Source: Malacoraja senta (Eukaryota). Taken from it: 64,000 nucleotides of DNA. Of this stretch, positions 1 to 64,000 are shown piece after piece. A model generated the notes under the pieces. It did not search any database. It was not told where the DNA came from and saw only the letters and a list, made by a program, of their open reading frames with translations. Numbering within the stretch: position 1 is the first letter of the stretch; the number at the start of each line of letters is the position of its first letter. Both the position numbers and the translations under genes were made by a program. The stretch covers positions 9,176,001-9,240,000 of the forward strand of contig CM075980.1 in NCBI GenBank assembly GCA_038087875.1. Direction: 5' to 3'.

Positions 1-159
1 TATTCCAGCATTGCATTAATGTAGCAGCTATATTATATACTCATATGCTAAAGTTAGATGTGAATTGTGACTGGTAGGGCTGTACAATGAAAAGCTAACA
101 AATGTATTTATCGATTTACGCTGCATCAGCAAGGCCACCAGCATAATCAAGGACAAATC

Positions 160-1672
160 TGTAGATTAACCATATTAATCCATGCCGATATAATCTCCAC
201 TACACATATTATGCATGCCACACATTCCACCTAGTAATCCAGTCCGGGTTTTGGGCATCATGAGTACTGTACCCTTGACAGCCTGTCGTTATGTTACTGC
301 AGTTTAGAACGTAAGCTGATCTGATATGCATGGCTGTGTTTGATGCTCTCTCCTTGAAATTGTAATAAAAGACTGATGGTTCACTCTCGACTGTAATGGA
401 TCTCTTACAAACATGGTGATAGAAGTGGGATTCGAACCCACGACTCCAATTGGAGGCCAATTGGAGCTTGCTGTAGCGTCCTTTCCCTATCTGACTTTAA
501 AAAAGTTCACAACAAAGAACCTATCATAAAAAAACAAATGCCAAGCTGCACCCATTCGGTGGACGAGAAGTTCAACCAGTCGGAAAAGTAAAGCTGCAAT
601 GCTACCTAGCGTCCCAGGTCAACAACCTGGATTTTTTCATTGTCCGAGGGAAAGTGCCCCTCCTTCTGGGCATCGATGCATGCCATGATATGGGCCTGGT
701 CACCTTCAGTAAAGCTGTGCACCAGCTGTCCACCATCCAGAGTCCTACTCAACAACAACTCTCACAGTACAAGGACCCTTCCAAGACCATTGCCATCAGC
801 GAGATGCCAGCACCCACAGACGTAACTGCTCTGCAACAATTTCTTGGCATGGCAAACTACCTGGGAAAGTTCATCCCAAACTTCAGCGAACTCTCAGCCC
901 TGCTGCGGCAGCTAACTCACAATGACGCGTCCTGGCACGAGCACCAACAGAGGGCGTTCGACACCCTCAAACAACAAATGTCTTGCGCTCCCACCCTCAC
1001 ATACTTCAAAGTCATGTAGCCCGTCACCCTAACTTGCGATGCCTCCCAGTACTGGCTGGGTGCTGCCTGCCTACAAGACGTCGGTAAGGGTCCCTGACCT
1101 GTCGCCTATGCCTCACCACTCTAGCCGCTGCCATTACAGTCCCCGTTTTCGCCCCCAACGCCGGCAAGACCAATACCTTCTCCTGTTCAATCCCCAGTGA
1201 AGGAAGTTGAGGGGTACTACCGTACACATGCAGGACGTGTTTGCAAGCCGAACCCGAGAATTGGAAAATTCACCGGCTATGTCTGAACTGTGTACGACCT
1301 GCTTTATTTTACGCGCTTGCACGCCGTATAAGTAAAGTGCACTCACCCTATACTGGTGTTTTACATTATATTCTGCCGTGTTTTTTTATTATGCATTGCT
1401 TCTTTAAGAGGAAGGATGTTGATTAACCATATTAATCCATGCCTATATAATCTCCACTACACATATTATGCATGCCGCACATTCCACCTAGTAATCCAGT
1501 CCAGGTTTTGGGCATCATGAGTACTGTACCCTTGACAGCCTGTCGTTATGTTACTGCAGTTTAGAACGTAAGCTGGTCTGATTTGCACGGCTGTGTTTGA
1601 TGCTCTCTTCTTGAAATCGTAATAAAAGACTGATGATTCACTCTAGACTTTGTAATGGTTCTCTTACAAACA
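160..1672 (+). mobile_element. Internally deleted Ty3/Gypsy LTR retrotransposon (LTRs 160-413 and 1417-1672)
   Basis: Two ~255-bp TG...CA direct repeats containing AATAAA; tRNA-Leu primer-binding site from 414; polypurine tract AAGAGGAAGGA at 1406-1416; pol remnants FLGMANYLGKFIPNFS and PVTLTCDAS; imperfect 5-bp target duplication AAATC/GAGTC. Confidence 0.93.
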
Positions 1673-1975
1673 GAGTCTCACCATGGCCACTCCCTTTTCT
1701 CCCACGTCCCATTGGGCAAGAGGTACAGAAGTGTGAAAATGCATACCTCCAGATTCAGGGACAATTTCTTCCCAGCTGTTATCAAGCAACTGAACTATCC
1801 TATCAACAACTAGAGAGTGGTATTGAACTACTAACTACCTCAGACTAACTTTAATTAGACTTTACTGGAATTGCACTAAACGTTATTCCATTTATCTGCA
1901 CACTGTGAATGGTTAGCACGCAACAACAAGCCATTCACTGTTCCTTGGTATACTTGACAATAGACTAAACTAAAC
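1673..1975 (+). mobile_element. Rex1/Babar-type LINE 3' end, split by the LTR element (5' part at about 115-159)
   Basis: Encodes RFRDNFFPAVIKQLN-like C-terminus; (AAACT)n tail; sequence continues across the LTR insertion. Confidence 0.7.
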
Positions 1976-4959
1976 CATATGAACAGGAGCTGGGAGCCTG
2001 CAACTGCACTATGGAGACCAATTTGGTATTCCAAGAGGTATGCAAGGTATCTATCCTTATCCAATTTACAGCAGAATTACCAGAAATCAGGTACGATCAT
2101 AAAGGTCCAATTGTGTGATACGTTTATGTAAATCCCCCCCTGAGATTGGTCACACTAAGACTGGATGTAATAAGGGTAGGCAGATGAGACTCTTTAAAGA
2201 CACAGTAAAGACCTTCCTAAAATCTTCCCGTATGAACTCAACACCTAGGTTAGAAGGATAGCTGACAATGGGAGAATATCTGCACGGTGACCTTCAGTGA
2301 ACATGAGATGTGGCACATGAAACAACATGCTTCAACAGGCATTCTGTGTGTGAAGCTATACCTGAAAAATTAGGAGCTGGACTTGTCACTCATTAGTGCA
2401 CCCCATATTGAATCCTCCATTGCTTCGACAAGAGATTCCATCATCATTGCATTGGTATTTAGTTTCTCTCAATTTATCATTGATCCAAATCTGAGGCGGG
2501 ATCTCTGGTGATACAAGGTTTACATTCATCCTAACCATCTAATGCAATTGCTTACATTCAAGAATGTATGTTTTTCAAAAGGCATGTGGAAAATGGCTTC
2601 TATTTGGCTTTCTTAATGTTGGCCAATTTTACTGTAAAGTACTGATGTTGTAACTCATAGACTGCTTGATGAAAGCTATATACTTGCACATTTGTGTGGT
2701 AGCCAAGTGCTTCTGCTGAGTAAAAGAGATGAAATGTAATAATTTCATTGTTATTCAGAAATTATGACGTGGTTTATACTTCATTTGCCCTGACATGGAA
2801 ATACTGTGTGTTATGCTTGGGTCTGTAATGTACACTTAAATAAGAAAAGTGTCAAAACTGAGTGTGTTAAGTAGCAGGCGGTTGGCCAGAGGAAGTTCTG
2901 TTTTTGATTGATAAGCAAATAACTTGTTTTTGTCCAGTATCCGTTTGCTCAAAATGTTTCAAGATTCTGAATCACTTTTGAAGTCTGGATTCCACTGCTA
3001 TGTCAGAAAAAAACGAGAATAGCTAATTTGATTGCAGTACAAGTTTTAAGAGTAAGAAAGGTTCAAACTAGTTAAATCCCAAGCCATCTTACCATCAAAG
3101 TGGTACTTTTTAAAAGTGTTATCACTTTTTTGTAAATGGAGAAACATGTAACTAATTTATGGACTGCATGCTATCTGCCGCAAGCAACAATGGGTAATGT
3201 GGTCAAATGTTCTGGATCAAGTATGGATTGTTTTATTATGTTGGCGAGGATAAAAATTGACTAAATTGGTGGAGAGTCTATGCTGCACTTTTTGAAATTC
3301 ATCAACAGATGTTTTCAATTCACATGAATGTGATCTCTATTGTGGAGATCATTGTCAACCCTCACTTCCTGTCTCAAGGAAGCAGTATTGATATTAATGT
3401 TAGGATTTGGTTAAAACTTGGTTCAGAGACTTTACTTGGTACTTAACTAGCTTTAGTTGAAATATGCTCAGCAATCATAAAATAATAATACAGCAGTTTC
3501 TGGTTGCAAAATCAGAAGTGATCTTCAAGTCATTCAACTGGCCTGCTTGCTGTACTTGGCTTCTGTCCAAAAGAGGAACCAAGCATATTAGGTATGTAAA
3601 AATGGAGCTCCTTCACATGGTGGTAGTAGGTATTGCAATATTTCAGAGTCTGAAGAAGGGTCTCGATCCAGCGTTGCTGCCTGTCCCGCTGAGTTACTCC
3701 AGCATTTTGTGTCTATCTTTGCAATATTTCAAGTTACTGTATTTCACATTGTGGTTGCTGGTTTGTTTATTAGCTGTGAAACTCTTCGATGTGTAGCCCC
3801 ATTATGGTTGAACAGTTCATATATTGCAATCCTTTTACTCTCAATTATGAAATGAATTGTATTGTCTATGTCAAAACTTTCTATGATGTCCACCTGACCT
3901 GGGAAAGCATCAGCATTTCAATTAGACATATACAATTTTAAACAATTAAGTGTTTTAAAAGGAAAAATAAAGTTCAGACATCAATACACAGCTTTCTGAA
4001 CTACGGTACTTTCTTTATAAATTAGAAAATCAAATAATTGTCAATGAACTAGTTGTCCAGACTGGTTGGTCTTTTAAAACCGTGGTTAATTTTACTAAAG
4101 CAGTGGTGTTTTATCCAGAGCTGTTACTCCCAAGATATTTACAATTAATTTGAATTGTACTTCTGAGGGTTTGAAACTAGATAGATTCTTCCCGTGAATG
4201 GATGGATGAGTCTCTGTCAAACACCACAGTCTGTCTGAGTAGACATGCTGGGGGCTCATTCCATTGCTTTATGTATGAAGAATATCCAGTCTTGAAAGCA
4301 ATTCAGCCAACTCAAAACTGTTTTTCTGTGGCTGTAGACATAGATTAAAACAAATAAGATTGGCTGTCAAAACAATTAAGATTTGGTTGTGCAGAAATTA
4401 AATGCTTTATAATCTCTTTGAAATTTTGGAACAACTTCCACCCCTGCACCCCACTCCTCTGCCACCAGAATTAGCAAGGTTAGAACAATTGAACTGTAAA
4501 ATATTATGGAGCAGACATGAACATTGGGCCTTTTTCTGTGCCAGCAAAAATGTGCTCTTTGTATTGTTCCTACTTCCCAGATGTCCATTCATAGCCTTAT
4601 TGGTTACAATATTTCAGGTAATCTAACAGGCACCTAGTAAATGAAATAAGGATTTCATTAATAAGGACTTTTCCACCCTCAGAGAACTTCAGTCCAATTA
4701 CTACTCTGAGTGGAGAAAACAAATCGTAGTTCCCCTCTAATCCATCTACAGATTAATTTACCGTTAAATCCATGTCCACACTGAGGAAAATAGATTCTTC
4801 CTCTTCATTCTCTCTGGATCCCATATAGCCTTATGCAACACAATTAGATCTCCCTTTATCTTCTTTTGTTCACCAGTCTCGCCACCTAATTTCCTTTCAT
4901 AGATCCTGGCAACATCCTTATAAATCCTAGTGCTTTAGTGCTCTCATATCCTTCCAATA

Positions 4960-5550
4960 CAGTAAACACTTGTTTTAACAGGCCTCTTTATAACAGATTT
5001 TGGTTATGGCGATCAGACCCTCCAATGCCACCACTGGCTCGCAAGGTGCACCCGCAAGCCCTTCGTCACCCACTGCACGGTCCATTGACGTGGCTATTGT
5101 TGTGGCTAACATTGTAGCCCTATGGAGAGAGCACTTTCTTCAGGCCACTGCCACAACCCGGATGCACTCAGTTACTGTGGGACTCCCTCCCCTCTCACCA
5201 ACTGCTGACGCTTCCTTTGCTTTGTCCGCTCTCATTTTCTCTCATTTGTCTGTCCACTTGGCCTCTTTCCCCCACGCCCCATCCACCACCGCCACTCCAC
5301 CTACCCCGGACTTGCAACATACTCCACCTTGGAAGTACTCGGCAACTGTAGGAGAGGAGAAGGCGACAGTGGATGGGGTGCGGACAAAGCGAAAGAAGAG
5401 CGGCAGCTGGTGAGAGGGGAAGGAGCTCCACAGTGACCGAGCGCATCCTAATGTTGGCAGCAGTCTTAGGAAAGTGCTGCCCAACAGTGGCTACAACATG
5501 AATCGCAACGACAGCCACAGCGTCTGGTGAGGAAGGGCTCGCTGGTGCAG
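4960..5550. mobile_element. Tc1/mariner (Tigger-like) non-autonomous element fragment with an internal palindrome
   Basis: TA|CAGTAAAC terminus; reverse-complement similarity to 44300-44584; inverted arms at about 5046-5230 and 5380-5549. Confidence 0.65.
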
Positions 5551-5739
5551 AGTTTTAAGATGAAATGGCACAAAGTGCTGGAATAACTGCAGACTGAATC
5601 AGTCTGAAGAAGTGTCTCGTCATCGTCTATCCATGTTCTCCAGAGATGCTGTCTGACCCGCTGAGTTACTCCAGCACTTTGTGTCCTTTTGAGTATTAGC
5701 CATAATTTGCAGTTCTTTCAATGATAATATCTTTCTTGG

Positions 5740-7680
5740 TTAAATGTGAGCTTGAATAAGATCGGTTTATTCTCACTGGGGCAAAGAAAGTTGTGGAGGG
5801 ACCTAACAGAGGTTTATCAAATTATCAAGGATAAAGATTGTATACATGGTCAGAATCTTTTGCTCAGTCCAAGAGAGTCGAGAACTAGTGGGCACTGGTT
5901 TAAGGTGAGAAGGGTGAAATTAAAATGAGATCTGTTAAATAAGTTTTAAACACATAGGATGATTAATATCTGAAAAAAAACTGAGAGGAGGTGATGAAGC
6001 CAGATTGTTACAATGTTTAAAAAATGTTTGGACAGGTGAAGATGTACTTAATGTGGGAAAATGGGATTAGTGTAGATAGGAATCGTGGTTTGCATAGACG
6101 TGTTGAGCTGAAATTTGAGGAAGGACATCCTTGTGATCGAGGCAGTGCAGCGTAGGTTCACGAGATTGAATCCTGGGATGGCGGGACTGTCATATGAGGT
6201 AAGATTGAAAAGACTAGGCTTGTATTCCCTGGAGTTTAGAAGGATGAGGGGGATCTTATAGAAACATATAAAATTATAAAAGGACTTGGCAGGCTAGATG
6301 CAGGAAGAATGTTCCCAATGTTGGGCGAGTCCAGAACCAGGGGCCACAGTCTTAGAATAAAGGGGGGGGGGCAGTTAGGACTGAGGTGAGAAAAAACGTT
6401 TTCACCCAGGGAGTTGTGAATTTGTGGAATTCCCTGCCACAGAGGGCAGTGGAGTCCAAATCACTGGATGGATTTAAGAGAGAGTTAGATAGAGCTCTAG
6501 GGGCTGGTGGAATCAAGGGATATGGGGAGAATGCAGGCACGGGTTATTGATTGGGGACGATCAGCCATGATCTCAATGAATTGCGGTGCTGGCTCGAAGG
6601 GCCGAATGGCCTCCTCCTGCACCTATTTTCTATGTTTCTATGAAAGGAGCTATTTCTGTGCATTTTGTGTCTCATTTCAATGGATGCATTTGGATTTCCA
6701 GAAGATGTACACAAGGTTATCAAAAATTAATTACTTGTGGCTTTGGGGTAATAATTAACATAATTAGAGGTTTAGGTAACTAGCATAAAACAGATAGAAT
6801 AAATGCATAATATTTTTAGATTTACAAGCTGTGTTCAGTCGGGTACAGCTGAGGTGAATGATGGACCTCAACTATTTCCAATCATTATTTACAACACAGA
6901 TAAAGTGATTGAATGCTTGATTTGCTTCTGGTACAAATATAGGTAGGAAAACAAATTCAGATGCAAAGAGTCTGCAAAGGGATATAGATAGGTTAAGTGA
7001 GGGTTGGTAGATAGAGTCTTATCTGACGATGTTTACTGTATTATTTAAATTAAGAGAACCTGCAGAATACTGCTGTACAGAAGGATCTTGGTGTCTTCCA
7101 ATATGAAAGAAAAGCTTAGCATGCAGGTTCAGTAAATAATTAGAAAAACAAATGGAATGTTAGCTTTTATTGCAATGGGGATGGAGTCTGAAAGTGCTGC
7201 ACCTTTACAGAACACTCGTGAAGCCATTCCGTGTTATTTCATACAATTCTGTTTTCTATTTATGGAAGGACAGACTTTCAATGAAGGCAGTTCAGAAAAT
7301 ATTTATTGTGGTTCAGAAGAAGGTGGTGTTTTAGACAGAAAGCTTGAGCAGATTGGGCTGTTACTCAGTGGAGTTTAGAAGAATGAATGTTGATTTTTAT
7401 TGAAAATGTAAGATTTTGAATGTCCTTGACAAGGAGTTTACCCTCAGGGGAGAATCAAGGCCCTGGGCATTGTTTAAGAATAAAAGGTTACTGTTGTAAG
7501 ATAGAAATGAAAAGGACGTGCTACTTTCAGTGAATCTCCAGTTTTACACCCTAAAGAGCAGCAGAGGCTGCATCATTGAATGTATTCCTTGCTGGAATAA
7601 ATATATTTTTAGTTTTTTTGAGGTTATGGGGAGCATGCATAAATGTGGAGCTGAAGTTAAGAAAAGATAAGCCCAAGATC
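5740..7680 (+). mobile_element. Cluster of CR1 LINE fragments, with a young copy at about 6112-6642
   Basis: CR1 ORF2 C-terminal motifs (GLYSLEFRRMRG, SRTRGH) and a (TTTCTATG)n tail. Confidence 0.85.
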
Positions 7681-7772
7681 ACAAGAAATTTGGTTTGTGG
7701 TGTGTGCAAAATAATTGCTGCGTTTGTATGCTTGTTAATAGATCAGATTGACATCTGCCCATCATCATATCT

Positions 7773-8357
7773 TTTTTTAATTTTTTTTAAAACATTTTTT
7801 TAATTTTATTAGAAGTAAGTACAATTGTATACAATCATATTTTCATAATACCTTTTATGTACAGCTTCTTCTTTTAAAATTTTTTTGAAATAAAGAAGAA
7901 AAAGAAAAAAGTTAGATAATGAAAAATAGAAAAATGTGAGATATATATAGTGTGTGAAAAATAAAAATAAAGAATGAAAAAAGAAAGTTGAGACATAGAA
8001 AATAGAAGAAAGAGAATAAAAGAAAAGAAGAGAAGAAAAGAAAATAGAAGGAGATCATTTATAATCTTGACCATCCGCAGTCACGGATTAGCTTTTACAC
8101 CTGTTTTGCACCATACGTTTCCAAAAAGACGACAAATGGAGACCAACTCGTTATGAATTGGTCAAATTTATCTATTAGGAGGAATCGCATTTCCTCAAGA
8201 TGTGCGGTATCCAACATACTTGCAATCCACATTTTGAGCGTTGGTATTGGTGTATTTTTCCAAAATTTCAATATTAATTTTTTTGCTATTATTAAACCAT
8301 AATTAAAAATTGACTTTTGAGATGAGCTCAATTTGTTCCCGTCTTCCATTACCCCAA
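7773..8357 (-). mobile_element. 5'-truncated L1-clade LINE
   Basis: ORF2 C-terminus IAKKLILKFWKNTPIPTLKMW...FITSWSPF; A-rich tail; perfect 15-bp target duplication CCCATCATCATATCT (7758-7772 and 8358-8372). Confidence 0.88.
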
Positions 8358-9019
8358 CCCATCATCATATCTGAGGAATGTACTTCAATCTGTGCTATTA
8401 TTAATGTAATGTTATAATCAAATGTCCACATAAAAATAATAACCACAAAATGGAGTCTCGATTCTTGTCAGCAAATGCTCAAATCAGATGAAACCTCTGC
8501 CAGCTGAATCACTTTGACAGGCAGCCAGTGAATCCAAAAGGAACTGCTGGCTTTGAGCCATTTGTGCCCGAGGGTATCTTTCTAAATTAAATCTGAGACG
8601 CCCTGAAGGTTAGATGCCAGAGAACCTGATGACACACTGATTTGCTAAAGTGTGCATCTGAATGCAGTACATCTGCTCTCAGCTTTACATCTGGGCAGGC
8701 TTTCAGATAAATGCAAATTATGGCTTTGTAGACCCAGTGGACAAAAGGAAGTGCAGGTGAATTATTTTAAAAGTTGTAATTATTTATTGGCATTTTACTA
8801 TGTTTTGAATACAATAAACTGCTTGAAATTTTTTGAAAGAAGCTTGATTTTAGAAATTACATGCTTTTTTTGTATCTGACTACCAGAGACATTTTAAAAA
8901 GTAGAATCTGTATCTCAGCCTTCAATACCCAATGAACTGTTACCAGGGCAGGGTGTTTTGGAAATATAGCCTCGGGAAATACCTGAGGAAATACCTGAGG
9001 GGGAGTTTGGACTCTATTC

Positions 9020-9410
9020 TTTGGCGCACGGGAGATGAGGGATGATCTTACAGTATAGAGGTGTATAAGATCATGAGGAATTGATAGGGTGGATCCATAG
9101 TCATTAACCCAGAGTAGGGGAATCAAGAGCCAGAGGACATAGGTTTAAAGTGAGAGGGGGATAGATATAATAGAAAACTGAGGGGCAACTTTTTTCACAC
9201 AGAGGGTGTTGGTATATGGAATGAACTACCAGCGGAAGTAGTTGACGCAGGTACAATAACAATTTTTCAAAATCATTTAGACAGATACATGGACAGCAAA
9301 GGTTTAGAGTGATATGGGCCAAATATGGGCAGGTGGGACTAGTGTAGATGGGGCATCATGGTCGGCATCGGCAAGTTGGGCTGATGGGCCTGTTTCTGTG
9401 CTGTATGTTC
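9020..9410 (+). mobile_element. CR1 LINE 3' fragment
   Basis: MRDDL..VYKIMRGIDRV-like and SRARGHRFKV motifs; GGGCCTGTTTCTGTGCTGTA 3' end. Confidence 0.8.
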
Positions 9411-9879
9411 AAGGTATCTTGCAGCTGAAATAAGAAAAGCAAAATGTTACCGTGGGTGTGTGGATTTGAGGTGACGATGATTTGTCCAAATGATAGTGTG
9501 ATAGAGAAGATTGCTCAAAATCTTACAGAAAGCAAGGAGTAATAGGCAAGATAAAGCCCTCTTTTTCGCTTGCAGGTGCAAAAGGAAGATACTGACATAT
9601 TTTGGAGATGATATAAACCATGGGATAGCGAAATTGATCATGCTTGGTTAAGTGGAAGGATAAGAAGGAAGATATTAAGCAAGGTTAATGGATGGGATCA
9701 AAAGAGCCATTAGTATATTTTAGCAGCAGAATGGAACAGAAGTTGCTAGCTCGAAAATCTTGCCTATATGCTACAGTAATTTAAGCTTTGTGACAATCAT
9801 TTAGCAGATTGCAAGATACAACAACCGGCAAAGTGATAACGATCAGGTTTAATGATGTTGGTTTTAATGATGTTGGTTA

Positions 9880-10035
9880 TGGGAGCTATTTTGGCATGGA
9901 TACCAGGGATATTATCCATATTACGTTGTAAAATACTTTTTACATCCACCTGAGATATCAGAAGGGTCCTGGCTTAACGTCTCTCTGAAAGACTCCATAG
10001 TCAACAGTGCAGCAGTCTCTCTGTACTACATTGTG
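9880..10035 (+). mobile_element. Ancient DeuSINE (SacSINE1-like) remnant
   Basis: ttttacatccacctgag...ttaacgtctc..gaaagac...acagtgcagca resembles a recalled consensus; diverged. Confidence 0.45.
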
Positions 10036-11071
10036 TCACTGAAATTTCATGCTTGAACATTTACAGAGCGATGCCAACTCACTCTAAGAGTCAAAGGTGA
10101 GAAGAATAATACCACAGAAAGAGTTGAATTTAATTTAACCAGACTTGCCTACTCACAGTCTCAGGATACAATGGACATACTGTAGAGTAGGAAGAGGTTG
10201 CTGGGGAGTGCTAGAGTAAAGGTCAAACTAAAAAATTCCCATTCCAGTGTTCATATATTTGTAGTCAGAAAATGATCTACTTTTGTTTCTATTCTCACTT
10301 CTAGGAAAATATCTCTGTGACATTCCCACGGTCAATTTCTTCACTCCGTCACTCTCCAACCCTTTTAGTTCTCATCTATATTGCTACGCTGTGCAGTCTT
10401 TCCTGGACAGATCATGTTCCAATTGTATGCAGGTGATAGCTTTACAGCTCCACTATCTCAGACTTGCTGCAGTTTTTAATCTAACCGATATCAATAAATA
10501 TAAAATGTCCTCAGTCTTTGAACCCTAGCACAAACTCCATTTCCTTCACCATATCCTTGGACACCATCTGAAACTTAGCCAGGTGGTTTAGAGGCTAGAT
10601 ATTATTTAATGGAGCTGAGTTGTTAACTGTGTACACTGCGATGTTTATTTATACAAATGACACTAAAACTGTGTACACTGGTTTTCAACATTTTCAGTTC
10701 TGCCATTGCCTCAACTCGTGCTGATGAAACCTTCATCCATGCCTTTGTTACCACTGTTCCAAAGTTGTCCTCGCCATTCTCCCGTTAGCCTACATTGACA
10801 TGTATTGATCCAAAACACGGCAGCCTTTGTTTTGTTGTTGTCTCTCACTCACCCATAATGCTTGTGTCAGCAAGCCTAAATTGATCTGCATTCCAAGAAT
10901 GCCTTGATTTTTAAAATTCTGATCAATGTGTTGCCTCAGTAGATTCGACGCTGCCATCCCTCAGAACAATTCTTACAACTATTTCAACCTTTTAAACCTT
11001 CCAGATATCTTTGCATTACCAATTTTCTTGCATTCCCTGAATTTTTTGTTTCACTGTATCTTCAACTAGCA

Positions 11072-11285
11072 ATTGACTTCTCCAATTTCAGGTAGTCCTT
11101 GCTTTCTCCCTCCTTCCCCTCCCCTTCCCAGCTCTCCCACAGCCTACTGTCTCCGCCTCTTCTTCTTCCCGCCCCCTCCCCCCACCTCCACATCAGTCTG
11201 AAGAAGGGTCTCGACCCGAAACGTCACCTAATCCTTCGCTCCATAGATGCTGCCTCAACCATTGAGTTTCTCCAGCATTTTTGTC
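11072..11285 (+). mobile_element. Penelope-like element 3' fragment
   Basis: CTGAAGAAGGGTCTCGACCCGAAACGTC motif; flanked by a 15-bp repeat TATCTTCAACTAGCA (11057-11071 and 11286-11300). Confidence 0.75.
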
Positions 11286-11720
11286 TATCTTCAACTAGCA
11301 TGTCACTAAGCTCTGGAATTTCCAGTCTAAAAATCTCTCTCCTTCATTGACACTACCTTTATGACCAGGGTGTCTTCGTAATCTCTTGTCATGTGGTTTA
11401 TTGTCAATTTTCAGTTGACACTCATAATGTTGAGTGTGCTTTATAAATTCAAGTGGATTTTGGTTTCCTTTGAGATATAAGTATCTCAAGTGGTTGAAAT
11501 CTAAGTTTTGATTCAGCATTAGCTTTTCTGTTGGTCGTAAGATCGTGCATCTTGTAATACTGCAAAGCATGTCTTGACCAGTAGATAGAAAGTGTCATAA
11601 TTTGCATGAGGAAGGCAAGCAAATCCATGCACAAATATCCATTTCATGTGAAATTATTATGGCTTCTGACAATTTACATGAAATGGATATTTGTGCATGG
11701 ATTTGCTTGCCTTCCTTCAT

Positions 11721-12235
11721 CAAACTGCCCAAGCGAAATATGAGGGTGCTGCTCCTCCAATTTGCGGTGGGACACACTCTGACCATGGAGGAGGCCCAGG
11801 ACAGAAAGGTTGGATTCGGAATGGGAGGAGGAGTTGAAGTGCTGAGCTACCGGGAGATCAGGTTGGTTAATGCGAACTGAAGGGAGGTGTTCGGCGAAGC
11901 GATCGCCAAGCCTGCGCTTGGTCTCACTGATGTAGAGCAGTGGACACCTAGAACAGCGGATGCAATAGATGAGGTTGGAGGAGGTGCAGGTGAACCTTTG
12001 CCTCACCTGGAAAGACTGCTTGGGTCCTTGGATGGAGTCGAGGGGGGAGGTAAAGCGACAAGTGTAGCATTTCCTGCGGTTGCAAGGGAAAGTACCAGGG
12101 GAGGGGGTGGTTTGGGTGAGAAGGGACGAATTGACAAGGGAGTTACGGAGGGAGCGGTCTCTGCAGAAAGCCGAAAGGGGGGGAGATGGGAAGATGTGGC
12201 CACTGGTGAGATCCCTTTGGAGGTGGCGAAATGTT
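11721..12235 (-). mobile_element. Penelope-like retroelement fragment encoding a GIY-YIG endonuclease
   Basis: FTCTSSNLIYCIRCSRCPLLYISETKRRLGDRFAEH...PVAQHFN matches the Penelope GIY-YIG pattern. Confidence 0.9.
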
Positions 12236-14581
12236 GAGGATTATGTTATACTTGATAATGTGCAAGTGAGCCAGCAGCCTACATCAATGTAAAAAAATAC
12301 CTCGTGAATTGTGAATTACCACAGGCTGCTTGACAGTATGTCAGCTATTTTGGGAAGATGGCAACTTGCCCAGATCCTCGCTGTGAATTGCCCTTTAATC
12401 TCTTTACAGACATTTTTGTCCAGAGGTTGATGTTGTATGTACCCTCTTAAAGTTGTGATTTATTGTCAATGACTGTCATTCAACCTCTGGCCCAGTAAAG
12501 GAATTAAAAGCCTGTGGTCTTATTACTTCAAAATCAGCTGGAGTTTAAAACAAAGTTGAATGTTTAAAATGTTAAAAAAAGGTTTTCGTGTTTTTAAACT
12601 TCATGATTGTTGAAATATGCCCCTTTTATCACCCTCCTTGGAGTTCTGGTATATTTTTCCATCTTTGTACCACATAGGATACATTCTTGGTCTCACTGTT
12701 CACTGAGAATCCAGATGCTTTGTTGCCCTCTCTGCAATTAGCAGTTTGCAGTTTCAGCAGTTGCAAAGCTAAATATATTTCAGCCAAAGGTGCAGAAACA
12801 CATCTAACTAATTTGGAATGCCCTAGGTTATTCTGCATCAGCACATTCCATCTCAGCACAATTTGAGCTGAAAGCATTTAGGAAATCAGTCAAGCTTCCT
12901 TTTGTATTTCTAATTCCACTTTATTTCTTGAACTTGTTTAGTGAGATCGAGCCCAGTATAGTTATACAGCAAAACAAGAAAGTGTTACCCGAGAGGAGTT
13001 CTGTAATGGGCCATCACGGATATACTGGAAAAGGCTATGCTTATTTATGCAAATTACTATATATAATATACCTGGAAAATTCGAAGAGATCTTTCAGTTA
13101 AAATAGTCAATAGTTGGCCAGGGTACAAAATTTAATTTAAAAAAAAAGACAAAGTGCTGGAGTAACTCAGCGAGTCTGGCAGCATTTCTGGCGAAGATGC
13201 TCCAGAGATGCTGCTTGACTCACGGAGTTACTCCAGCATTTTTGTGCCTTTTTAAAATAAACCAGCACCTGCAGTTCCTTGTTTCTCCATTCTGAGTTTA
13301 ATATATTATTTCCATTTTGAGAGGTCGAATTGAATTGTCTCTCTAATCACGTCTTTTTTCCAGTTCATTTATGTTGTTTTATCACATTATATTACCTAAA
13401 TGAATTGAAATTATGGGAATAGAGGAGCGGCGAAGGAATATATTGAGAGTTTTTCTACCATGGCAGCACTGCAAGATTTCACAATAGGTTGAGTTAATTT
13501 AAGTTTATAATGACCATTGTGTGCCTCATGCCTGCTTATTATGCATTGGGAATAATATAATTACGTGGGAGGTATTAATGAACGTTAGTAGATTGGTCAA
13601 AGCTGTTCCTTGTGTGCTATGACACAGGAAAGGGTAAGATTCATCCTTTGGACCGATGACAATGGTAATGTGATTATTAATACTCGCATTCTAGATAGAT
13701 TTTCTCACTGGGATTAAGGATTCTACTGTTACATTGAATTTAGATTTTCCATTGGATCCCCACATAAATGTTGAAGTAATAACAGAGTGTTAATTGCTTG
13801 CTGAAGGCTGCAGTAAATTCAGGTTAGGTGGTATGATAAATATTTTTAGTGAGTTGCTGCATTTCTGTTCTGACGTGGCATATTTTCCAAAAACTAATTA
13901 TTCACCCTTCTTAGGCCTGGTGTCATGAGAAAAAAATGAGTTTTATGCAAAAAAAGGTGTAAGAATTTTATTTGTAAGGAGTCATCAAATGAGAATTTGT
14001 TATTAAATAACTGACATTCTAAAGGGATTGATGGACCAGAGAGATGTAGCTTCTGTGAAACAACACGCTTATGCATCCTAAAGTTTCTTATTAAAGAGAG
14101 AGTACAAAATTAAAACAGTGGAATGTTATCTTTAGTTTTGGATGCTTTTCTTCGAAAAGCAATTTAAAGTTTTGGAGAGGACATTCACTAATATTCTAAT
14201 TAGGATGAGGAACTTTAATGAGGAAATAGAAAGATTCTTTCTATCGGGAAAATAAGTTAAAATGAAATATCAACATTTTTCGATTGAGTGGTTGTAATAA
14301 ATTAACTCATCAGTGTTTCCAGCATTTCCATCTTTATTTCATGCAGTGGCTTATTAGAGTATCAATGCCCTCTGAGGCATGGATTCACAATATTATTATG
14401 TGAAGTGGTAAATGTTTGAAAAATAATGTATTTTAAAGATTCTGCGGAAAATAAGACTACAGATAGCTGTTTCAGAGAGCTGATATGAATAATAGGATAA
14501 AGGGCATTTTGTTTTGCACAACATTGCAATGTAATAACAATTACGTCTCTATAACATATTTATCCTTACTTTTTCTCTTAG

Positions 14582-14808
14582 ATGCTCTGCTGGCTGACCT
14601 AGAGTCAACAACTTCACAGATTTCAAAAAGACCCATTTTTATCCCAGAGGAAACCCCGTACTCCTATCCAACAGGAAGCCATGTTTGCCAGGAAGTATCC
14701 ATTCCCCCACCAGTGCCACCACCTCCCTCAGCTGATGCTTTGAATGGGGTAATCATCGACTCAGTTGAACAAAGGCAACCCTCTGTTTCACGATATCAGC
14801 ACCAGAAG
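14582..14808 (+). CDS. PXN: Paxillin exon 2 (LD1 remainder, Y31 site, proline-rich SH3-binding motif)
   Basis: Polypyrimidine tract with ttag acceptor; translates (D)ALLADLESTTSQISKRPIFIPEETPYSYPTG...PPPVPPPP...YQHQK; donor AAG|gtaggt; 227 nt, phase 1 to 0. Confidence 0.97.
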
Positions 14809-17041
14809 GTAGGTGTGAGCTATCCTTTGTCCATGCAATTATTGTTATGTGGCTCCTCCTTGCCCCCCCCCCCTCACAATTTCTCCCCCATTTTAATTTC
14901 TTATGACACTAAAGTGAATTTTCTACACCAAATTTGAACAGTCCACATTTCTTGATGCTGCTTTATTTCTTCCACTTTTAGACTATTAATGGAATTAACA
15001 TAATAAAGTTATCACAAACTCAGATTGACCCATTAAATAGACCTCTCTCATCAAGTAATTAAGTACAGCTCTCATTCTTCAATAAACAGTTTATGACAGC
15101 ATAAGGGAAAAACAGTTGTTAGTTGCACAGTACGTTATTTTTCTTCAACATTTTGAAATTGAACACTTTTCCCTTGGATTGGATTTGACCAGGCATGAGT
15201 CACCTTTGTGCCAATGATGTGATTTTAACCCATGGGACGCATGGGATGACTTCATTCCCATTGCAATGCTATTGTAGAAGCATTGTAAAAAATCAGAGCA
15301 CATTGTAACAGGAGTAACCATTAGTGAGCACAGCTGGGGCAGCTTGCGCTTCTCAGCACAGTGCCAGACTGGATCTTCTGCCAGATAAGTGAAAACTTGC
15401 CCACATGCTTCCGACTGTGCTGCACCTATGAATCCCCAGACCTCCAACACGACTGCAATCCCTGCCCAGAAACTCATCCTCTTTACCCCCCCCCCCCCCC
15501 CCCACAATATGTTAGCTTCCTGACCCTTCCTAAACACTGCCAATCTTGCCATTTTCCCTTCCCTCTCCACTGTCTGTCAATACCAGATTCAAATGTTTCT
15601 TATTCCTCCCAGAGCATGAAGCATACTGGTGGGTAGATTTCATTCTCAAAATAGGTATTAGTTAAGAGCTGCTATCTACCACAATTTATTTGAAAAAGTT
15701 TCTTGAAACTCTTCTTGACGTAGTTGCAGTTCCCTTAGTTTCTGTAAAAAAAAAAATGTTTTTAATGTTTTTGGCACATATGCTGTTTTGTGTCATTTAG
15801 AAGTATTTCTTCTAGATGACACATTGGGGTTATGAGGTGGAGAATTTTTCTTTAATGTCTTGCAGTCATGATAAAATGTAACTGATATTTTGTACACAAA
15901 ATAATGGGAGTACATTGAATGTTGTGCAATTTTAAATTATTGTGGTCCCACTATGACACATCTGGGAATATGACTTAGTGTGTTGTAGGGCTAATCATGG
16001 CTCATTTGGCCATAAATGGCATTTAAGAGACTTTGAATTCTGAACAGAATCTTAACAGATTGAAATATACTGAATCATCTGCCAGTTTTTATCTCTGAAT
16101 TTAGTATTATTTTCCACTGAGTCATTCAGAACAGCGTAGTTCCATTATAGAACAGAGTTGAACTCAAAACAACTTGGCATTATTGCCAGTATCCAGGAAG
16201 AACATTCCTCCTTTGAAATTACACTTTAATTCCCTAGAATGGAATTCTAGCAGGGCTGTCAAGTGTTTCCTTCTGGGCATGTGATGCACCCAAGAATATA
16301 TTTTGTTGGCAAGCGAAATAAATAAATTGATGCATTGCTACAATGAATGAGTGATCTCCAACTAAATTCCCTGCAATGAAATAATTTGCAGCAGAGGGAT
16401 TTTGAGCACAACTTCCATTGTAATTGAAAGCAGTGATAATTTAGTTTTATGATTGCTGGTGTGACAAGTGTTTGGATCTTCTGAACCTTGTGTCAACTTG
16501 AGTCTTTGTGAATGGGGGAAGGGATGTAAGCAAAATGGAACGTGAAAGTACTGCCAAGAGTCGAAGGGGATTTTTCTGCTGATTAGTCTGGCTTCTAAAA
16601 TCTTGAGAGATGCCTCTTAAAAATAGCGGAGTCAGCGGATATGCGGAGAAGGCAGGAACGGGGTGCTGATTGGGAATGATCAGCCATGATCACATTGAAT
16701 GGCGGTGCTGGATCGAAGGGCCGAATGGCCTACTCCTGCACCTATTGTCTATTGTCTATTGAAATCTTTTTTTCAGTAATAAAGAAGACAGTGAATATTA
16801 TGTGGATTAATTCCTAGAAGGTAGTTGATAAAGGCGGCAAATAAGACATTATAAAAAGTTGAGGCAAATAACATTTAAAAGAACGTCAATAGACTCAAAA
16901 TGCTGGAGTAACTTAGCGGGACAGGCAGCATCTATGGAGAGAAAGAATGGGTGACGTTTTGGGTCGAGGCCCTTCTTCAGACAAAAGAATGTAATCTTGA
17001 GGCTGTGAGAATATATTTTTTCATATTCCAAAGGAGTAGGT

Positions 17042-17304
17042 CAGGGGTCGGCAACCTATGGCCCATTACCCGAACTCATCCGGCCCTCAGGCGGATTTTT
17101 TTTCCCGTAATCTTCATGCCCGCCGAGTGCGGCCGAGCTCTGGCTGTACCGCATCCGCGCACCTTCTGTGAACACATGATTTGATGCCTGCCATCTGAGG
17201 CGGGATAGGGGCGGGATCCATGTGTACAGGTGATGGATGTGGCCCACCATCCGCTCACAGACATGCGTACTGGCCCCTATACAGAACAAGGTTGCCGACC
17301 CCTG
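17042..17304. mobile_element. hAT (Charlie-like) MITE
   Basis: Perfect 16-bp terminal inverted repeat CAGGGGTCGGCAACCT; degenerate 8-bp target duplication GAGTAGGT/TAGTAGGC. Confidence 0.85.
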
Positions 17305-17506
17305 TAGTAGGCAATGATATATGCCCTGCTGTGAACTGTGACTGTTTGTTCGTTATTCATGTCATTGATTTGAGTACAGTGAGATGTTGAAGCTTTTTGA
17401 TAGCAGTTTTCAATGTATAGGAGGTTAGATAGAATTATAGAATTCACATGAGTATGGATTGGATAGGTTCCTTATGCAATATAATTTTTTGTAAAAGAGC
17501 AAAAAA

Positions 17507-17855
17507 TTGAAACATATAAGATTATTAAGGGTTTGGACACGCTAGAGGCAGGAAACATGTTCCCAATGTTGGGGGAGTCCAGAACCAGGTGCCACAGTTT
17601 AAGAATAAGGGGTAAGCCATTTAGAAAGGAGATGAGGAAACACTTTTTCACACAGAGTTGTGAGTCTGCGGAATTCTCTGCCTCAGAGGGCGGTGGAGGC
17701 CGGTTCTCTGGATACTTTCAAGAGAGAGCTAGATAGGGCTCTTGAAGATAGCAGAGTCAGGGGATATGGGGAGAAGGCAGGAATGGGGTACTGATTGTGG
17801 ATGATCAGCCATGATCACATTGAATGGCCTACTCCTGCACCTATTGTCTATTGGC
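17507..17855 (+). mobile_element. CR1 LINE 3' end (related piece at about 16610-16761)
   Basis: ETYKIIKGLDTLEAGNMFPMLGESRTR; (CTATTGT)n tail. Confidence 0.88.
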
Positions 17856-18799
17856 TAAAATAAATACACTTAAAAAATAATGTTCTTACTGAGTACAAAG
17901 GCAAAGAAATCTGGGATTTCAAACAGACTTTTAAGCATAGAAGTGATGGTGATAAAACAATAACAATTAAACTTCTCTGTTTAAGACACACATGAAAGGA
18001 ATATATTATGGGAAGAAATTATGTTTGTAGACACAAGATTGAGTAGTACAGGTTTATTTTCCTTAAATCCTCTGAGAAGATGAATATAAAAAATTGTTAT
18101 GTCACTCTTTAGGATGGGTCAATTTATATTTTTAACGCCATCAAAGCTGAGAGGGAAAATGTGAGAAAAAAAAGGTTGTTAGCTTTGAAACACGATTAGA
18201 TGACAAGAGCAGAGAAGCAATTTAGTGGCTATATTTTGCATGGTGGGTTATTAGAACGTGGAATGAGAGCAGAAAGATCTTCAGCATGAGTGAAAATAGA
18301 TAAATTAACATTTTCAGAGTAACCATTCTCCAGAAAAGTGAAAACTTATCACCTCTGTAAAGATGCTAGGTAAAATCCTATGTTGGAAGGAACTGCAGAT
18401 GTTCGTTTACACCGAAGATAGACACAAAATGCTGGAGTAACTCAGCGGGACAGGCAGCGTCTCTGGATACAAGAAATGGGTGACATTTCGGGTCGAGGCC
18501 CTTCTTTAGTATGTTTCCTAGTTTTTGTTTGTTCCAAGTTCTTGGAACTTGCAGATTTTTCATGTATGGATGGTGCCTGTTGAAGTCAAGCCTGTCATTG
18601 CATTTAAGAGGAGGAGGAATAAGTACTTTTATGGTAAAATAGGTACAGAGACTTTGGATTACAGTAGATAACTACAGGTGAGTAAGTAGCTCTAGCATCA
18701 GTGAAGTTAGAATTGCTTACTGTTGTATTTAATTATTAAAAAAAAGCAATGAACATATAGACATGCATAATTAATACTTTTTTCCCCTTGGTTGTGTAG

Positions 18800-18850
18800 G
18801 GTCACCAAGAGGAGATCCCGCCTTCAATTGGAATCACCAGCTCTCCCCAG
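18800..18850 (+). CDS. PXN: Candidate 51-nt in-frame paxillin micro-exon (GHQEEIPPSIGITSSPQ)
   Basis: Acceptor ctttttccccttggttgtgtag; 17 codons with no stop; donor CAG|gtacag; phase 0/0 fits between exons 2 and 3. Confidence 0.55.
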
Positions 18851-18974
18851 GTACAGCTTTGAATGTCATGTTTCCATGAGAGAACTGAGATTTTCTGACC
18901 ATTATAATTATTTGTTTTTCATTTCTAGAGTGGTGACAATTCACTGCTTCTTTCCGGCACTGTTCTCCATCTAA

Positions 18975-19485
18975 ACTTTTGCTGCTCTGTCCTCTCTCTC
19001 CATTCATGTCCATTATGGGGAGAAGGGAGTAGAATGGGGTTCGGAGAGAGAGAGAGATCAGACATGATTGAATGGTGGAGTAGACTTAATGGGCCGAATG
19101 ACCTAATTCTGCTCCTATCACTTATGACCTAATCCCACAACTAAGATTTTCTGTCTATTTGAGTCAATTAATTTTTTTTAATCCCCACCCCCCCCCCCCA
19201 AAATAAATATTTAAAAGGTCACTATTGCCTCCACTTTTGCTGCTCTGCCCTCTCTCTCCATTCATGTCCATTATGGGGAGAAGGGAGTAGAATGGGGTTC
19301 GGAGAGAGAGATAGATCAGACATGATTGAATGGTGGAGTAGTTTTGATGGGCCGAATGGCCTAATTCTGCTCCTATCACTTATAACCTAATCCCACAACT
19401 AAGATTTTCTGTCTATTTGAGTTGATTAAATTTTTTTAATCCCCCCCCCCCATATATTTTTTTTTTAAAGGTCAATGTTGCCTCC
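18975..19485 (+). repeat. Tandem duplication, unit about 258 bp, containing a CR1 3' tail
   Basis: Near-identical units start at 18975 and 19233. Confidence 0.9.
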
Positions 19486-20083
19486 ACCCACGTGAGCCAA
19501 TAACTGCAGCTGCAGGATCATAAAAAGATACTTAATGGATTTCTTTAGTTAGAATTTAAAGAGTCTGATTTATACCCTTCAATATTCAGGGCATCTGTAT
19601 CTTAAATAACTGCTGAAAGAAAGCTAATTAAAAGTAGTTCCAATCCAAAAGTGAAATCGAGCAGAATCTAGTTAATTCCAGGGTTAAAGCCCTTGGATGT
19701 TCTGGTTTAAAATTGAGACTTGCAGTTCCATACAGATTGAAATTCTTTGGCTGTGATTTTAAGCCACACCTTGCCAGTAGATGTGCAGGATGAATAAATA
19801 ATGACCTCGGTGCAGTTTGTTTGGAAGGAGCGGCAGTATTCAGATTAAATCACTGATTCATTCTTCTAAATTAATTTCTTAATTTAAGAGTAAAAAATAA
19901 CTTGAAATATCATTTTTACAGTACTTGGCAGAAGCTGGATGCTACTAGTTCTTTAAAGCAGCAACATTAATATGTAACCAATTTAGTGTTGTGATTTGTT
20001 TTTAGTTCTCATGGTTTATATTTAAGATCTGAAGATCATTATTACCTTTCTCATTGCTGAGTATCAGATGTTCCTTATTTCAG

Positions 20084-20184
20084 CCACAGCAGCAGACTTA
20101 CTCCACAAATGTGAAAAGTTCCTTCTCTCAAGATCCCATCAGTCCTCCTGCTCCACGTTCTTCTGAAGAAGACCATGTTTACAG
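20084..20184 (+). CDS. PXN: Paxillin exon 3 (contains the Y118-equivalent EEDHVYS)
   Basis: Acceptor ttccttatttcag; PQQQTYSTNVKSSFSQDPISPPAPRSSEEDHVY(S); donor CAG|gtactc; 101 nt, phase 0 to 2. Confidence 0.92.
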
Positions 20185-21214
20185 GTACTCCATAGGGCGT
20201 TGCTCTTTTAGATGGGGTGGCAGAGAGTAATTTCCTCTATTAGCAGTGTCACTCATCAGTGAGTGAATAAGTGCTTAATTCAGATGAAACATATTGTAGG
20301 TGGAATAATGATTATGGTCTCTTCTCCAAGGAAGATACAAACATGACCCACCATCATAAGTAAAATTATGGTATTTGGTATTATGGTATCTTGAGGCTGC
20401 TCTCTTTGTTAATGCAGATAGACTGATTTTCTTGAACAAGTAGTGGTTGTTTAAATGAATGAATGTGATAATTTATGACTGCCTTGAAAGAAAAGTTTCA
20501 TTGACAGCTGAACAAAGACTGCCTTTTTAAACTGAGTGACGGTGACAGCTAAAACAGATCTTTTCCCAGATAACGTCTCCTAAAATGGAGCTGAGTACAT
20601 AATGGATGAGCAGTCGGTCTTTATAGACTTGTAGATAGCCTCCGTCTCGTAAATGGAAATATTTATCATACTACTTTACGAACATTGCCTTGCTCAATTT
20701 CTAACGTTAAACATATTGTACCATTTGTAAATAATTACTGACTGACCATATGAGGTTATTAATGGTCTTATCAATGCAGCTATGTCGCCATAACTTCCAG
20801 TTATTTGACACGAACAATGTAATAAAATTCTAAAGTGATCTGCTGAGGATAGTAAGAAGACAATGAGTCATTAGCAAATTAGCAGGGGTGATTAAAGGCA
20901 CAGTTGGATAAGTTTTTGTGTTTTTCGTTTTGAAGAGCAGGATTGACAACTGTCAGGATTGAAAATCCTGGGGTCAACCATGGACTGGGGAAAACGCACA
21001 GGACAGTCTGCACATTAGAGCAGAAGGTGTAAATACAATGCAATGATACACAACCCAGTAAGACATTGGTTTTACTCATTGTTGCCTTTGATATTCGAAG
21101 GTTGCTGGTTAGTAAATGGTATCTTCACTGTTTAAGGTTAAGGGACATTCATCCTCATCAAGAACAATAGTTGCCCTCCTTTCAATGTCATCAGTAACCA
21201 TGTGTTGATTTTAT

Positions 21215-21470
21215 GAAGGTAGACAAAAATGCTGGAGAAACTCAGCGGGTGAGGCAGCATCTATGGAGCGAAGGAAATAGGCAACGTTTTGGGTCGAAAC
21301 ATTTCTTCAGACTGATGTGAGGGTGGGGGGGCGGGAAGAAGAAAGGAAGAGGTGGAGCCAGTGGGCTGACGCAGAGCTGAGAAGGGGAGGAGAAAGTAGG
21401 GACTACCTGAAATTAGAGAAGTCAATGTTCATACCGCTGGGGTGCAAACTGCCCAAGCGAAATATGAGGT
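21215..21470 (-). mobile_element. Penelope-like element 3' fragment
   Basis: Reverse complement of the same family as 11072-11285 and 11721-12235 (LIFRLGSLHPSGMNIDFSNF). Confidence 0.8.
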
Positions 21471-21739
21471 TGTTTTTATGAAGTTGTTTTAAAACAGTGC
21501 ATGATTGTGTGCCTGATGGAAGTGTGATGTCCGGGTTTAGTGGACAAATGATAATGTCCGGGATTAGTGGACAAATGATAATGCAATTACAGTCAATATT
21601 AATCTCTGTTATGTTTACTAATGATGATGGCATAGTTGAACAGTGTTAATGTTTAAGTGAGGTATCCACCGCTGCTAGGTGTGGTTCAAACGGCTGAGCT
21701 TTTAGATAACAATGCGCTCTTATTCTGCCACATCTGCAG

Positions 21740-21879
21740 CTTCCCCAACAAAACAAAGTCCTCAGAACCTTCACCGATCATCATGACTGCCTCACTCGGC
21801 AGTAATCTCTCTGAATTGGATCGTCTCTTGTTGGAACTGAATGAGGTGCAACACAATCCATCTAGCAGCTTTGCAACAG
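21740..21879 (+). CDS. PXN: Paxillin exon 4 (LD2), GC donor
   Basis: Acceptor ctgcag; (S)FPNKTKSSEPSPIIMTASLGSNLSELDRLLLELNEVQHNPSSSFAT; donor CAG|gcaagt gives the phase 1 needed by the next exon. Confidence 0.95.
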
Positions 21880-22340
21880 GCAAGTACTGAATATAACACG
21901 GTCTTCCATAAAACAGAATCCAATTCTTTCCAAAAACCTTGTTTCAATGCAGTGGGAAAGGAAGTAATTTTTTTCATTTGCATTTTCTCCTTTCCTCCAT
22001 ACTAAGAATGGAGAGAGTACAGATTTAAAAGGCCACTTTTAGAATTTAACAGACACATTTATATTCTTGTGTGATTTACTTGTGGGACTGTACATTCTGA
22101 AATCCCTGAGGAATTGAAATAAATGTTTGAAAATTTAGAGTAGCCCGCAGTCTGTGTTTGGATTTAATCTCGTTATTTGTTTTGGGGCATTGCTGAAGTA
22201 ATATGGATCTAAAACTTATAAGATAATATTTCTGAAATAAACATGTCAACACATCAGATTTGTTTTCTTCCTTGCTTATCCTCCTCATGTGAAAGGGATA
22301 GGTCAGATGGCTGGTTTGCAGAATTTTCCAATGCTGAACA

Positions 22341-22836
22341 CAGGCATGGAAATTGTTATCAAAACATGGGGGGGGGGGGCCGGGGACACAGAATTTCTTG
22401 GCACACACACACACACACACACACCCCCCCCCCCGAGGATCTTTGTCCAGGGCTGCCGAGAGTGTTTTTCGCTAGTGACCTATGACCTGGCCATGCAATT
22501 CAAGCTCCGCTCTATGATCTTTGCTCCACCAGGACGTCTCCCTCCTCCAATCACCGCGCTCTATCCTCAGTCCCACCCCTCTCCTTCTGCCTCTGACGGA
22601 CACCTCCCTCCTCCAATTATCGCGCTAAATCATCATGTCCTGCCCCCATTGCCTGCTGACCGACGTCTCTCTCGTCCAATCGGCGCCCTCGATCAGCAGT
22701 CCCACCTCCACTCTCGCGGAAAGCGGAGATTTCACCGAGTTTTAAAATCCGGATTACAAAAAATGGGGGGGATCGTCCCCCACCTCTCAAGACAGGGGGG
22801 GGCCCTGCCCCCCCCCCCCCCGGATTTCCGCCCCTG
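22341..22836. mobile_element. hAT-superfamily non-autonomous DNA transposon
   Basis: Perfect 8-bp target duplication GCTGAACA (22333-22340 and 22837-22844); imperfect terminal inverted repeat CAGG...GGAAAT; G/C runs near both ends. Confidence 0.85.
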
Positions 22837-23749
22837 GCTGAACAGATTTAATGGCTGAATGAAACATAAAGGCTATCAAACAGGAAATGTCTTGCTTCAG
22901 TTTGAAATTTCCTCTCAAACAGAGCAGAAGTTGACATGTGAGTAACTGAGTTGATGAGGATCTACACTTTTACACACTGCATCAGATAACTAGTTTTTTT
23001 CCACCGGTGTCCTGCTCTGCATTTTGGAGTTTTTTATTTTTATTTATTCCCTTCCACGATGTGGGTGTCGTTGGTTGAGTTAGTGTTTCAAGCTCGTGCT
23101 GGAGGCAAGAGGCTTGCTGGACCACTGCAGAGGGCAATTAAGAGTCAAGCATCTTTGTTGGTCTGGAGTAACATGTAGATGAGATTAGGCCAGGGTAGGA
23201 GATGTCTCTGTGGGGCATACAGTCATCTGGTATCCGTTGGCCATCATTACAAGCTTGTTAATATTGATTAATTATCTATTTTTTCCCCCAGGTGTATGGT
23301 GGGATTTGAGCTCATGGCTCTGGATCAGGATACGAGACCAGGAGCTTATCTATAGTCAATCTTGATAGAAAATTGCACTCGATATTTTTCCCTTGCTTCA
23401 GCTTGCTTTGACAACACATTCTAAAATGGCTGTGATTTGAAACCCTTGTGAAATGACGCAGTGTTATGAAACAACCTATTTCACACCTCCGAGGACTTTT
23501 TTTTTTAATTGGAAAATTTTATCTTATAGTTAAAGGTTGTAAAATCTACTATAGAAGAAGGTATAATCTAGATCAATGCTTTAATAGATTTTGTTCCAAA
23601 TAAAGCCTTTAGCCAATGCCTCATCTATCCACAGATAAATGCAAAATCTACCACATTATTATGACCAATACATTCCTTTAACCTGCAACACCAAAATGAG
23701 TTCTCTTTTCATTCATTCATTTGTTAAAAATGAAACATTTAAGATGTGC

Positions 23750-24430
23750 ACACAAGAATATAAGAAAATAGGAGCAGGAGTCAGCCCTGCAAACCTGTTC
23801 TGCCATTCAATATAATCATGGCTGATTTATCCAATGCCTCAACCCCTCTGTGCCAGATTCCGATAGCCCTTGATCCTCCAATTTAAAAAAAAAACTACTT
23901 TAAAGTCTTCAAATGAGCTACATTCCAAACACATGCAGAGGGTGCATAATCTCTGGAATTCTCTGCGAGACGATATTTCTACATGCCTCACTTTTAAGTA
24001 ACTGGCCGCTTGACTTGAAATTATATTCTTTGTTTAAAATTAATCCATTAATGAAAACATCTTAACATCTACCATGCCACACCCCCTTAGGATGTTATAT
24101 GTTTTAATAACATCACTTCTCATTCTTCTAAACTCCGAAGAATACAAGCCCAACATGTTTGTTAATGGAAATCCCTTCACCCCCGGAATTACCTGGTGAT
24201 TTCTTTTGAACTGCCTCTAATCCCATTATAGAATTTCTTTTGTAAGGGGCCAACACTGTGGATAGAATTCTGGAATTCTGTATAATTGCAACAAAATCTT
24301 CCAATTTCTGAATTCCAAACCCTCTGCATTAAGCCCAATGTACCATTTGATAAGCGACCTGCTCCACCTGCCTGCTAATTGTTTGTAATCCACACATAAA
24401 ATCACTTGTATACCTCTGCACTTGAAAAAT
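23750..24430 (-). mobile_element. Old CR1 LINE fragment
   Basis: Reverse-strand CR1 3' tail (aaataggagcaggagt...tctgccattcaat) and LGLYSSEFRRMRSD-like motif. Confidence 0.7.
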
Positions 24431-24655
24431 AATCATAGTCAGAAATAATCCACAGGCTGCAAGGCTCTGCAGGATATCCTGAGTAATGACTATGGTGCAG
24501 TTTAATTGCAAGCTCCTGTGTTACATGACAAATAAGCAAGAACTCCAAGGGGAATAACTGAATTATGATTAACAGAGCATCGGTAAATTTTGATTCAAAA
24601 ATTTAAAGTATTCAAACTTTTTTTTGTGACGAACCTCACTGCTGTCCTTCCTCAG

Positions 24656-24857
24656 ATGAGTCCAACCGCGGCCCCCATTCTGCTCCTGGCAGTGGCTCCC
24701 AGTACACAGGTCAAGAAAATGGAACTCAGATGGGGAAAAAAGTGCCTCCCCCAACGAAAGAAAAACCCAAAAGAAATGGAGGCCGAGGAATTGACGATGT
24801 ACGGCCAAGTGTGGAAAGCCTATTAGATGAACTGGAGAGCTCAGTTCCCAGTCCAAG
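24656..24857 (+). CDS. PXN: Paxillin exon 5 (LD3)
   Basis: Acceptor ccttcctcag; (D)ESNRGPH...TKEKPKRNGGRGIDDVRPSVESLLDELESSVPSP; donor AAG|gtatgc; 202 nt, phase 1 to 2. Confidence 0.96.
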
Positions 24858-26213
24858 GTATGCATGTGTTGCTATTTTAATCGATTCTTGCTTGTGCTGT
24901 CAGTAGTCAGAAGAATCAGGACTGCTCTCTAATGCTGAAAAATAATAATTTGCCACATACATAGCTTTGCTTGTCATTCTGTAATTTTCCTTCTGGCCAA
25001 TAACTGCAATCAATGGGATTGCATATGATTTTTCAGATATGCGGTATTTGATGATAGTGTGTGAGCACTTTCGGGCCCGAGTCTCTGGTGCTGTGAGGGG
25101 CGGCTCTGCTGACGGTTCTCAGAGGCCAATTGGGCTGCAGGTCTGCGCATTTTTGTAGTGGGATGGGGGCATGGCCCGACGTTCGGGGGAAACCCATGCT
25201 GTTCAAATGTCTTTGTGTTCAAAATGTGGGATGAAAGATAGAATCACTGTTGTCGTTCTAACCTACACACAGTGGTAGTTTTAACCTACACACCCTAGTG
25301 TGTAGGTTCAAAATGTGGGAGGAAAGATAGAACCACTGTTGTAGTTCCATAACACACACTGAATTGTCCCTAGTGTGTAGGATAGAGTTAGTATACGGGG
25401 TGATTGCTGGTCGGCGTTGACTCAGTGTTTCCATTCTGTATCTCTAAGCTAAAATAGATCACAAAACACTATTGAAATGTATAAGTCTCCAAAGTATTCA
25501 AAATGCTTTTAGTACAGTAGTAAGGACAGTAGAAGAAACAGAGGAGCATCAATGTACAGCACCTGTATCTCTAAAACTATACTAAACCAAGGATCGCCCC
25601 ATCCACCTAGTGGTCACTGCGTGAAACAACGAACTGGGTCCACAACATATTCGGTCCGCTATAACCGGTCTGTTATAAAGGCATCCTTTATTTTGACGGT
25701 TTACAGTGTGAAATTTTGTTTGATGCTTGACTGCCCATTCTGCAGCCTTTGAATTACTCACATGTTTACCATTGTTACAACTTTGGTGTCAAATGCAAAT
25801 TCAGAAATGTGATCCTGTATAACCTTGTCTTAATTACTAATATACCTTTTTAAATTGTAATGGACAAACCATCCACAACCTACTGATCATTGGTTTCAAC
25901 TCTCTGCTCTCATTTAATCTGATTTTCTATTTTTAATTTAATACAGAGATATGTGAAGTGATACACTTTGGCAGAAGGAAAAAGCAGAGACAATCCAATT
26001 AAAGTGCCACAGTTTGAAAGTGTGTTTTTATTCCTCTTCTGTTATTGGTCCTTTAAATCCAAATCCTTCTATTTTGCTAACATAGAACTCGTATCAAAAT
26101 CCTACTACAAATTCATGTGGATTGCATTTCTTTTGTCCACTTTTTGTATTAGTTTACAAAACATTCTGTCAGGTTAAGTGAACAAATTCACCTTTAACAA
26201 AGTCACGCTAGTT

Positions 26214-26325
26214 CTCTTATATGATGTCAAAATGGTGTTAATGCTGATTAATATATTCCCTAATATTTATTTCCCTCTTATATGATGTCAAAATGGTGTT
26301 AATGCTGATTAATATATTCCCTAAT
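26214..26325 (+). repeat. Short tandem duplication (period 61 bp)
   Basis: CTCTTATATGATGTCAAAATGGTGTTAATGCTGATTAATATATTCCCTAAT occurs twice. Confidence 0.9.
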
Positions 26326-26449
26326 TATTATTTATTCCCCCCCCCCCTTGTGGGAATGTACTGAAAAGATCTACTACTTAAAGGGCATCCACAGTTCCAT
26401 CACAGTGTTATATATCAATATATTGTTCCATTTGTTTTCCTGCTCTGGT

Positions 26450-27360
26450 TCCATTTAAGTTGGCCCATAATATCTGTGCTGAACATGATGCCAAGATAAA
26501 CTAATCTCATCTGCCTGCATATGAACCACATCCCTCCATTCTCTGCATATCCATGTGCCTGTGTAAAAACTTTCTAAATGCCACTATCATATCTGCCTCC
26601 AGCACCACCCTAGCAGCAGGTTTCAGACACCCACCACCCTCTGTAAACAACTTGCCTTGCGCATCTGCTTTACACTTTGCCCCGCTCACCTTAAAGCCAT
26701 GCTCTCTCATCTTTCCAATGATTCATTACCCACTGCAAGAAGATATTCTCTACATCACCCTTTTAAATGATTGGCCCCTTATCTGGAAACTATATTCCCC
26801 TGTTTGAGATTCACCCACGAGTGAAAACACCTTGACATCTACTCAGTCATACCCTCTTAGGACCTTGTTCGTTTTCATAACATCACCCCTCTTTCTTTTA
26901 AACTCCAAAGAATGCAGGCCCCAAATGTTTAACCATTATTGATGCAAAATCTCCTCATCCCAGGAATTGGCCTGCTGAATTTCTTTTGAACTGCCTCTCA
27001 TCCCACTATATTATTTCTTAGGTAAGCGGTCCATTATTGTATGTAGAATTCCGGATGTGGCCTTTACAGTTGCAACAATAACTTCCTATTTCTGAACTCC
27101 ACTTTCTCTGCAATAAGGCCAATGTGCCATTTGATGAACAACTTGCTCCACCTGCCTGCTAACATTTTGTAATCAATGCATAAGAAGACTTAGATCCCTA
27201 TTTCAATCATTTACAGTTTATTTCCATTTGGATAACCTGCCTTTTGATTCCTCTTTATAAAGTGCACAACCTCACATTTTCCGTATTAAACTCCATTTGG
27301 CAAGTTTCTGCCCACTTACTCAATTTAACCATATCTCATTGAAAAGTTATGATATCCTCA
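26450..27360 (-). mobile_element. CR1 LINE fragments
   Basis: Diverged reverse-strand CR1 ORF2 and 3' UTR sequence. Confidence 0.7.
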
Positions 27361-27565
27361 TTACAACTTGCCTTAGGAGCAAATGTATGGGTAAATCTCG
27401 CACTGTTATGACTTGAAATTTATCAGCGTTACAAGACTTGTTTGTGAACTTTATTTTTAAAGTAGTTACATTCTGAATTTGATTGTGGGCATTGAACTCT
27501 GTTTCGAGTGTTTTGTGGTTTGTTGCAGTCCTGTGTAATGCTGACCAGTTTGGTCTCCTTTTCAG

Positions 27566-27713
27566 TCCGGCATCTGCTGCGTCTCCAGTGGGTGGGCTTA
27601 CCTCTCAGCGCGGCACTCCAAACCAACAACAGGCACGCATATCTGCATCCTCAGCAACCCGTGAACTTGATGAATTAATGGAATCACTCTCTGAGTTCAA
27701 GGTTCACGGCAAT
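27566..27713 (+). CDS. PXN: Paxillin exon 6 (LD4)
   Basis: Acceptor ctccttttcag; ...QQQARISASSATRELDELMESLSEFKVHGN; donor AAT|gtgagt, with a weaker in-frame alternative AAG|gttcac after 27701. Confidence 0.94.
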
Positions 27714-28695
27714 GTGAGTGCAATCAGATTTTTGCCTTTATCTGAGCCCATTAATTGAAATCACGAGCCCGATGAAAGCATTTGCCTCATTGGCAACTGT
27801 GCATTTATCTATGCTGCTAAGGTGGTGTAACAAGCAGGAAATGCTTCTTGTCAAAGAAATGGGAAAGTGGTCAGGAAAATAATCTTGGAGAAAATATCTG
27901 AAATTAGTCTTGTGTGGTTATTTACTGAAGCAAAGTGTTACTAAAATACTATATGAAAAATGCACCATCTAGATCTCCCTGTTGGAAAATAGTCAGGAAT
28001 ATTTTACCTTCCTATGAAGAGAATATGTTGGATGCAGAAGCTTCATAAAATTATTGTGTTATAACTGGAGTTCGCATTGGAAAAGTAGTCAATGTATTGG
28101 GTTTTCGTTACTATCTTTATATCAGTGCTTTTTCAAGATTACTATCTGGCTTGAAATCAGATGAACTATTAAAAGTATTTGTATGGGAAATCGTGCTGTA
28201 CTTTTTGCACAGATCACTTTTTTAGATAACGGGGGTAACACAGGTGAGCAAATAGTAAAGAGGGATACCAATAATGCAAATACAGATTGGATGGAAAATG
28301 CATATCAAGAGATGTAAACTTGAGGTGAGATAAATATACTTGTGACATTGGAGTTGTGTGTTGTAGCATGGGATGTGAGCTGTGGGGAAAACAGACATAC
28401 AGTGATCATGTATGAGATATTGATTAATCACAGTTGCCAGTTTGGATGGAATGGGATAGCGTTGGGTGTTGGAGGAATGAATTTGTGCGAGTAGCTGAGA
28501 ATCATGTGCTGGATGGATGATGAATATTAGAGAAATTTGGTTGTTGGTCAGGCAAGGCAGATATTGAATAATAAGATAAATGGAATTGGTATGAAACTGA
28601 AATAAATAATTTAAATCTTTATTTATTTCCTACCTTATTTGTTTTTTTTTATCATTTTTTCTATTCTTTCTGTCACTTTTCCTTCCTCAATTTAG

Positions 28696-29676
28696 GCTGG
28701 TACTATAAGTCCTATAAGTTTTGAATCAGATGAAAAGCAGAAAACATCTACTCCAAATACTCTGCTAGTGTCTGTTCTTACCCAATCTCCCATATCTCCA
28801 CCAACATCTCAGATGCTCTTATCTGTGCCTTACAATTCCCAGATTATTCCTAAAGGTACATGCTTGCCCTCTCCACTACCAAGAACCCACAGTCCTCTGG
28901 AACTGCTGCACATTGACGAGGAGCCTGGTACAGCACAACCATATCTATCTGCATTATCTAATCTTGCAAATTCATCACTTCACCGACCAGTGGTGCATCC
29001 ATCTGTCAATGTAAATTCAAAACTAGACACCAATGTTCCTCTGGCAGGAATGTCACCCTATTTTAAATCTCCAGAGCCATATATCACCACGCTCAGGGAC
29101 GTGCAGAAAACTGGAAATAAAAAAGAATCTATTGACAGTGAAATGCTGTCAAATGCTTTAAATACCGCAAAAAAAGATTCTAAATCCGCACTGACCTCAA
29201 GTCGTGGATTGGAGGATGTTGATAAATCCCTGATTACAGACTTTTCTGGGATCAATGAAGCCTTAGATAAGCTGCTGTCCTTTTACCATGAGGCTGAGCT
29301 AGTTGAGCCCCTGGACACCAAGCAACATGTCCTTGAATCGAAAGTGGCATCTGTGGAGAAACCATCAGTGTGTTTTCCTACGACAGAGCGTTCCTCCTTG
29401 CAATTGGAAACAAATGAGAAACAGAATATTAAACAAGCAGCCAAGCCTCGGGGAGAAAATTCAACAGAATTATCTAGTCCAAAGAAGATGCATGAAAAAG
29501 CAGCGCAACTAACAACACAGCAGCAGCAAGAACAAGGCAGGGAAATGGCAGTGGAACAAAATAAAGTGAACAGTTGTTACAAGTATCATCAAACAAATGA
29601 GAAAGCAGAAGAAGAGAAGTTTGATTTGCCTCCAGTTCAAATACTCACAGTGGAACGGATTTCTGCCTCTCGTCAG
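28696..29676 (+). CDS. PXN: Paxillin long-isoform alternative exon A (327 codons, Ser/Pro/Glu-rich)
   Basis: Very long polypyrimidine tract and tttag acceptor; 981-nt open frame in phase 0; ends TVERISASRQ, resembling the human long-isoform ERISTSGQ (recalled); putative donor CAG|gcaggc. Confidence 0.8.
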
Positions 29677-30669
29677 GCAGGCAGAAAGCTTGAATGTTGA
29701 ATGCTTTGTAGAGATTTGCTGCATGAACACCTTTGCATGGTCAGGAGAGCAATAAATACAATGTTTAAAATACTGTTGCCAGCTTTATACATCTAACAAT
29801 ACCCATTTTAATGGCATTATTGGTAGATATTTTGTGGAAGTGGCGGTGTGATGAACACTGAAGTGATTGCAGTACTTTCTAATCTCATTAATAAGGCAAA
29901 GTCTGTTGACACTGACACTTTTAATTATTACCATGGACCGCCTGATATGCACTCTGGAACAGGCTATATATATATATATATTCTTGGCACTAGGACATAT
30001 GGTTCAAAAGGCAGAAAAAGCATTTCTCAGTGCAAGTTAAATTATTTGGCACCATTTGATTGTAATTATGCACTTTATGGGAAGCAGACAAATAAAAAAC
30101 CTTGTATAATGCACAAGATCTGACCTCAGGAGGCCCATTGACATCATGCCAGAGATCACTTTGATATGCCATTGGCTCCCCTCAAATTGCATCTTTTGGA
30201 TTTGTTTCCAAGCCAGTATGTTGTGGAATTCATAACATCCTAGCCTTTAACAGGATTTGATTAGAAGGGTAAAACACAAAGTGCTGGAGGAGTTCAGTGG
30301 GTCAGGCAGCACCTATGGAGGGATTGGACAGACGGCGTTTTGGGTCAGGAACTTCTTCAGACCCTTCTTGATTAGAAGGGTTGTCATTATATTAAGAGAA
30401 ATGGAAGAGTTACGCCATAAGAGCCTTTTTGCCTGGACCTTAATACCTTCATAGCTGCCTCACGTTTATGTGCATTAACACTAAAAAATGTGCACCTTTT
30501 CTGTGAACTTGTACAGCATCGTACATGGAAATTTTCCAATTTAACTTGAGACTGCATGATAACTGATTTGTTGAGTGAAATTACTGCATGTGAAAGGTGT
30601 ATCGGTGTAAGTGCTTCTTGTTTGCTCTCAGATCTGTGGTTTCACTATGCAATCTTCCCTGTGGTGCAG

Positions 30670-30933
30670 ATGAAATCTCTTATTAAGAGGACAAAGCATT
30701 CTATGAACGTGCACCCGATGTACCGTGAGGACTTACCACGTCGAAAGTTTGGACCCGTCATATTTAACAAAAACGTGTCACAAGATAGACTTATTGAAGA
30801 ACTGCACAGCAAGCTAGGAATTGAGAAGAAGGAACCCAAGAATAGAAAAGTAGATGACTGGCTGACAGAGGGGTTGATCATCACCTCAATGCCTGTCAGG
30901 AAACATCAGGAAGGAGGTCATATTGTTGAGAAG
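30670..30933 (+). CDS. PXN: Paxillin long-isoform alternative exon B (88 codons)
   Basis: Acceptor gtgcag; MKSLIKRTK..VHPMYRE..SQDRLIEELHSKLGI..DWLTEGLIIT..GGHIVEK resembles the human long-isoform HPMSRE..SQERLIAELQGRLGI..DWLTEGV (recalled); donor AAG|gtagct. Confidence 0.88.
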
Positions 30934-31934
30934 GTAGCTAGGGGAAAGCATGAACTGTTGTTACAAAGAATTGCATGAAGATTTGATGCAAAAAGAAAAC
31001 CTATCTTAATAACTACTGCATGGATTGTTTAACACTTTTTCAAGATTCTAATCTTTAGGTTCAGTTGGCAATGCTCTAGCTTGAACAGGAATGAGCCCAT
31101 TGCAATTAAGCTGAAATATTGGCTACTATGAGATTATTTGCTTCAGAAAGATAGAAAGTAGAGAATGTTGTGCTTGATTTGATGGTAATCGTGCTGTGTC
31201 ATTGTAGCTACACTTGGATTGTATCGTTGTGCTCACCCATGGATGTATGTAGACTGCAGTTGGGGCGAATTGCAGATGTTTCTCGTCACTTTGTGCTACT
31301 CATTGCTCTCACAAGTTTAAGTTTCCCATTTTGCAAAAGTGCATAACAAGTTTTGGAGCATGTTTTTAGGGGATTGTGACACTTTGTGATATTTTGTGGG
31401 TTTGCTTAAAGGTTGTCCAGTTTATTTGTATTGTTGCGTGGTCTGCATGCATATTTCAATTATTTTGTTATTTTGGAGACATTAGCTCTGCGTAATTGTT
31501 TGCAGCTAATGTCCACATATTGGATATATGTGGCATAAAATTGGTGATTATGCATCCATCATTTTCCATAGTAATAATTAGATTTTAAGTTTTTTGTTCT
31601 GTCAATCTATGACATGCCAAGGTTTTGCCATTGGCTGGAAAGCTAAAACTAACCTTTGTTTGCAAATGACGCAGCTAAATGGTCCATAAGATCTGACTGC
31701 CCTTGCGCTATCAATTATAACTTGTGTTTGAAGATTGCAGTAAGCTTTAAGATTTCTCTGATTGTACATTGCACATTCCTTGAGTGTTGCTGAGCTCTGA
31801 TTCCCCCCCCCCCCCCCATCAAACCGTTTGCCCAATAGCTTAAAGCATGATGCACTTTGGCCTGTATAAATAAAAAAATATCCCTTAAGTATGTCAGCTT
31901 CTTAAAACTAAAGCTGCTGTATGTTTCTCTCCAG

Positions 31935-32567
31935 ATAATAATCACTCCAGAACCTCCTTCTTCAAAGGGTTCTACTCCATCACCCTGTCCTCCTTCACCC
32001 TCTCCCCCTATAAAACAGTGCCAAGAACAAAAGAAAAAAGGACTGATAGACGTCACACTTACACCACCTCCACCTGAGCGTTTCCCACCCTCACTTGCTG
32101 TACCTTCACCACCTCCCCTTCCTGTGCCTTTCCCACCTCCTCTCCCTGAACCTTCCCCAGCCCCTCTCTCTAAGCCTTCTCTGCCGCCTCTCCCTGAGCC
32201 TTCCCTCCCTCCTCCCCCTCTACCTCGCCCACCACCTCTACTTCTGCCCTCCTCATCAACTGCTTCCTCCCCATTATCTTCCATTCGCCTAGGATCTCAT
32301 TCTGCACCTCAGTGGAATATTTCATCTGATAAAAATGAAAAACTGCCTGTCCTTCCAACAGCAGTTCTTGCCCCCGTGACCCCATTAGAATACACTTCGC
32401 TACCAGAACACCATCCACGTTCCTCCTCTCTACCTGTCGTACAGACCACTGTTGTACGCGCTGAGCCTCTGCCATCTCTATCTGCATCTCCCAGAATCAT
32501 GATGTCAATAGCTTGTCAAACCGATGGTGAAGTCAGTGATGAAGGCACTCTACTTGTTCGATCACAG
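31935..32567 (+). CDS. PXN: Paxillin long-isoform alternative exon C (211 codons, proline-rich)
   Basis: Acceptor tttctctccag; phase 0; polyproline repeats followed by MMSIACQTD (human MRSVGCQTD, recalled); putative donor CAG|gcatgg, after which the sequence becomes AT-rich intron. Confidence 0.8.
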
Positions 32568-34055
32568 GCATGGAGTATTCTATCTTTAATATTTATAATT
32601 TTTGAAATCTATTTCATTTATAAAATAATCCTGAAGTTTCATCTTCATTTTCATATCCTTTGTGTACTTTGCTCAGTTTGGAACTACATAATCTTTTTAA
32701 ATAAGAAAATACTTGTAAGTATCCTGACATGTAGAATTGTTGCAGAAGGACATTTCTCTATGTTTAACTATAATTCCAGCATGAAACTATTGACCCATTT
32801 TGATGTTCACTTGCCACTATTATGCAGATCACCATGGATTATGATGACTGCCGTGGTAAGTGTAATTAAACTTGACTGTTGGCAGGAAATTTACATATTG
32901 ATTATGTGTAAAAGGGAGCTGGCTGCTTTCAGTCTAAATGTGCCAATAAAGAGTATAGTTATATATATTTTTGAAGGTCAGAATAGAATTTGCTTGAGTT
33001 GGATTCCTTGATTGCCCAATAAATTGCATCGTATTACATAGTAATATACTCGCAACAATGAGAGGCCCAGATGTGATCCTTGAGTTTCTGATTTACATCA
33101 ATGTATTAGATTCAAATGTTAGTCAACTTTGAAGTTATTTCACTAGCTATTCATTTAAGATGTTACATGAAAGTACATATTGGCTCTAATAATCTTTAAC
33201 TACAAGTGTCAGTTAGTAAAGGCACAGCTGGTGGTAGTTATCAGATAAAACGGTCAATATAATCATTTTTTAATAACAAATCTGTATGTTTGCCATCCCT
33301 GAGGAAAAAAGTACCCAGCATCTGAAATTAATGATTTGGTGCATGGAACAATTACATTAAAAAATTGTTAAATGCATTAAATACACTTAGTAGGGTACAC
33401 TAAGTATTGTTTTGTTTGATATAAAATTACATTATCAAGCTATTTGTTTTATGAAATACTTTCCTCACAATCTAACTGCTGCATGTTGATATTTAATACT
33501 GTAGATTTCTGTCAATGGGCGTATAGTTTTCTTCTCAAAAGCTCATATGTCTGTTTGTACACAGAAGTTGCGTGTTTGTTGCAATTTTCATTTTCTCTGA
33601 AGGTATGTGCAGTGCTTATCCGTCTTTCAAGAAGTCAGGTACTCATTGTTCTCTGCATGCTGCTTCAGTTGTCAAACTAGAGTCAGCTATTAGTACTATT
33701 ACTTAATTTCTTGGACGTGGACCTTGTACAGTACAGTACTTAATTTCTTGGATGTGGACCTGGCGATCAATAGAATGGGCCATTCGCAGTCTCAAATCTT
33801 TCTTCATTCATTCTGTTTATCGCTTGAAAACCATAATCTTTTCTATTTAATATTAAAAATGAACTTGAAATGGAACGTGCTTCAAGTTTTGGAAACCTGT
33901 ATATGCCATAGAATGCCCTTGCAGATTTATCTGCAAAAAGATGCAATGCAGATGTTGTTTGGAATGAAGCTTACAATGGTTACTGATTTGTTTTGAGTTA
34001 CTATATCATAACTACCTGCACAATCAAATAACTATCAAAAATAAGTCATTACATG

Positions 34056-34281
34056 TGTAGGAAAGACCTGCAGTTGCTGGTTTAAATTGAAGATAGACAC
34101 AAATGCTGGAGTAACTCAGCAGGACAGGCAGCATCTCTGGAGAGAAGAAATGGGTGACGTTTCTGGTCGAGACCAATCTTTGGTCGCTCCAGTCTAAAAA
34201 AGGGCGGGTCCCGAAACATCACCCATTCTTTCTCTCCAGAGATGCTGCCTGTCCCGCTGAGTTATTCCAGCATTTTGTGTC
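34056..34281. mobile_element. Inverted pair of Penelope-derived short elements
   Basis: Two oppositely oriented copies flanked by a 14-bp repeat TAAGTCATTACATG (34042-34055 and 34282-34295). Confidence 0.8.
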
Positions 34282-35603
34282 TAAGTCATTACATGATAAT
34301 TTGGTACATCTAGGTAATAGTCTGGGAGACCACTCATTGATTAAATAATTCTGAAGGGCAGAGGCAAAGAGGTGATCAAATTCCTAAGAGCAGCAAGTAT
34401 TGGATGCAGATTTTTTACAGTTTTATCCCATGCATGAAATTTTTTGGGGGGTTTTGTTTTGTATCTATATATTATACTTGAATTATTGAAAGATATTGAG
34501 AAAATTATATTGCTTTTCTTGTAGGTTGATTTGAGATCAGCCAGAAATTAGATGTGTACTACTTCAGAAGCTATGTTTTTTTTTACCAACAGCAAAAAAT
34601 CCTTAAAAGATTTAAAGGTAAATTAATGTTAACTTTGAAGTATCATATTGGTTGCATCAAATTAGTTGAAAGCTTTTGAAGATTATTGGGAAAAGGGAAT
34701 GATTAGGAATGGAATGAGTAGCAACCTGTGTGAATTACAAATTTCAAATGAGCAGAGGTTAGAAGATTAAAGTTGGGAAAGATGGTGGTAGCTGAGTAGG
34801 AGAAGTAGGATGTACAAAACCTAACAAGAAGATGAGAATTTGATCATTATATTGTGGGGTTTGTTTCTTTCTGATTCCAGCCACAGTAAGAATGAACCAT
34901 GTTGAATTATGTACACTGCTTGGTATTTAATTCCCTGTGAACCAAATTTGTGTGTTTTAAGTACTGAACTGGCAAAGTCATCAGCATGGAACAAACTCAG
35001 TCTTGAGCTCCATTTCAGTGAGGTCACGTGACTGTACAGCTGGTGGTTGGACACATAGCCCACGGGTGCTAATGACGTGTCTGTTCAACATTAAAATGTG
35101 CTGAATGTTAACCGGTGTGGGATGCTGGTTAATTTATCCGTCGTAAGCCCAAGCAAAGAGAATGCCGTTTAAAAAAATGTTAGGGCAGAACTTTGTCACT
35201 GTAACTGCAATTGGAAATGTTAAATACTACCAACAAAGAACTAATTACCTTTACTTTGATAATCTTGGTTAACATATAAAAAATAATTTTTCAGTTAATT
35301 CGGAGCTACATGGGAGTATGTTATACAATTTCCTTGTATTGTAGATAGAGTCTCGACCTGAAACGTCACACATTCCTTCTCTCCAGAGATGCTGCCTGTT
35401 ACTCCAGTTTTTTGTATCTATCTTCGGTTTAAACCAGCATCTGCAGTTCCTTCTTACACATTCCTTGTATTATAGATGTGCTACTGTTCCCTTCAATATG
35501 TTTTGCATGTTTGATTTTTTTTTACTCTACCTGTTTCTATAGTTTTCTCAAACTTTTTTCATTCTGTTTATTACATTTGTCTCTCCTGTTGAATCATTTT
35601 TAG

Positions 35604-35672
35604 CCAATCAGCCCAGGTCGTGCTACCAAACTGCTGGGTTCCCCATTGCATAAAGGAGATCATCTGGGACTG
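35604..35672 (+). CDS. Candidate 69-nt in-frame exon (PISPGRATKLLGSPLHKGDHLGL) at the position of the beta/gamma insert
   Basis: Long pyrimidine-rich run ending ttttag; 23 codons with no stop; weak donor CTG|gtagat; phase 0/0. Confidence 0.35.
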
Positions 35673-36129
35673 GTAGATCCATTTGCCCTTCCCCCACTGC
35701 CGTGCCCACCCCCTCCTTCATTTTATGGACAACAACAAAAACCAAAAGCAAATGTGTGTATATGAATGAACCAATGGTTCAAATTGAAACAGTAAATGAA
35801 AGCTGTTATCCACAAAGTTTAATATTTCATATGTTCTCTATGATTGCCTTTTTTAAGTAATAGACTGATAATAACAGTAATTACATAAGTGTGGTGTAAT
35901 AATCTGTCAATTTTCTTTGTTCTCAATTGTTAATACTGTGTGATTTTAGGAGAAAAAAATTGGGTTAGATATTTGGATGTCAAGTAAATGAATCACAATT
36001 AAGTGTTTATTATTTTGCCCTGCAGTAATCTCATTACAAGTATTTTGTTTGGTTGCAGTAGGGTAACTTGAATTTTTCTATTATATAATAGTTTCTTAAT
36101 TTCTTTCTAATAAAATGAAGCAAAACAAA

Positions 36130-38460
36130 GAAAGCATGAGTAAACCATGGCAGCCCTTCAAACCTACTCCACCATTTAATGAGGTCAGCATGTGACCTTT
36201 ACCCCCAATTCCACTTTGCTGTCCCATTCTCTCAATATTCAATTCTCCCAGTAGACCAGAAATATTTTTACCCCTTGAATGTACATAATAATTTGGCATC
36301 CACAACTCTCTAGAGCAAAGAATTACAAAGATGTGCAGCCCTTTGAGAATCAACACCGTAACTCTGAGGTTGCACAAATTGGCTCTGAAGTACCCTCACC
36401 ATGAGAACATCCCCACAATTCCTATCCTAAATAGTTTCCTCAGAATCATTTGTTTTATGAAATCGCTGCTTATCCTTCTAGCAAGCAAAATAACCCCAGA
36501 TTTCTCTGAACACCAACATTTAATAAGCTTGCACACTTAAATAATACCATACTTTTTCATTCATATTACCAAAGTGCGTTACTTCACACGGGCACGTGTT
36601 CACTCCATTTGCCATTATTCTGCCTGGTCACTAGCCTATCTATATTCCTTTTAAAAATTGTGTAATTCATCAAAGTGAAAAATTGCAATTGTTTATTTAA
36701 GATATGGCTCTGGCAGTGATTCCTGGGGCTTCATACTAGCCAAAGCTCGCGAGCTTGAAGATACCCTCCCTAACTTTACCCTGAATCCCACAAGCCCCAT
36801 ATCATGTGCAATAATCTTGTAAATTATACCATGAAATACCCATTGGAAACTCAAATAAAGGGCATTCACTGATTGCTCTTTATTTATCCTGCTGGTTGCA
36901 TTCTCAAATAAATTGAATGAATATATCAAATATGATTTATCCTACATAAAAACATGTGCTTTTAGAAGTACTTTGTTACTACTACTTAAAAGATAGATTC
37001 CAGTATTTGCTCATCAACTGGTTTTAATTAACTAGCATCTAGTTCCATATTTTCTCTCTCCCACTCATGAATAGCATTGTTACATTTGTTGTTATCCCTC
37101 TGCTGTAATCTTTTTAGAATGCTCGGAATATTGGAAGATTACAATCAGTGTGTCCATAATTTCTACAGTTCTTTTTGTTTTGAAGCATAGTGTCCAGAGG
37201 AAGCATCAGGTCCAGATGATTTGTCAGGCTTTAGTGCTTCATCAGTGCGTCTTATCTTTGCTGATGTGAATTAGTTTAAGTTCATAACTCCCTTTTGTCT
37301 TTGATTACGTATGATTAATAGTATGATTTTGATGTCTCCTACTGTGAAGGCAGACACAAGATTTGTTTAAATCTCAGCCATTTCCTTATTCCCCATTATT
37401 AATTTCCCTAACCAATCAATTTGACTTTGCCATTCTCTTATTTTTTATGTTGAAGCTCTTACAATCTGTTTTTGTAGTTCTTGCCACTTCGTTTTCTTCC
37501 TCTTAATTTATGTTGCGCCAATTTTTCTTTTTCTGGTTTCCAAGATTCACCCTCTCCTCAGGTCAATTACTTGAACATGGGAGCATGTCCCCCGGTCCAT
37601 GATGTCTCTGCCGAATGTGATGCCAAATTTAGTAATCCCTTATGCCTGCACATGATCTATATCACTCCTTTCCCTGCACATTCATGCCTAAAAACCTCTT
37701 AAATGTCACATCTAGCTACTTCCAACACCAATCCTGGCAGGGCATTCCTGGCACCTGCCACTTTCTGTGTAAAACAAAAAAAAACATCCTGCACATACCC
37801 TTTAAATTTCTCCCTCTGACAAACATTTAGCATTTGATATTCCACCCTGGATAAAAAAGATTCTGACTGTCTACCCCAGCTAAATCCCTCCTTAATTTAT
37901 AAGCTTCTGTGAAGTCTCCTCTCGGTTTCTGTCCCTCCAGATAAATCTATCCTCTCTTTATAGCTAATATCCTCCAATCCAGACAGCATCCTGCTAAACC
38001 TCTTCCATGCCCTCGCTTAAGCCTCCACATCCTATCTGCAATGGGACATCCAGAACTGCACACAATATTTCAAATGCACCCAACCAAAATTTGATTACGC
38101 AGTAACAAGAATTCCTATCTCTTTCCACCACTACCCTCTATTTTCTATGACTACGCCAGCACTGAATCAAAACCAACGTCATCTGGATCAGTCTACCATG
38201 AGGGACCTCTGTCAAATGCTTGACTGAATTACATGTACTGAAATACATGTAGAGAATATGATCCATTATCAACTTTGTTACCTGCTCAAAAAATTCATCA
38301 AGTTTCTCAGACAAGTTTCTCAGACACTCAGACACTCAGATAAAGTTTTGCTGACTGTTCTTAATTATCCCATTCTCTTCCAAGTGTGAATAAATCCTAT
38401 CTCAAAGCATCCTCTTCAATGGCTTTGCAACTGTGATGTGAGACTCACTGGCCTATAATG
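36130..38460 (-). mobile_element. Old CR1 LINE fragments
   Basis: Degenerate reverse-strand CR1 reverse-transcriptase and 3' segments. Confidence 0.65.
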
Positions 38461-39904
38461 ATCGCTACCATTAAAAATAATGCACCAACAACTATTTTTA
38501 GTAGTTTAAAACTTGAACAACTGAAGTTATCATTTACTAAACTAGAAAGGCACAAATATTTCCTTTATTTATTTATTTAACTGGCATTTTACATCAATAC
38601 GGTGTCCAATTACTCATTGGGTCATTGTCATCCACAACCACAACATTTGTCTATTTGATGCATGTATTTTTTTTAATTGGAACTCTTGTGACTTTTTGTG
38701 TTCTAAGTTTTGTAAAATCTGCTGCGTTTGTCATCAATATTTGCAACATTCTCTTTTGGTTGTGTTTAGTGTTTCACAAATTAATTATGGTGCTTCTCTG
38801 CTGTAACGCCATTTCACAGCCAGAGGGCTCTATCAGCTATTTAGAGAACTTTAACAATTCACTAACATGAGTGAAACAATATATATTAAATTGTCTCCTG
38901 CAGGTGTGTGAAAATAAATACTGCTTTGGTTTTCCTTTTGCTGCCATTAATTGAATATTCACACCAGCTTTCAGGTCATTCATTCCAATGCAATCACGAG
39001 ATAGGGGATGCAGTAGAATTTGATAGGAAGAGGACACACTTCACATTTCCACGCATTCTAAATAGATTAGCTATTTATGAGAGGATGCAATCTCTGTTGT
39101 ACAGTGACATTTCAAATGTATATAGGTCCATCGTTATTTAATTATGACTGCTGGGTAGTTAACCGATAGACCAAGATGGCAAAGGTCCATCATAATTGAT
39201 TCATGTTCAGGGAGGCTTCATTAGTAGATAAAGCTTGATAGGTTGTCTCTCATGATGAGATGGTATTGTGTAGCACTTCTTTATTCAATATCAGACGATG
39301 TTTTATGGATCTGTAAAGCTGCACGTACAATAACTATCCCAAGTGTACGTTTGTAACAAATGTGGTTATTATATAAATGTTAGAAAAAATGACAACATTT
39401 ATTTGTATGTGCATGTTAACCATGTATAATGAAAAATGAAATAAAGAAAGGTAAGATGTTAATCATAGTTTGTGTCGTAAATGGTTTTTGCAGATATTGT
39501 TATGTCTACGGGTATTAGTGGGGGGGTTTGTGACAGTAGGCATACCAGCACCTCCTAACAAGTTAATCTAGATTTTCAAAATTAAGAATGAAAATATTAT
39601 TTAAAGATTACTAAAGTTTAAAGAATATATGTTATTAATTAAAGTTGGTGGTCAGGCAACAGCTTAAATAGCTTCTAGGATGACAGTAGCTTCTAGGATG
39701 ACATAGACATCACAGCATTGAATTATATGCATCTCTGCATCTTTTTGTCTACAAAAAAAACACTTATATCTCAAGGCATTGTAATTCAGTAACTTAAATA
39801 TCCTAGGGAGAAAATAATTCTGAATGTTATCGATGTACGCTCAATTTAGTGTTAGAACTGCAAGCTGCGGAGTATTTAATCCGACTCTCTTTGTTGATTG
39901 ATAG

Positions 39905-40087
39905 ATGATGACCCAGTCAGGGTCCAAAGGAAAGCAAGGAGGTCCTTCCACTGTAGCAGGTCCACAAAAAGCCGGAAGCCAACTGGATAATATGTTGGAT
40001 GAATTACACGTTGGGCTGAATAAATTGGGAGTTGCGACTGTAGCAAAAGGAGTATGTGCTGCTTGCAAGAAACCTATAGCCGGACAG
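39905..40087 (+). CDS. PXN: Paxillin exon (LD5 and start of LIM1)
   Basis: Acceptor gatag; MMTQSGSKGK...GSQLDNMLDELHVGLNKLGVATVAKGVCAACKKPIAGQ; donor CAG|gtgaga; 183 nt. Confidence 0.96.
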
Positions 40088-40389
40088 GTGAGAACTATCA
40101 GGAATAAAAGTGATCTTCATTATTTTCTGAGATACTCGTTTTTGTTGGATGTTATAGATTTTCTTGAGCCAATTTTTTTCCATGAAACGATACTGTTCAA
40201 TAAAGACTATTTGTATAGTGAAATACTTTTTTATTGAAAGAAGGGTATGAAAGACAATAAATGTTTCGAACATGTTTAATGTGTATTGATGCAAATACAA
40301 TGCAGCTTATTGACACCTTGATATCTGTTCTTTTCATCAGAAAGGTTTGTACTGTATTTTTCACATTTCCTTATGAAAACAAAACGTGG

Positions 40390-41160
40390 AGTCCTAGTTA
40401 TACAGCAGGCAAATAGATCCTTCAGGCCAACTTGTCCATGACAACCAAGTTGCCCATCTGTGTTTGGCCCAAATTGCTCTAAACCTTTCCTATCCATGTA
40501 CATGTCCAATGTCTTTTTAACATTGTAATTGTACCTGATCCAACCACTTCAACTCGACAACTCGACAACTCGACAACTTGTGCCATATACCCACCACCTC
40601 CCTATGTGAAAATGTTGCCCCATAGGTCTCGTAGAAATCTTTCCCTAAACCTAAGTTCTCTAGTTTTAGACTCCCCTACCCTGAGAAAAGATTGACTATT
40701 CATCTTATCAGTGCTCCTCATAATTTCATATATCTCTATAAGGCTACCTCTCAGCCTCCAATGCGCAAGAGAAAAAAGGCCCCAGCCTATTCAGTTTATC
40801 CTTATTACTGAAGCCCTCCAGTCCTGGTCATATCAATGTGAATCTTCTCTGCATACTTTCCAGCTTTATGACATTCTTCCTATAGTTGTATGACCAGAAC
40901 TGCATACAATATTTCAAGTATGGTTTCACCAATATAATCTGACATCCCGACCTTTGCACTCAATGCCCTGACTAAGGAAAGGCAAGCATGCAAATGCTTT
41001 TTTCAGTACACTGTCTACTGTGTTGCTACTTTCAGGGAACTTTGTACTTGTAATCCTAGGTCTCCCTGTTCTACAACACTCTCCAGTGCCGTGCCATATA
41101 ATGTGCAAGTTCTCCCCTGGTTTAACTTGCCAAAATGCAACACTTCACACTTGTCTGAGT
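40390..41160 (-). mobile_element. CR1 LINE 3' fragment
   Basis: Reverse-strand CR1 ORF2 C-terminus and 3' UTR. Confidence 0.75.
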
Positions 41161-41423
41161 TATATACCTCAAACATCCAATTGTACAAAGCACAGGTATC
41201 AATATTACTAGAAACATGATAACCCCTTGATTAACAAGGCTTATTGTATGATTAAGTTAATGAAGTTGGATTGTGTGTTGCTTTTCTCACTTGTAAAGAT
41301 GTTTAAAGAGTGTTTATTCCAATGGATATACACATATCAGTTGAGCTGTTGCAAGTAAGAATTTCGTTGTTCCGTTACAGAACAGATGACAATAAAACAC
41401 TCTTGACTCTTATTTTCTGTCAG

Positions 41424-41597
41424 GTTGTTACTGCCATGGGTCGTACCTGGCACCCCGAGCACTTTGTGTGTACCCATTGTCAAGAAGAGATTGGCTCTCG
41501 GAATTTCTTTGAGCGAGATGGACAGCCGTACTGTGAGAAGGACTATCACAATCTATTCTCACCCCGTTGTTACTATTGTAATGGACCCATTTTGGAT
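41424..41597 (+). CDS. PXN: Paxillin exon (LIM1 to LIM2)
   Basis: [58 protein letters not shown]; acceptor ctgtcag, donor gtgagt. Confidence 0.98.
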
Positions 41598-41647
41598 GTG
41601 AGTATCTCTGATGTCTGCAGAGTGTTGGATAAAAACAGGATACTTAA

Positions 41648-43672
41648 AGCCCTGTCTCACGGTGCAAGTTGACCCACGAGGTACCCCGAGCGAAAGACTC
41701 GTGGTTGTGCATGAGATTCCAAGTGTATGATCAAGAGTTTAACCGAATTCCCACGGGTATGACTCAAGTTTGCCGTTAACTGTCATTTCTGCGATGTTCC
41801 AAGTTCGTCTCCCGAGTTAACAAGTTCCTTTCCCGAGTTACTCTTGAGCCAACCTTCAATGAAGGTCTGTTTTAATAAGCAACATCTCCATCCTGCGGCT
41901 TTGAGTTAAAGATAGAATTCAGCGCGGCCGCATCTATTGATGTGACCTACAAAGGGAAAATGCGCACCGTCCAGTGCCAGAGCAGTTATACTGATGATTT
42001 GTTTGAAACACACATCACGTAGTTAGAAGACCAGCAGGCAGAGGTTTGCTATATTTTAATTGAATTTACTGCCAGGTCTACACACTGCGGGGAGACTGGA
42101 GATGAAATCTTTGAATGTGCACGGATGCGCACATCAGATTTTTGGGAGACGGAGCTCAGGGTTCGCCTCCTGAGCTGCTTTGGTGCCCAGGCGTGAGTTG
42201 AGGTGGAGGGAGGTTGGGGGGGGGTCAGGTTAAACTCACCCATTTGACAGGCAGAGGATTACGAGGATCCAGCGAGACTCGGACTGCATGGAGAGCCGAG
42301 ACTGCCCCGCTGGTGGCCAACTTCCCCCTGTCCTCCGTCGCCGTTCCCAGCCGGCCGGCAGGAGCTGTGCATGGAGCCCGCCACCGGAGTCGTGTCTGAC
42401 TGCCTGGGCAGCCTGAGGGAGGCAGATGCACCCTGCCCGGGGAGAGGCCGCGGAGAGACTGCGGGGGGAGTACCTCACTCTGACTGTGATAGGGAGAGAC
42501 ATAGGCGCACACACACACACACACAGTGTGGAGTTCCTCTGACTGACTGACTGTGTGTGGGTGTGGGGGGTGGGACAGAGAGAGAGAGAGAGACACACAC
42601 ACACAGGCAGCGTGGAGTACCTTTAACTGTGTGTGGGAGAGAGAGACAGAGGCAGACACACACACACAATGGGCAGTGTGTACCTCAGTCTGTGTGTGTG
42701 TGTAGGGGAGAGAGAGACACAGAGACAGTGTGGACCTCTGACTGTGTATGAAGGAGAGAGGGGGAGAGAGGCACAGAGGCAGTGTGGTGTACTTTGGCGT
42801 GACTGTGGGGGAGAGAGAAAGAGCGCACAGGACCTCGGTCTATCTGTGTGTGTGGGAGGGAAGAGAGACTAAGCAGAATACATCGGTCTTATTGTGTGTG
42901 GGGAAGAAAGAGAGAGGTGGGGGGGAGAAAAAGAGAGGTGGGGGGGAAGAGAGAAATGGGGGGAGACGTATATACACACAAAGCAGAGTTTTACTGTGTA
43001 TGTGGGAGACACAGATGGACTTACACAGATGGACTTACCTCGGTCTTACTGTGTGTGGGAGGGGAGAAAAAGACGTACACTCACAGAGGCAGAGTCTCTC
43101 AGCCTGTGTGAGAGGGAGGGATGGAGAGAGAGAGATACACACACACAAGGTGGATGTGAAATCTCACCTGCCTGTTTCAGTGACTGGCACCCACCGCTAG
43201 TGAATGAAGACACCCCCATCTGTCTCCCCCTCCTCTCCCTCCACTCTCCACCCTCTCTCCTCCACCCCCCCTCCCTCTTCCAACCCCCCACTCCCCCCAA
43301 TTTGGAAATGTCATCCCATCACCCATTCCTTCTCTCCAGAGATGCTGCCTGCCCGCTGAGTTAAAGAGTTCCCACGGTAGAATCACGAGTCACTAAGGTA
43401 AACGCACGGGCCACTACGTTCTTACAACGTGTTTAAATGTTTCAAATTTTAACCTCAAGAGTACATTTTACTCGTGGAAAAGTTTAAACATGTTTGAATT
43501 TTTCCAAGAGTTAACAAGTGTCACGGGTACCTGCCGTTAGCGCCAAGAGTCGCTAAGTTGCATCCACGAGTTCCGACGTTCCCGCTACGTTAATCGTATG
43601 TGATTACCACGAGTTAAATTTGTTTTAAGCTCAGGGTACCTCGTGGGTCAGCTCGCACCGTGATACAGGGGT
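41648..43672. mobile_element. About 2-kb non-autonomous DNA transposon (Harbinger- or Kolobok-like) with simple-repeat cargo
   Basis: ~45-bp terminal inverted repeat AGCCCTGTCTCACGGTGCAAGTTGACCCACGAGGTACC...; TTAA on both flanks; reiterated subterminal CACGAG/CGAGTT motifs; (CA)n/(GA)n-rich interior. Confidence 0.82.
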
Positions 43673-43713
43673 TTAATACTGTCAATGATAAGAATAAACA
43701 AAGCTTGTATATA

Positions 43714-44584
43714 CAGTAAAACCTCACTCTAACGGGCCATGGGGTGGGGGGGGGGGGGGGGGGGTGGTATCCATGATTGCCGATTGTCCATTATTCCTGA
43801 GTAAGGTATATAAACAAACTACTACAGATGGTACGTTAATACACAAAAGGACACAAAAAGCTGGAGAAACTCAGCAGATCAGGTTGCATTGTTGGAGAAC
43901 ATGGATAGGTGACTTGGGGACCATTCTTCAGACTGATTCAGTTTGCTTAGTTACTTCAGCACATTGTGTCGTTTCACCTTGAATCTAGGTGCCAATGTCG
44001 CTGGTCTGCACCAGCGAGCCGTTTATAATGACTTACAGCAGGTTCGGGTGAGAGGGCTGTTGTTGCGGCTCTCATTGTACCCCTGGGTCAGCAGCGCTTC
44101 CTTCAGGCTGCTGCCTATAAGACGTGTTTGATCACTCTGAGACTCCCTACCCTATCGCCTGCTGCTGCTTCCAAGGTGGAGTATGTTGGCAGCTCCTGGG
44201 GAGGAGGAGGTGGTGGAGGTGGGTGGGGGGAGAAGCCGAGTGGACAGAGCAACGGGAGAAAGAAGAGACGTTGATGGTCGAGTGGGGAGCGGAAGCAGCA
44301 GCAGGCAAGAGGGGAGAGAGGTCCACAGTGACCGAGCACGTCATGTCAGTGGCGACGGCCTGAAGAAAGCGCTGTCCCCAGGGGCTACAACATGAGCCGC
44401 AACAACAGCCGTGTCACCGAACCATGCGATGGGTCAAGAAGGGCTCGCTGGTGCACCTTGCTAATCGAGAGTGGCGTCGGAAGCAGGGGCTCTAAACGTC
44501 CGGGGAGCTGGGGATGGATCATCAGGTCCATCCGTTACAACCAAAATCCATTATAAAGGGGTCCGTTAAAACGGGGGTTTACTG
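43714..44584. mobile_element. Tc1/mariner (Tigger-like) MITE with an internal palindrome
   Basis: TA|CAGTAAAACC...GGTTTACTG|TA; inverted arms at about 44007-44172 and 44291-44456; nested Penelope-derived piece at about 43850-43970. Confidence 0.8.
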
Positions 44585-44831
44585 TACAATAAAGCTTTGT
44601 ACGTCCTGGAAATATTTATTTCAAAGATTATTTCTTTACTGATGTAAGTAGGGTAAATTAAGACCTGAAGATACTGGGAATGAGATTTTAAGATTTCTTG
44701 AAGACAAATATTGTGGAGCTATGTTTGGGCTACCTATATACAGCATTGATAGTATTGTGTCCCTGGTCAACTCTGAACTGCAGTGCTTCATTTTTCACTA
44801 ATGGTTTCTTTCTTTTTGCCTTTTCTTGCAG

Positions 44832-44913
44832 AAAGTGGTGACTGCACTGGATCGAACATGGCATCCTGAACACTTCTTCTGTGCTCAGTGTGGTGCTTTC
44901 TTTGGGCCAGATG
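44832..44913 (+). CDS. PXN: Paxillin exon (LIM2)
   Basis: [27 protein letters not shown](G); acceptor ttgcag, donor gtatga; 82 nt. Confidence 0.98.
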
Positions 44914-46275
44914 GTATGATACTCTCTCTGTTGCGTGATGTTTTATATAGTTGGGCCATTCCAGATTTTATGTTTTCGAATTGTTCAATAAAATTACTAC
45001 TTAGCAATGTATTCCAGATTCCAGTGTTGACCTATCCTTGTTATGGCCAAGCCAGGCAGCATGTAATGTCTTTAACACAATGGAAATAGTTAAAGAGGGT
45101 TGCACTAAGATAACCATTAAATCATTGCAGCGTTGTTTGGCCATCTTGATTAGTCAATTTTCAGCATTTTTACGTTCTGTGTGACTGGAACAAAAAAAAT
45201 AGGTACTGCTCATATACTATGAAACATATATTGAACTTGTATGTGGGCCATGCACAATGTAGTTATTTGTTCATTACGGCCAAGTATTTCAATCACTTTA
45301 TTATATTATCTCCTTATTTTCTGTTCCGTGTTGTGATATTTAATCTTGCGTGTTATGTCCTAAGTAGATTTAGCTGAATAGAATCATTACCCACTATTAA
45401 GCATTATGTCAGGTTAAAATTCTTGATTTTCATTGAGATTGATGTTATTCAAGCATATCAACATGTAAGCGTTGCTGAATAAAGCATGTAGTGTATTTTC
45501 TGCAAGTGAGCATTTGCACCTTTATGTATAATTTTTGTTTGTTCTTATTCTATGTCAGTTATTTTTTATGAGAAAAAAATACTTTCTAAGTCATCAAAAT
45601 CTCAAATATGCTTAGTGTAAATTGGAGACAAGGTCAGGATGCTGTGTGCAGAAGATGTTGCCACTGCAGGCTCAATATACTCAATAAAGTAAATCAAGCC
45701 GAGAAAAAGGTCATTTGTCCATTACTACATATGCCAACTACCTCAATCACTAAAGACAATCTTGACAGGGAAATTATGACAATTGTTCTGAAACTTTCAA
45801 TTCATTTCTTAGACACACTCGATTAAAAGGCCTGAGTCATTGGGTGACTATAATAACATTGTTGGTCTGTTTAATTAAAATAAAAAAATAAACATTTTTA
45901 ATAAATATTACTTTATGACTTCCCTTCCTTACTGTAATCTCAAGCCAAAGATTTTGAGTGATCTTTTCATTCTTTACCCCAATGCTGCTATATTTTTATT
46001 CATTGTAGAAATTAAGAGAATTTTAAAACAGCTTGTGCTTAACAATTCCTTAGCACGTGTGGAATAAGAGAATCCAGAATGCCTATTTTTTCCATGTTTT
46101 CACAACATGGTTGGAGATTTTCTCATTATTTTCTCTTCACAATATTGCTGCTAATAAAGAACTAAAGGAATTTATTCATTTTACTTGATCTAATCTAACA
46201 TGCAACATTTTCGCAAGTGGCATTTAATGAAGATATAATTGTAAACAGTATAACAGTAAAATCCTTCTTTTGCAG

Positions 46276-46424
46276 GATTCCATGAAAAAGACGGGAAAGC
46301 CTATTGTCGCAAAGATTACTTTGACATGTTCGCTCCAAAGTGCGGTGGCTGTGCACGAGCGATTCTAGAAAACTATATCTCAGCCCTCAATTCACTGTGG
46401 CACCCAGAGTGCTTTGTGTGCCGG
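46276..46424 (+). CDS. PXN: Paxillin exon (LIM2 to LIM3)
   Basis: (G)[49 protein letters not shown]; acceptor ttgcag, donor gtgaga; 149 nt. Confidence 0.98.
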
Positions 46425-49400
46425 GTGAGAGAAGCAATTAATCAATGTTTGCTTCAGAAATTGTTGTTAAACATTAAAGTAATTAAGTCCTTAATGTTAT
46501 ATGTTAATAAATATGTTAGATTTTCAATGAAATAGTGCATCATGTTGTGTTAGAACCGAGATTAAGTATTTAATCGGATAGCAGGAATGATGATGCATTC
46601 TGTTGAAGTGTGGAGGTTTATTGAATCTGCAGAGTAGTTTAAATCCATGACAGCACTTGATAGCAAAGCTGGGACAACTTTGGGTAGCAACAAAAACTCA
46701 TCATCAGGTGAATTCTAAAGCTGCATTGCTAGGCATGGAATATTAAATTCATCACTTTCTCGTGTGTGCCAGCACAATCTTTGGAATTATCTCGGGAAAA
46801 CATTACAGCAGGTCAGAAAGGTGACTCCTCAGTCCCACCAATTGTTGCACAATTGAATTTGCAAACATTGATCTTAAGACTGAAAGTAGGGGACCCGAAA
46901 CGTCACCTATCCTTTTCCTTCAGAAATGCCGCCTGTCCCACTGAGTTGCTCCGGCACTTTGTGTCCATCATTGGTATAAACCAGCATCTGCAGTTCTTTG
47001 TTACTATGGTCTGCCAACAAAGCTTGCTAATCTCAAGGGGCAAGTAAAGAGGAACCTGAATTACAATGATGCCAAAACTGCTTTGTTACTATGCCTTGAC
47101 TACTGATGCACATATCTTGCCCACTTTCGCACATATCTTAACAGCTGGAACCAAGCAAATCAACATGATAAATATGTGTATGATCAATCAAGAGCAAAGA
47201 TAGATTACAATGTACTCTTAGTCATCCATGGGAAATGGAAGCTACCTGTTACATGAATATGCTGGTTCCACGAGACTTGCCAAATAAAAACACTGGTATT
47301 CTCTACGGGAAAATTTAAATAAATTGCAGAACCAAATGTCATCTCCTTACTCCTTATAAATAATAATATTACTCCGTAAAATTGTAGGAATGCAGAACTC
47401 TTCTGAGAGAAGATATACAGTTCTAGCTCTTGCGAGCAACTCCTATTCTCATGAGATGGAGCATCAGTTAGGCTGTGAAAACTCAAAGCATTTTTCACCA
47501 TTACACCAGAGCTGTAATGATTGTCGACTTAGCTGTTGTGGCAGAGGTTTGAGCTTCCACTGTTGTGCATATATTGGGTGGCTTGAGCCTGTGCTGCAAC
47601 GGAGGGTACAATCTCTGCTGCTGGGTGCTGCGTCATTAATTGTGTGTGCATTGGCATGGAACGGATCACCACTTGCATGCTGGAAAGAACAGGCTCCAGA
47701 TCTCGCACAAAGCAGTGAGCACGGTTGGAAATTTATTTTGCAGTTATAGAATATTTAACATCAAAAGCTCAAGATCTCATGCTCCTAGATATCTTGGGCG
47801 GGTGTTCAAACAGGTTAGGTCTTTCCCCCAGAATATGCACGTGCATATTCATCAGCCTTAATTTGCAGGCTATCCTATTATTGTTCTCATCTGACTCCTG
47901 CAAAACCGAACCGGTATATAAGATACCCTCACATCTGTTAATTTTTCCCTGCACTGGCTAAAGATTACTTATTCCTGGTGTCTCACTTTGGACAAATAAG
48001 CCTGTACCATCTACGATGTAGCAGGATCTGAGCTAATGCGACAATCCCCTCAGCTGATAGGGCAGGAATAATAAAAATAATAACAAAATCTGTTTTGTTC
48101 CACCTCCACTATGTTGTCACAGCTTCATTCCACACGCTGTCCTGGTCACCACTTCTGGGTCTGCCATAAATGAACTTCTTATGCCATTATATATTTATTT
48201 TGTGCATGTTGGGACTAGCCTGGGAATGCTCAGCCTTGTCCCAATTGTTGAGCCAATAACCTCTTTATTGGCTCAACAGGAAAATTGTCATCTACATGAA
48301 AATCATACTGAGCAGGCAATTTTCCTTTGAATATGGGACTGTTGGTAAGCCTGCCTTGTACCTTTGCATACTTAACCTCGCTATACCTATAATAATTTGC
48401 ACCTCATTTCACTCACCCACCTACCCACATGTTGATGACCTATGTTATTCCTGAATTGGTTACAATTCATTTTAATGTCTGTTCTTTTTCAAATCCTTTG
48501 GCTATACCTCCACCTGCAAATCTCTATACCTCAAGTTTTATCTATTTCATTGCTCTATCATTATTGCTTATGCCCACCTGTCTTGGTCCTAAGCTTTGAA
48601 AACCCTCCGCAGCTTCAACTTTGTTTTTGTTTTATTTCTGATCTTCCCCAACATAACATTCACAAAACCAGAATTGATATTATGCCCTTACTACTAGAAA
48701 TAGAACTAGAATTAGTACTTGTAATCAGAAAAAGACACAGTGTGTCACAATACAGTACAACAAAAGGAGACTGCAGCTCATAAATAGTCCGGTCCTTTTA
48801 GAAAAGTATTTTAAAGAATGTTGTTCCCAAGCTGACTAACCAATTTTCAATTTATTTTGTGCAATGTGCCTAAGTCGTGAGCTGTTTTAATTGTGGTTTT
48901 ATTCTGCGCGATGGGTTTTCATCACATTATGTGTACATGCAAAATATTGTTTTCCTTATGCATTAATATGAGCAATATTTAACACCAGTGATTCTCGTCA
49001 TTTAAAAAAAAATCCTACCTCTGATATCTACATAACCTTTGATTTTTACAGGTAAACTAAATAGGAGGGGAAAAAATAACTTGGGTTGTGATTTCTGACA
49101 ACTTAATTTAAATAAAAATTGTGGACGTCTGATGTTCAAGTTGCACAAGAGAAGAGGGACTGAATACCTTGCTACATAATATCTTGTTGAAATATTTTAA
49201 GAAGAGACTTCCATAGCAGTATTAATCTGTTCATGGAATTGTGATGTCAATTTATATTCTAAGCATTTTGAAATGACACAGATGTTGAACTGAAATAAAA
49301 ACATTTGCAGCATTTATTTCTGACACTGACTGAAAAAAAGTGAAACTCCTCGAGACAAGATTTTAAGATTTGTAACATTTCCCTCCACCTAACCCCAGGA

Positions 49401-49577
49401 GATCAATTGTTAGACAGTTTCAGAATAGTTCATACATAATCATATCCTAACCCTCAATATTGCCATGTGTATACTTACTTTGTACATGACATTGCTGATG
49501 AACTGAGGATATGCATATCTGAAATTTATTTATAAAACCTTCTTGGTAAAGTCTACTTTTTTCTGTTTCATTTACAG

Positions 49578-49844
49578 GAATGTTTCACCCCATTCATAAA
49601 TGGCAGCTTTTTTGAACATGAGGGTCAGCCGTATTGCGAGATGCATTACCATGAGCGTCGCAACTCACTGTGCTCTGGATGTCAGAAGCCTATCACAGGC
49701 CGCTGTATCACTGCCATGGGAAAGAAGTTCCACCCAGAGCATTTTGTCTGTGCCTTCTGCTTGAAACAGCTCAACAAGGGCACCTTCAAAGAGCAGAATG
49801 ACAAGCCCTATTGTCACAACTGCTTTATCAAGCTCTTCTGTTAG
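49578..49844 (+). CDS. PXN: Paxillin last coding exon (LIM3 to LIM4, stop)
   Basis: [88 protein letters not shown] then TAG. Confidence 0.98.
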
Positions 49845-51384
49845 ATTCATCCCACCAGCCACCCCTCCAGATCAATCATTCCTCTACTTCCACAAATTCA
49901 CATTCAGGCACATGATCCCAATGGAACAGAAATTATCCAGCTTTTAGGGGTAATACAGATCTTGGACTTAAATAACAAACAATTTATTTGTGTATCTCCT
50001 CTTACTTACAGTCACTGCGAAAAGAGAAATTCCTCTAGATGAGGTGTTGAAAGTGCCATATTTTCCTCAATCCCAACCCCACAACCTCCAGGTGATTAAC
50101 TTCATGCTAACAGCCATCTGTGGCAGGCTGGTTGAGGAGCTGTCAGATTCAATGACTTGAACCCAAATCAGCAGTGAAAAATTACCAGTGGTTTCTATCC
50201 AGCTCAGTTCTTGTTTAATTATATATTTTTTTAAACTGCAAAGACCATTTTAATATTGCAACCTCACAGACACCAACCCCAAGAGTACATATATATTGAG
50301 GCTTTTTCTTTGTCGAAGAAGTAAACAAAACAATGAATATATAATTGCAGTTAAACAATTCCCTGAATGGCTTGGTAAAACTAACTTGGTAAATCTACAA
50401 CAGAACAATCCTCTAAAGGAACCCAGTCGAGCTGACAATAAATCTACAGAGAATTATATGAAACATAGATGATGTTGCTGGAAAGCAAAAGTATTTTTAT
50501 GAGAAATGTCTCTGTTGCATACCAGTGTCTCCTTGTTGTCAGTAAAGCCTTTGACTAACTGAAGCAATAATATTTCTTAGCAATGGTCACAATCGCACTT
50601 CCTGTTTGGTACACAGGGAAGTTTCCTTTCGTAGATTTGATAGAACTTTTACATGTCTGTAACCTTTTTATCCTCTACTTTCAGTTACCTGAAGAGTTCA
50701 TAATTCTGAGCTTTCATGTCAGAGTTATGTGATTTTAAAATCATGACAACCACTTTTTGTAAGCCACACATCACATGTAGGTGATGCAAGTAATTTTTGT
50801 GCTTTCTTACAAAATTAATGACTAATTCTTACATGGAAATTTAAAGGACTGTTAGATGGGACACTGCCTGTTCACTTTTATAGCACAAGAACGGTTTTAA
50901 TCTTTGGGGCACGTCCTAACCTAATGTCTGTGAACAGAACATTTTCAATTGTGAGCCTGCTGTATTTTTTATCAACTCTCTTGCCTAATTTGCCAATAAT
51001 TTATCTTTATATGATATGTCTTAATTCCTGCTGTTGAGCTTTTGGGTCTTCCCACATAATGTGTTGCCATATTTTGTCTGTCATCCTAAGAGTAATTCAG
51101 TTTTTAGAAAAAACAGTGGTAATAGCTGAGGTCAGAAGCTTTTTAGTGCCATTTTAACTGGTCACATTCTGATAAATTGAAGCCTCACTAGTGTTTACAA
51201 TGCATTGAATCCAATCTGCCATTAAACCAAAGGGAATTCCTCAAGAATGAGATAAATTGTTTTAAGGAAATAGTCCTGATTCTTTCCTCTGATCAATAAT
51301 AATCACTTGTGTTTGACTACATCTTTGTACATCTTTTAATCATGGCTTATACAATCTCATATATAATCTGATGGGTTTTTTGCC

Positions 51385-51390
51385 AATAAA
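51385..51390 (+). terminator. Likely PXN poly(A) signal (3' UTR about 1.55 kb)
   Basis: AATAAA followed by U-rich sequence, at the end of a repeat-free AU-rich stretch after the stop codon. Confidence 0.6.
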
Positions 51391-51574
51391 AGTGCTTTTC
51401 ATTTTATTTTAAGACTTCAGTTGACTTTTTCTTTTGAAAGATCTAAATTAGCCATGTTTTTCCAAATGTTATTTTGAAATTCTCCAGCTGGGTGCTAATG
51501 GATTATTTTCTTTTTTTAACTGAGTGAACCAGATGAAGAAGATTTGGTTGTAATGTAAGATATTACCAAATTAT

Positions 51575-51885
51575 GGGCGGCGCGGTAGCGCAGCGATAGA
51601 GTGGTTGCCTTACAGCGCCAAAGACCCGGGTTAGATCCTGAGTACGGGTATGGAGTTTGTAAGTTCTCCCCGTGACCTGTGTGGGTTTTCTCCTGGATCT
51701 CCGGTTTCTTCCCACACTCCAAAGACATACAGGTTTGTAGGTTAATGGGTGTGGTATAATTGTAAATTGTCCCTAGTTTGTGGGGATTAATGTTAATGTG
51801 CGGGGAGCACTGGTCAGCGCAGATTCGGTGGGCCGAAGGGCCTGTTTCCATGCTGTATCTCTGAATTAAACTAAACTAAACTAAA
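51575..51885 (+). mobile_element. tRNA-derived V-SINE (HE1-like)
   Basis: tRNA-like head with A/B-box-like motifs, V-domain TGGAGTTTGTA.GTTCTCCCCGTG..., CR1-type tail GGGCCGAAGGGCCTGTTTCC and (AAACT)n. Confidence 0.88.
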
Positions 51886-52379
51886 TTTGAAGAGTCAGTG
51901 AAAATATGAGGTAAATCTCGAGGCCAAGCTTGAAAAAGAAAAAACTTAGCAGAGTAAAATAATTTTGGAGAATGTACATCAATGGGAGACTATGCAATGA
52001 AGCCCATTATCAACAAATACATTTCAAATCCAGAAACAACTATTTTAATCTAAAAGATGGCTTTAGAACATGCTACCAAATGGAATATACATATTTTATC
52101 ATCGATCATTTAAAATAAAGTAGATAGGTACATGAGGGAGAAAGGAGCTAAATGATTGAAACAATATGCAAATCGGATTTGATGAAATCATATGAGAGGC
52201 AGTTCACGTAGACATCAATGTTATACAGAATATAAAGAGTACATTTAATTTTGTATTACGGGCCTTAAAAGAATAACTGAGGATCAACTGTTCATCAACA
52301 GCAGCATAATTTAGAATCAATTGTAATAAGGAGTAGGGAATGATGGAAGGGGGATATAGGTGAACAATCAATCAGCTTG

Positions 52380-52644
52380 GGTACACTAAAATGCTGGAGA
52401 AACTCAGCGGGTGCAGCAGCATCTATGGAGCGAAGGAAATAGGCAAAGTTTCGGGCCGAAACCCTTCTTCAGACTCTATTAGCCATGTTTTTCCAAATGT
52501 TATTTTGAAATTCTCCAGTCTGAAGAAGGGTTTCGGCCCGAAACGTTGCCTATTTCCTTCGCTCCATAGATGCTGCTGCACCCGCTGAGTTTCTCCAGCA
52601 TTTTTGTGTACCTTCGATTTTCCAGCATCTGCAGTTCCTTCTTT
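52380..52644. mobile_element. Inverted pair of Penelope-derived elements with a captured 41-bp spacer
   Basis: Opposite-orientation copies; 17-bp target duplication AACAATCAATCAGCTTG (52363-52379 and 52645-52661). Confidence 0.88.
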
Positions 52645-53254
52645 AACAATCAATCAGCTTGCATTTTCTCATATCTTCTCCCATAATGCAAATTGGTGCA
52701 AGACAGTCCCGCAGCGAAGAGCAGTGATCTGTTCCTCACTTGGAAATACTAGAATGCTGAGGTATGTCGAGACGAAAGGAATGTTTGCCATTAAAAAGTG
52801 GACCAAGCTATTTGAAGACATCTGTGGAATGCCCATTGCAGTAAGTGAAGTGTCTCAAAACATTTTACACCTGGGAATGGAATCAAGGTAGAAAATGAAT
52901 GAGTGTGAGAAGGTTATATTCATGGTTGTCAAAAAAAGTTTGCAAAATAGAAACTAAAGTGACTGGAGAGAGACAATGAGATCCTGGTACTTCTTTCCAA
53001 AGAGTGCAGTGGGATCACTTTCACCAGAAGAACTGCAATAGTTCCTGAGTAATTGCAATTGGGCAATAAATGCTGGTGTTGCCAGCAATGCCTAAAAAAA
53101 GATGAATAAAGAAAAGAAGAATTGCAGAGTATTGGAACATAGTGAAAGAACCAGTGCATATACGTGAGTAGGTGTAAGAAACGGAACGGCGTATTGGAAC
53201 GGCGGGAAGATGTTGCTGGGATATAAAAATTATGTCCAAAGAATGTGGAGACAT

Positions 53255-54430
53255 GGAGTGATACAGTGTGGAAACAGGACCTTCGGCCCAACTTGCCCAC
53301 ACCATCCAACATGTCCCAGCTACACTAGTCCCACCTGCCTGCACTTGGTCCATATCCCTCCTAGCCTGTCCTATCCATGAACCTGTCTCACTGTTTCTTA
53401 AACGTTGGGATAGTCCCCGCCTAAACTACCTCCTCTGGCAGTTTGTACCATACACCCACCACCCTTTGTGCGAAAAAGTTACCCCTCAGATTCCTATTAA
53501 ATCTTTTCCCCTTCACCTTGAACTTACATCCTCTGGTCCATGATTCCCCTATTCTGGGCAAAAGATTCTGTGCATCTACCCGATCTATTCCTCTCATGAT
53601 TTTATACACCTCTATAAGAATCACTCCTCATCCTCCTTTGGACTCCTGTGGAGTCTTTGGAAAGGGTATAGAGGAGGTTTGTCAGAATGATGCCTGGAAC
53701 AGCTACAGGGAAAGGTTGGAGACTTGAATTGGCTTCTCTGGAACACTAGAGGTTGCTGGGAGACCTGATAGAAGTGTATAAAATTATGTAAGAGGAGACA
53801 GTCAGAACCTTTTTCCCAGGATGGAAAAAATCAAATACTAGAGGCCGTAGCTTTAAAGTGAGAGGGGCAAAGTTTAAGGGAGATGTGCTGGGGAAGTTTT
53901 TACACAGACAATGGTGAGTGCCTGGAACGCACTGCCAGGGATGGTGGTTGAGTCTGAAACGATAGTGGCATATAAGAGATTTTTTAATAGGTACATGGAT
54001 TTGGAGGGATTAAGTGCAGACAGATAGGTGTTGGTCTTGGTATTATGTTTGGTATGGATATTGTGGGCTGTAATGCCTGTTCTTGTACTGTACTGTTCTA
54101 TGATCCAGATGGGGTAAACAAAGAATCTATTTCACGTGGTGGAGAAGTCACTAACTAAAGAAGCAGAAGTTGAAATTAATTGGTAGAAGGATTAGAGGGG
54201 AGTTGAGGAAAAAAAGAATTCAGCGAGTGGTGGGTGCCTTTGAATTAATTCCTTGAACATTTAGCAGAGGCAGAAATCCTCAACAGATTTACAAAGTACC
54301 AGGATGAGCACTTAACAAGATGCAGGCTACTGGGCTTGCATCAAGGCACAGTAACGGTAGGAACCTAAAAGTATAAATAGTATGGACTCAATAGGATAAA
54401 TGACAGTTTCCTGTGCTGTAACTGACAGAA
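53255..54430. mobile_element. CR1 LINE 3' fragments (minus strand about 53255-53637, plus strand about 53650-54430)
   Basis: LIEVYKIMRGIDRVD..ESWTRGCKFKV motifs and CR1 tails. Confidence 0.82.
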
Positions 54431-55769
54431 TTCTATATCAAAGGTAAGAAATTATCAGTTAGTTTTAATTACAGCATTCCCAATGATTAAAAATTAGTAT
54501 TTTCCAATTTGTAGCACCCTGCACTTAATGGCATTGAAATGTATCTTGCCTGCTTTTGCAGTTCTTGAGTGGCTGATTTTATCACCAGGAAATGACAAGA
54601 CATTTCTAGACTGTAACTGCACCAGAAACGTCTACAGATTTTTTTGAACATTTTAGTGCCAAAGAAGACTATAACAGAAAATCAGGAGGGCACTATAATT
54701 TTTCACTGTTGGTTTTAATTGCGGAAGCTTTCAATAAAGAAAACCAACATTTTTGGCATCCCATCAAAAGGAATGAAAATCAAGAAATCGTGATTCATTC
54801 ATTGGATGATACAGAATTTGAATTAAGTCAATGGACATCAGTTGAATCATCAACAAAGTATTGATGGGCTTGAATTATGAAAGAGCAAGTAATTAATCTG
54901 GAGATTAATGAAGGGTTGGGTAAAAACATTTGCGTTTATTAATTGCTGTGTATGCTGCCAATCCCATATCCCTAGTTTGGCACCTCCCAATTATTAAATG
55001 AGTATTTTCCAATTTGTACCACGCTGCACTTAATGGTGTTGAAATGTATCTTACCTGCTTTTATAGTTCTTGAGTAGCTGATTATTTAACCACCATCTAC
55101 AAAATGACAAGACATTTCTAGACTAAGTGCACCAGGAATTTCTACAGATTTTTTTAATTTTAGTGCCGAAGAAAGATATAACATAAAATCAGGAGAGCAC
55201 CATAATTTTTCTACCCATAGTGCTCTCAATGCTTTGCAATTAGTGACGTTTGCCAGTGCTATGAACAAATCTGAGGATAATAAGATTAGATAGTTTTTGA
55301 CAGTCTCTTGTCGTATAAATAATTTCAAACTGATGCTCATATCCCAGTATCGTGATACTATGCATCAGAATGGTTGGAAATGTAAAGATACATAATATTT
55401 TTGGCAATTTGCAATAAAATGTTTCCCCAATATTTGTACAAAACAAAAAAGTAACACATGAATATCAGCAATACCATGGCAAATCGGATCCAATATATGT
55501 GATTGACCTCATATGCTTTTTGGAAAGCTGATATGAATTTGATATTTATGGAATTTTTTATAGAAATGTAATACTCTTTGTAATTATAACATTTTAATAA
55601 CAATCTTGTTTAAATTGCTTGCTCAAATGATTTCCAAATGGCAATCTCAGGAGTGTGTTTTAAAGAACAATTGATTTTTGGGACAAGGAAGGTATGTAAT
55701 GAGCAGGCAAATGCATTTCAGATTATTTTATGACAATTATAGGCAGAACAAATACATTTTTTTGCAAAC

Positions 55770-58700
55770 CTCCGTTCTTGGTGACGTATATAAATGACTT
55801 AGACATAAATGTGGATGGGTTGGTAAGTTTGCAGGCCACATCAAGATTGCTGGCATCGCGGACAGTGAATAAGGCTGTTGAAGTATACAGTGGCATGTGC
55901 AGTAGACAATAGGTGCAGGAGTAGGCCATTCGGCCCTTCGAGCCAGCATTCAATGTGATCATGGCTGATCATCCCCAATCAGTACCCCGTTCCTGCCTTC
56001 TCCCCATATCCCCTGACTCGGCAATTTTTAAGAGCCCTATCTAGCTCTCTCTTGAAAGCATCCAGAGAACCTGCCTCCACCGCACTCTGAGGCAGAGAAT
56101 TCCACAGACTCACCTCTCTCTGTGAGAAAAAGTGTTTCCTCGTCTCCGTTCTAAATGGCTTACTCCTTATTCTTAAACTGTGGCCCCTGGTTCTGGACTC
56201 CCCCAACATCGGGAGCATGTTTCCTGCCTCTAGCGTGTCCAAACCCTTAACAATCTTATATGTTTCAATGAGATTCCCTCTCATCCTTCAACTCCAGAGT
56301 GTACAAGCCCAGCTGCTCCATTCTCTCAGCATATGACATAGAAACATAGAAAATAGGTGCAGGAGTAGGCCATTCGCCCTTCGAGCCTGCACCGCCATTC
56401 AATATGATCATGGCTGATCATCCAACTCAGTATCCTGTACCTGCCTTCTCTCCATACCCCCTGATCCCTTTAGCCACAAGGGTCACATCTAACTCCCTCT
56501 TAAATATAGCCAATGAACTGGCCTCAACTACCTTCTGTGGCAGAGAATTCCACAGATTCACCACTCTCTGTGTGAAAAATGATTTTCTCATCTCGGTCCT
56601 AAAAGACTTCCCCCTTATCCTTAAACTGTGACCCCCTTGTTCTGGACTTCCCCAACATCGGGAACAATCTTCCTGCATCTAGCCTGTCCAACCCCTTAAG
56701 AATCTTGTAAGTTTCTATAAGATCCCCCCTCAATCTTCTAAATTCTAGCGATTACAAGCCGAGTCTATCCAGTCTTTCTTCATATGAAAGTCCTGCCATC
56801 CCAGGAATCAGTCTGGTGAACCTTCTCTGTACTCCCTCTATGGCAAGAATGTCTTTCCTCAGATTTGGTGACCAAAACTGTACGCAATACTGCAGGTGTG
56901 GCCTCACCAAGACCCTGTACAACTGCAGTAGAACCTCCCTGCTCTTATACTCAAATCCTTTTGCTATGAATGCTAACATACCATTCGCTTTCTTCACTGC
57001 CTGCTGCACCTGCATGCCTACTTTCAATGACTGGTGTACCATGACACCCATATCTCGTTGCATCTCCCCTTTTCCTAATCGGCCACCATTCAGATAATAA
57101 TGACAGTCCCGCCATCCTGGGAATTAACCTTGTAAACCTACGCTGCACTCCCTCAATAGCAAGAATGTCTTTCCTCAAATTAAGGGACCAAAACTGCACA
57201 CAATACTCCAGGTGTGGTCTCACTAGGGCTCTGTACAACTGCAGAAGGACCTCTTTGCTCCTATATTCGATTCCTTTTGTTTTAAAGGCCAACATGCCAT
57301 TCGTTTTCTTCATTGCCTGCTGTACCTGCATGCTTACTTTCATGGACTGATGTACAAGGACCCCCAGATCCCGCTGTACTTCCCCTTTTCCCAACTTGAC
57401 GCCATTTAGATAGTAATCTGCCTTCCTGTTTTTGCTACCAAAGTGGATAACCTCACATTTATGTGCATTAAACTTCATCTGCCATGCATCTGGCCACTCC
57501 CACAACCTGTCCAAGTCACCCTGCATTCTCATAGCATCCTCCTCACAGTTCACACTGCCACCCAGCTTTGTGTCTGCCATTCTGAAAGCGACCCGTTAAT
57601 CCCTACTCTTTGTTTCCTGTCTGCCATCCACTTCTCTATCCATGTCAGCACTCTACCCTCAATACCATGTGCCCTAATTTTGCCCACTAATCTCCTATGT
57701 GGGACCTTATCAAATGCTTTCTGAAAGTCCAGGTACACTACATCCACTGGCTCTCCCATGTCCATTTTCCTAGTTACATCTTCAAAAAATTCCAGAAGAT
57801 TAGTCAAGCATGATTTCCCCTTCGTAAATCCATGTTGACTCGGACCGATCCTGTTACTGCTATCCAAATGTTCGGCTATCTCATCTTTTATAATTGACTC
57901 CAGCATCTTCCCCACCACCGATGTCAGGCTAACTGGTCTATAATTCCCTGTTTTCTCTCTCCCGCCTTTCTTAAAAAGTGGGATAACATTAGCTACCCTC
58001 CAATCCACAGGAACTGATCCTGAGTCTATAGAACATTGGAAAATTATCACCAATGCATCCACAATTTCTAGAGCCACTTCCTTAAGTACCCTGGGATGCA
58101 AACCATCAGGCCCTGGGGATTTATCAGCCTTCAGTCCCATCAGTCTACCCAACACCATTTCCTGCCTAATGTGGATTTCCTTCAGTTCCTCCATCACCCC
58201 AGATCCTCTGGCCACTACTATATCAGGAAGATTGTTTGTGTCCTCCTTAGTGAAGACCGATTCAAAGTACCTGTTCAGTAGATCAACGACAGAATAGTTA
58301 ATTAAGCTTAATCTGAGCTAGTGCGACAAAGTACCCTTTCGGAAGTCGGATATAAAAGGAACTGGTTGATGGCAAAACACCTAACAGCACTGATGTGCAG
58401 AGAGATCTTGGGGAGAGGGCGAGTAGCTTATTGAAAGTGGCAACACAAGTAGAAAGTGGTAAATGCGTATGGCATGCTTACCTTCATTGGTTGCCGTATT
58501 GAATATCGAGTCAGGAAGTCATGATGCAGTATTTGGAGTATCGTGTGCAGTTCAGGTCGCCTCATTACAGGAAGGATGTGGAGGCTTTAGAGAGAGTGCA
58601 AAAGAGGTTAACCATAATGTTGCCTGGATTGGTGGGTTACAGCTACAAGGAGCAGTACAAAATTGTGATGTTTTCTCTGGAACACTGGAGGTTGAGGGGA

Positions 58701-59030
58701 GACCTGATAGAAGTGTGTAATTTTATGAGAGGCAAGGATAGAGTAAACGGTCAGAATGTTGTTCCCAGGATGGAAAAGGACGAGGGCATAGCTTTAAGGT
58801 GAGATGGGCAAGGAGATGTGCGGGGCAAAGTTTTTGCACAGAGGTTGGTGGGTGCGTGGAATGTGATACCAGGGGTTGTGGTGAAGACAAATACAAGAAG
58901 AACATTTAAGAGGTTTCCAGATAAGCACATGGATATGGAGGGATATTGATCGTGTACAGGCAAATGAGATAAGTTTATCTTGTTATCATGTTCGACACAG
59001 ACACTTTAGCCCTTGGGCCGGTATTAGTCC
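55770..59030. mobile_element. Three nested CR1 LINEs: old + strand host, minus-strand copy at 55907-58275, younger minus-strand copy at 56339-57099
   Basis: ORF2 motifs SPGPDGLHPRVLKE, NYRPVSLTS, LDFQKAFDKVPH; junction repeats CAGTAGA and ATGACA. Confidence 0.92.
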
Positions 59031-59304
59031 TATATCATTCTATATTATAAATTATGTTTTGAAACACTGAAGGATTTTGAAGTGAGCAACATATTAAAGG
59101 CATTTTCTGGAGTTGAAATTGAGACACAAACTTCAAAGGTTCCCTGGATAGCAAAATATAATGAGGAATATGGATGACCATGAAATGATAGCAATATTTC
59201 TTTGTCATGAGGACTGAAACAGTCTGCAGTTTCCCCTTCACTATAACTTTATTATGTAATATTTACCATAAAAGATGCTTTAATTATGTCACACTTTTAA
59301 AGAT

Positions 59305-60720
59305 TTGTAGAACATATAACTGTACAGCATAGGAGCAGGCCCTTTGCCACACAATATCCATGCCGAACATGATGCCAAGATAAACTAATCTCCTCTGCCT
59401 GCATGTGATCCGTATTTATCCACCTCTCCCTTCCCTGCATATCTATATGCCAATCTAAAAGCCTCTTAATTGCCATTATCATATCTGCTTCCACCACCAC
59501 CCTGGCAAACATTACAGGCAGCCAAGAGCCACTGTGTTAAAAAAAACCTTCCCCCATCATTTCCTTTTAAACTTTACCCCTCTCATCTTAATGCCTTCTC
59601 GTCTTTGACTTTTATCACCATGGGAGAAGGTTCTGACTATCTACCCTGTCTATGCATCATCATTTTCTTCCATCAGGTCTCCCATCAGCCTCCAACGCTT
59701 CAGAGAAAACTATCCATGTTTGTCCAACCACTTTTTGCTAATACACACTTATCCTTCCAGCATTCTGGTAAACCTCTACTGCACCCTCTCCAAAGGCTTC
59801 ACATCTTTCCTGTAATGGGGCGATTAGACTGTACACAATACTCCAAATTTGGTGTACTCAAAATCGAATAAATATGCAATATTACTTACTGACTTTTACA
59901 TTCATTTACTTGACTAATGAAGGCAAGAGTACTGTATGCCTTCTTTACCACTCTATTTACTTGCATTGCCACGTCAAAGGAGCAATGGACTTTGATTCCA
60001 AGATCCCTCTGCATACTTATGCTGTTAAGGGTGTTGTCATTAAATGTATACTTTTCCCTGCATTCAACCCCCGAAAGTGCAACACTGACAATTGCTTGGA
60101 TTAAACTCCATCTGCCATTTCTCTGCCCATTTCTGTAGCTATGAATACTTTGACAATCACAGAGTCATACACCACAGAAGCAGGTCCATTGGCCCAACTT
60201 GTCCATGCCGACCGAGATGCCCAATCTAAGTTAATCCCACAAACCCAAGTTTGGCACATATCCCTCTATACTTTATCTTGCACTGAATGCCATACTCTTT
60301 ATCCTGTACCTGTACACAGTGGACAGCTCGAGTGTAATCATGTATAGTCTTTTTGTTGACTGGGTAGTATGCAATAAAAGCTTTCCACTGTACTTCTGTA
60401 CACATGACAATAATAAACAAAACTTTTTCTATCCAGGTACCTGTCCAGACGTCTTTTAAATGTTGTTATAGTACCTATCTCAACTACCTCTCTGGCAGCT
60501 GGTTCCATATACCCACCACCCACTCTGTAAACCTGTCCCTCAGGTTCCTAGCGCAACTTAAAACCTTCTCTCAACTTAAAACTATGTACTCTGGTTCTTG
60601 ATTCATCTACTTTGGGTAAATCAACTGCAATAGCCCTATCTGTTCCACTCAAGATTTTATACACTAATATCAAGTCACCCCTTGGCTTCCTGCACTCCAG
60701 GAAATAGTCCTTCCTCACTG
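59305..60720 (-). mobile_element. CR1 LINE fragments with a nested Rex/Babar-type tail
   Basis: Reverse-strand CR1 3' segments; ...GTACACATGACAATAATAAAC tail at about 60290-60420. Confidence 0.7.
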
Positions 60721-61539
60721 TCTAATTTCAACTTTAATGTTGTTTGCAAATTTATTTCACAACCCATCTACATTTACATCTTTATGCATATTTATTTATT
60801 TATTTATTTTTATTAATTCATTTCTAATTTTATTTATTTTTATGTTTTTATTTATATTTATTTATTATTAATATTAATTTATAGAATGCCATAATAAGAA
60901 AAGCTGCCTGACACTAACTCTTTGATTTAATAATTTGATGATATTTGTATTACCAGCAGCTTGATATTGGTTTCTTATTGTTCAATTATCGCAAGAAACT
61001 GACTGAAAGAGATTCTGAGACATGGTACAGGAAGTGCTTTTTGATGAAACTGAGATGTAGATAATAAACCTGATTTGGAATATTGAACACAGGACATGAT
61101 CTCTCTTCGTTTAGATAATGTGGTTGTGCATGAAGAGACAGTAGGCTGTATAAATCAGCTGTTAAATGTTACAATCACTGGTTTTCCGAGTGATTAATTG
61201 GAGATTGTGGGAGGAAGATTTTATACTAGATTAAGATGACTGAACCAGAGCAGACAAAAATAAAGAGGTCTCCTTGGCCACAGGGGGAGATAAAATTATA
61301 CTATATGTTAAAGCCCCCTTATCAACCTCTGGAGTATTCCATTACTGGTTCTTTACATGCAAACAGCAGAAGGTGATCCTTTTATACTTAATAAAGCTAA
61401 AATTGTTTGTGGATATTTCTGATTTCTCATGGAGGATCAAATTATTTGTGGAATTCAGTAGTCTTTCCTGAGGGGATGCTAACTGCATGAGAAGATGTTA
61501 TCTCAAAAAATGTGTCCAGACATGTGAAGGCGGACAGTT

Positions 61540-62200
61540 AACCAAAACTAGAAGGGGTGTTGGATGACCGACAACAGGAATTGGTGCAGTACCAGATGAA
61601 GAAGCCGTGCCAGCAGCTCTACTTTTCTAGCAGCTTAAAAAGATGTGGCAACAAGCTTCTACAGATGTACACTATAAAATATACTGACTGTATTATGGCC
61701 TGGTATGGCAAATTCAATACACAGGAACACAAGGGCCTGCAGAACATGTTACCTGAGCATGGTGCATCATAGGTACAACTTTCCCCACTATCAATAGCAT
61801 TTACCTGAGGAGCTGCATCAAGAGCATGACATCTATCATCAAGGATCTCCATCCTTTGGGCTATGCCACTTCTTGCTGCTACCATTGGCAGGAGGTACAG
61901 AAGCTTGAAGTCCCACATTATCAGCTTCAGGACAGCTGCCTTCCTACAACCATTAGGTTATTGAACTGACCTACACAACCCCCATCCTATCTCAGCAAGG
62001 GAACACCATGAACCACCTCTTGTACAACCATGATTTGTTTCCTGATCGTGTTTTTCCACTAATGTTTTTTGCATAGTCTTTTTCTTTTCTGTCTTGTATA
62101 ATTTATGTTTTGTATGTTTGTCCATGTGCCTGTGAGGGAACTGCAAGCAAGATGATTCACTGTACCTGATTGTACGTGCATATGAATAAACTCAACTTGA
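61540..62200 (+). mobile_element. Old Rex1/Babar-type LINE 3' fragment
   Basis: KKPCQQLYF..LK, DCIMAWYG and FRDSCLPTTIRLLN-like motifs; AATAAACTCAACTTGACT tail. Confidence 0.65.
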
Positions 62201-62802
62201 CTGTTGTAAATTGTTGCCACTCATTCGACTTTATCCTTATCTTGAAGAATATTTGTCATCAACCCTTCTTCAAAAAGCCCACTCTTTCTCCTTCCTCATC
62301 AACGTTGTCATATTTGCAACCTGTTTTGTGAAATTACTGCAAGTATTGTTGCTTTTTAGAAGTATGTGTTTTCTCTACACCTTCAGATGAGTCTCGAAAA
62401 TCAGGTTTCTAACTTCAAACACTTAAACCACGAATTAACATTCTCTCGTTTCCTTTATATGAACAGTATCAAACTTGGACGTCCAATATGAAACTTTAGT
62501 CTGTAGTCTCCTATGTTATTTAAAGGAGAAATAAAATGTCTCTTACAACATATTATAAGGGGGAGGCGTATGTGATGTGTCCTAGAATGGGACTACATAG
62601 TCCATGATCTGTGTGGATCCTGTAGAACTGTCAAAAAAGGTTGAACCCATGGAGCTGTAGAGTAAGAGATTAATATTTGTTCCAGCATTAGATATGGCTG
62701 TGTTTTTCCCATCCGGATTGTGGAGTTACACGTCTAGCACATACGGCAACTGAAATTTCCTAGCATGTCCGTCATAATCCTTCCTATTTTTGTTGTGATA
62801 TA

Positions 62803-63373
62803 GGAAGTGGCGGCGCCTAACGGCAGCGGCTCGACTGCAGTCCGTCTGTCTTTTTTTTATTTTTGTCTAGTTAAATGTAGTTGTTTGTGTTTTTTTATAT
62901 TGTTTTTAACTGTGTATATGTGGGGGGCGGGGGAGGGGGAGGGGGAAACTTTAAAAAATCTCTTCCCTGTATGGAGGACCCGACCTTTCTCTGTCGGGTC
63001 TCCGTTGTCATTGGGGCCTAGCACCGTGGAGCGGCCTCCAACCGGAACGACCTGGGGCTCCAGTCGCGGAGCCTGCGGACTACTCACCATCGTGGAGCTG
63101 GCCGAGTTCGGAGCGTGGAGAGCTGCGGTGATGCGCGGCTGTGACCCGACCCCGGAGATTCAGAGGCTCCAGCCGCAGGTCTGGTGGACGGTAACATCGG
63201 GAGCTCGCGGGTCCCTGGTGGGAGACCGCTTTTCGGGGCTCGCTGTGATGGATGTTTGTGTAAATTGTGTTGTGTCTTGGTTCTTTTTACTTGTTTGTAT
63301 GACTGCAGAAACCAAATTTCGTTTGAACTTCATTTGAGGTTCAAATGACAATAAATGGTATTGTATTGTATTG
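62803..63373 (+). mobile_element. GC-rich non-autonomous retroelement with a Rex/Babar-like 3' stem-loop and (TATTG)n tail
   Basis: CpG-rich body; TTTGAAC...GTTCAAA hairpin, then GACAATAAATGG(TATTG)3. Confidence 0.6.
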
Positions 63374-63490
63374 TGATGTTGTAGTGAAGTTCGTGTTATT
63401 CGGGTGGTTTATTTTGCTCAAGAAGTTTTATCAACTTGAACAATGCAGCATCAGAAACAATAGGTGATTGCGCTCATGCATTGTATGATC

Positions 63491-63876
63491 CAAAGATCCT
63501 ATAGCAAGCAAGATAGATCACTCGACGAAAAAGACGTAGTACGGTCATGGGCAGATTCATGGGTAATTTTCGGCCCCATTTCCGTAACCGGCTTCCATCT
63601 CAGCACCAAAGCTCCCATAGGATACTAGTGCGGATACGGAAGCCGGTTACGGAAACATCCTCGTAACAATAAAAGTTATTTGGGAAAAATCTTCTCATTT
63701 TCAGAATTATAATTTATTAACACAAACTGTTCCCCCGCAACGCTGATTACACTGTGAGTCGGGTCGGGTTACTGAAATGGATGAAAAAAAGGCCCACGTT
63801 CCGCTCCATTGCGTACTACACGTCAGCCCATTGCATTTAGAAGGAGTGGTCTATCTTGCTTGCTATAGGATCTTTG
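63491..63876. mobile_element. MITE with CAAAG termini (P-element-like or hAT)
   Basis: 33-bp terminal inverted repeat with one mismatch, CAAAGATCCTATAGCAAGCAAGATAGA...; 8-bp target duplication GTATGATC/GTGTGATC. Confidence 0.85.
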
Positions 63877-64000
63877 GTGTGATCTGTTTGTATAGCACAC
63901 AAAACAAAATTTGGAACTCATGATAATAATAAACCAATACCATCATGTCCTCATGCTCTTTTATGAGAATTTGATCCCTCTACGCATAAACTCTTAAATT

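What the first reader, a model, noticed from the sequence alone, without database searches (positions are those of the whole stretch)
28696..32567. Giant paxillin isoform: a three-exon, 626-aa cassette between LD4 and LD5
Seen: three phase-0 open exons (981, 264 and 633 nt) with good acceptors splice in frame between LD4 and LD5, roughly doubling the protein (about 561 to about 1190 aa). Recalled: the motifs ERISxSxQ, HPMxRE, SQxRLIxELxxxLG, DWLTEG and CQTD occur in the long predicted human PXN isoform, which the classical alpha/beta/gamma/delta literature does not cover. Inference: the cassette predates the split between cartilaginous and bony vertebrates and is a conserved, functionally unstudied adaptor module.
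Basis: partly seen in the sequence, partly recalled or inferred. Interest (0 to 1): 0.8.

Follow-up and report, generated by a model that had tools for sequence, protein, structure and literature searches.

The report
Extended paxillin cassette, already described

Summary
The window holds almost the whole paxillin (PXN) gene of a cartilaginous fish; its closest match is a stingray model. The three claimed exons (28696-29676, 30670-30933, 31935-32567) are open, phase 0-0, and preceded by good acceptors. Every junction matches full-length long paxillin models in stingray, sharks, chimaera, coelacanth and eel.

- The donors of exons A and C are GC, not GT. Both are conserved from chimaera to frog.
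- A fourth cassette exon lies at 35604-35753.

The novelty claim fails. Jacob et al. 2016 (PMC5091871) described zebrafish "pxnb-ins": three exons, 625 aa, between LD4 and LD5, with homology in elephant shark. PMC11216089 (2024) described rodent "ePxn", which is Rbfox1-promoted and highest in muscle and heart.

- GCATG (Rbfox) motifs are enriched and positionally conserved next to the exons.
- Only two helices are predicted in exons A and B, and both sit on LD-like motifs. The statistics for LD-likeness are weak.
- Lamprey paxillin and coelacanth and sturgeon Hic-5 carry a homologous insert.

Other first-stage notes on this same stretch had already flagged the RBFOX cluster, the GC-AG introns and an LC8-like motif.

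The parts
27567..27713 (+). LD4 exon of PXN. It ends ...EFK-VHGN|gtgagt. An upstream weak GT (AAG|GTTCAC, after 27701) would give the classical FK|MMTQ junction.
   Evidence: Pfam PF03535 at E 7e-15. Sequence. The FK+VQSN/VHGN extension is seen in long isoforms of other species.
28696..29676 (+). Cassette exon A (981 nt, 327 aa, phase 0-0), mostly disordered. Acceptor tttag|GCT; GC donor CAG|GCAGGC at 29677.
   Evidence: 62% identical to Hemitrygon P0099 residues 292-620. dN/dS 0.59 against Narcine. The GC donor is conserved in Narcine, Callorhinchus and the frog Hymenochirus.
29242..29280 (+). The only predicted helix of exon A (FSGINEALDKLLS). It carries the LD-like core LDKLL.
   Evidence: AlphaFold2 helix at residues 183-195, pLDDT about 80. 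The EALD(K/N/R)LL island is conserved from ray to teleosts.
29721..29740 (+). Two TGCATG (Rbfox-type) motifs, 45 and 59 nt downstream of exon A.
   Evidence: Matching positions in Narcine (+45), Callorhinchus (+46, +65) and frog (+32, +72).
30670..30933 (+). Cassette exon B (264 nt, 88 aa, phase 0-0), the most conserved part. GT donor AAG|gtagct.
   Evidence: 80 hits, 69 at E <= 1e-10. Exactly 264 nt in four genomes. dN/dS 0.25. 11 invariant columns in 36 sequences.
30775..30816 (+). The only predicted helix of exon B (VSQDRLIEELHSKL). It carries the LD-like core QDRLIEEL.
   Evidence: AlphaFold2 helix at residues 36-49, pLDDT 76-87. D39, I42, E44 and L45 are invariant.
30948..31023 (+). Three GCATG motifs, 15, 40 and 85 nt downstream of exon B.
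   Evidence: The same three positions occur in Narcine and Callorhinchus, and two in frog.
31935..32567 (+). Cassette exon C (633 nt, 211 aa, phase 0-0), 26% proline with many PxxP. It ends in a conserved ...SIACQTD... motif. The GC donor CAG|GCATGG at 32568 itself contains GCATG.
   Evidence: dN/dS 0.36. The donor is conserved in Narcine and Callorhinchus, and is CAG|GCAGGG in frog. Gene models of many species read through it as 'Q-A-W/G'.
32499..32525 (+). Conserved [VI]-x-[VI]-[GAS]-C-Q-T-[DE] motif, a candidate LC8 (TQT-type) site.
   Evidence: Present in every model that reaches the end of exon C, including lamprey. It is GCQVD / GCQAD in Hic-5 models. The idea comes from note s1-140954. 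Motif rules are from PMC6607443.
35604..35753 (+). Acceptor tttag|CCA; donor AAT|gtgtgt.
   Evidence: tblastn of the shark segment between exon C and LD5 gives 51-66% identity, E 6e-11 to 2e-15. It is open, with the same splice sites, in Callorhinchus. It has decayed (stops) in Narcine.
39905..40087 (+). LD5 exon (MMTQSGSKGK...LDNML...), the downstream anchor of the cassette.

Best explanation
These are alternative coding exons of the paxillin gene of a cartilaginous fish (a ray, by nearest match). They are the orthologue of the insert published as zebrafish 'Pxnb-ins' and rodent 'extended paxillin, ePxn'. Four symmetric phase-0 exons (A 981 nt, B 264, C 633, D 150) lie in the LD4-LD5 intron and can be included in combinations. 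Full inclusion roughly doubles the protein. Inclusion most likely depends on Rbfox proteins bound to clustered GCAUG motifs just downstream of exons A, B and C. These would compensate for the weak GC donors of A and C. This step is inferred from the motifs here and from the rodent minigene data. The product stays a focal-adhesion adaptor. The insert is a long disordered linker carrying a few strongly conserved islands: two short amphipathic helices that resemble LD motifs, a proline-rich tract with PxxP sites, and a terminal CQT(D/E) motif that resembles an LC8 site. It therefore probably adds docking sites in muscle-type adhesions. The docking role is inference only.
For: Junctions match exactly. 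...VERISASRQ|MKS.IKRT...VEK|IIITPE and ...Q|MMTQ/IMAQ/FMAQ are the same in the window and in full-length models of Callorhinchus, Latimeria and Anguilla. Hemitrygon P0099 runs LD4|A|B|C|LD5 with no gap, at residues 291/292, 620/621, 708/709 and 951/952. Exon B finds 80 representatives, 69 at E <= 1e-10. dN/dS against Narcine is 0.59, 0.25 and 0.36 for A, B and C, against 0.10 for LD4. RefSeq shark isoforms use the exons in combinations: B; B+D; B+C(+D); A+B; A+B+D; A+B+C+D. GCATG occurs 10 times in the 1800 nt of 300-nt flanks, against 2.0 expected (P 5e-5), and the positions are conserved in three other genomes. The GC donors are conserved from chimaera to frog. Published work supports transcripts, protein and regulation: zebrafish RT-PCR and a 130 kDa band (PMC5091871); a rodent protein band, Rbfox1 minigenes with GCATG mutants, muscle and heart expression, and focal-adhesion localisation (PMC11216089). 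AlphaFold2 gives one helix in A and one in B, both on LD-like cores.
Against: There is no transcript evidence for this species. The shark and ray isoforms are computed RefSeq models. Rbfox dependence is extrapolated from rodents and from motif counts. LD-likeness is weak: each motif meets 4 of 5 consensus positions, and LD-motif PSSM scores are not significant against shuffled cassettes (P 0.21-0.41). The CQT anchor has Cys where LC8 motifs usually have Thr/Val/Ile. In zebrafish embryos the insert isoform was not detected in the heart, so the tissue pattern may differ between lineages.
Confidence: 0.88

Rival explanations
1. The insert is essentially an inert disordered spacer. Only its length matters, for example to set the distance between the LD1-4 region and LD5 plus the LIM domains in large muscle adhesions. 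It would provide no specific docking sites.
For: Exons A and C are poorly conserved: 18-23% identity for A between ray and bony fishes, and dN/dS 0.59 and 0.36. Exon A varies from 249 to 516 aa between species. AlphaFold2 finds almost no structure. The rodent paper also calls it disordered.
Against: Exon B is 264 nt in all four genomes, with 11 invariant and 20 nearly invariant columns from lamprey to teleosts. Short islands in A (PLELLHIDEE, EALDKLL, VERISAS) and the CQT(D/E) end of C are conserved inside otherwise free-running sequence.
Confidence: 0.2
2. The open frames belong to a separate gene nested in the PXN intron, or are decaying pseudo-exons, and are not part of paxillin protein.
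For: RefSeq annotates the cassette as a stand-alone 'uncharacterized protein' in Narcine and the frog Ranitomeya, and as 'WIPF3-like' in the frog Dendropsophus. Exon D has decayed in Narcine.
Against: The stand-alone models start and end in read-through intron sequence ('...Q-A-W/G...'), which is what a pipeline produces when it misses GC donors. Full-length models join the exons to LD4 and LD5 in phase. Transcripts and protein have been shown in zebrafish and rodents. All exons are phase 0-0 and under purifying selection.
Confidence: 0.03
3. The exons are constitutive in this species rather than alternative, so the long form would be the main paxillin of rays.
For: Nothing in the sequence excludes it. 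The strong downstream donor of the LD4 exon (AAT|GTGAGT) serves the long form. The only Hemitrygon model retrieved is the long one.
Against: Two weak GC donors and dense Rbfox motifs are typical of regulated exons. Shark RefSeq models include forms that skip A, C and D in several combinations. The exons are alternative in zebrafish and rodents.
Confidence: 0.07

Closest known systems
Zebrafish Pxnb-ins (Jacob et al. 2016, PLoS One, PMC5091871)
   Same: Three alternatively spliced exons (E7-9) encode a 625-aa insert between LD4 and LD5. That paper already reported homology in gar, coelacanth and elephant shark.
   Different: A different lineage (ray versus teleost pxnb). The paper held that tetrapods had lost the insert, which the frog locus and rodent ePxn contradict. 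It does not mention the GC donors, Rbfox motifs, a fourth exon, lamprey or Hic-5.
Rodent extended paxillin, ePxn (PMC11216089, J Mol Cell Biol 2024)
   Same: An insert between LD4 and LD5 that doubles the protein (61 to 116 kDa). It has four extra exons (one large, three small), as found here once exon D is counted. Intronic GCATG sites promote inclusion through Rbfox1. The insert is predicted to be disordered.
   Different: Mammalian exon B is the most divergent (42-49% identity to the ray). Regulation and tissue pattern are untested in cartilaginous fish.
Paxillin beta and gamma isoforms
   Same: Alternative exons inserted in the same LD4-LD5 intron. In the mammal-like models they lie downstream of the CQTD exon.
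   Different: Beta and gamma are single short exons of mammals (about 34 and 48 aa, from memory) with no similarity to exons A-D. None was found in this window.
Metavinculin (muscle insert of vinculin)
   Same: A muscle-type insertion in a focal-adhesion protein, reported as co-regulated with ePxn by Rbfox1.
   Different: A single 68-aa exon (from memory) in an unrelated protein.
Hic-5 / TGFB1I1 long models of Latimeria, Acipenser and Polyodon
   Same: The Latimeria and Acipenser models carry a B-like module (E 7e-13 and 8e-4 to exon B). All three end in a GCQ(V/A)D motif at the same position, after ...SDF(K/R)VQSN and before the last LD motif.
   Different: This is a paralogous gene that falls outside the PXN clade (100/99 support). 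It has no exon A equivalent. No B-like DWLTxG signature was found in Polyodon. These are predicted models only.

Membership tests
Extended paxillin insert (Pxnb-ins / ePxn) | Lies in the intron between the LD4 and LD5 exons of a paxillin gene | tested here: met
   The LD4 exon ends at 27713 and the LD5 exon starts at 39905. The LIM exons lie downstream and the LD1-3 exons upstream.
Extended paxillin insert (Pxnb-ins / ePxn) | Several in-frame exons that add about 500-650 aa | tested here: met
   A, B and C add 327, 88 and 211 aa, and D adds 50. All are phase 0-0.
Extended paxillin insert (Pxnb-ins / ePxn) | Sequence homology to the insert of other vertebrates | tested here: met
   Exon B gives 69 hits at E <= 1e-10. 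A, B and C align to Latimeria, Anguilla, cyprinid and mammal-like long models with identical junctions. Zebrafish and rat sequences themselves were not compared.
Extended paxillin insert (Pxnb-ins / ePxn) | Alternative inclusion shown by transcripts | not testable with these tools
   No RNA data are available for this species. Only RefSeq isoform models of sharks show combinatorial use.
Extended paxillin insert (Pxnb-ins / ePxn) | Rbfox GCAUG motifs flank the exons | tested here: met
   10 motifs against 2.0 expected in 300-nt flanks (P 5e-5). Positions are conserved in three other genomes.
U2-type GC-AG introns | GC at intron positions +1/+2, with AG| before it, A at +3 and G at +5, conserved in orthologues | tested here: met
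   Exon A: CAG|GCAGGC in the window, Narcine and Callorhinchus; CAG|GCAAGC in frog. Exon C: CAG|GCATGG in the three cartilaginous fishes; CAG|GCAGGG in frog. Read-through models begin with Ala (GCN) in bichir, teleosts, frogs, lizard and koala, and with Val (GTN) in a quail.
Paxillin LD motif (LDxLLxxL) | Match to the consensus core | tested here: inconclusive
   A: L-D-K-L-L-S-F-Y, last Leu missing. B: Q-D-R-L-I-E-E-L, first Leu missing. These are the top-scoring windows of A and B with the 11-position LD PSSM, but they are not significant (P 0.21 and 0.25). With the 14-position PSSM P is 0.38-0.41 and the exon A motif is not the top window. LD.L[LM] occurs by chance in 3% of shuffled cassettes. 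The regex was designed after seeing the motifs.
Paxillin LD motif (LDxLLxxL) | Short amphipathic helix in a disordered region | tested here: met
   The only helices AlphaFold2 predicts in A (183-195) and B (36-49) coincide with the two motifs.
Paxillin LD motif (LDxLLxxL) | Binds FAT, parvin or GIT-type helical domains | not testable with these tools
   This needs peptide binding assays.
LC8 (DYNLL) TQT-type motif | Eight-residue strand in a disordered region with a [T/V/I]-Q-T anchor and P/D/E at +2 | tested here: inconclusive
   The window has M-S-I-A-C-Q-T-D. Most bony vertebrates have V-S-V-G-C-Q-T-E, against the optimal V-S-R-G-T-Q-T-E quoted in PMC6607443. Q, T(+1) and D/E(+2) fit, but Cys at -1 is not canonical. 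The motif is conserved in all models, and Hic-5 models have the QVD variant.

The most novel reading that the evidence does not exclude
The insert is an ancestral, modular docking platform of the whole paxillin/Hic-5 family. It would already have been present before PXN and TGFB1I1 diverged. It would add two extra LD-type helices and an LC8-type dimerisation site. Its inclusion would be gated by two deliberately weak GC donors, kept for over 400 million years, that need Rbfox bound at conserved GCAUG sites, one of which overlaps the exon C donor itself in cartilaginous fishes.
Probability: 0.25. Interest if true: 0.55.

Novelty: already known. Interest (0 to 1): 0.27.

Why it matters
The long paxillin form exists across vertebrates, but only two primary papers found here treat it, and it is absent from the classical alpha/beta/gamma/delta picture. 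For this window the result is mainly a correct annotation. It also explains why pipelines mis-handle the locus. The two GC donors make gene predictors read into the introns. The pipelines then split the cassette off under misleading names such as mucin-5AC-like, FLO11-like, titin-like, WIPF3-like and LIM domain-binding protein 3. The conserved GC donors, the conserved Rbfox sites and the few conserved islands give concrete targets for anyone who wants to test what the muscle-type long paxillin does.

Tried and rejected
- Pfam on exons A, B and C gave no domain, only a sub-threshold CCDC53 hit at E 0.3.
- The first literature search, on 'long isoform' and 'LD4', found nothing relevant.
- The genomic loci of Latimeria and Anguilla PXN, of Pogona and Salmo, and of a teleost with a gene over 100 kb could not be fetched. 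The tetrapod check of the GC donors therefore rests on one frog locus plus read-through protein models.
- Two LD-motif PSSMs were built to test whether the two helices are LD motifs. Neither reached significance, so they are reported only as LD-like. One exon A motif had leaked into the LD2 training set of the second PSSM.
- I asked whether exon C is split in two, as the Callorhinchus frame change and the 'three smaller exons' of rodents suggested. In the window, Narcine and frog it is one open exon. The Callorhinchus difference is a 1-nt frame shift in colinear DNA, either an indel or an assembly error. The missing fourth exon turned out to be exon D.
- No fold search was run, because both models are low-confidence outside one helix each.
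Full report
**What is in the window.**
The + strand carries nearly the whole paxillin gene. The LD1, LD2 and LD3 exons lie at about 14.6, 21.7 and 24.6 kb. The LD4 exon is at 27567-27713, and the LD5 exon starts at 39905. The LIM exons are at 41.4, 44.8 and 46.3 kb, and the last exon ends at 49844. The LD4 exon hits Pfam Paxillin at E 7e-15. There are no N runs.

The closest protein found is the 1235-aa RefSeq model of the stingray Hemitrygon akajei (P0099). It is 62% identical in exon A, 85% in B and 58% in C. Sharks are at 41-46% in exon A. The source is therefore a cartilaginous fish, most likely a ray other than Hemitrygon or Narcine.

**Check of the observation.**
The three stretches translate without stops over exactly the stated coordinates, giving 327, 88 and 211 aa. 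Each follows a pyrimidine tract and an AG.

The stop-free runs containing exons C and A are the two longest on the + strand of the 64-kb window. At the window's stop frequency, about 5e-5 and 0.03 such runs are expected by chance. Exon B is short, but it found 80 proteins among 1.84 billion representatives, 69 of them at E <= 1e-10.

- Only exon B has a GT donor. Exon A ends CAG|GCAGGC and exon C ends CAG|GCATGG.
- There is a fourth exon (see "A fourth exon" below).

**Junctions.**
Full-length long paxillins exist in the protein libraries: Latimeria P0003 (1207 aa), Anguilla P0009 (1164 aa) and Callorhinchus P0002.
- ...VERISASRQ|MKS.IKRT for A to B
- ...VEK|IIITPE for B to C
- ...Q|(M/I/F)M(T/A)Q for C to LD5

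In the stingray model the blocks LD4, A, B, C and LD5 abut without gaps, at residues 291/292, 620/621, 708/709 and 951/952.

**Selection.**
Against the electric ray Narcine bancroftii (L001), dN/dS is 0.10 for the LD4 exon. It is 0.59 for A, 0.25 for B and 0.36 for C, at dS of 0.4-0.6. All four are under purifying selection. It is weak for A and C, as expected for disordered sequence, and clear for B.

**GC donors.**
The genomic loci were Narcine (L001), the chimaera Callorhinchus milii (L002) and the frog Hymenochirus boettgeri (L003), identified. Exon A is followed by GCAGGC in the two cartilaginous fishes and by GCAAGC in the frog. Exon C is followed by GCATGG in the two cartilaginous fishes and by GCAGGG in the frog.

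Many truncated gene models of other species read through the exon C donor, and nearly all continue with Ala (GCN): '...Q-A-W' or '...Q-A-G'. Examples are bichir, teleosts, two frogs, the lizard Pogona and koala. A quail model continues with Val (GTN), which implies a GT donor there.

The two GC-AG introns are therefore old and conserved. They also explain the annotation errors. The cassette is often split off or misnamed: mucin-5AC-like, FLO11-like, titin-like, WIPF3-like, LIM domain-binding protein 3.

**A fourth exon.**
Shark long models have about 64 aa between the CQTD exon and LD5. That segment matches the window at 35604-35753, with 51-66% identity and E from 6e-11 down to 2e-15. The stretch is 150 nt, open and phase 0-0, with tttag|CCA and AAT|gtgtgt. 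Callorhinchus has the same exon with the same splice-site layout. In Narcine it has stops and no donor. This fits the "one large and three smaller exons" reported for rodents.

**Modularity.**
All four exons are multiples of three. RefSeq isoform models of sharks use them in combinations:
- B alone
- B+D
- B+C, with or without D
- A+B
- A+B+D
- A+B+C+D

The stingray model is A+B+C. These are computed models, not verified transcripts.

**Regulation.**
GCATG occurs 10 times in the 1800 nt of 300-nt intronic flanks of A, B and C, where the window-wide rate predicts 2.0 (Poisson P 5e-5). The sites lie at +45 and +59 after A, at +15, +40 and +85 after B, and at +1 after C, inside the donor itself. 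They recur at nearly the same distances in Narcine and Callorhinchus, and similarly in the frog.

Rbfox bound downstream of an exon promotes its inclusion (established knowledge). The rodent minigene work showed this for the large exon of ePxn (PMC11216089). That the same holds in a ray is inferred, not shown.

**What the insert looks like.**
No Pfam domain hits it. AlphaFold2 with alignments of 36 and 24 sequences predicts disorder apart from one helix in each exon:
- residues 36-49 in B (VSQDRLIEELHSKL, pLDDT 76-87)
- residues 183-195 in A (FSGINEALDKLLS, pLDDT about 80)

Both helices sit on the most conserved positions, and both resemble the LD consensus LDxLLxxL in 4 of 5 positions. Two PSSM tests against shuffled cassettes were not significant, with P between 0.21 and 0.41. 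I therefore call them LD-like and give the docking-helix idea about one chance in three.

Other conserved islands in A are PLELLHIDEE and VERISAS. Exon C is 26% proline with many PxxP. It ends in a motif conserved in every model, [VI]x[VI][GAS]CQT[DE]. Another first-stage note proposed this as an LC8 site. It resembles the optimal VSRGTQTE quoted in PMC6607443 but has Cys at position -1. It is untested.

**Depth of origin.**
Lamprey paxillin isoform X5 (P0100) has B-like and C-like parts, including ...VGCQTD.

Coelacanth TGFB1I1 (Hic-5, P0055) carries a B-like module and a GCQVD end at the same place, after ...SDFKVQSN. It is 45% identical to exon B, at E 7e-13. Sturgeon TGFB1I1 (P0080) has a weaker B-like module (E 8e-4) and a GCQAD end. 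The paddlefish model (P0146) shares the SDFKVQSN junction and a GCQVD end, but its B-like module was not detected.

A tree of the LIM regions puts these genes outside a PXN clade supported at 100/99. The B-C part may therefore predate the PXN/Hic-5 duplication. This rests on predicted models.

**Comparison with what is known.**
The finding is not new.
- Jacob et al. 2016 (PMC5091871) described three zebrafish pxnb exons (E7-9) encoding a 625-aa insert between LD4 and LD5. They reported RT-PCR, in situ hybridisation and a band of about 130 kDa. They also found homologous regions in gar, coelacanth and elephant shark, and concluded that the ancestral vertebrate gene had the insert. Their view that tetrapods lost it is contradicted by the frog locus here and by rodent ePxn.
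- PMC11216089 (2024) named the rodent isoform ePxn. It showed a protein band in differentiated H9C2 cells, Rbfox1 dependence, highest mRNA in skeletal muscle and heart, and localisation to focal adhesions.
- Beyond those, only two reviews mention it.

The classical beta and gamma exons lie in the same intron, downstream of the CQTD exon in mammal-like models. They are unrelated in sequence to exons A-D.

**Verdict.**
- conservation of the two GC donors and of the Rbfox site positions back to cartilaginous fishes
- the LD-like helices
- the lamprey and Hic-5 homologues

Other first-stage notes on this same stretch had already flagged the Rbfox cluster, the GC-AG introns and the LC8-like motif.

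Noticed in passing
window 21879-21885: The constitutive LD2 exon also has a GC donor (ACAG|GCAAGT), and it is conserved in Callorhinchus (L002, near 49334). The gene therefore has three GC-AG introns, as note s1-141223 says.
   Followed up: partly
window 27699-27719: The LD4 exon has two possible donors 12 nt apart: AAG|GTTCAC, then AAT|GTGAGT. Long isoforms of many species carry the 4-aa extension (VQSN / VHGN). Shark models end ...SVFN instead. Which donor the short isoform of this species uses is unknown.
   Followed up: partly
L002 (Callorhinchus) about 57360-57480: Exon C changes frame by one base relative to the window in colinear DNA, between ...YTPPPEQ and ...VLAQTIIAP. This is a real indel, an assembly error or an internal splice. 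The RefSeq model P0002 reads on in the wrong frame to a stop.
   Followed up: partly
L001 (Narcine) 15530-15720: The orthologue of exon D has stops, a frame shift and no GT donor. The exon seems to have been lost in this electric ray while it is intact in the window and in Callorhinchus.
   Followed up: yes
P0055 (Latimeria), P0080 (Acipenser), P0146 (Polyodon): Predicted long isoforms of Hic-5/TGFB1I1 carry an insert between their last two LD motifs that ends in GCQ(V/A)D. The Latimeria and Acipenser models also have a module homologous to exon B. I found no paper that mentions this.
   Followed up: partly
P0100 (Petromyzon paxillin X5) residues about 345-360: The lamprey insert contains a perfect LD consensus (AELDSLLLQL) in its C-like part, at a different place from the LD-like motifs of jawed vertebrates.
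   Followed up: no
window 55980-58215, minus strand: There are several open frames with reverse-transcriptase-like sequence (for example ...YLDFQKAFDKVPH...). These are fragments of a LINE-type retroelement downstream of the gene.
   Followed up: no
window 42200-43400: A G+C-rich (0.52) low-complexity block of TG/CA-type repeats in the intron after the LIM1 exon gives many spurious open frames on both strands.
   Followed up: no
RefSeq names: Cassette-bearing paxillin models are named mucin-5AC-like, flocculation protein FLO11-like, titin-like, KMT2D-like, WIPF3-like, proline-rich protein 36, LIM domain-binding protein 3 or 'DDB_G0284459-like'. The proline-rich exon C misleads automatic naming.
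   Followed up: no

Follow-up and report, generated by a model that had tools for sequence, protein, structure and literature searches.

Does the dense cluster of TGCATG hexamers in this stretch of skate DNA mark an RBFOX-dependent splicing switch, and in which gene does it lie? The window (the whole 64-kb stretch that was analysed) contains the PXN gene, which encodes paxillin, of a skate that is a near relative of Amblyraja radiata. The paxillin genes of Amblyraja and Heptranchias each span >100 kb. In the skate gene, the constitutive exons for LD4 and LD5 are separated by four optional ones, A to D, which together add approximately 676 residues and give rise to an extended paxillin isoform. 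The exon map is as follows.

27566..27713, plus strand: constitutive LD4 exon, ending ...EFKVHGN, donor AAT/gtgagt.
28696..29676, plus strand: cassette exon A, the large exon (981 nt, 327 codons), GC donor CAG/GCAGGC.
30670..30933, plus strand: cassette exon B (264 nt, 88 codons), placed by homology and contig joints.
31935..32567, plus strand: cassette exon C (633 nt, 211 codons), proline-rich, ending with a ...SIACQTD... motif, placed by tblastn and a contig.
32568-32573, plus strand: exon C donor CAG/GCATGG, of the GC type and containing GCATG, identical in skate, Callorhinchus and cod.
35604..35753, plus strand: cassette exon D (150 nt, 50 codons), ttttag/CCA...AAT/gtgtgt, placed by homology with the splice sites read from the sequence.
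39905..40090, plus strand: constitutive LD5/LIM1 exon after the cassette, placed by tblastn (98% to Amblyraja).

The LD4 exon matched the Pfam Paxillin family, was recovered by tblastn with Amblyraja and Callorhinchus (elephant shark) paxillin, and was joined to exon A in a spliced contig. Exon A is 96% identical to Amblyraja radiata paxillin X5 and 36% identical to Callorhinchus, where its GC donor is also kept. Exon B is the most highly conserved of the cassette exons, with 72% identity to Callorhinchus and 39% to hyena (E 2e-20). Exon D shows 92% identity to residues 972-1022 of Amblyraja X1 and 53% to Callorhinchus. It was absent from the initial annotation of this DNA. A Pfam search of the cassette exons returned no significant match, and tblastn detected no counterpart in the window of an extra 18-residue exon that precedes exon D in elephant shark (L001:59864-59917).

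Several lines of evidence show that the cassette exons are truly spliced and optional. The junctions of A, B and C, GC-AG introns included, were borne out by spliced contigs from a close relative: in run X1, joints connect LD4 to A, 29676 to 30670 (GC..AG) and 30933 to 31935 (GT..AG), and a contig piece covering 31933-32567 stops exactly at 32567, the end of exon C. The run that gave these joints is labelled 'RNA? (probably DNA)'; it is read here as RNA because the joints skip introns exactly and depth is approximately 10-fold higher on exons than on introns. Word depth in run X1 was also unequal, at 217-292 on LD4, 69-82 on A and B, and 34 on C, which is half that of A and B. Runs X9 and X10 contained every sampled word of exon A but yielded hardly any contigs other than in a repeat, and run X11 is DNA of a relative. 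Moreover, the annotated Amblyraja isoforms X1-X5 comprise the combinations A+B, A+B+D and A+B+C+D, with X4 and X5 skipping exon C and X5 skipping exon D, such that C and D are used independently of each other and A and B always appear together. The paxillins annotated for other elasmobranchs include short, canonical forms.

With the exons placed, the hexamers could be positioned relative to their splice sites. All 12 TGCATG copies given in the initial annotation were recovered on the plus strand, sense to PXN and intronic by the exon map, just as had been described. The sites outside the exons, together with other notable elements of these introns, are listed here.

29720 and 29734 (29720..29739), plus strand: two TGCATG, proximal downstream and enhancer-type in position, at +44 and +58 after the exon A donor.
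30258..30454, strand not assigned: high-copy interspersed repeat in the A-B intron, word depth 10^4-10^5 in all four runs.
30553 and 30585 (30553..30590), plus strand: two TGCATG preceding exon B, at -117 and -85.
30947, 30972 and 31017 (30947..31022), plus strand: AGCATG, TGCATG and TGCATG, at +14, +39 and +84 after the exon B donor.
31444..31449, plus strand: mid-intron TGCATG, palindromic (TGCATGCA), with no conserved block around it.
31844..31849, plus strand: AGCATG, 91 nt upstream of exon C.
33340, 33480, 33654 and 34431 (33340..34436), plus strand: four deep-intronic TGCATG in the 3.0-kb C-D intron, outside repeats.
35504..35509, plus strand: single TGCATG located 100 nt before exon D and close to, though not within, a conserved block that begins at 35543.

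A thirteenth sense TGCATG is found at 29489, within exon A. Among the cassette exons there are also five sense GCATG cores that lack the leading T (AGCATG at 30947, 31357, 31844 and 32778; GGCATG at 32567), and a sixth, AGCATG at 34983, lies farther into the C-D intron. The pairs said to lie directly downstream of A and B are indeed present, the second of them extended to a triplet by the AGCATG at +14, and this triplet sits inside a conserved intron block (30934-31038). Sense (U)GCAUG within approximately 300 nt downstream of an alternative exon, one of the features expected of an RBFOX-dependent cassette, occurs at both A and B. The A-B intron repeat is flanked by direct repeats of ttgattagaaggg; it harbours no copy of the motif and does not belong to the regulatory cluster. 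Repeats were rejected as carriers of the motif, there being no copy within 30258-30454, 34053-34283 or 35350-35461.

The enrichment of the motif was measured against composition-matched backgrounds. Local dinucleotide shuffling of 29677-35509 gave an expectation of 3.15 +/- 1.8 TGCATG against the 12 observed, a count reached in 0 of 2000 shuffles. The excess claimed at the outset is upheld by this test, with the correction that the random expectation is not 1-2 copies; the composition-matched value is approximately 2.4-3.1, corresponding to an enrichment of approximately 4-5-fold. A scan statistic applied to either strand likewise found that 0 of 1000 dinucleotide shuffles reached 13 copies per 6 kb or 8 per 2 kb. 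On the sense strand 13 copies fall in 6.0 kb, where 2.4 are expected, compared with 22 in the remaining 58 kb (Poisson p 1.6e-6), and TGCATG ranks first in enrichment among all 4096 hexamers in the cluster region, its single-mismatch variants each having at most 5 copies. Sense density reaches 2.38/kb in the cassette introns versus 0.24-0.53/kb in the other PXN introns, a difference of 5-10 times, while antisense density in the cassette introns is 0.40/kb, at background (12 sense versus 2 antisense, binomial p 0.013). When both strands of the whole window were pooled, no excess of TGCATG was seen (53 observed versus 51.7 expected), and the signal is therefore local and strand-specific. GCATG was not significantly enriched in the A-B intron taken by itself (4 versus 2.0, P 0.16). 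These data confirm that the cluster of RBFOX-type UGCAUG motifs around the paxillin cassette is real and confined to one strand.

We then compared the positions of the motifs with those in orthologous introns. Counted from the GCATG core, the skate copies after exon A lie at +45 and +59 versus +46 and +65 in Callorhinchus, the first Callorhinchus copy being GGCATG, and those after exon B lie at +15, +40 and +85 versus +15, +41 and +90, all three cores being aligned and invariant. Four of the five proximal cores are thus in register between skate and elephant shark, lineages whose divergence is estimated at roughly 400 million years, whereas conservation among the neighbouring 5-mers is no more than 13-18%. 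The skate AGCATG that lies 91 nt before exon C can be compared with a Callorhinchus GCATG at -106. Eight of the 13 hexamers (30553, 30585, 31444, 33340, 33480, 33654, 34431 and 35504) have no elephant-shark counterpart and fall outside conserved blocks. The expectation that the motifs would be conserved in orthologous introns was accordingly borne out for the five proximal cores and failed for these eight, and given the latter, some of the clustered sites may be neutral or particular to one lineage. In hyena, the large exon is followed by 7 sense and 0 antisense GCATG, a result matched in 0 of 300 shuffles, and in cod by a sense-only cluster (3 versus 0.6 expected), the triplet after exon B not being present in cod. 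Conservation at aligned positions refers to the two cartilaginous fishes only, and the cod and hyena clusters are unaligned.

Sequence and exon order identify the skate cassette as orthologous to that of extended paxillin (ePxn) in mammals. It occupies the same position between the LD4 and LD5 exons, consists of one large exon followed by three smaller ones, and is homologous to the mammalian cassette through exon B (E 2e-20). Exon C shares only an S-[IV]-[AG]-CQTD motif with the hyena protein, their pairwise match not being significant. Exon A gave no significant pairwise match to the hyena protein (E 0.67), and an exhaustive search with it found relatives in cartilaginous fishes only; a search with the elephant-shark cassette retrieved long isoforms from shark, coelacanth, amphibian, teleost and mammal, by way of which exon A can be linked to the mammalian cassette. 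When Rbfox1 is overexpressed in mouse and rat cells, Pxn exon 7 is included more often, and point mutations of the GCATG sites flanking this exon lower its inclusion in minigenes (PMC11216089). The tissues with the highest expression of the ePxn isoform are heart and skeletal muscle (PMC11216089, J Mol Cell Biol 2024). The skate locus resembles the rodent system in the gene, the LD4-LD5 location, the one large and three smaller exons and a homologous exon B (PMC11216089), and it resembles mammalian ePxn in having a sense GCATG cluster after the large exon (7 copies in hyena, 2 proximal copies in skate). It differs in that the large exon has diverged past pairwise detection, that the skate sites occupy three introns and their strongest conserved group follows exon B instead of the large exon, and that the exon A donor is GC in cartilaginous fishes and GT in cod and hyena. 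Furthermore, the mouse switch was established by experiment, whereas its skate counterpart is known from sequence.

Two other systems are useful for comparison. The UGCAUG elements at tissue-specific exons that are reported to be conserved phylogenetically and spatially (Minovitsky et al. 2005, PMC548355, as cited in PMC11216089) are alike in having multiple sense copies placed proximally downstream, and alike also in the conservation of the motif within an otherwise diverging intron; they form a general class, unlike the specific locus considered here. Rbfox1 also promotes inclusion of metavinculin exon 19 of vinculin, a muscle-enriched insert, via flanking GCATG sites (PMC11216089). Both proteins belong to focal adhesions, but metavinculin is the product of a different gene and involves a single small exon.

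Taken together, we favour, at a probability of roughly 0.7, the reading that the sense (U)GCAUG sites around the cassette are candidate RBFOX binding sites that drive inclusion of exons A and B. The conserved sites at +44 and +58 after A and at +14, +39 and +84 after B would serve as intronic splicing enhancers, at which bound RBFOX helps the spliceosome to select the neighbouring 5' splice site; that of exon A is a weak GC donor. Exons A and B would then be included wherever RBFOX is plentiful, as it is in muscle, heart and neurons of other vertebrates. The non-conserved distal sites probably raise local RBFOX occupancy, or else represent lineage-specific turnover. We infer the dependence on Rbfox1 and the bias towards muscle and heart in skate from the mammalian orthologue, and the distal sites would contribute as well. 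The regulated, RBFOX-dependent cassette proposed in the initial annotation finds support in the specificity of motif and strand, the conserved cores, the cod and hyena clusters and the mouse and rat experiments, the interpretation being strengthened because the cassette is homologous to ePxn and its cores are conserved. Against it stand the sites upstream of B and D, which by the usual RBFOX position map would favour skipping.

Those upstream sites would be accommodated by a mixed code, in which only the five conserved proximal cores enhance A and B, and RBFOX, acting at the sites that precede B (-117, -85) and D (-100) and at the GCAUG of the exon C donor, represses or gates the individual sub-exons to yield A+B, A+B+D and A+B+C+D. 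Such a code would suit the independent use of C and D alongside an invariable A+B pair in Amblyraja, the halved depth of exon C and the retention of CAG/GCATGG in skate, elephant shark and cod, and upstream RBFOX sites do usually favour skipping (PMC11216089). We nonetheless consider it doubtful, as the upstream sites lack conservation in elephant shark and the conserved donor GCAUGG may reflect the splice site alone. The hexamers could also be recognized by a different RNA-binding protein or belong to an element that acts in DNA, for example an intronic cluster of transcription-factor sites, and conserved intron blocks beside exons can indeed carry many kinds of signal. UGCAUG is, however, a well-defined RBFOX element, the 12:2 strand bias points to a signal in RNA and none of the single-mismatch variants shows enrichment. 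Mutation moreover validated the orthologous sites in mouse (PMC11216089), and with these points counted we regard such an origin as quite improbable.

That the cluster has no function and arose from chance, local base composition or repeats is very hard to credit, and is already largely refuted by the shuffles, the conservation and the strand bias. The absence of an excess in the whole window (53 versus 51.7) and the poor conservation of most distal sites would fit such an origin; neither the 2000 local nor the 1000 scan-statistic shuffles reproduced the cluster, however, TGCATG heads the ranking of all 4096 hexamers, the repeats (30258-30454, 34053-34283, 35350-35461) are free of the motif, and the proximal cores were kept over the estimated 400 million years or so.

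Returning to RBFOX-driven inclusion of A and B, the exon C donor (CAG/GCAUGG) suggests one further and rather speculative extension, to which we give little weight. RBFOX might bind over this donor, compete with U1 snRNP and so gate exon C separately, and one regulator would then produce a graded set of long paxillin isoforms. In its broader form, the extension would trace the RBFOX-ePxn circuit to the jawed-vertebrate ancestor and make weak GC donors the points at which it is sensitive.

The skate cluster is the cartilaginous-fish counterpart of a known splicing switch of mouse muscle cells and reveals no new mechanism. Its value lies in the finding that the muscle-type long-paxillin layout, described for rodents as recently as 2024, is not peculiar to mammals: skate and elephant shark have the cassette and the positions of the proximal RBFOX cores in common, and the large exon of cod and hyena is followed by GCATG clusters on the sense strand only. 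The analysis singles out five specific cores for mutation and corrects the annotation of the skate genome to four exons, and the conserved layout supports a conserved function of the little-studied ePxn insert, of exon B especially.

The plus strand of the window carries a paxillin (PXN) gene, in which an ORF near 27.6 kb gives a Pfam Paxillin hit over its LD4 motif. With skate and elephant-shark paxillins as tblastn queries, exons were placed from 14.6 kb, where LD1 lies, to 49.8 kb, where the final LIM exon lies. The three cassette exons of the initial annotation were recovered, and a fourth that it had missed, exon D, was located with the longest Amblyraja isoform.

Cassette exons and their constitutive neighbours
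27566-27713, plus strand, LD4 exon, constitutive
28696-29676, plus strand, exon A, 327 codons
30670-30933, plus strand, exon B, 88 codons
31935-32567, plus strand, exon C, 211 codons
35604-35753, plus strand, exon D, 50 codons
39905-40090, plus strand, LD5 exon, constitutive

An exhaustive protein search with exon A returned cartilaginous-fish proteins only: a Logan-assembled fragment (94% identical) whose 90% cluster includes Amblyraja radiata paxillin isoform X5 (tblastn identity with exon A 96%), Scyliorhinus canicula 'paxillin a X9' (47%) and two Callorhinchus milii proteins (39%). These matches point to a skate near Amblyraja but distinct from it. Downstream of the gene, two adjoining minus-strand ORFs (56951-58215) encode a reverse-transcriptase-like protein of a LINE element.

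Contigs from four public sequencing runs were aligned to 27500-33400. One of these, run X1, comes from a close relative and carries the automatic label 'RNA? (probably DNA)'; we nevertheless took it as RNA because its joints are intron-exact and its exons and introns differ in depth. Its contigs join the end of LD4 to exon A, A to B (29676 to 30670, removing a GC..AG intron) and B to C (30933 to 31935, removing a GT..AG intron), and the alignment of the exon C piece ends exactly at 32567. Word depth was 217-292 over LD4, 69-82 over A and B, 34 over C and 5-8 over introns, steps that fit partial exon inclusion, word depth being a poor measure of it. Annotated Amblyraja isoforms contain A, B, C and D (X1-X3), A, B and D (X4) or A and B (X5), and the paxillins annotated in other elasmobranchs include short canonical forms. 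Together with the run X1 joints, these annotations indicate genuine exons whose use is optional and whose splicing follows the prediction. Close relatives also differ in length, in frame, at two places: where exon A starts, a tandem duplication of 9 nt (28700-28708) is absent from run X1's transcript, and a 24-nt segment of exon C (32442-32465; 8 codons, QTTVVRAE) is absent from Amblyraja and from DNA run X11.

RBFOX proteins bind (U)GCAUG in pre-mRNA; sites downstream of an exon promote inclusion, while upstream sites tend to promote skipping (PMC11216089). A pattern search of the window found every TGCATG listed in the initial annotation, all on the plus strand.

TGCATG and related sites around the cassette exons, all plus strand
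29489, TGCATG within exon A
29720 and 29734, TGCATG pair about +44 and +58 past the exon A donor
30553 and 30585, TGCATG pair at -117 and -85 ahead of exon B
30947 (AGCATG), 30972 and 31017 (TGCATG), about +14, +39 and +84 past the exon B donor
31444, TGCATG, mid-intron
31844, AGCATG about -91 ahead of exon C
32567, GGCATG straddling the exon C donor (CAG/GCATGG)
33340, 33480, 33654 and 34431, four TGCATG deep within the 3.0-kb C-D intron
35504, TGCATG at -100 ahead of exon D

When both strands of the whole window were pooled, TGCATG was not enriched: there are 53 copies, and dinucleotide shuffles predict 51.7. The signal is a local one, confined to one strand. The plus strand holds 13 copies in 29489-35509 and 22 in the other 58 kb, a rate that predicts 2.4 (Poisson p 1.6e-6), and TGCATG ranks top in enrichment among all hexamers in this region, where its single-base variants reach at most 5 copies each. 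We also applied a scan statistic, taking from each of 1000 shuffled windows its richest 6 kb or 2 kb, whichever the strand; none reached 13 copies in 6 kb or 8 in 2 kb. Local shuffling of 29677-35509 alone gave 3.15 +/- 1.8 copies against 12 observed, a number attained in 0 of 2000 shuffles. Sense density in the cassette introns was 2.38/kb versus 0.24-0.53/kb in the remaining introns of the gene, while antisense copies stood at background (0.40/kb; 12 sense versus 2 antisense, p 0.013). The chance expectation of 1-2 copies proposed initially is a uniform-composition figure; matched for composition it is about 3, and the excess, roughly 4-5-fold, is still clearly real.

No listed site lies inside the local repeats at 30258-30454, 34053-34283 and 35350-35461. 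The first, in the A-B intron, is a very high-copy interspersed repeat (word depth 10^4-10^5 in each of the four runs, which represent three related species) bounded by direct repeats of ttgattagaaggg, and looks like a SINE-type insertion. The other two are copies of a short repeat present at least 10 times in the window (e.g. at 16.9, 18.4, 11.2 and 52.5 kb), of which the one at 34094-34283 is duplicated within itself in inverted orientation, as a MITE-like hairpin. Four more sense TGCATG form a further small group within 1.3 kb (212-1474), in or adjoining a retroelement-like ORF (654-1019); this group is upstream of the first mapped paxillin exon (14578) and is unrelated to the cassette.

The elephant-shark locus (L001) has the same exons. 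Sense GCATG cores follow exon A at +46 and +65 (skate about +45 and +59) and exon B at +15, +41 and +90 (skate about +15, +40 and +85), and one precedes exon C at -106 (skate about -90). The three post-B cores are invariant in the alignment, within a block whose conservation extends to about +105. Of the post-A cores, the first is aligned (skate TGCATGA, elephant shark GGCATGA), and the second is shifted by a small indel. In register are 4 of 5 cores, versus only 13-18% of intron 5-mers perfectly conserved in these alignments, and by blastn non-coding conservation adjoins exons only. No elephant-shark counterpart was found for 30553 and 30585 ahead of B, for the sites in mid-intron or deep within an intron, or for 35504. 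An additional 18-residue cassette exon (VNTKFEFLRLTPPPAIEQ) lies 260 nt ahead of exon D in elephant shark (L001 59864-59917); neither the skate window nor Amblyraja isoform X1 yielded a counterpart.

At exon A the donor is of the non-canonical GC type and does not differ between skate and elephant shark; it is GT in cod and hyena. GC donors are weak and often lie beside regulated exons, so it is plausible that the GCATG pair 44-58 nt downstream would make use of this donor RBFOX-dependent. The first ~14 nt of the intron after exon A (gcaggcagaaagct) are identical in these two species, and sequence stays conserved on to about +40 (skate 29677-29715, L001 53535-53574). If the donor is unused, the frame stays open for 7 more codons before a stop (…RQAGRKLEC*), exactly the end that a Logan-assembled ORF (P0001) has; it may represent a truncated isoform or one that retains the intron, or just a genomic contig. 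The exon C donor (32568-32573; L001 about 56597; cod L002 about 14044) reads CAG/GCATGG in skate, elephant shark and cod, so this GC donor itself includes the RBFOX core GCAUG. Hyena has CAG/GCAGGC at the corresponding position, and its annotation takes a GT 12 nt downstream.

A search with the elephant-shark cassette found long paxillin isoforms in sharks, rays, coelacanth, amphibians, teleosts and one mammal. Against the hyena protein, exon B aligned over its full length (39% identity, E 2e-20), exon A gave no pairwise match, divergence being too great, and exon C retained only a short CQTD motif. This S-I-A-CQTD motif near the exon C end (32499-32525) is the only stretch of that exon still recognisable in elephant shark, cod and hyena, reading SIACQTD / SVGCQTE / SVGCQTD. 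The 517-nt A-B intron of cod pxnb (L002) holds 3 sense and 0 antisense GCATG (0.6 expected, P 0.027), with none after exon B, and spotted hyena (L003) has 7 sense and 0 antisense from +76 to +623 past the large exon (1.4 expected, 0/300 shuffles). In each of the four species examined, then, the large exon is followed by a sense-only cluster; its exact positions agree only between the cartilaginous fishes.

The mammalian long isoform, 'extended paxillin' (ePxn), was described in 2024; it adds the large exon 7, along with three exons that are smaller, nearly doubling protein mass (PMC11216089). ePxn and Rbfox1 increase together as rat H9C2 cells differentiate, and Rbfox1 overexpression increases ePxn; in a C2C12 minigene, exon 7 inclusion rises with Rbfox1, an effect weakened by GCATG-to-GACTG mutation at 3 of 4 flanking sites (PMC11216089). 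The minigene and motif-mutation test proposed initially had already been carried out on the mammalian orthologue. A literature text search turned up no second primary paper dealing with ePxn, nor any that covers non-mammals.

These data show that real, optional exons are surrounded by a (U)GCAUG cluster that is specific to the motif, restricted to the sense strand and conserved in part. The sense-only excess, the conserved proximal cores and the ePxn experiments support the initial RBFOX reading of the cassette, and the conserved cores after exons A and B are predicted RBFOX-dependent enhancers in skate. The non-conserved sites may add local RBFOX occupancy, may reflect recent turnover or, for those ahead of B and D, may influence which sub-exons are chosen. 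The predicted regulation of the skate cassette is the cartilaginous-fish version of an orthologous regulatory event that has been published, and such motif conservation was already anticipated by specialists. The analysis adds a map of four exons in which two GC-AG introns are confirmed, picks out five precisely conserved cores as targets for mutation, and places an RBFOX core inside exon C's conserved GC donor.
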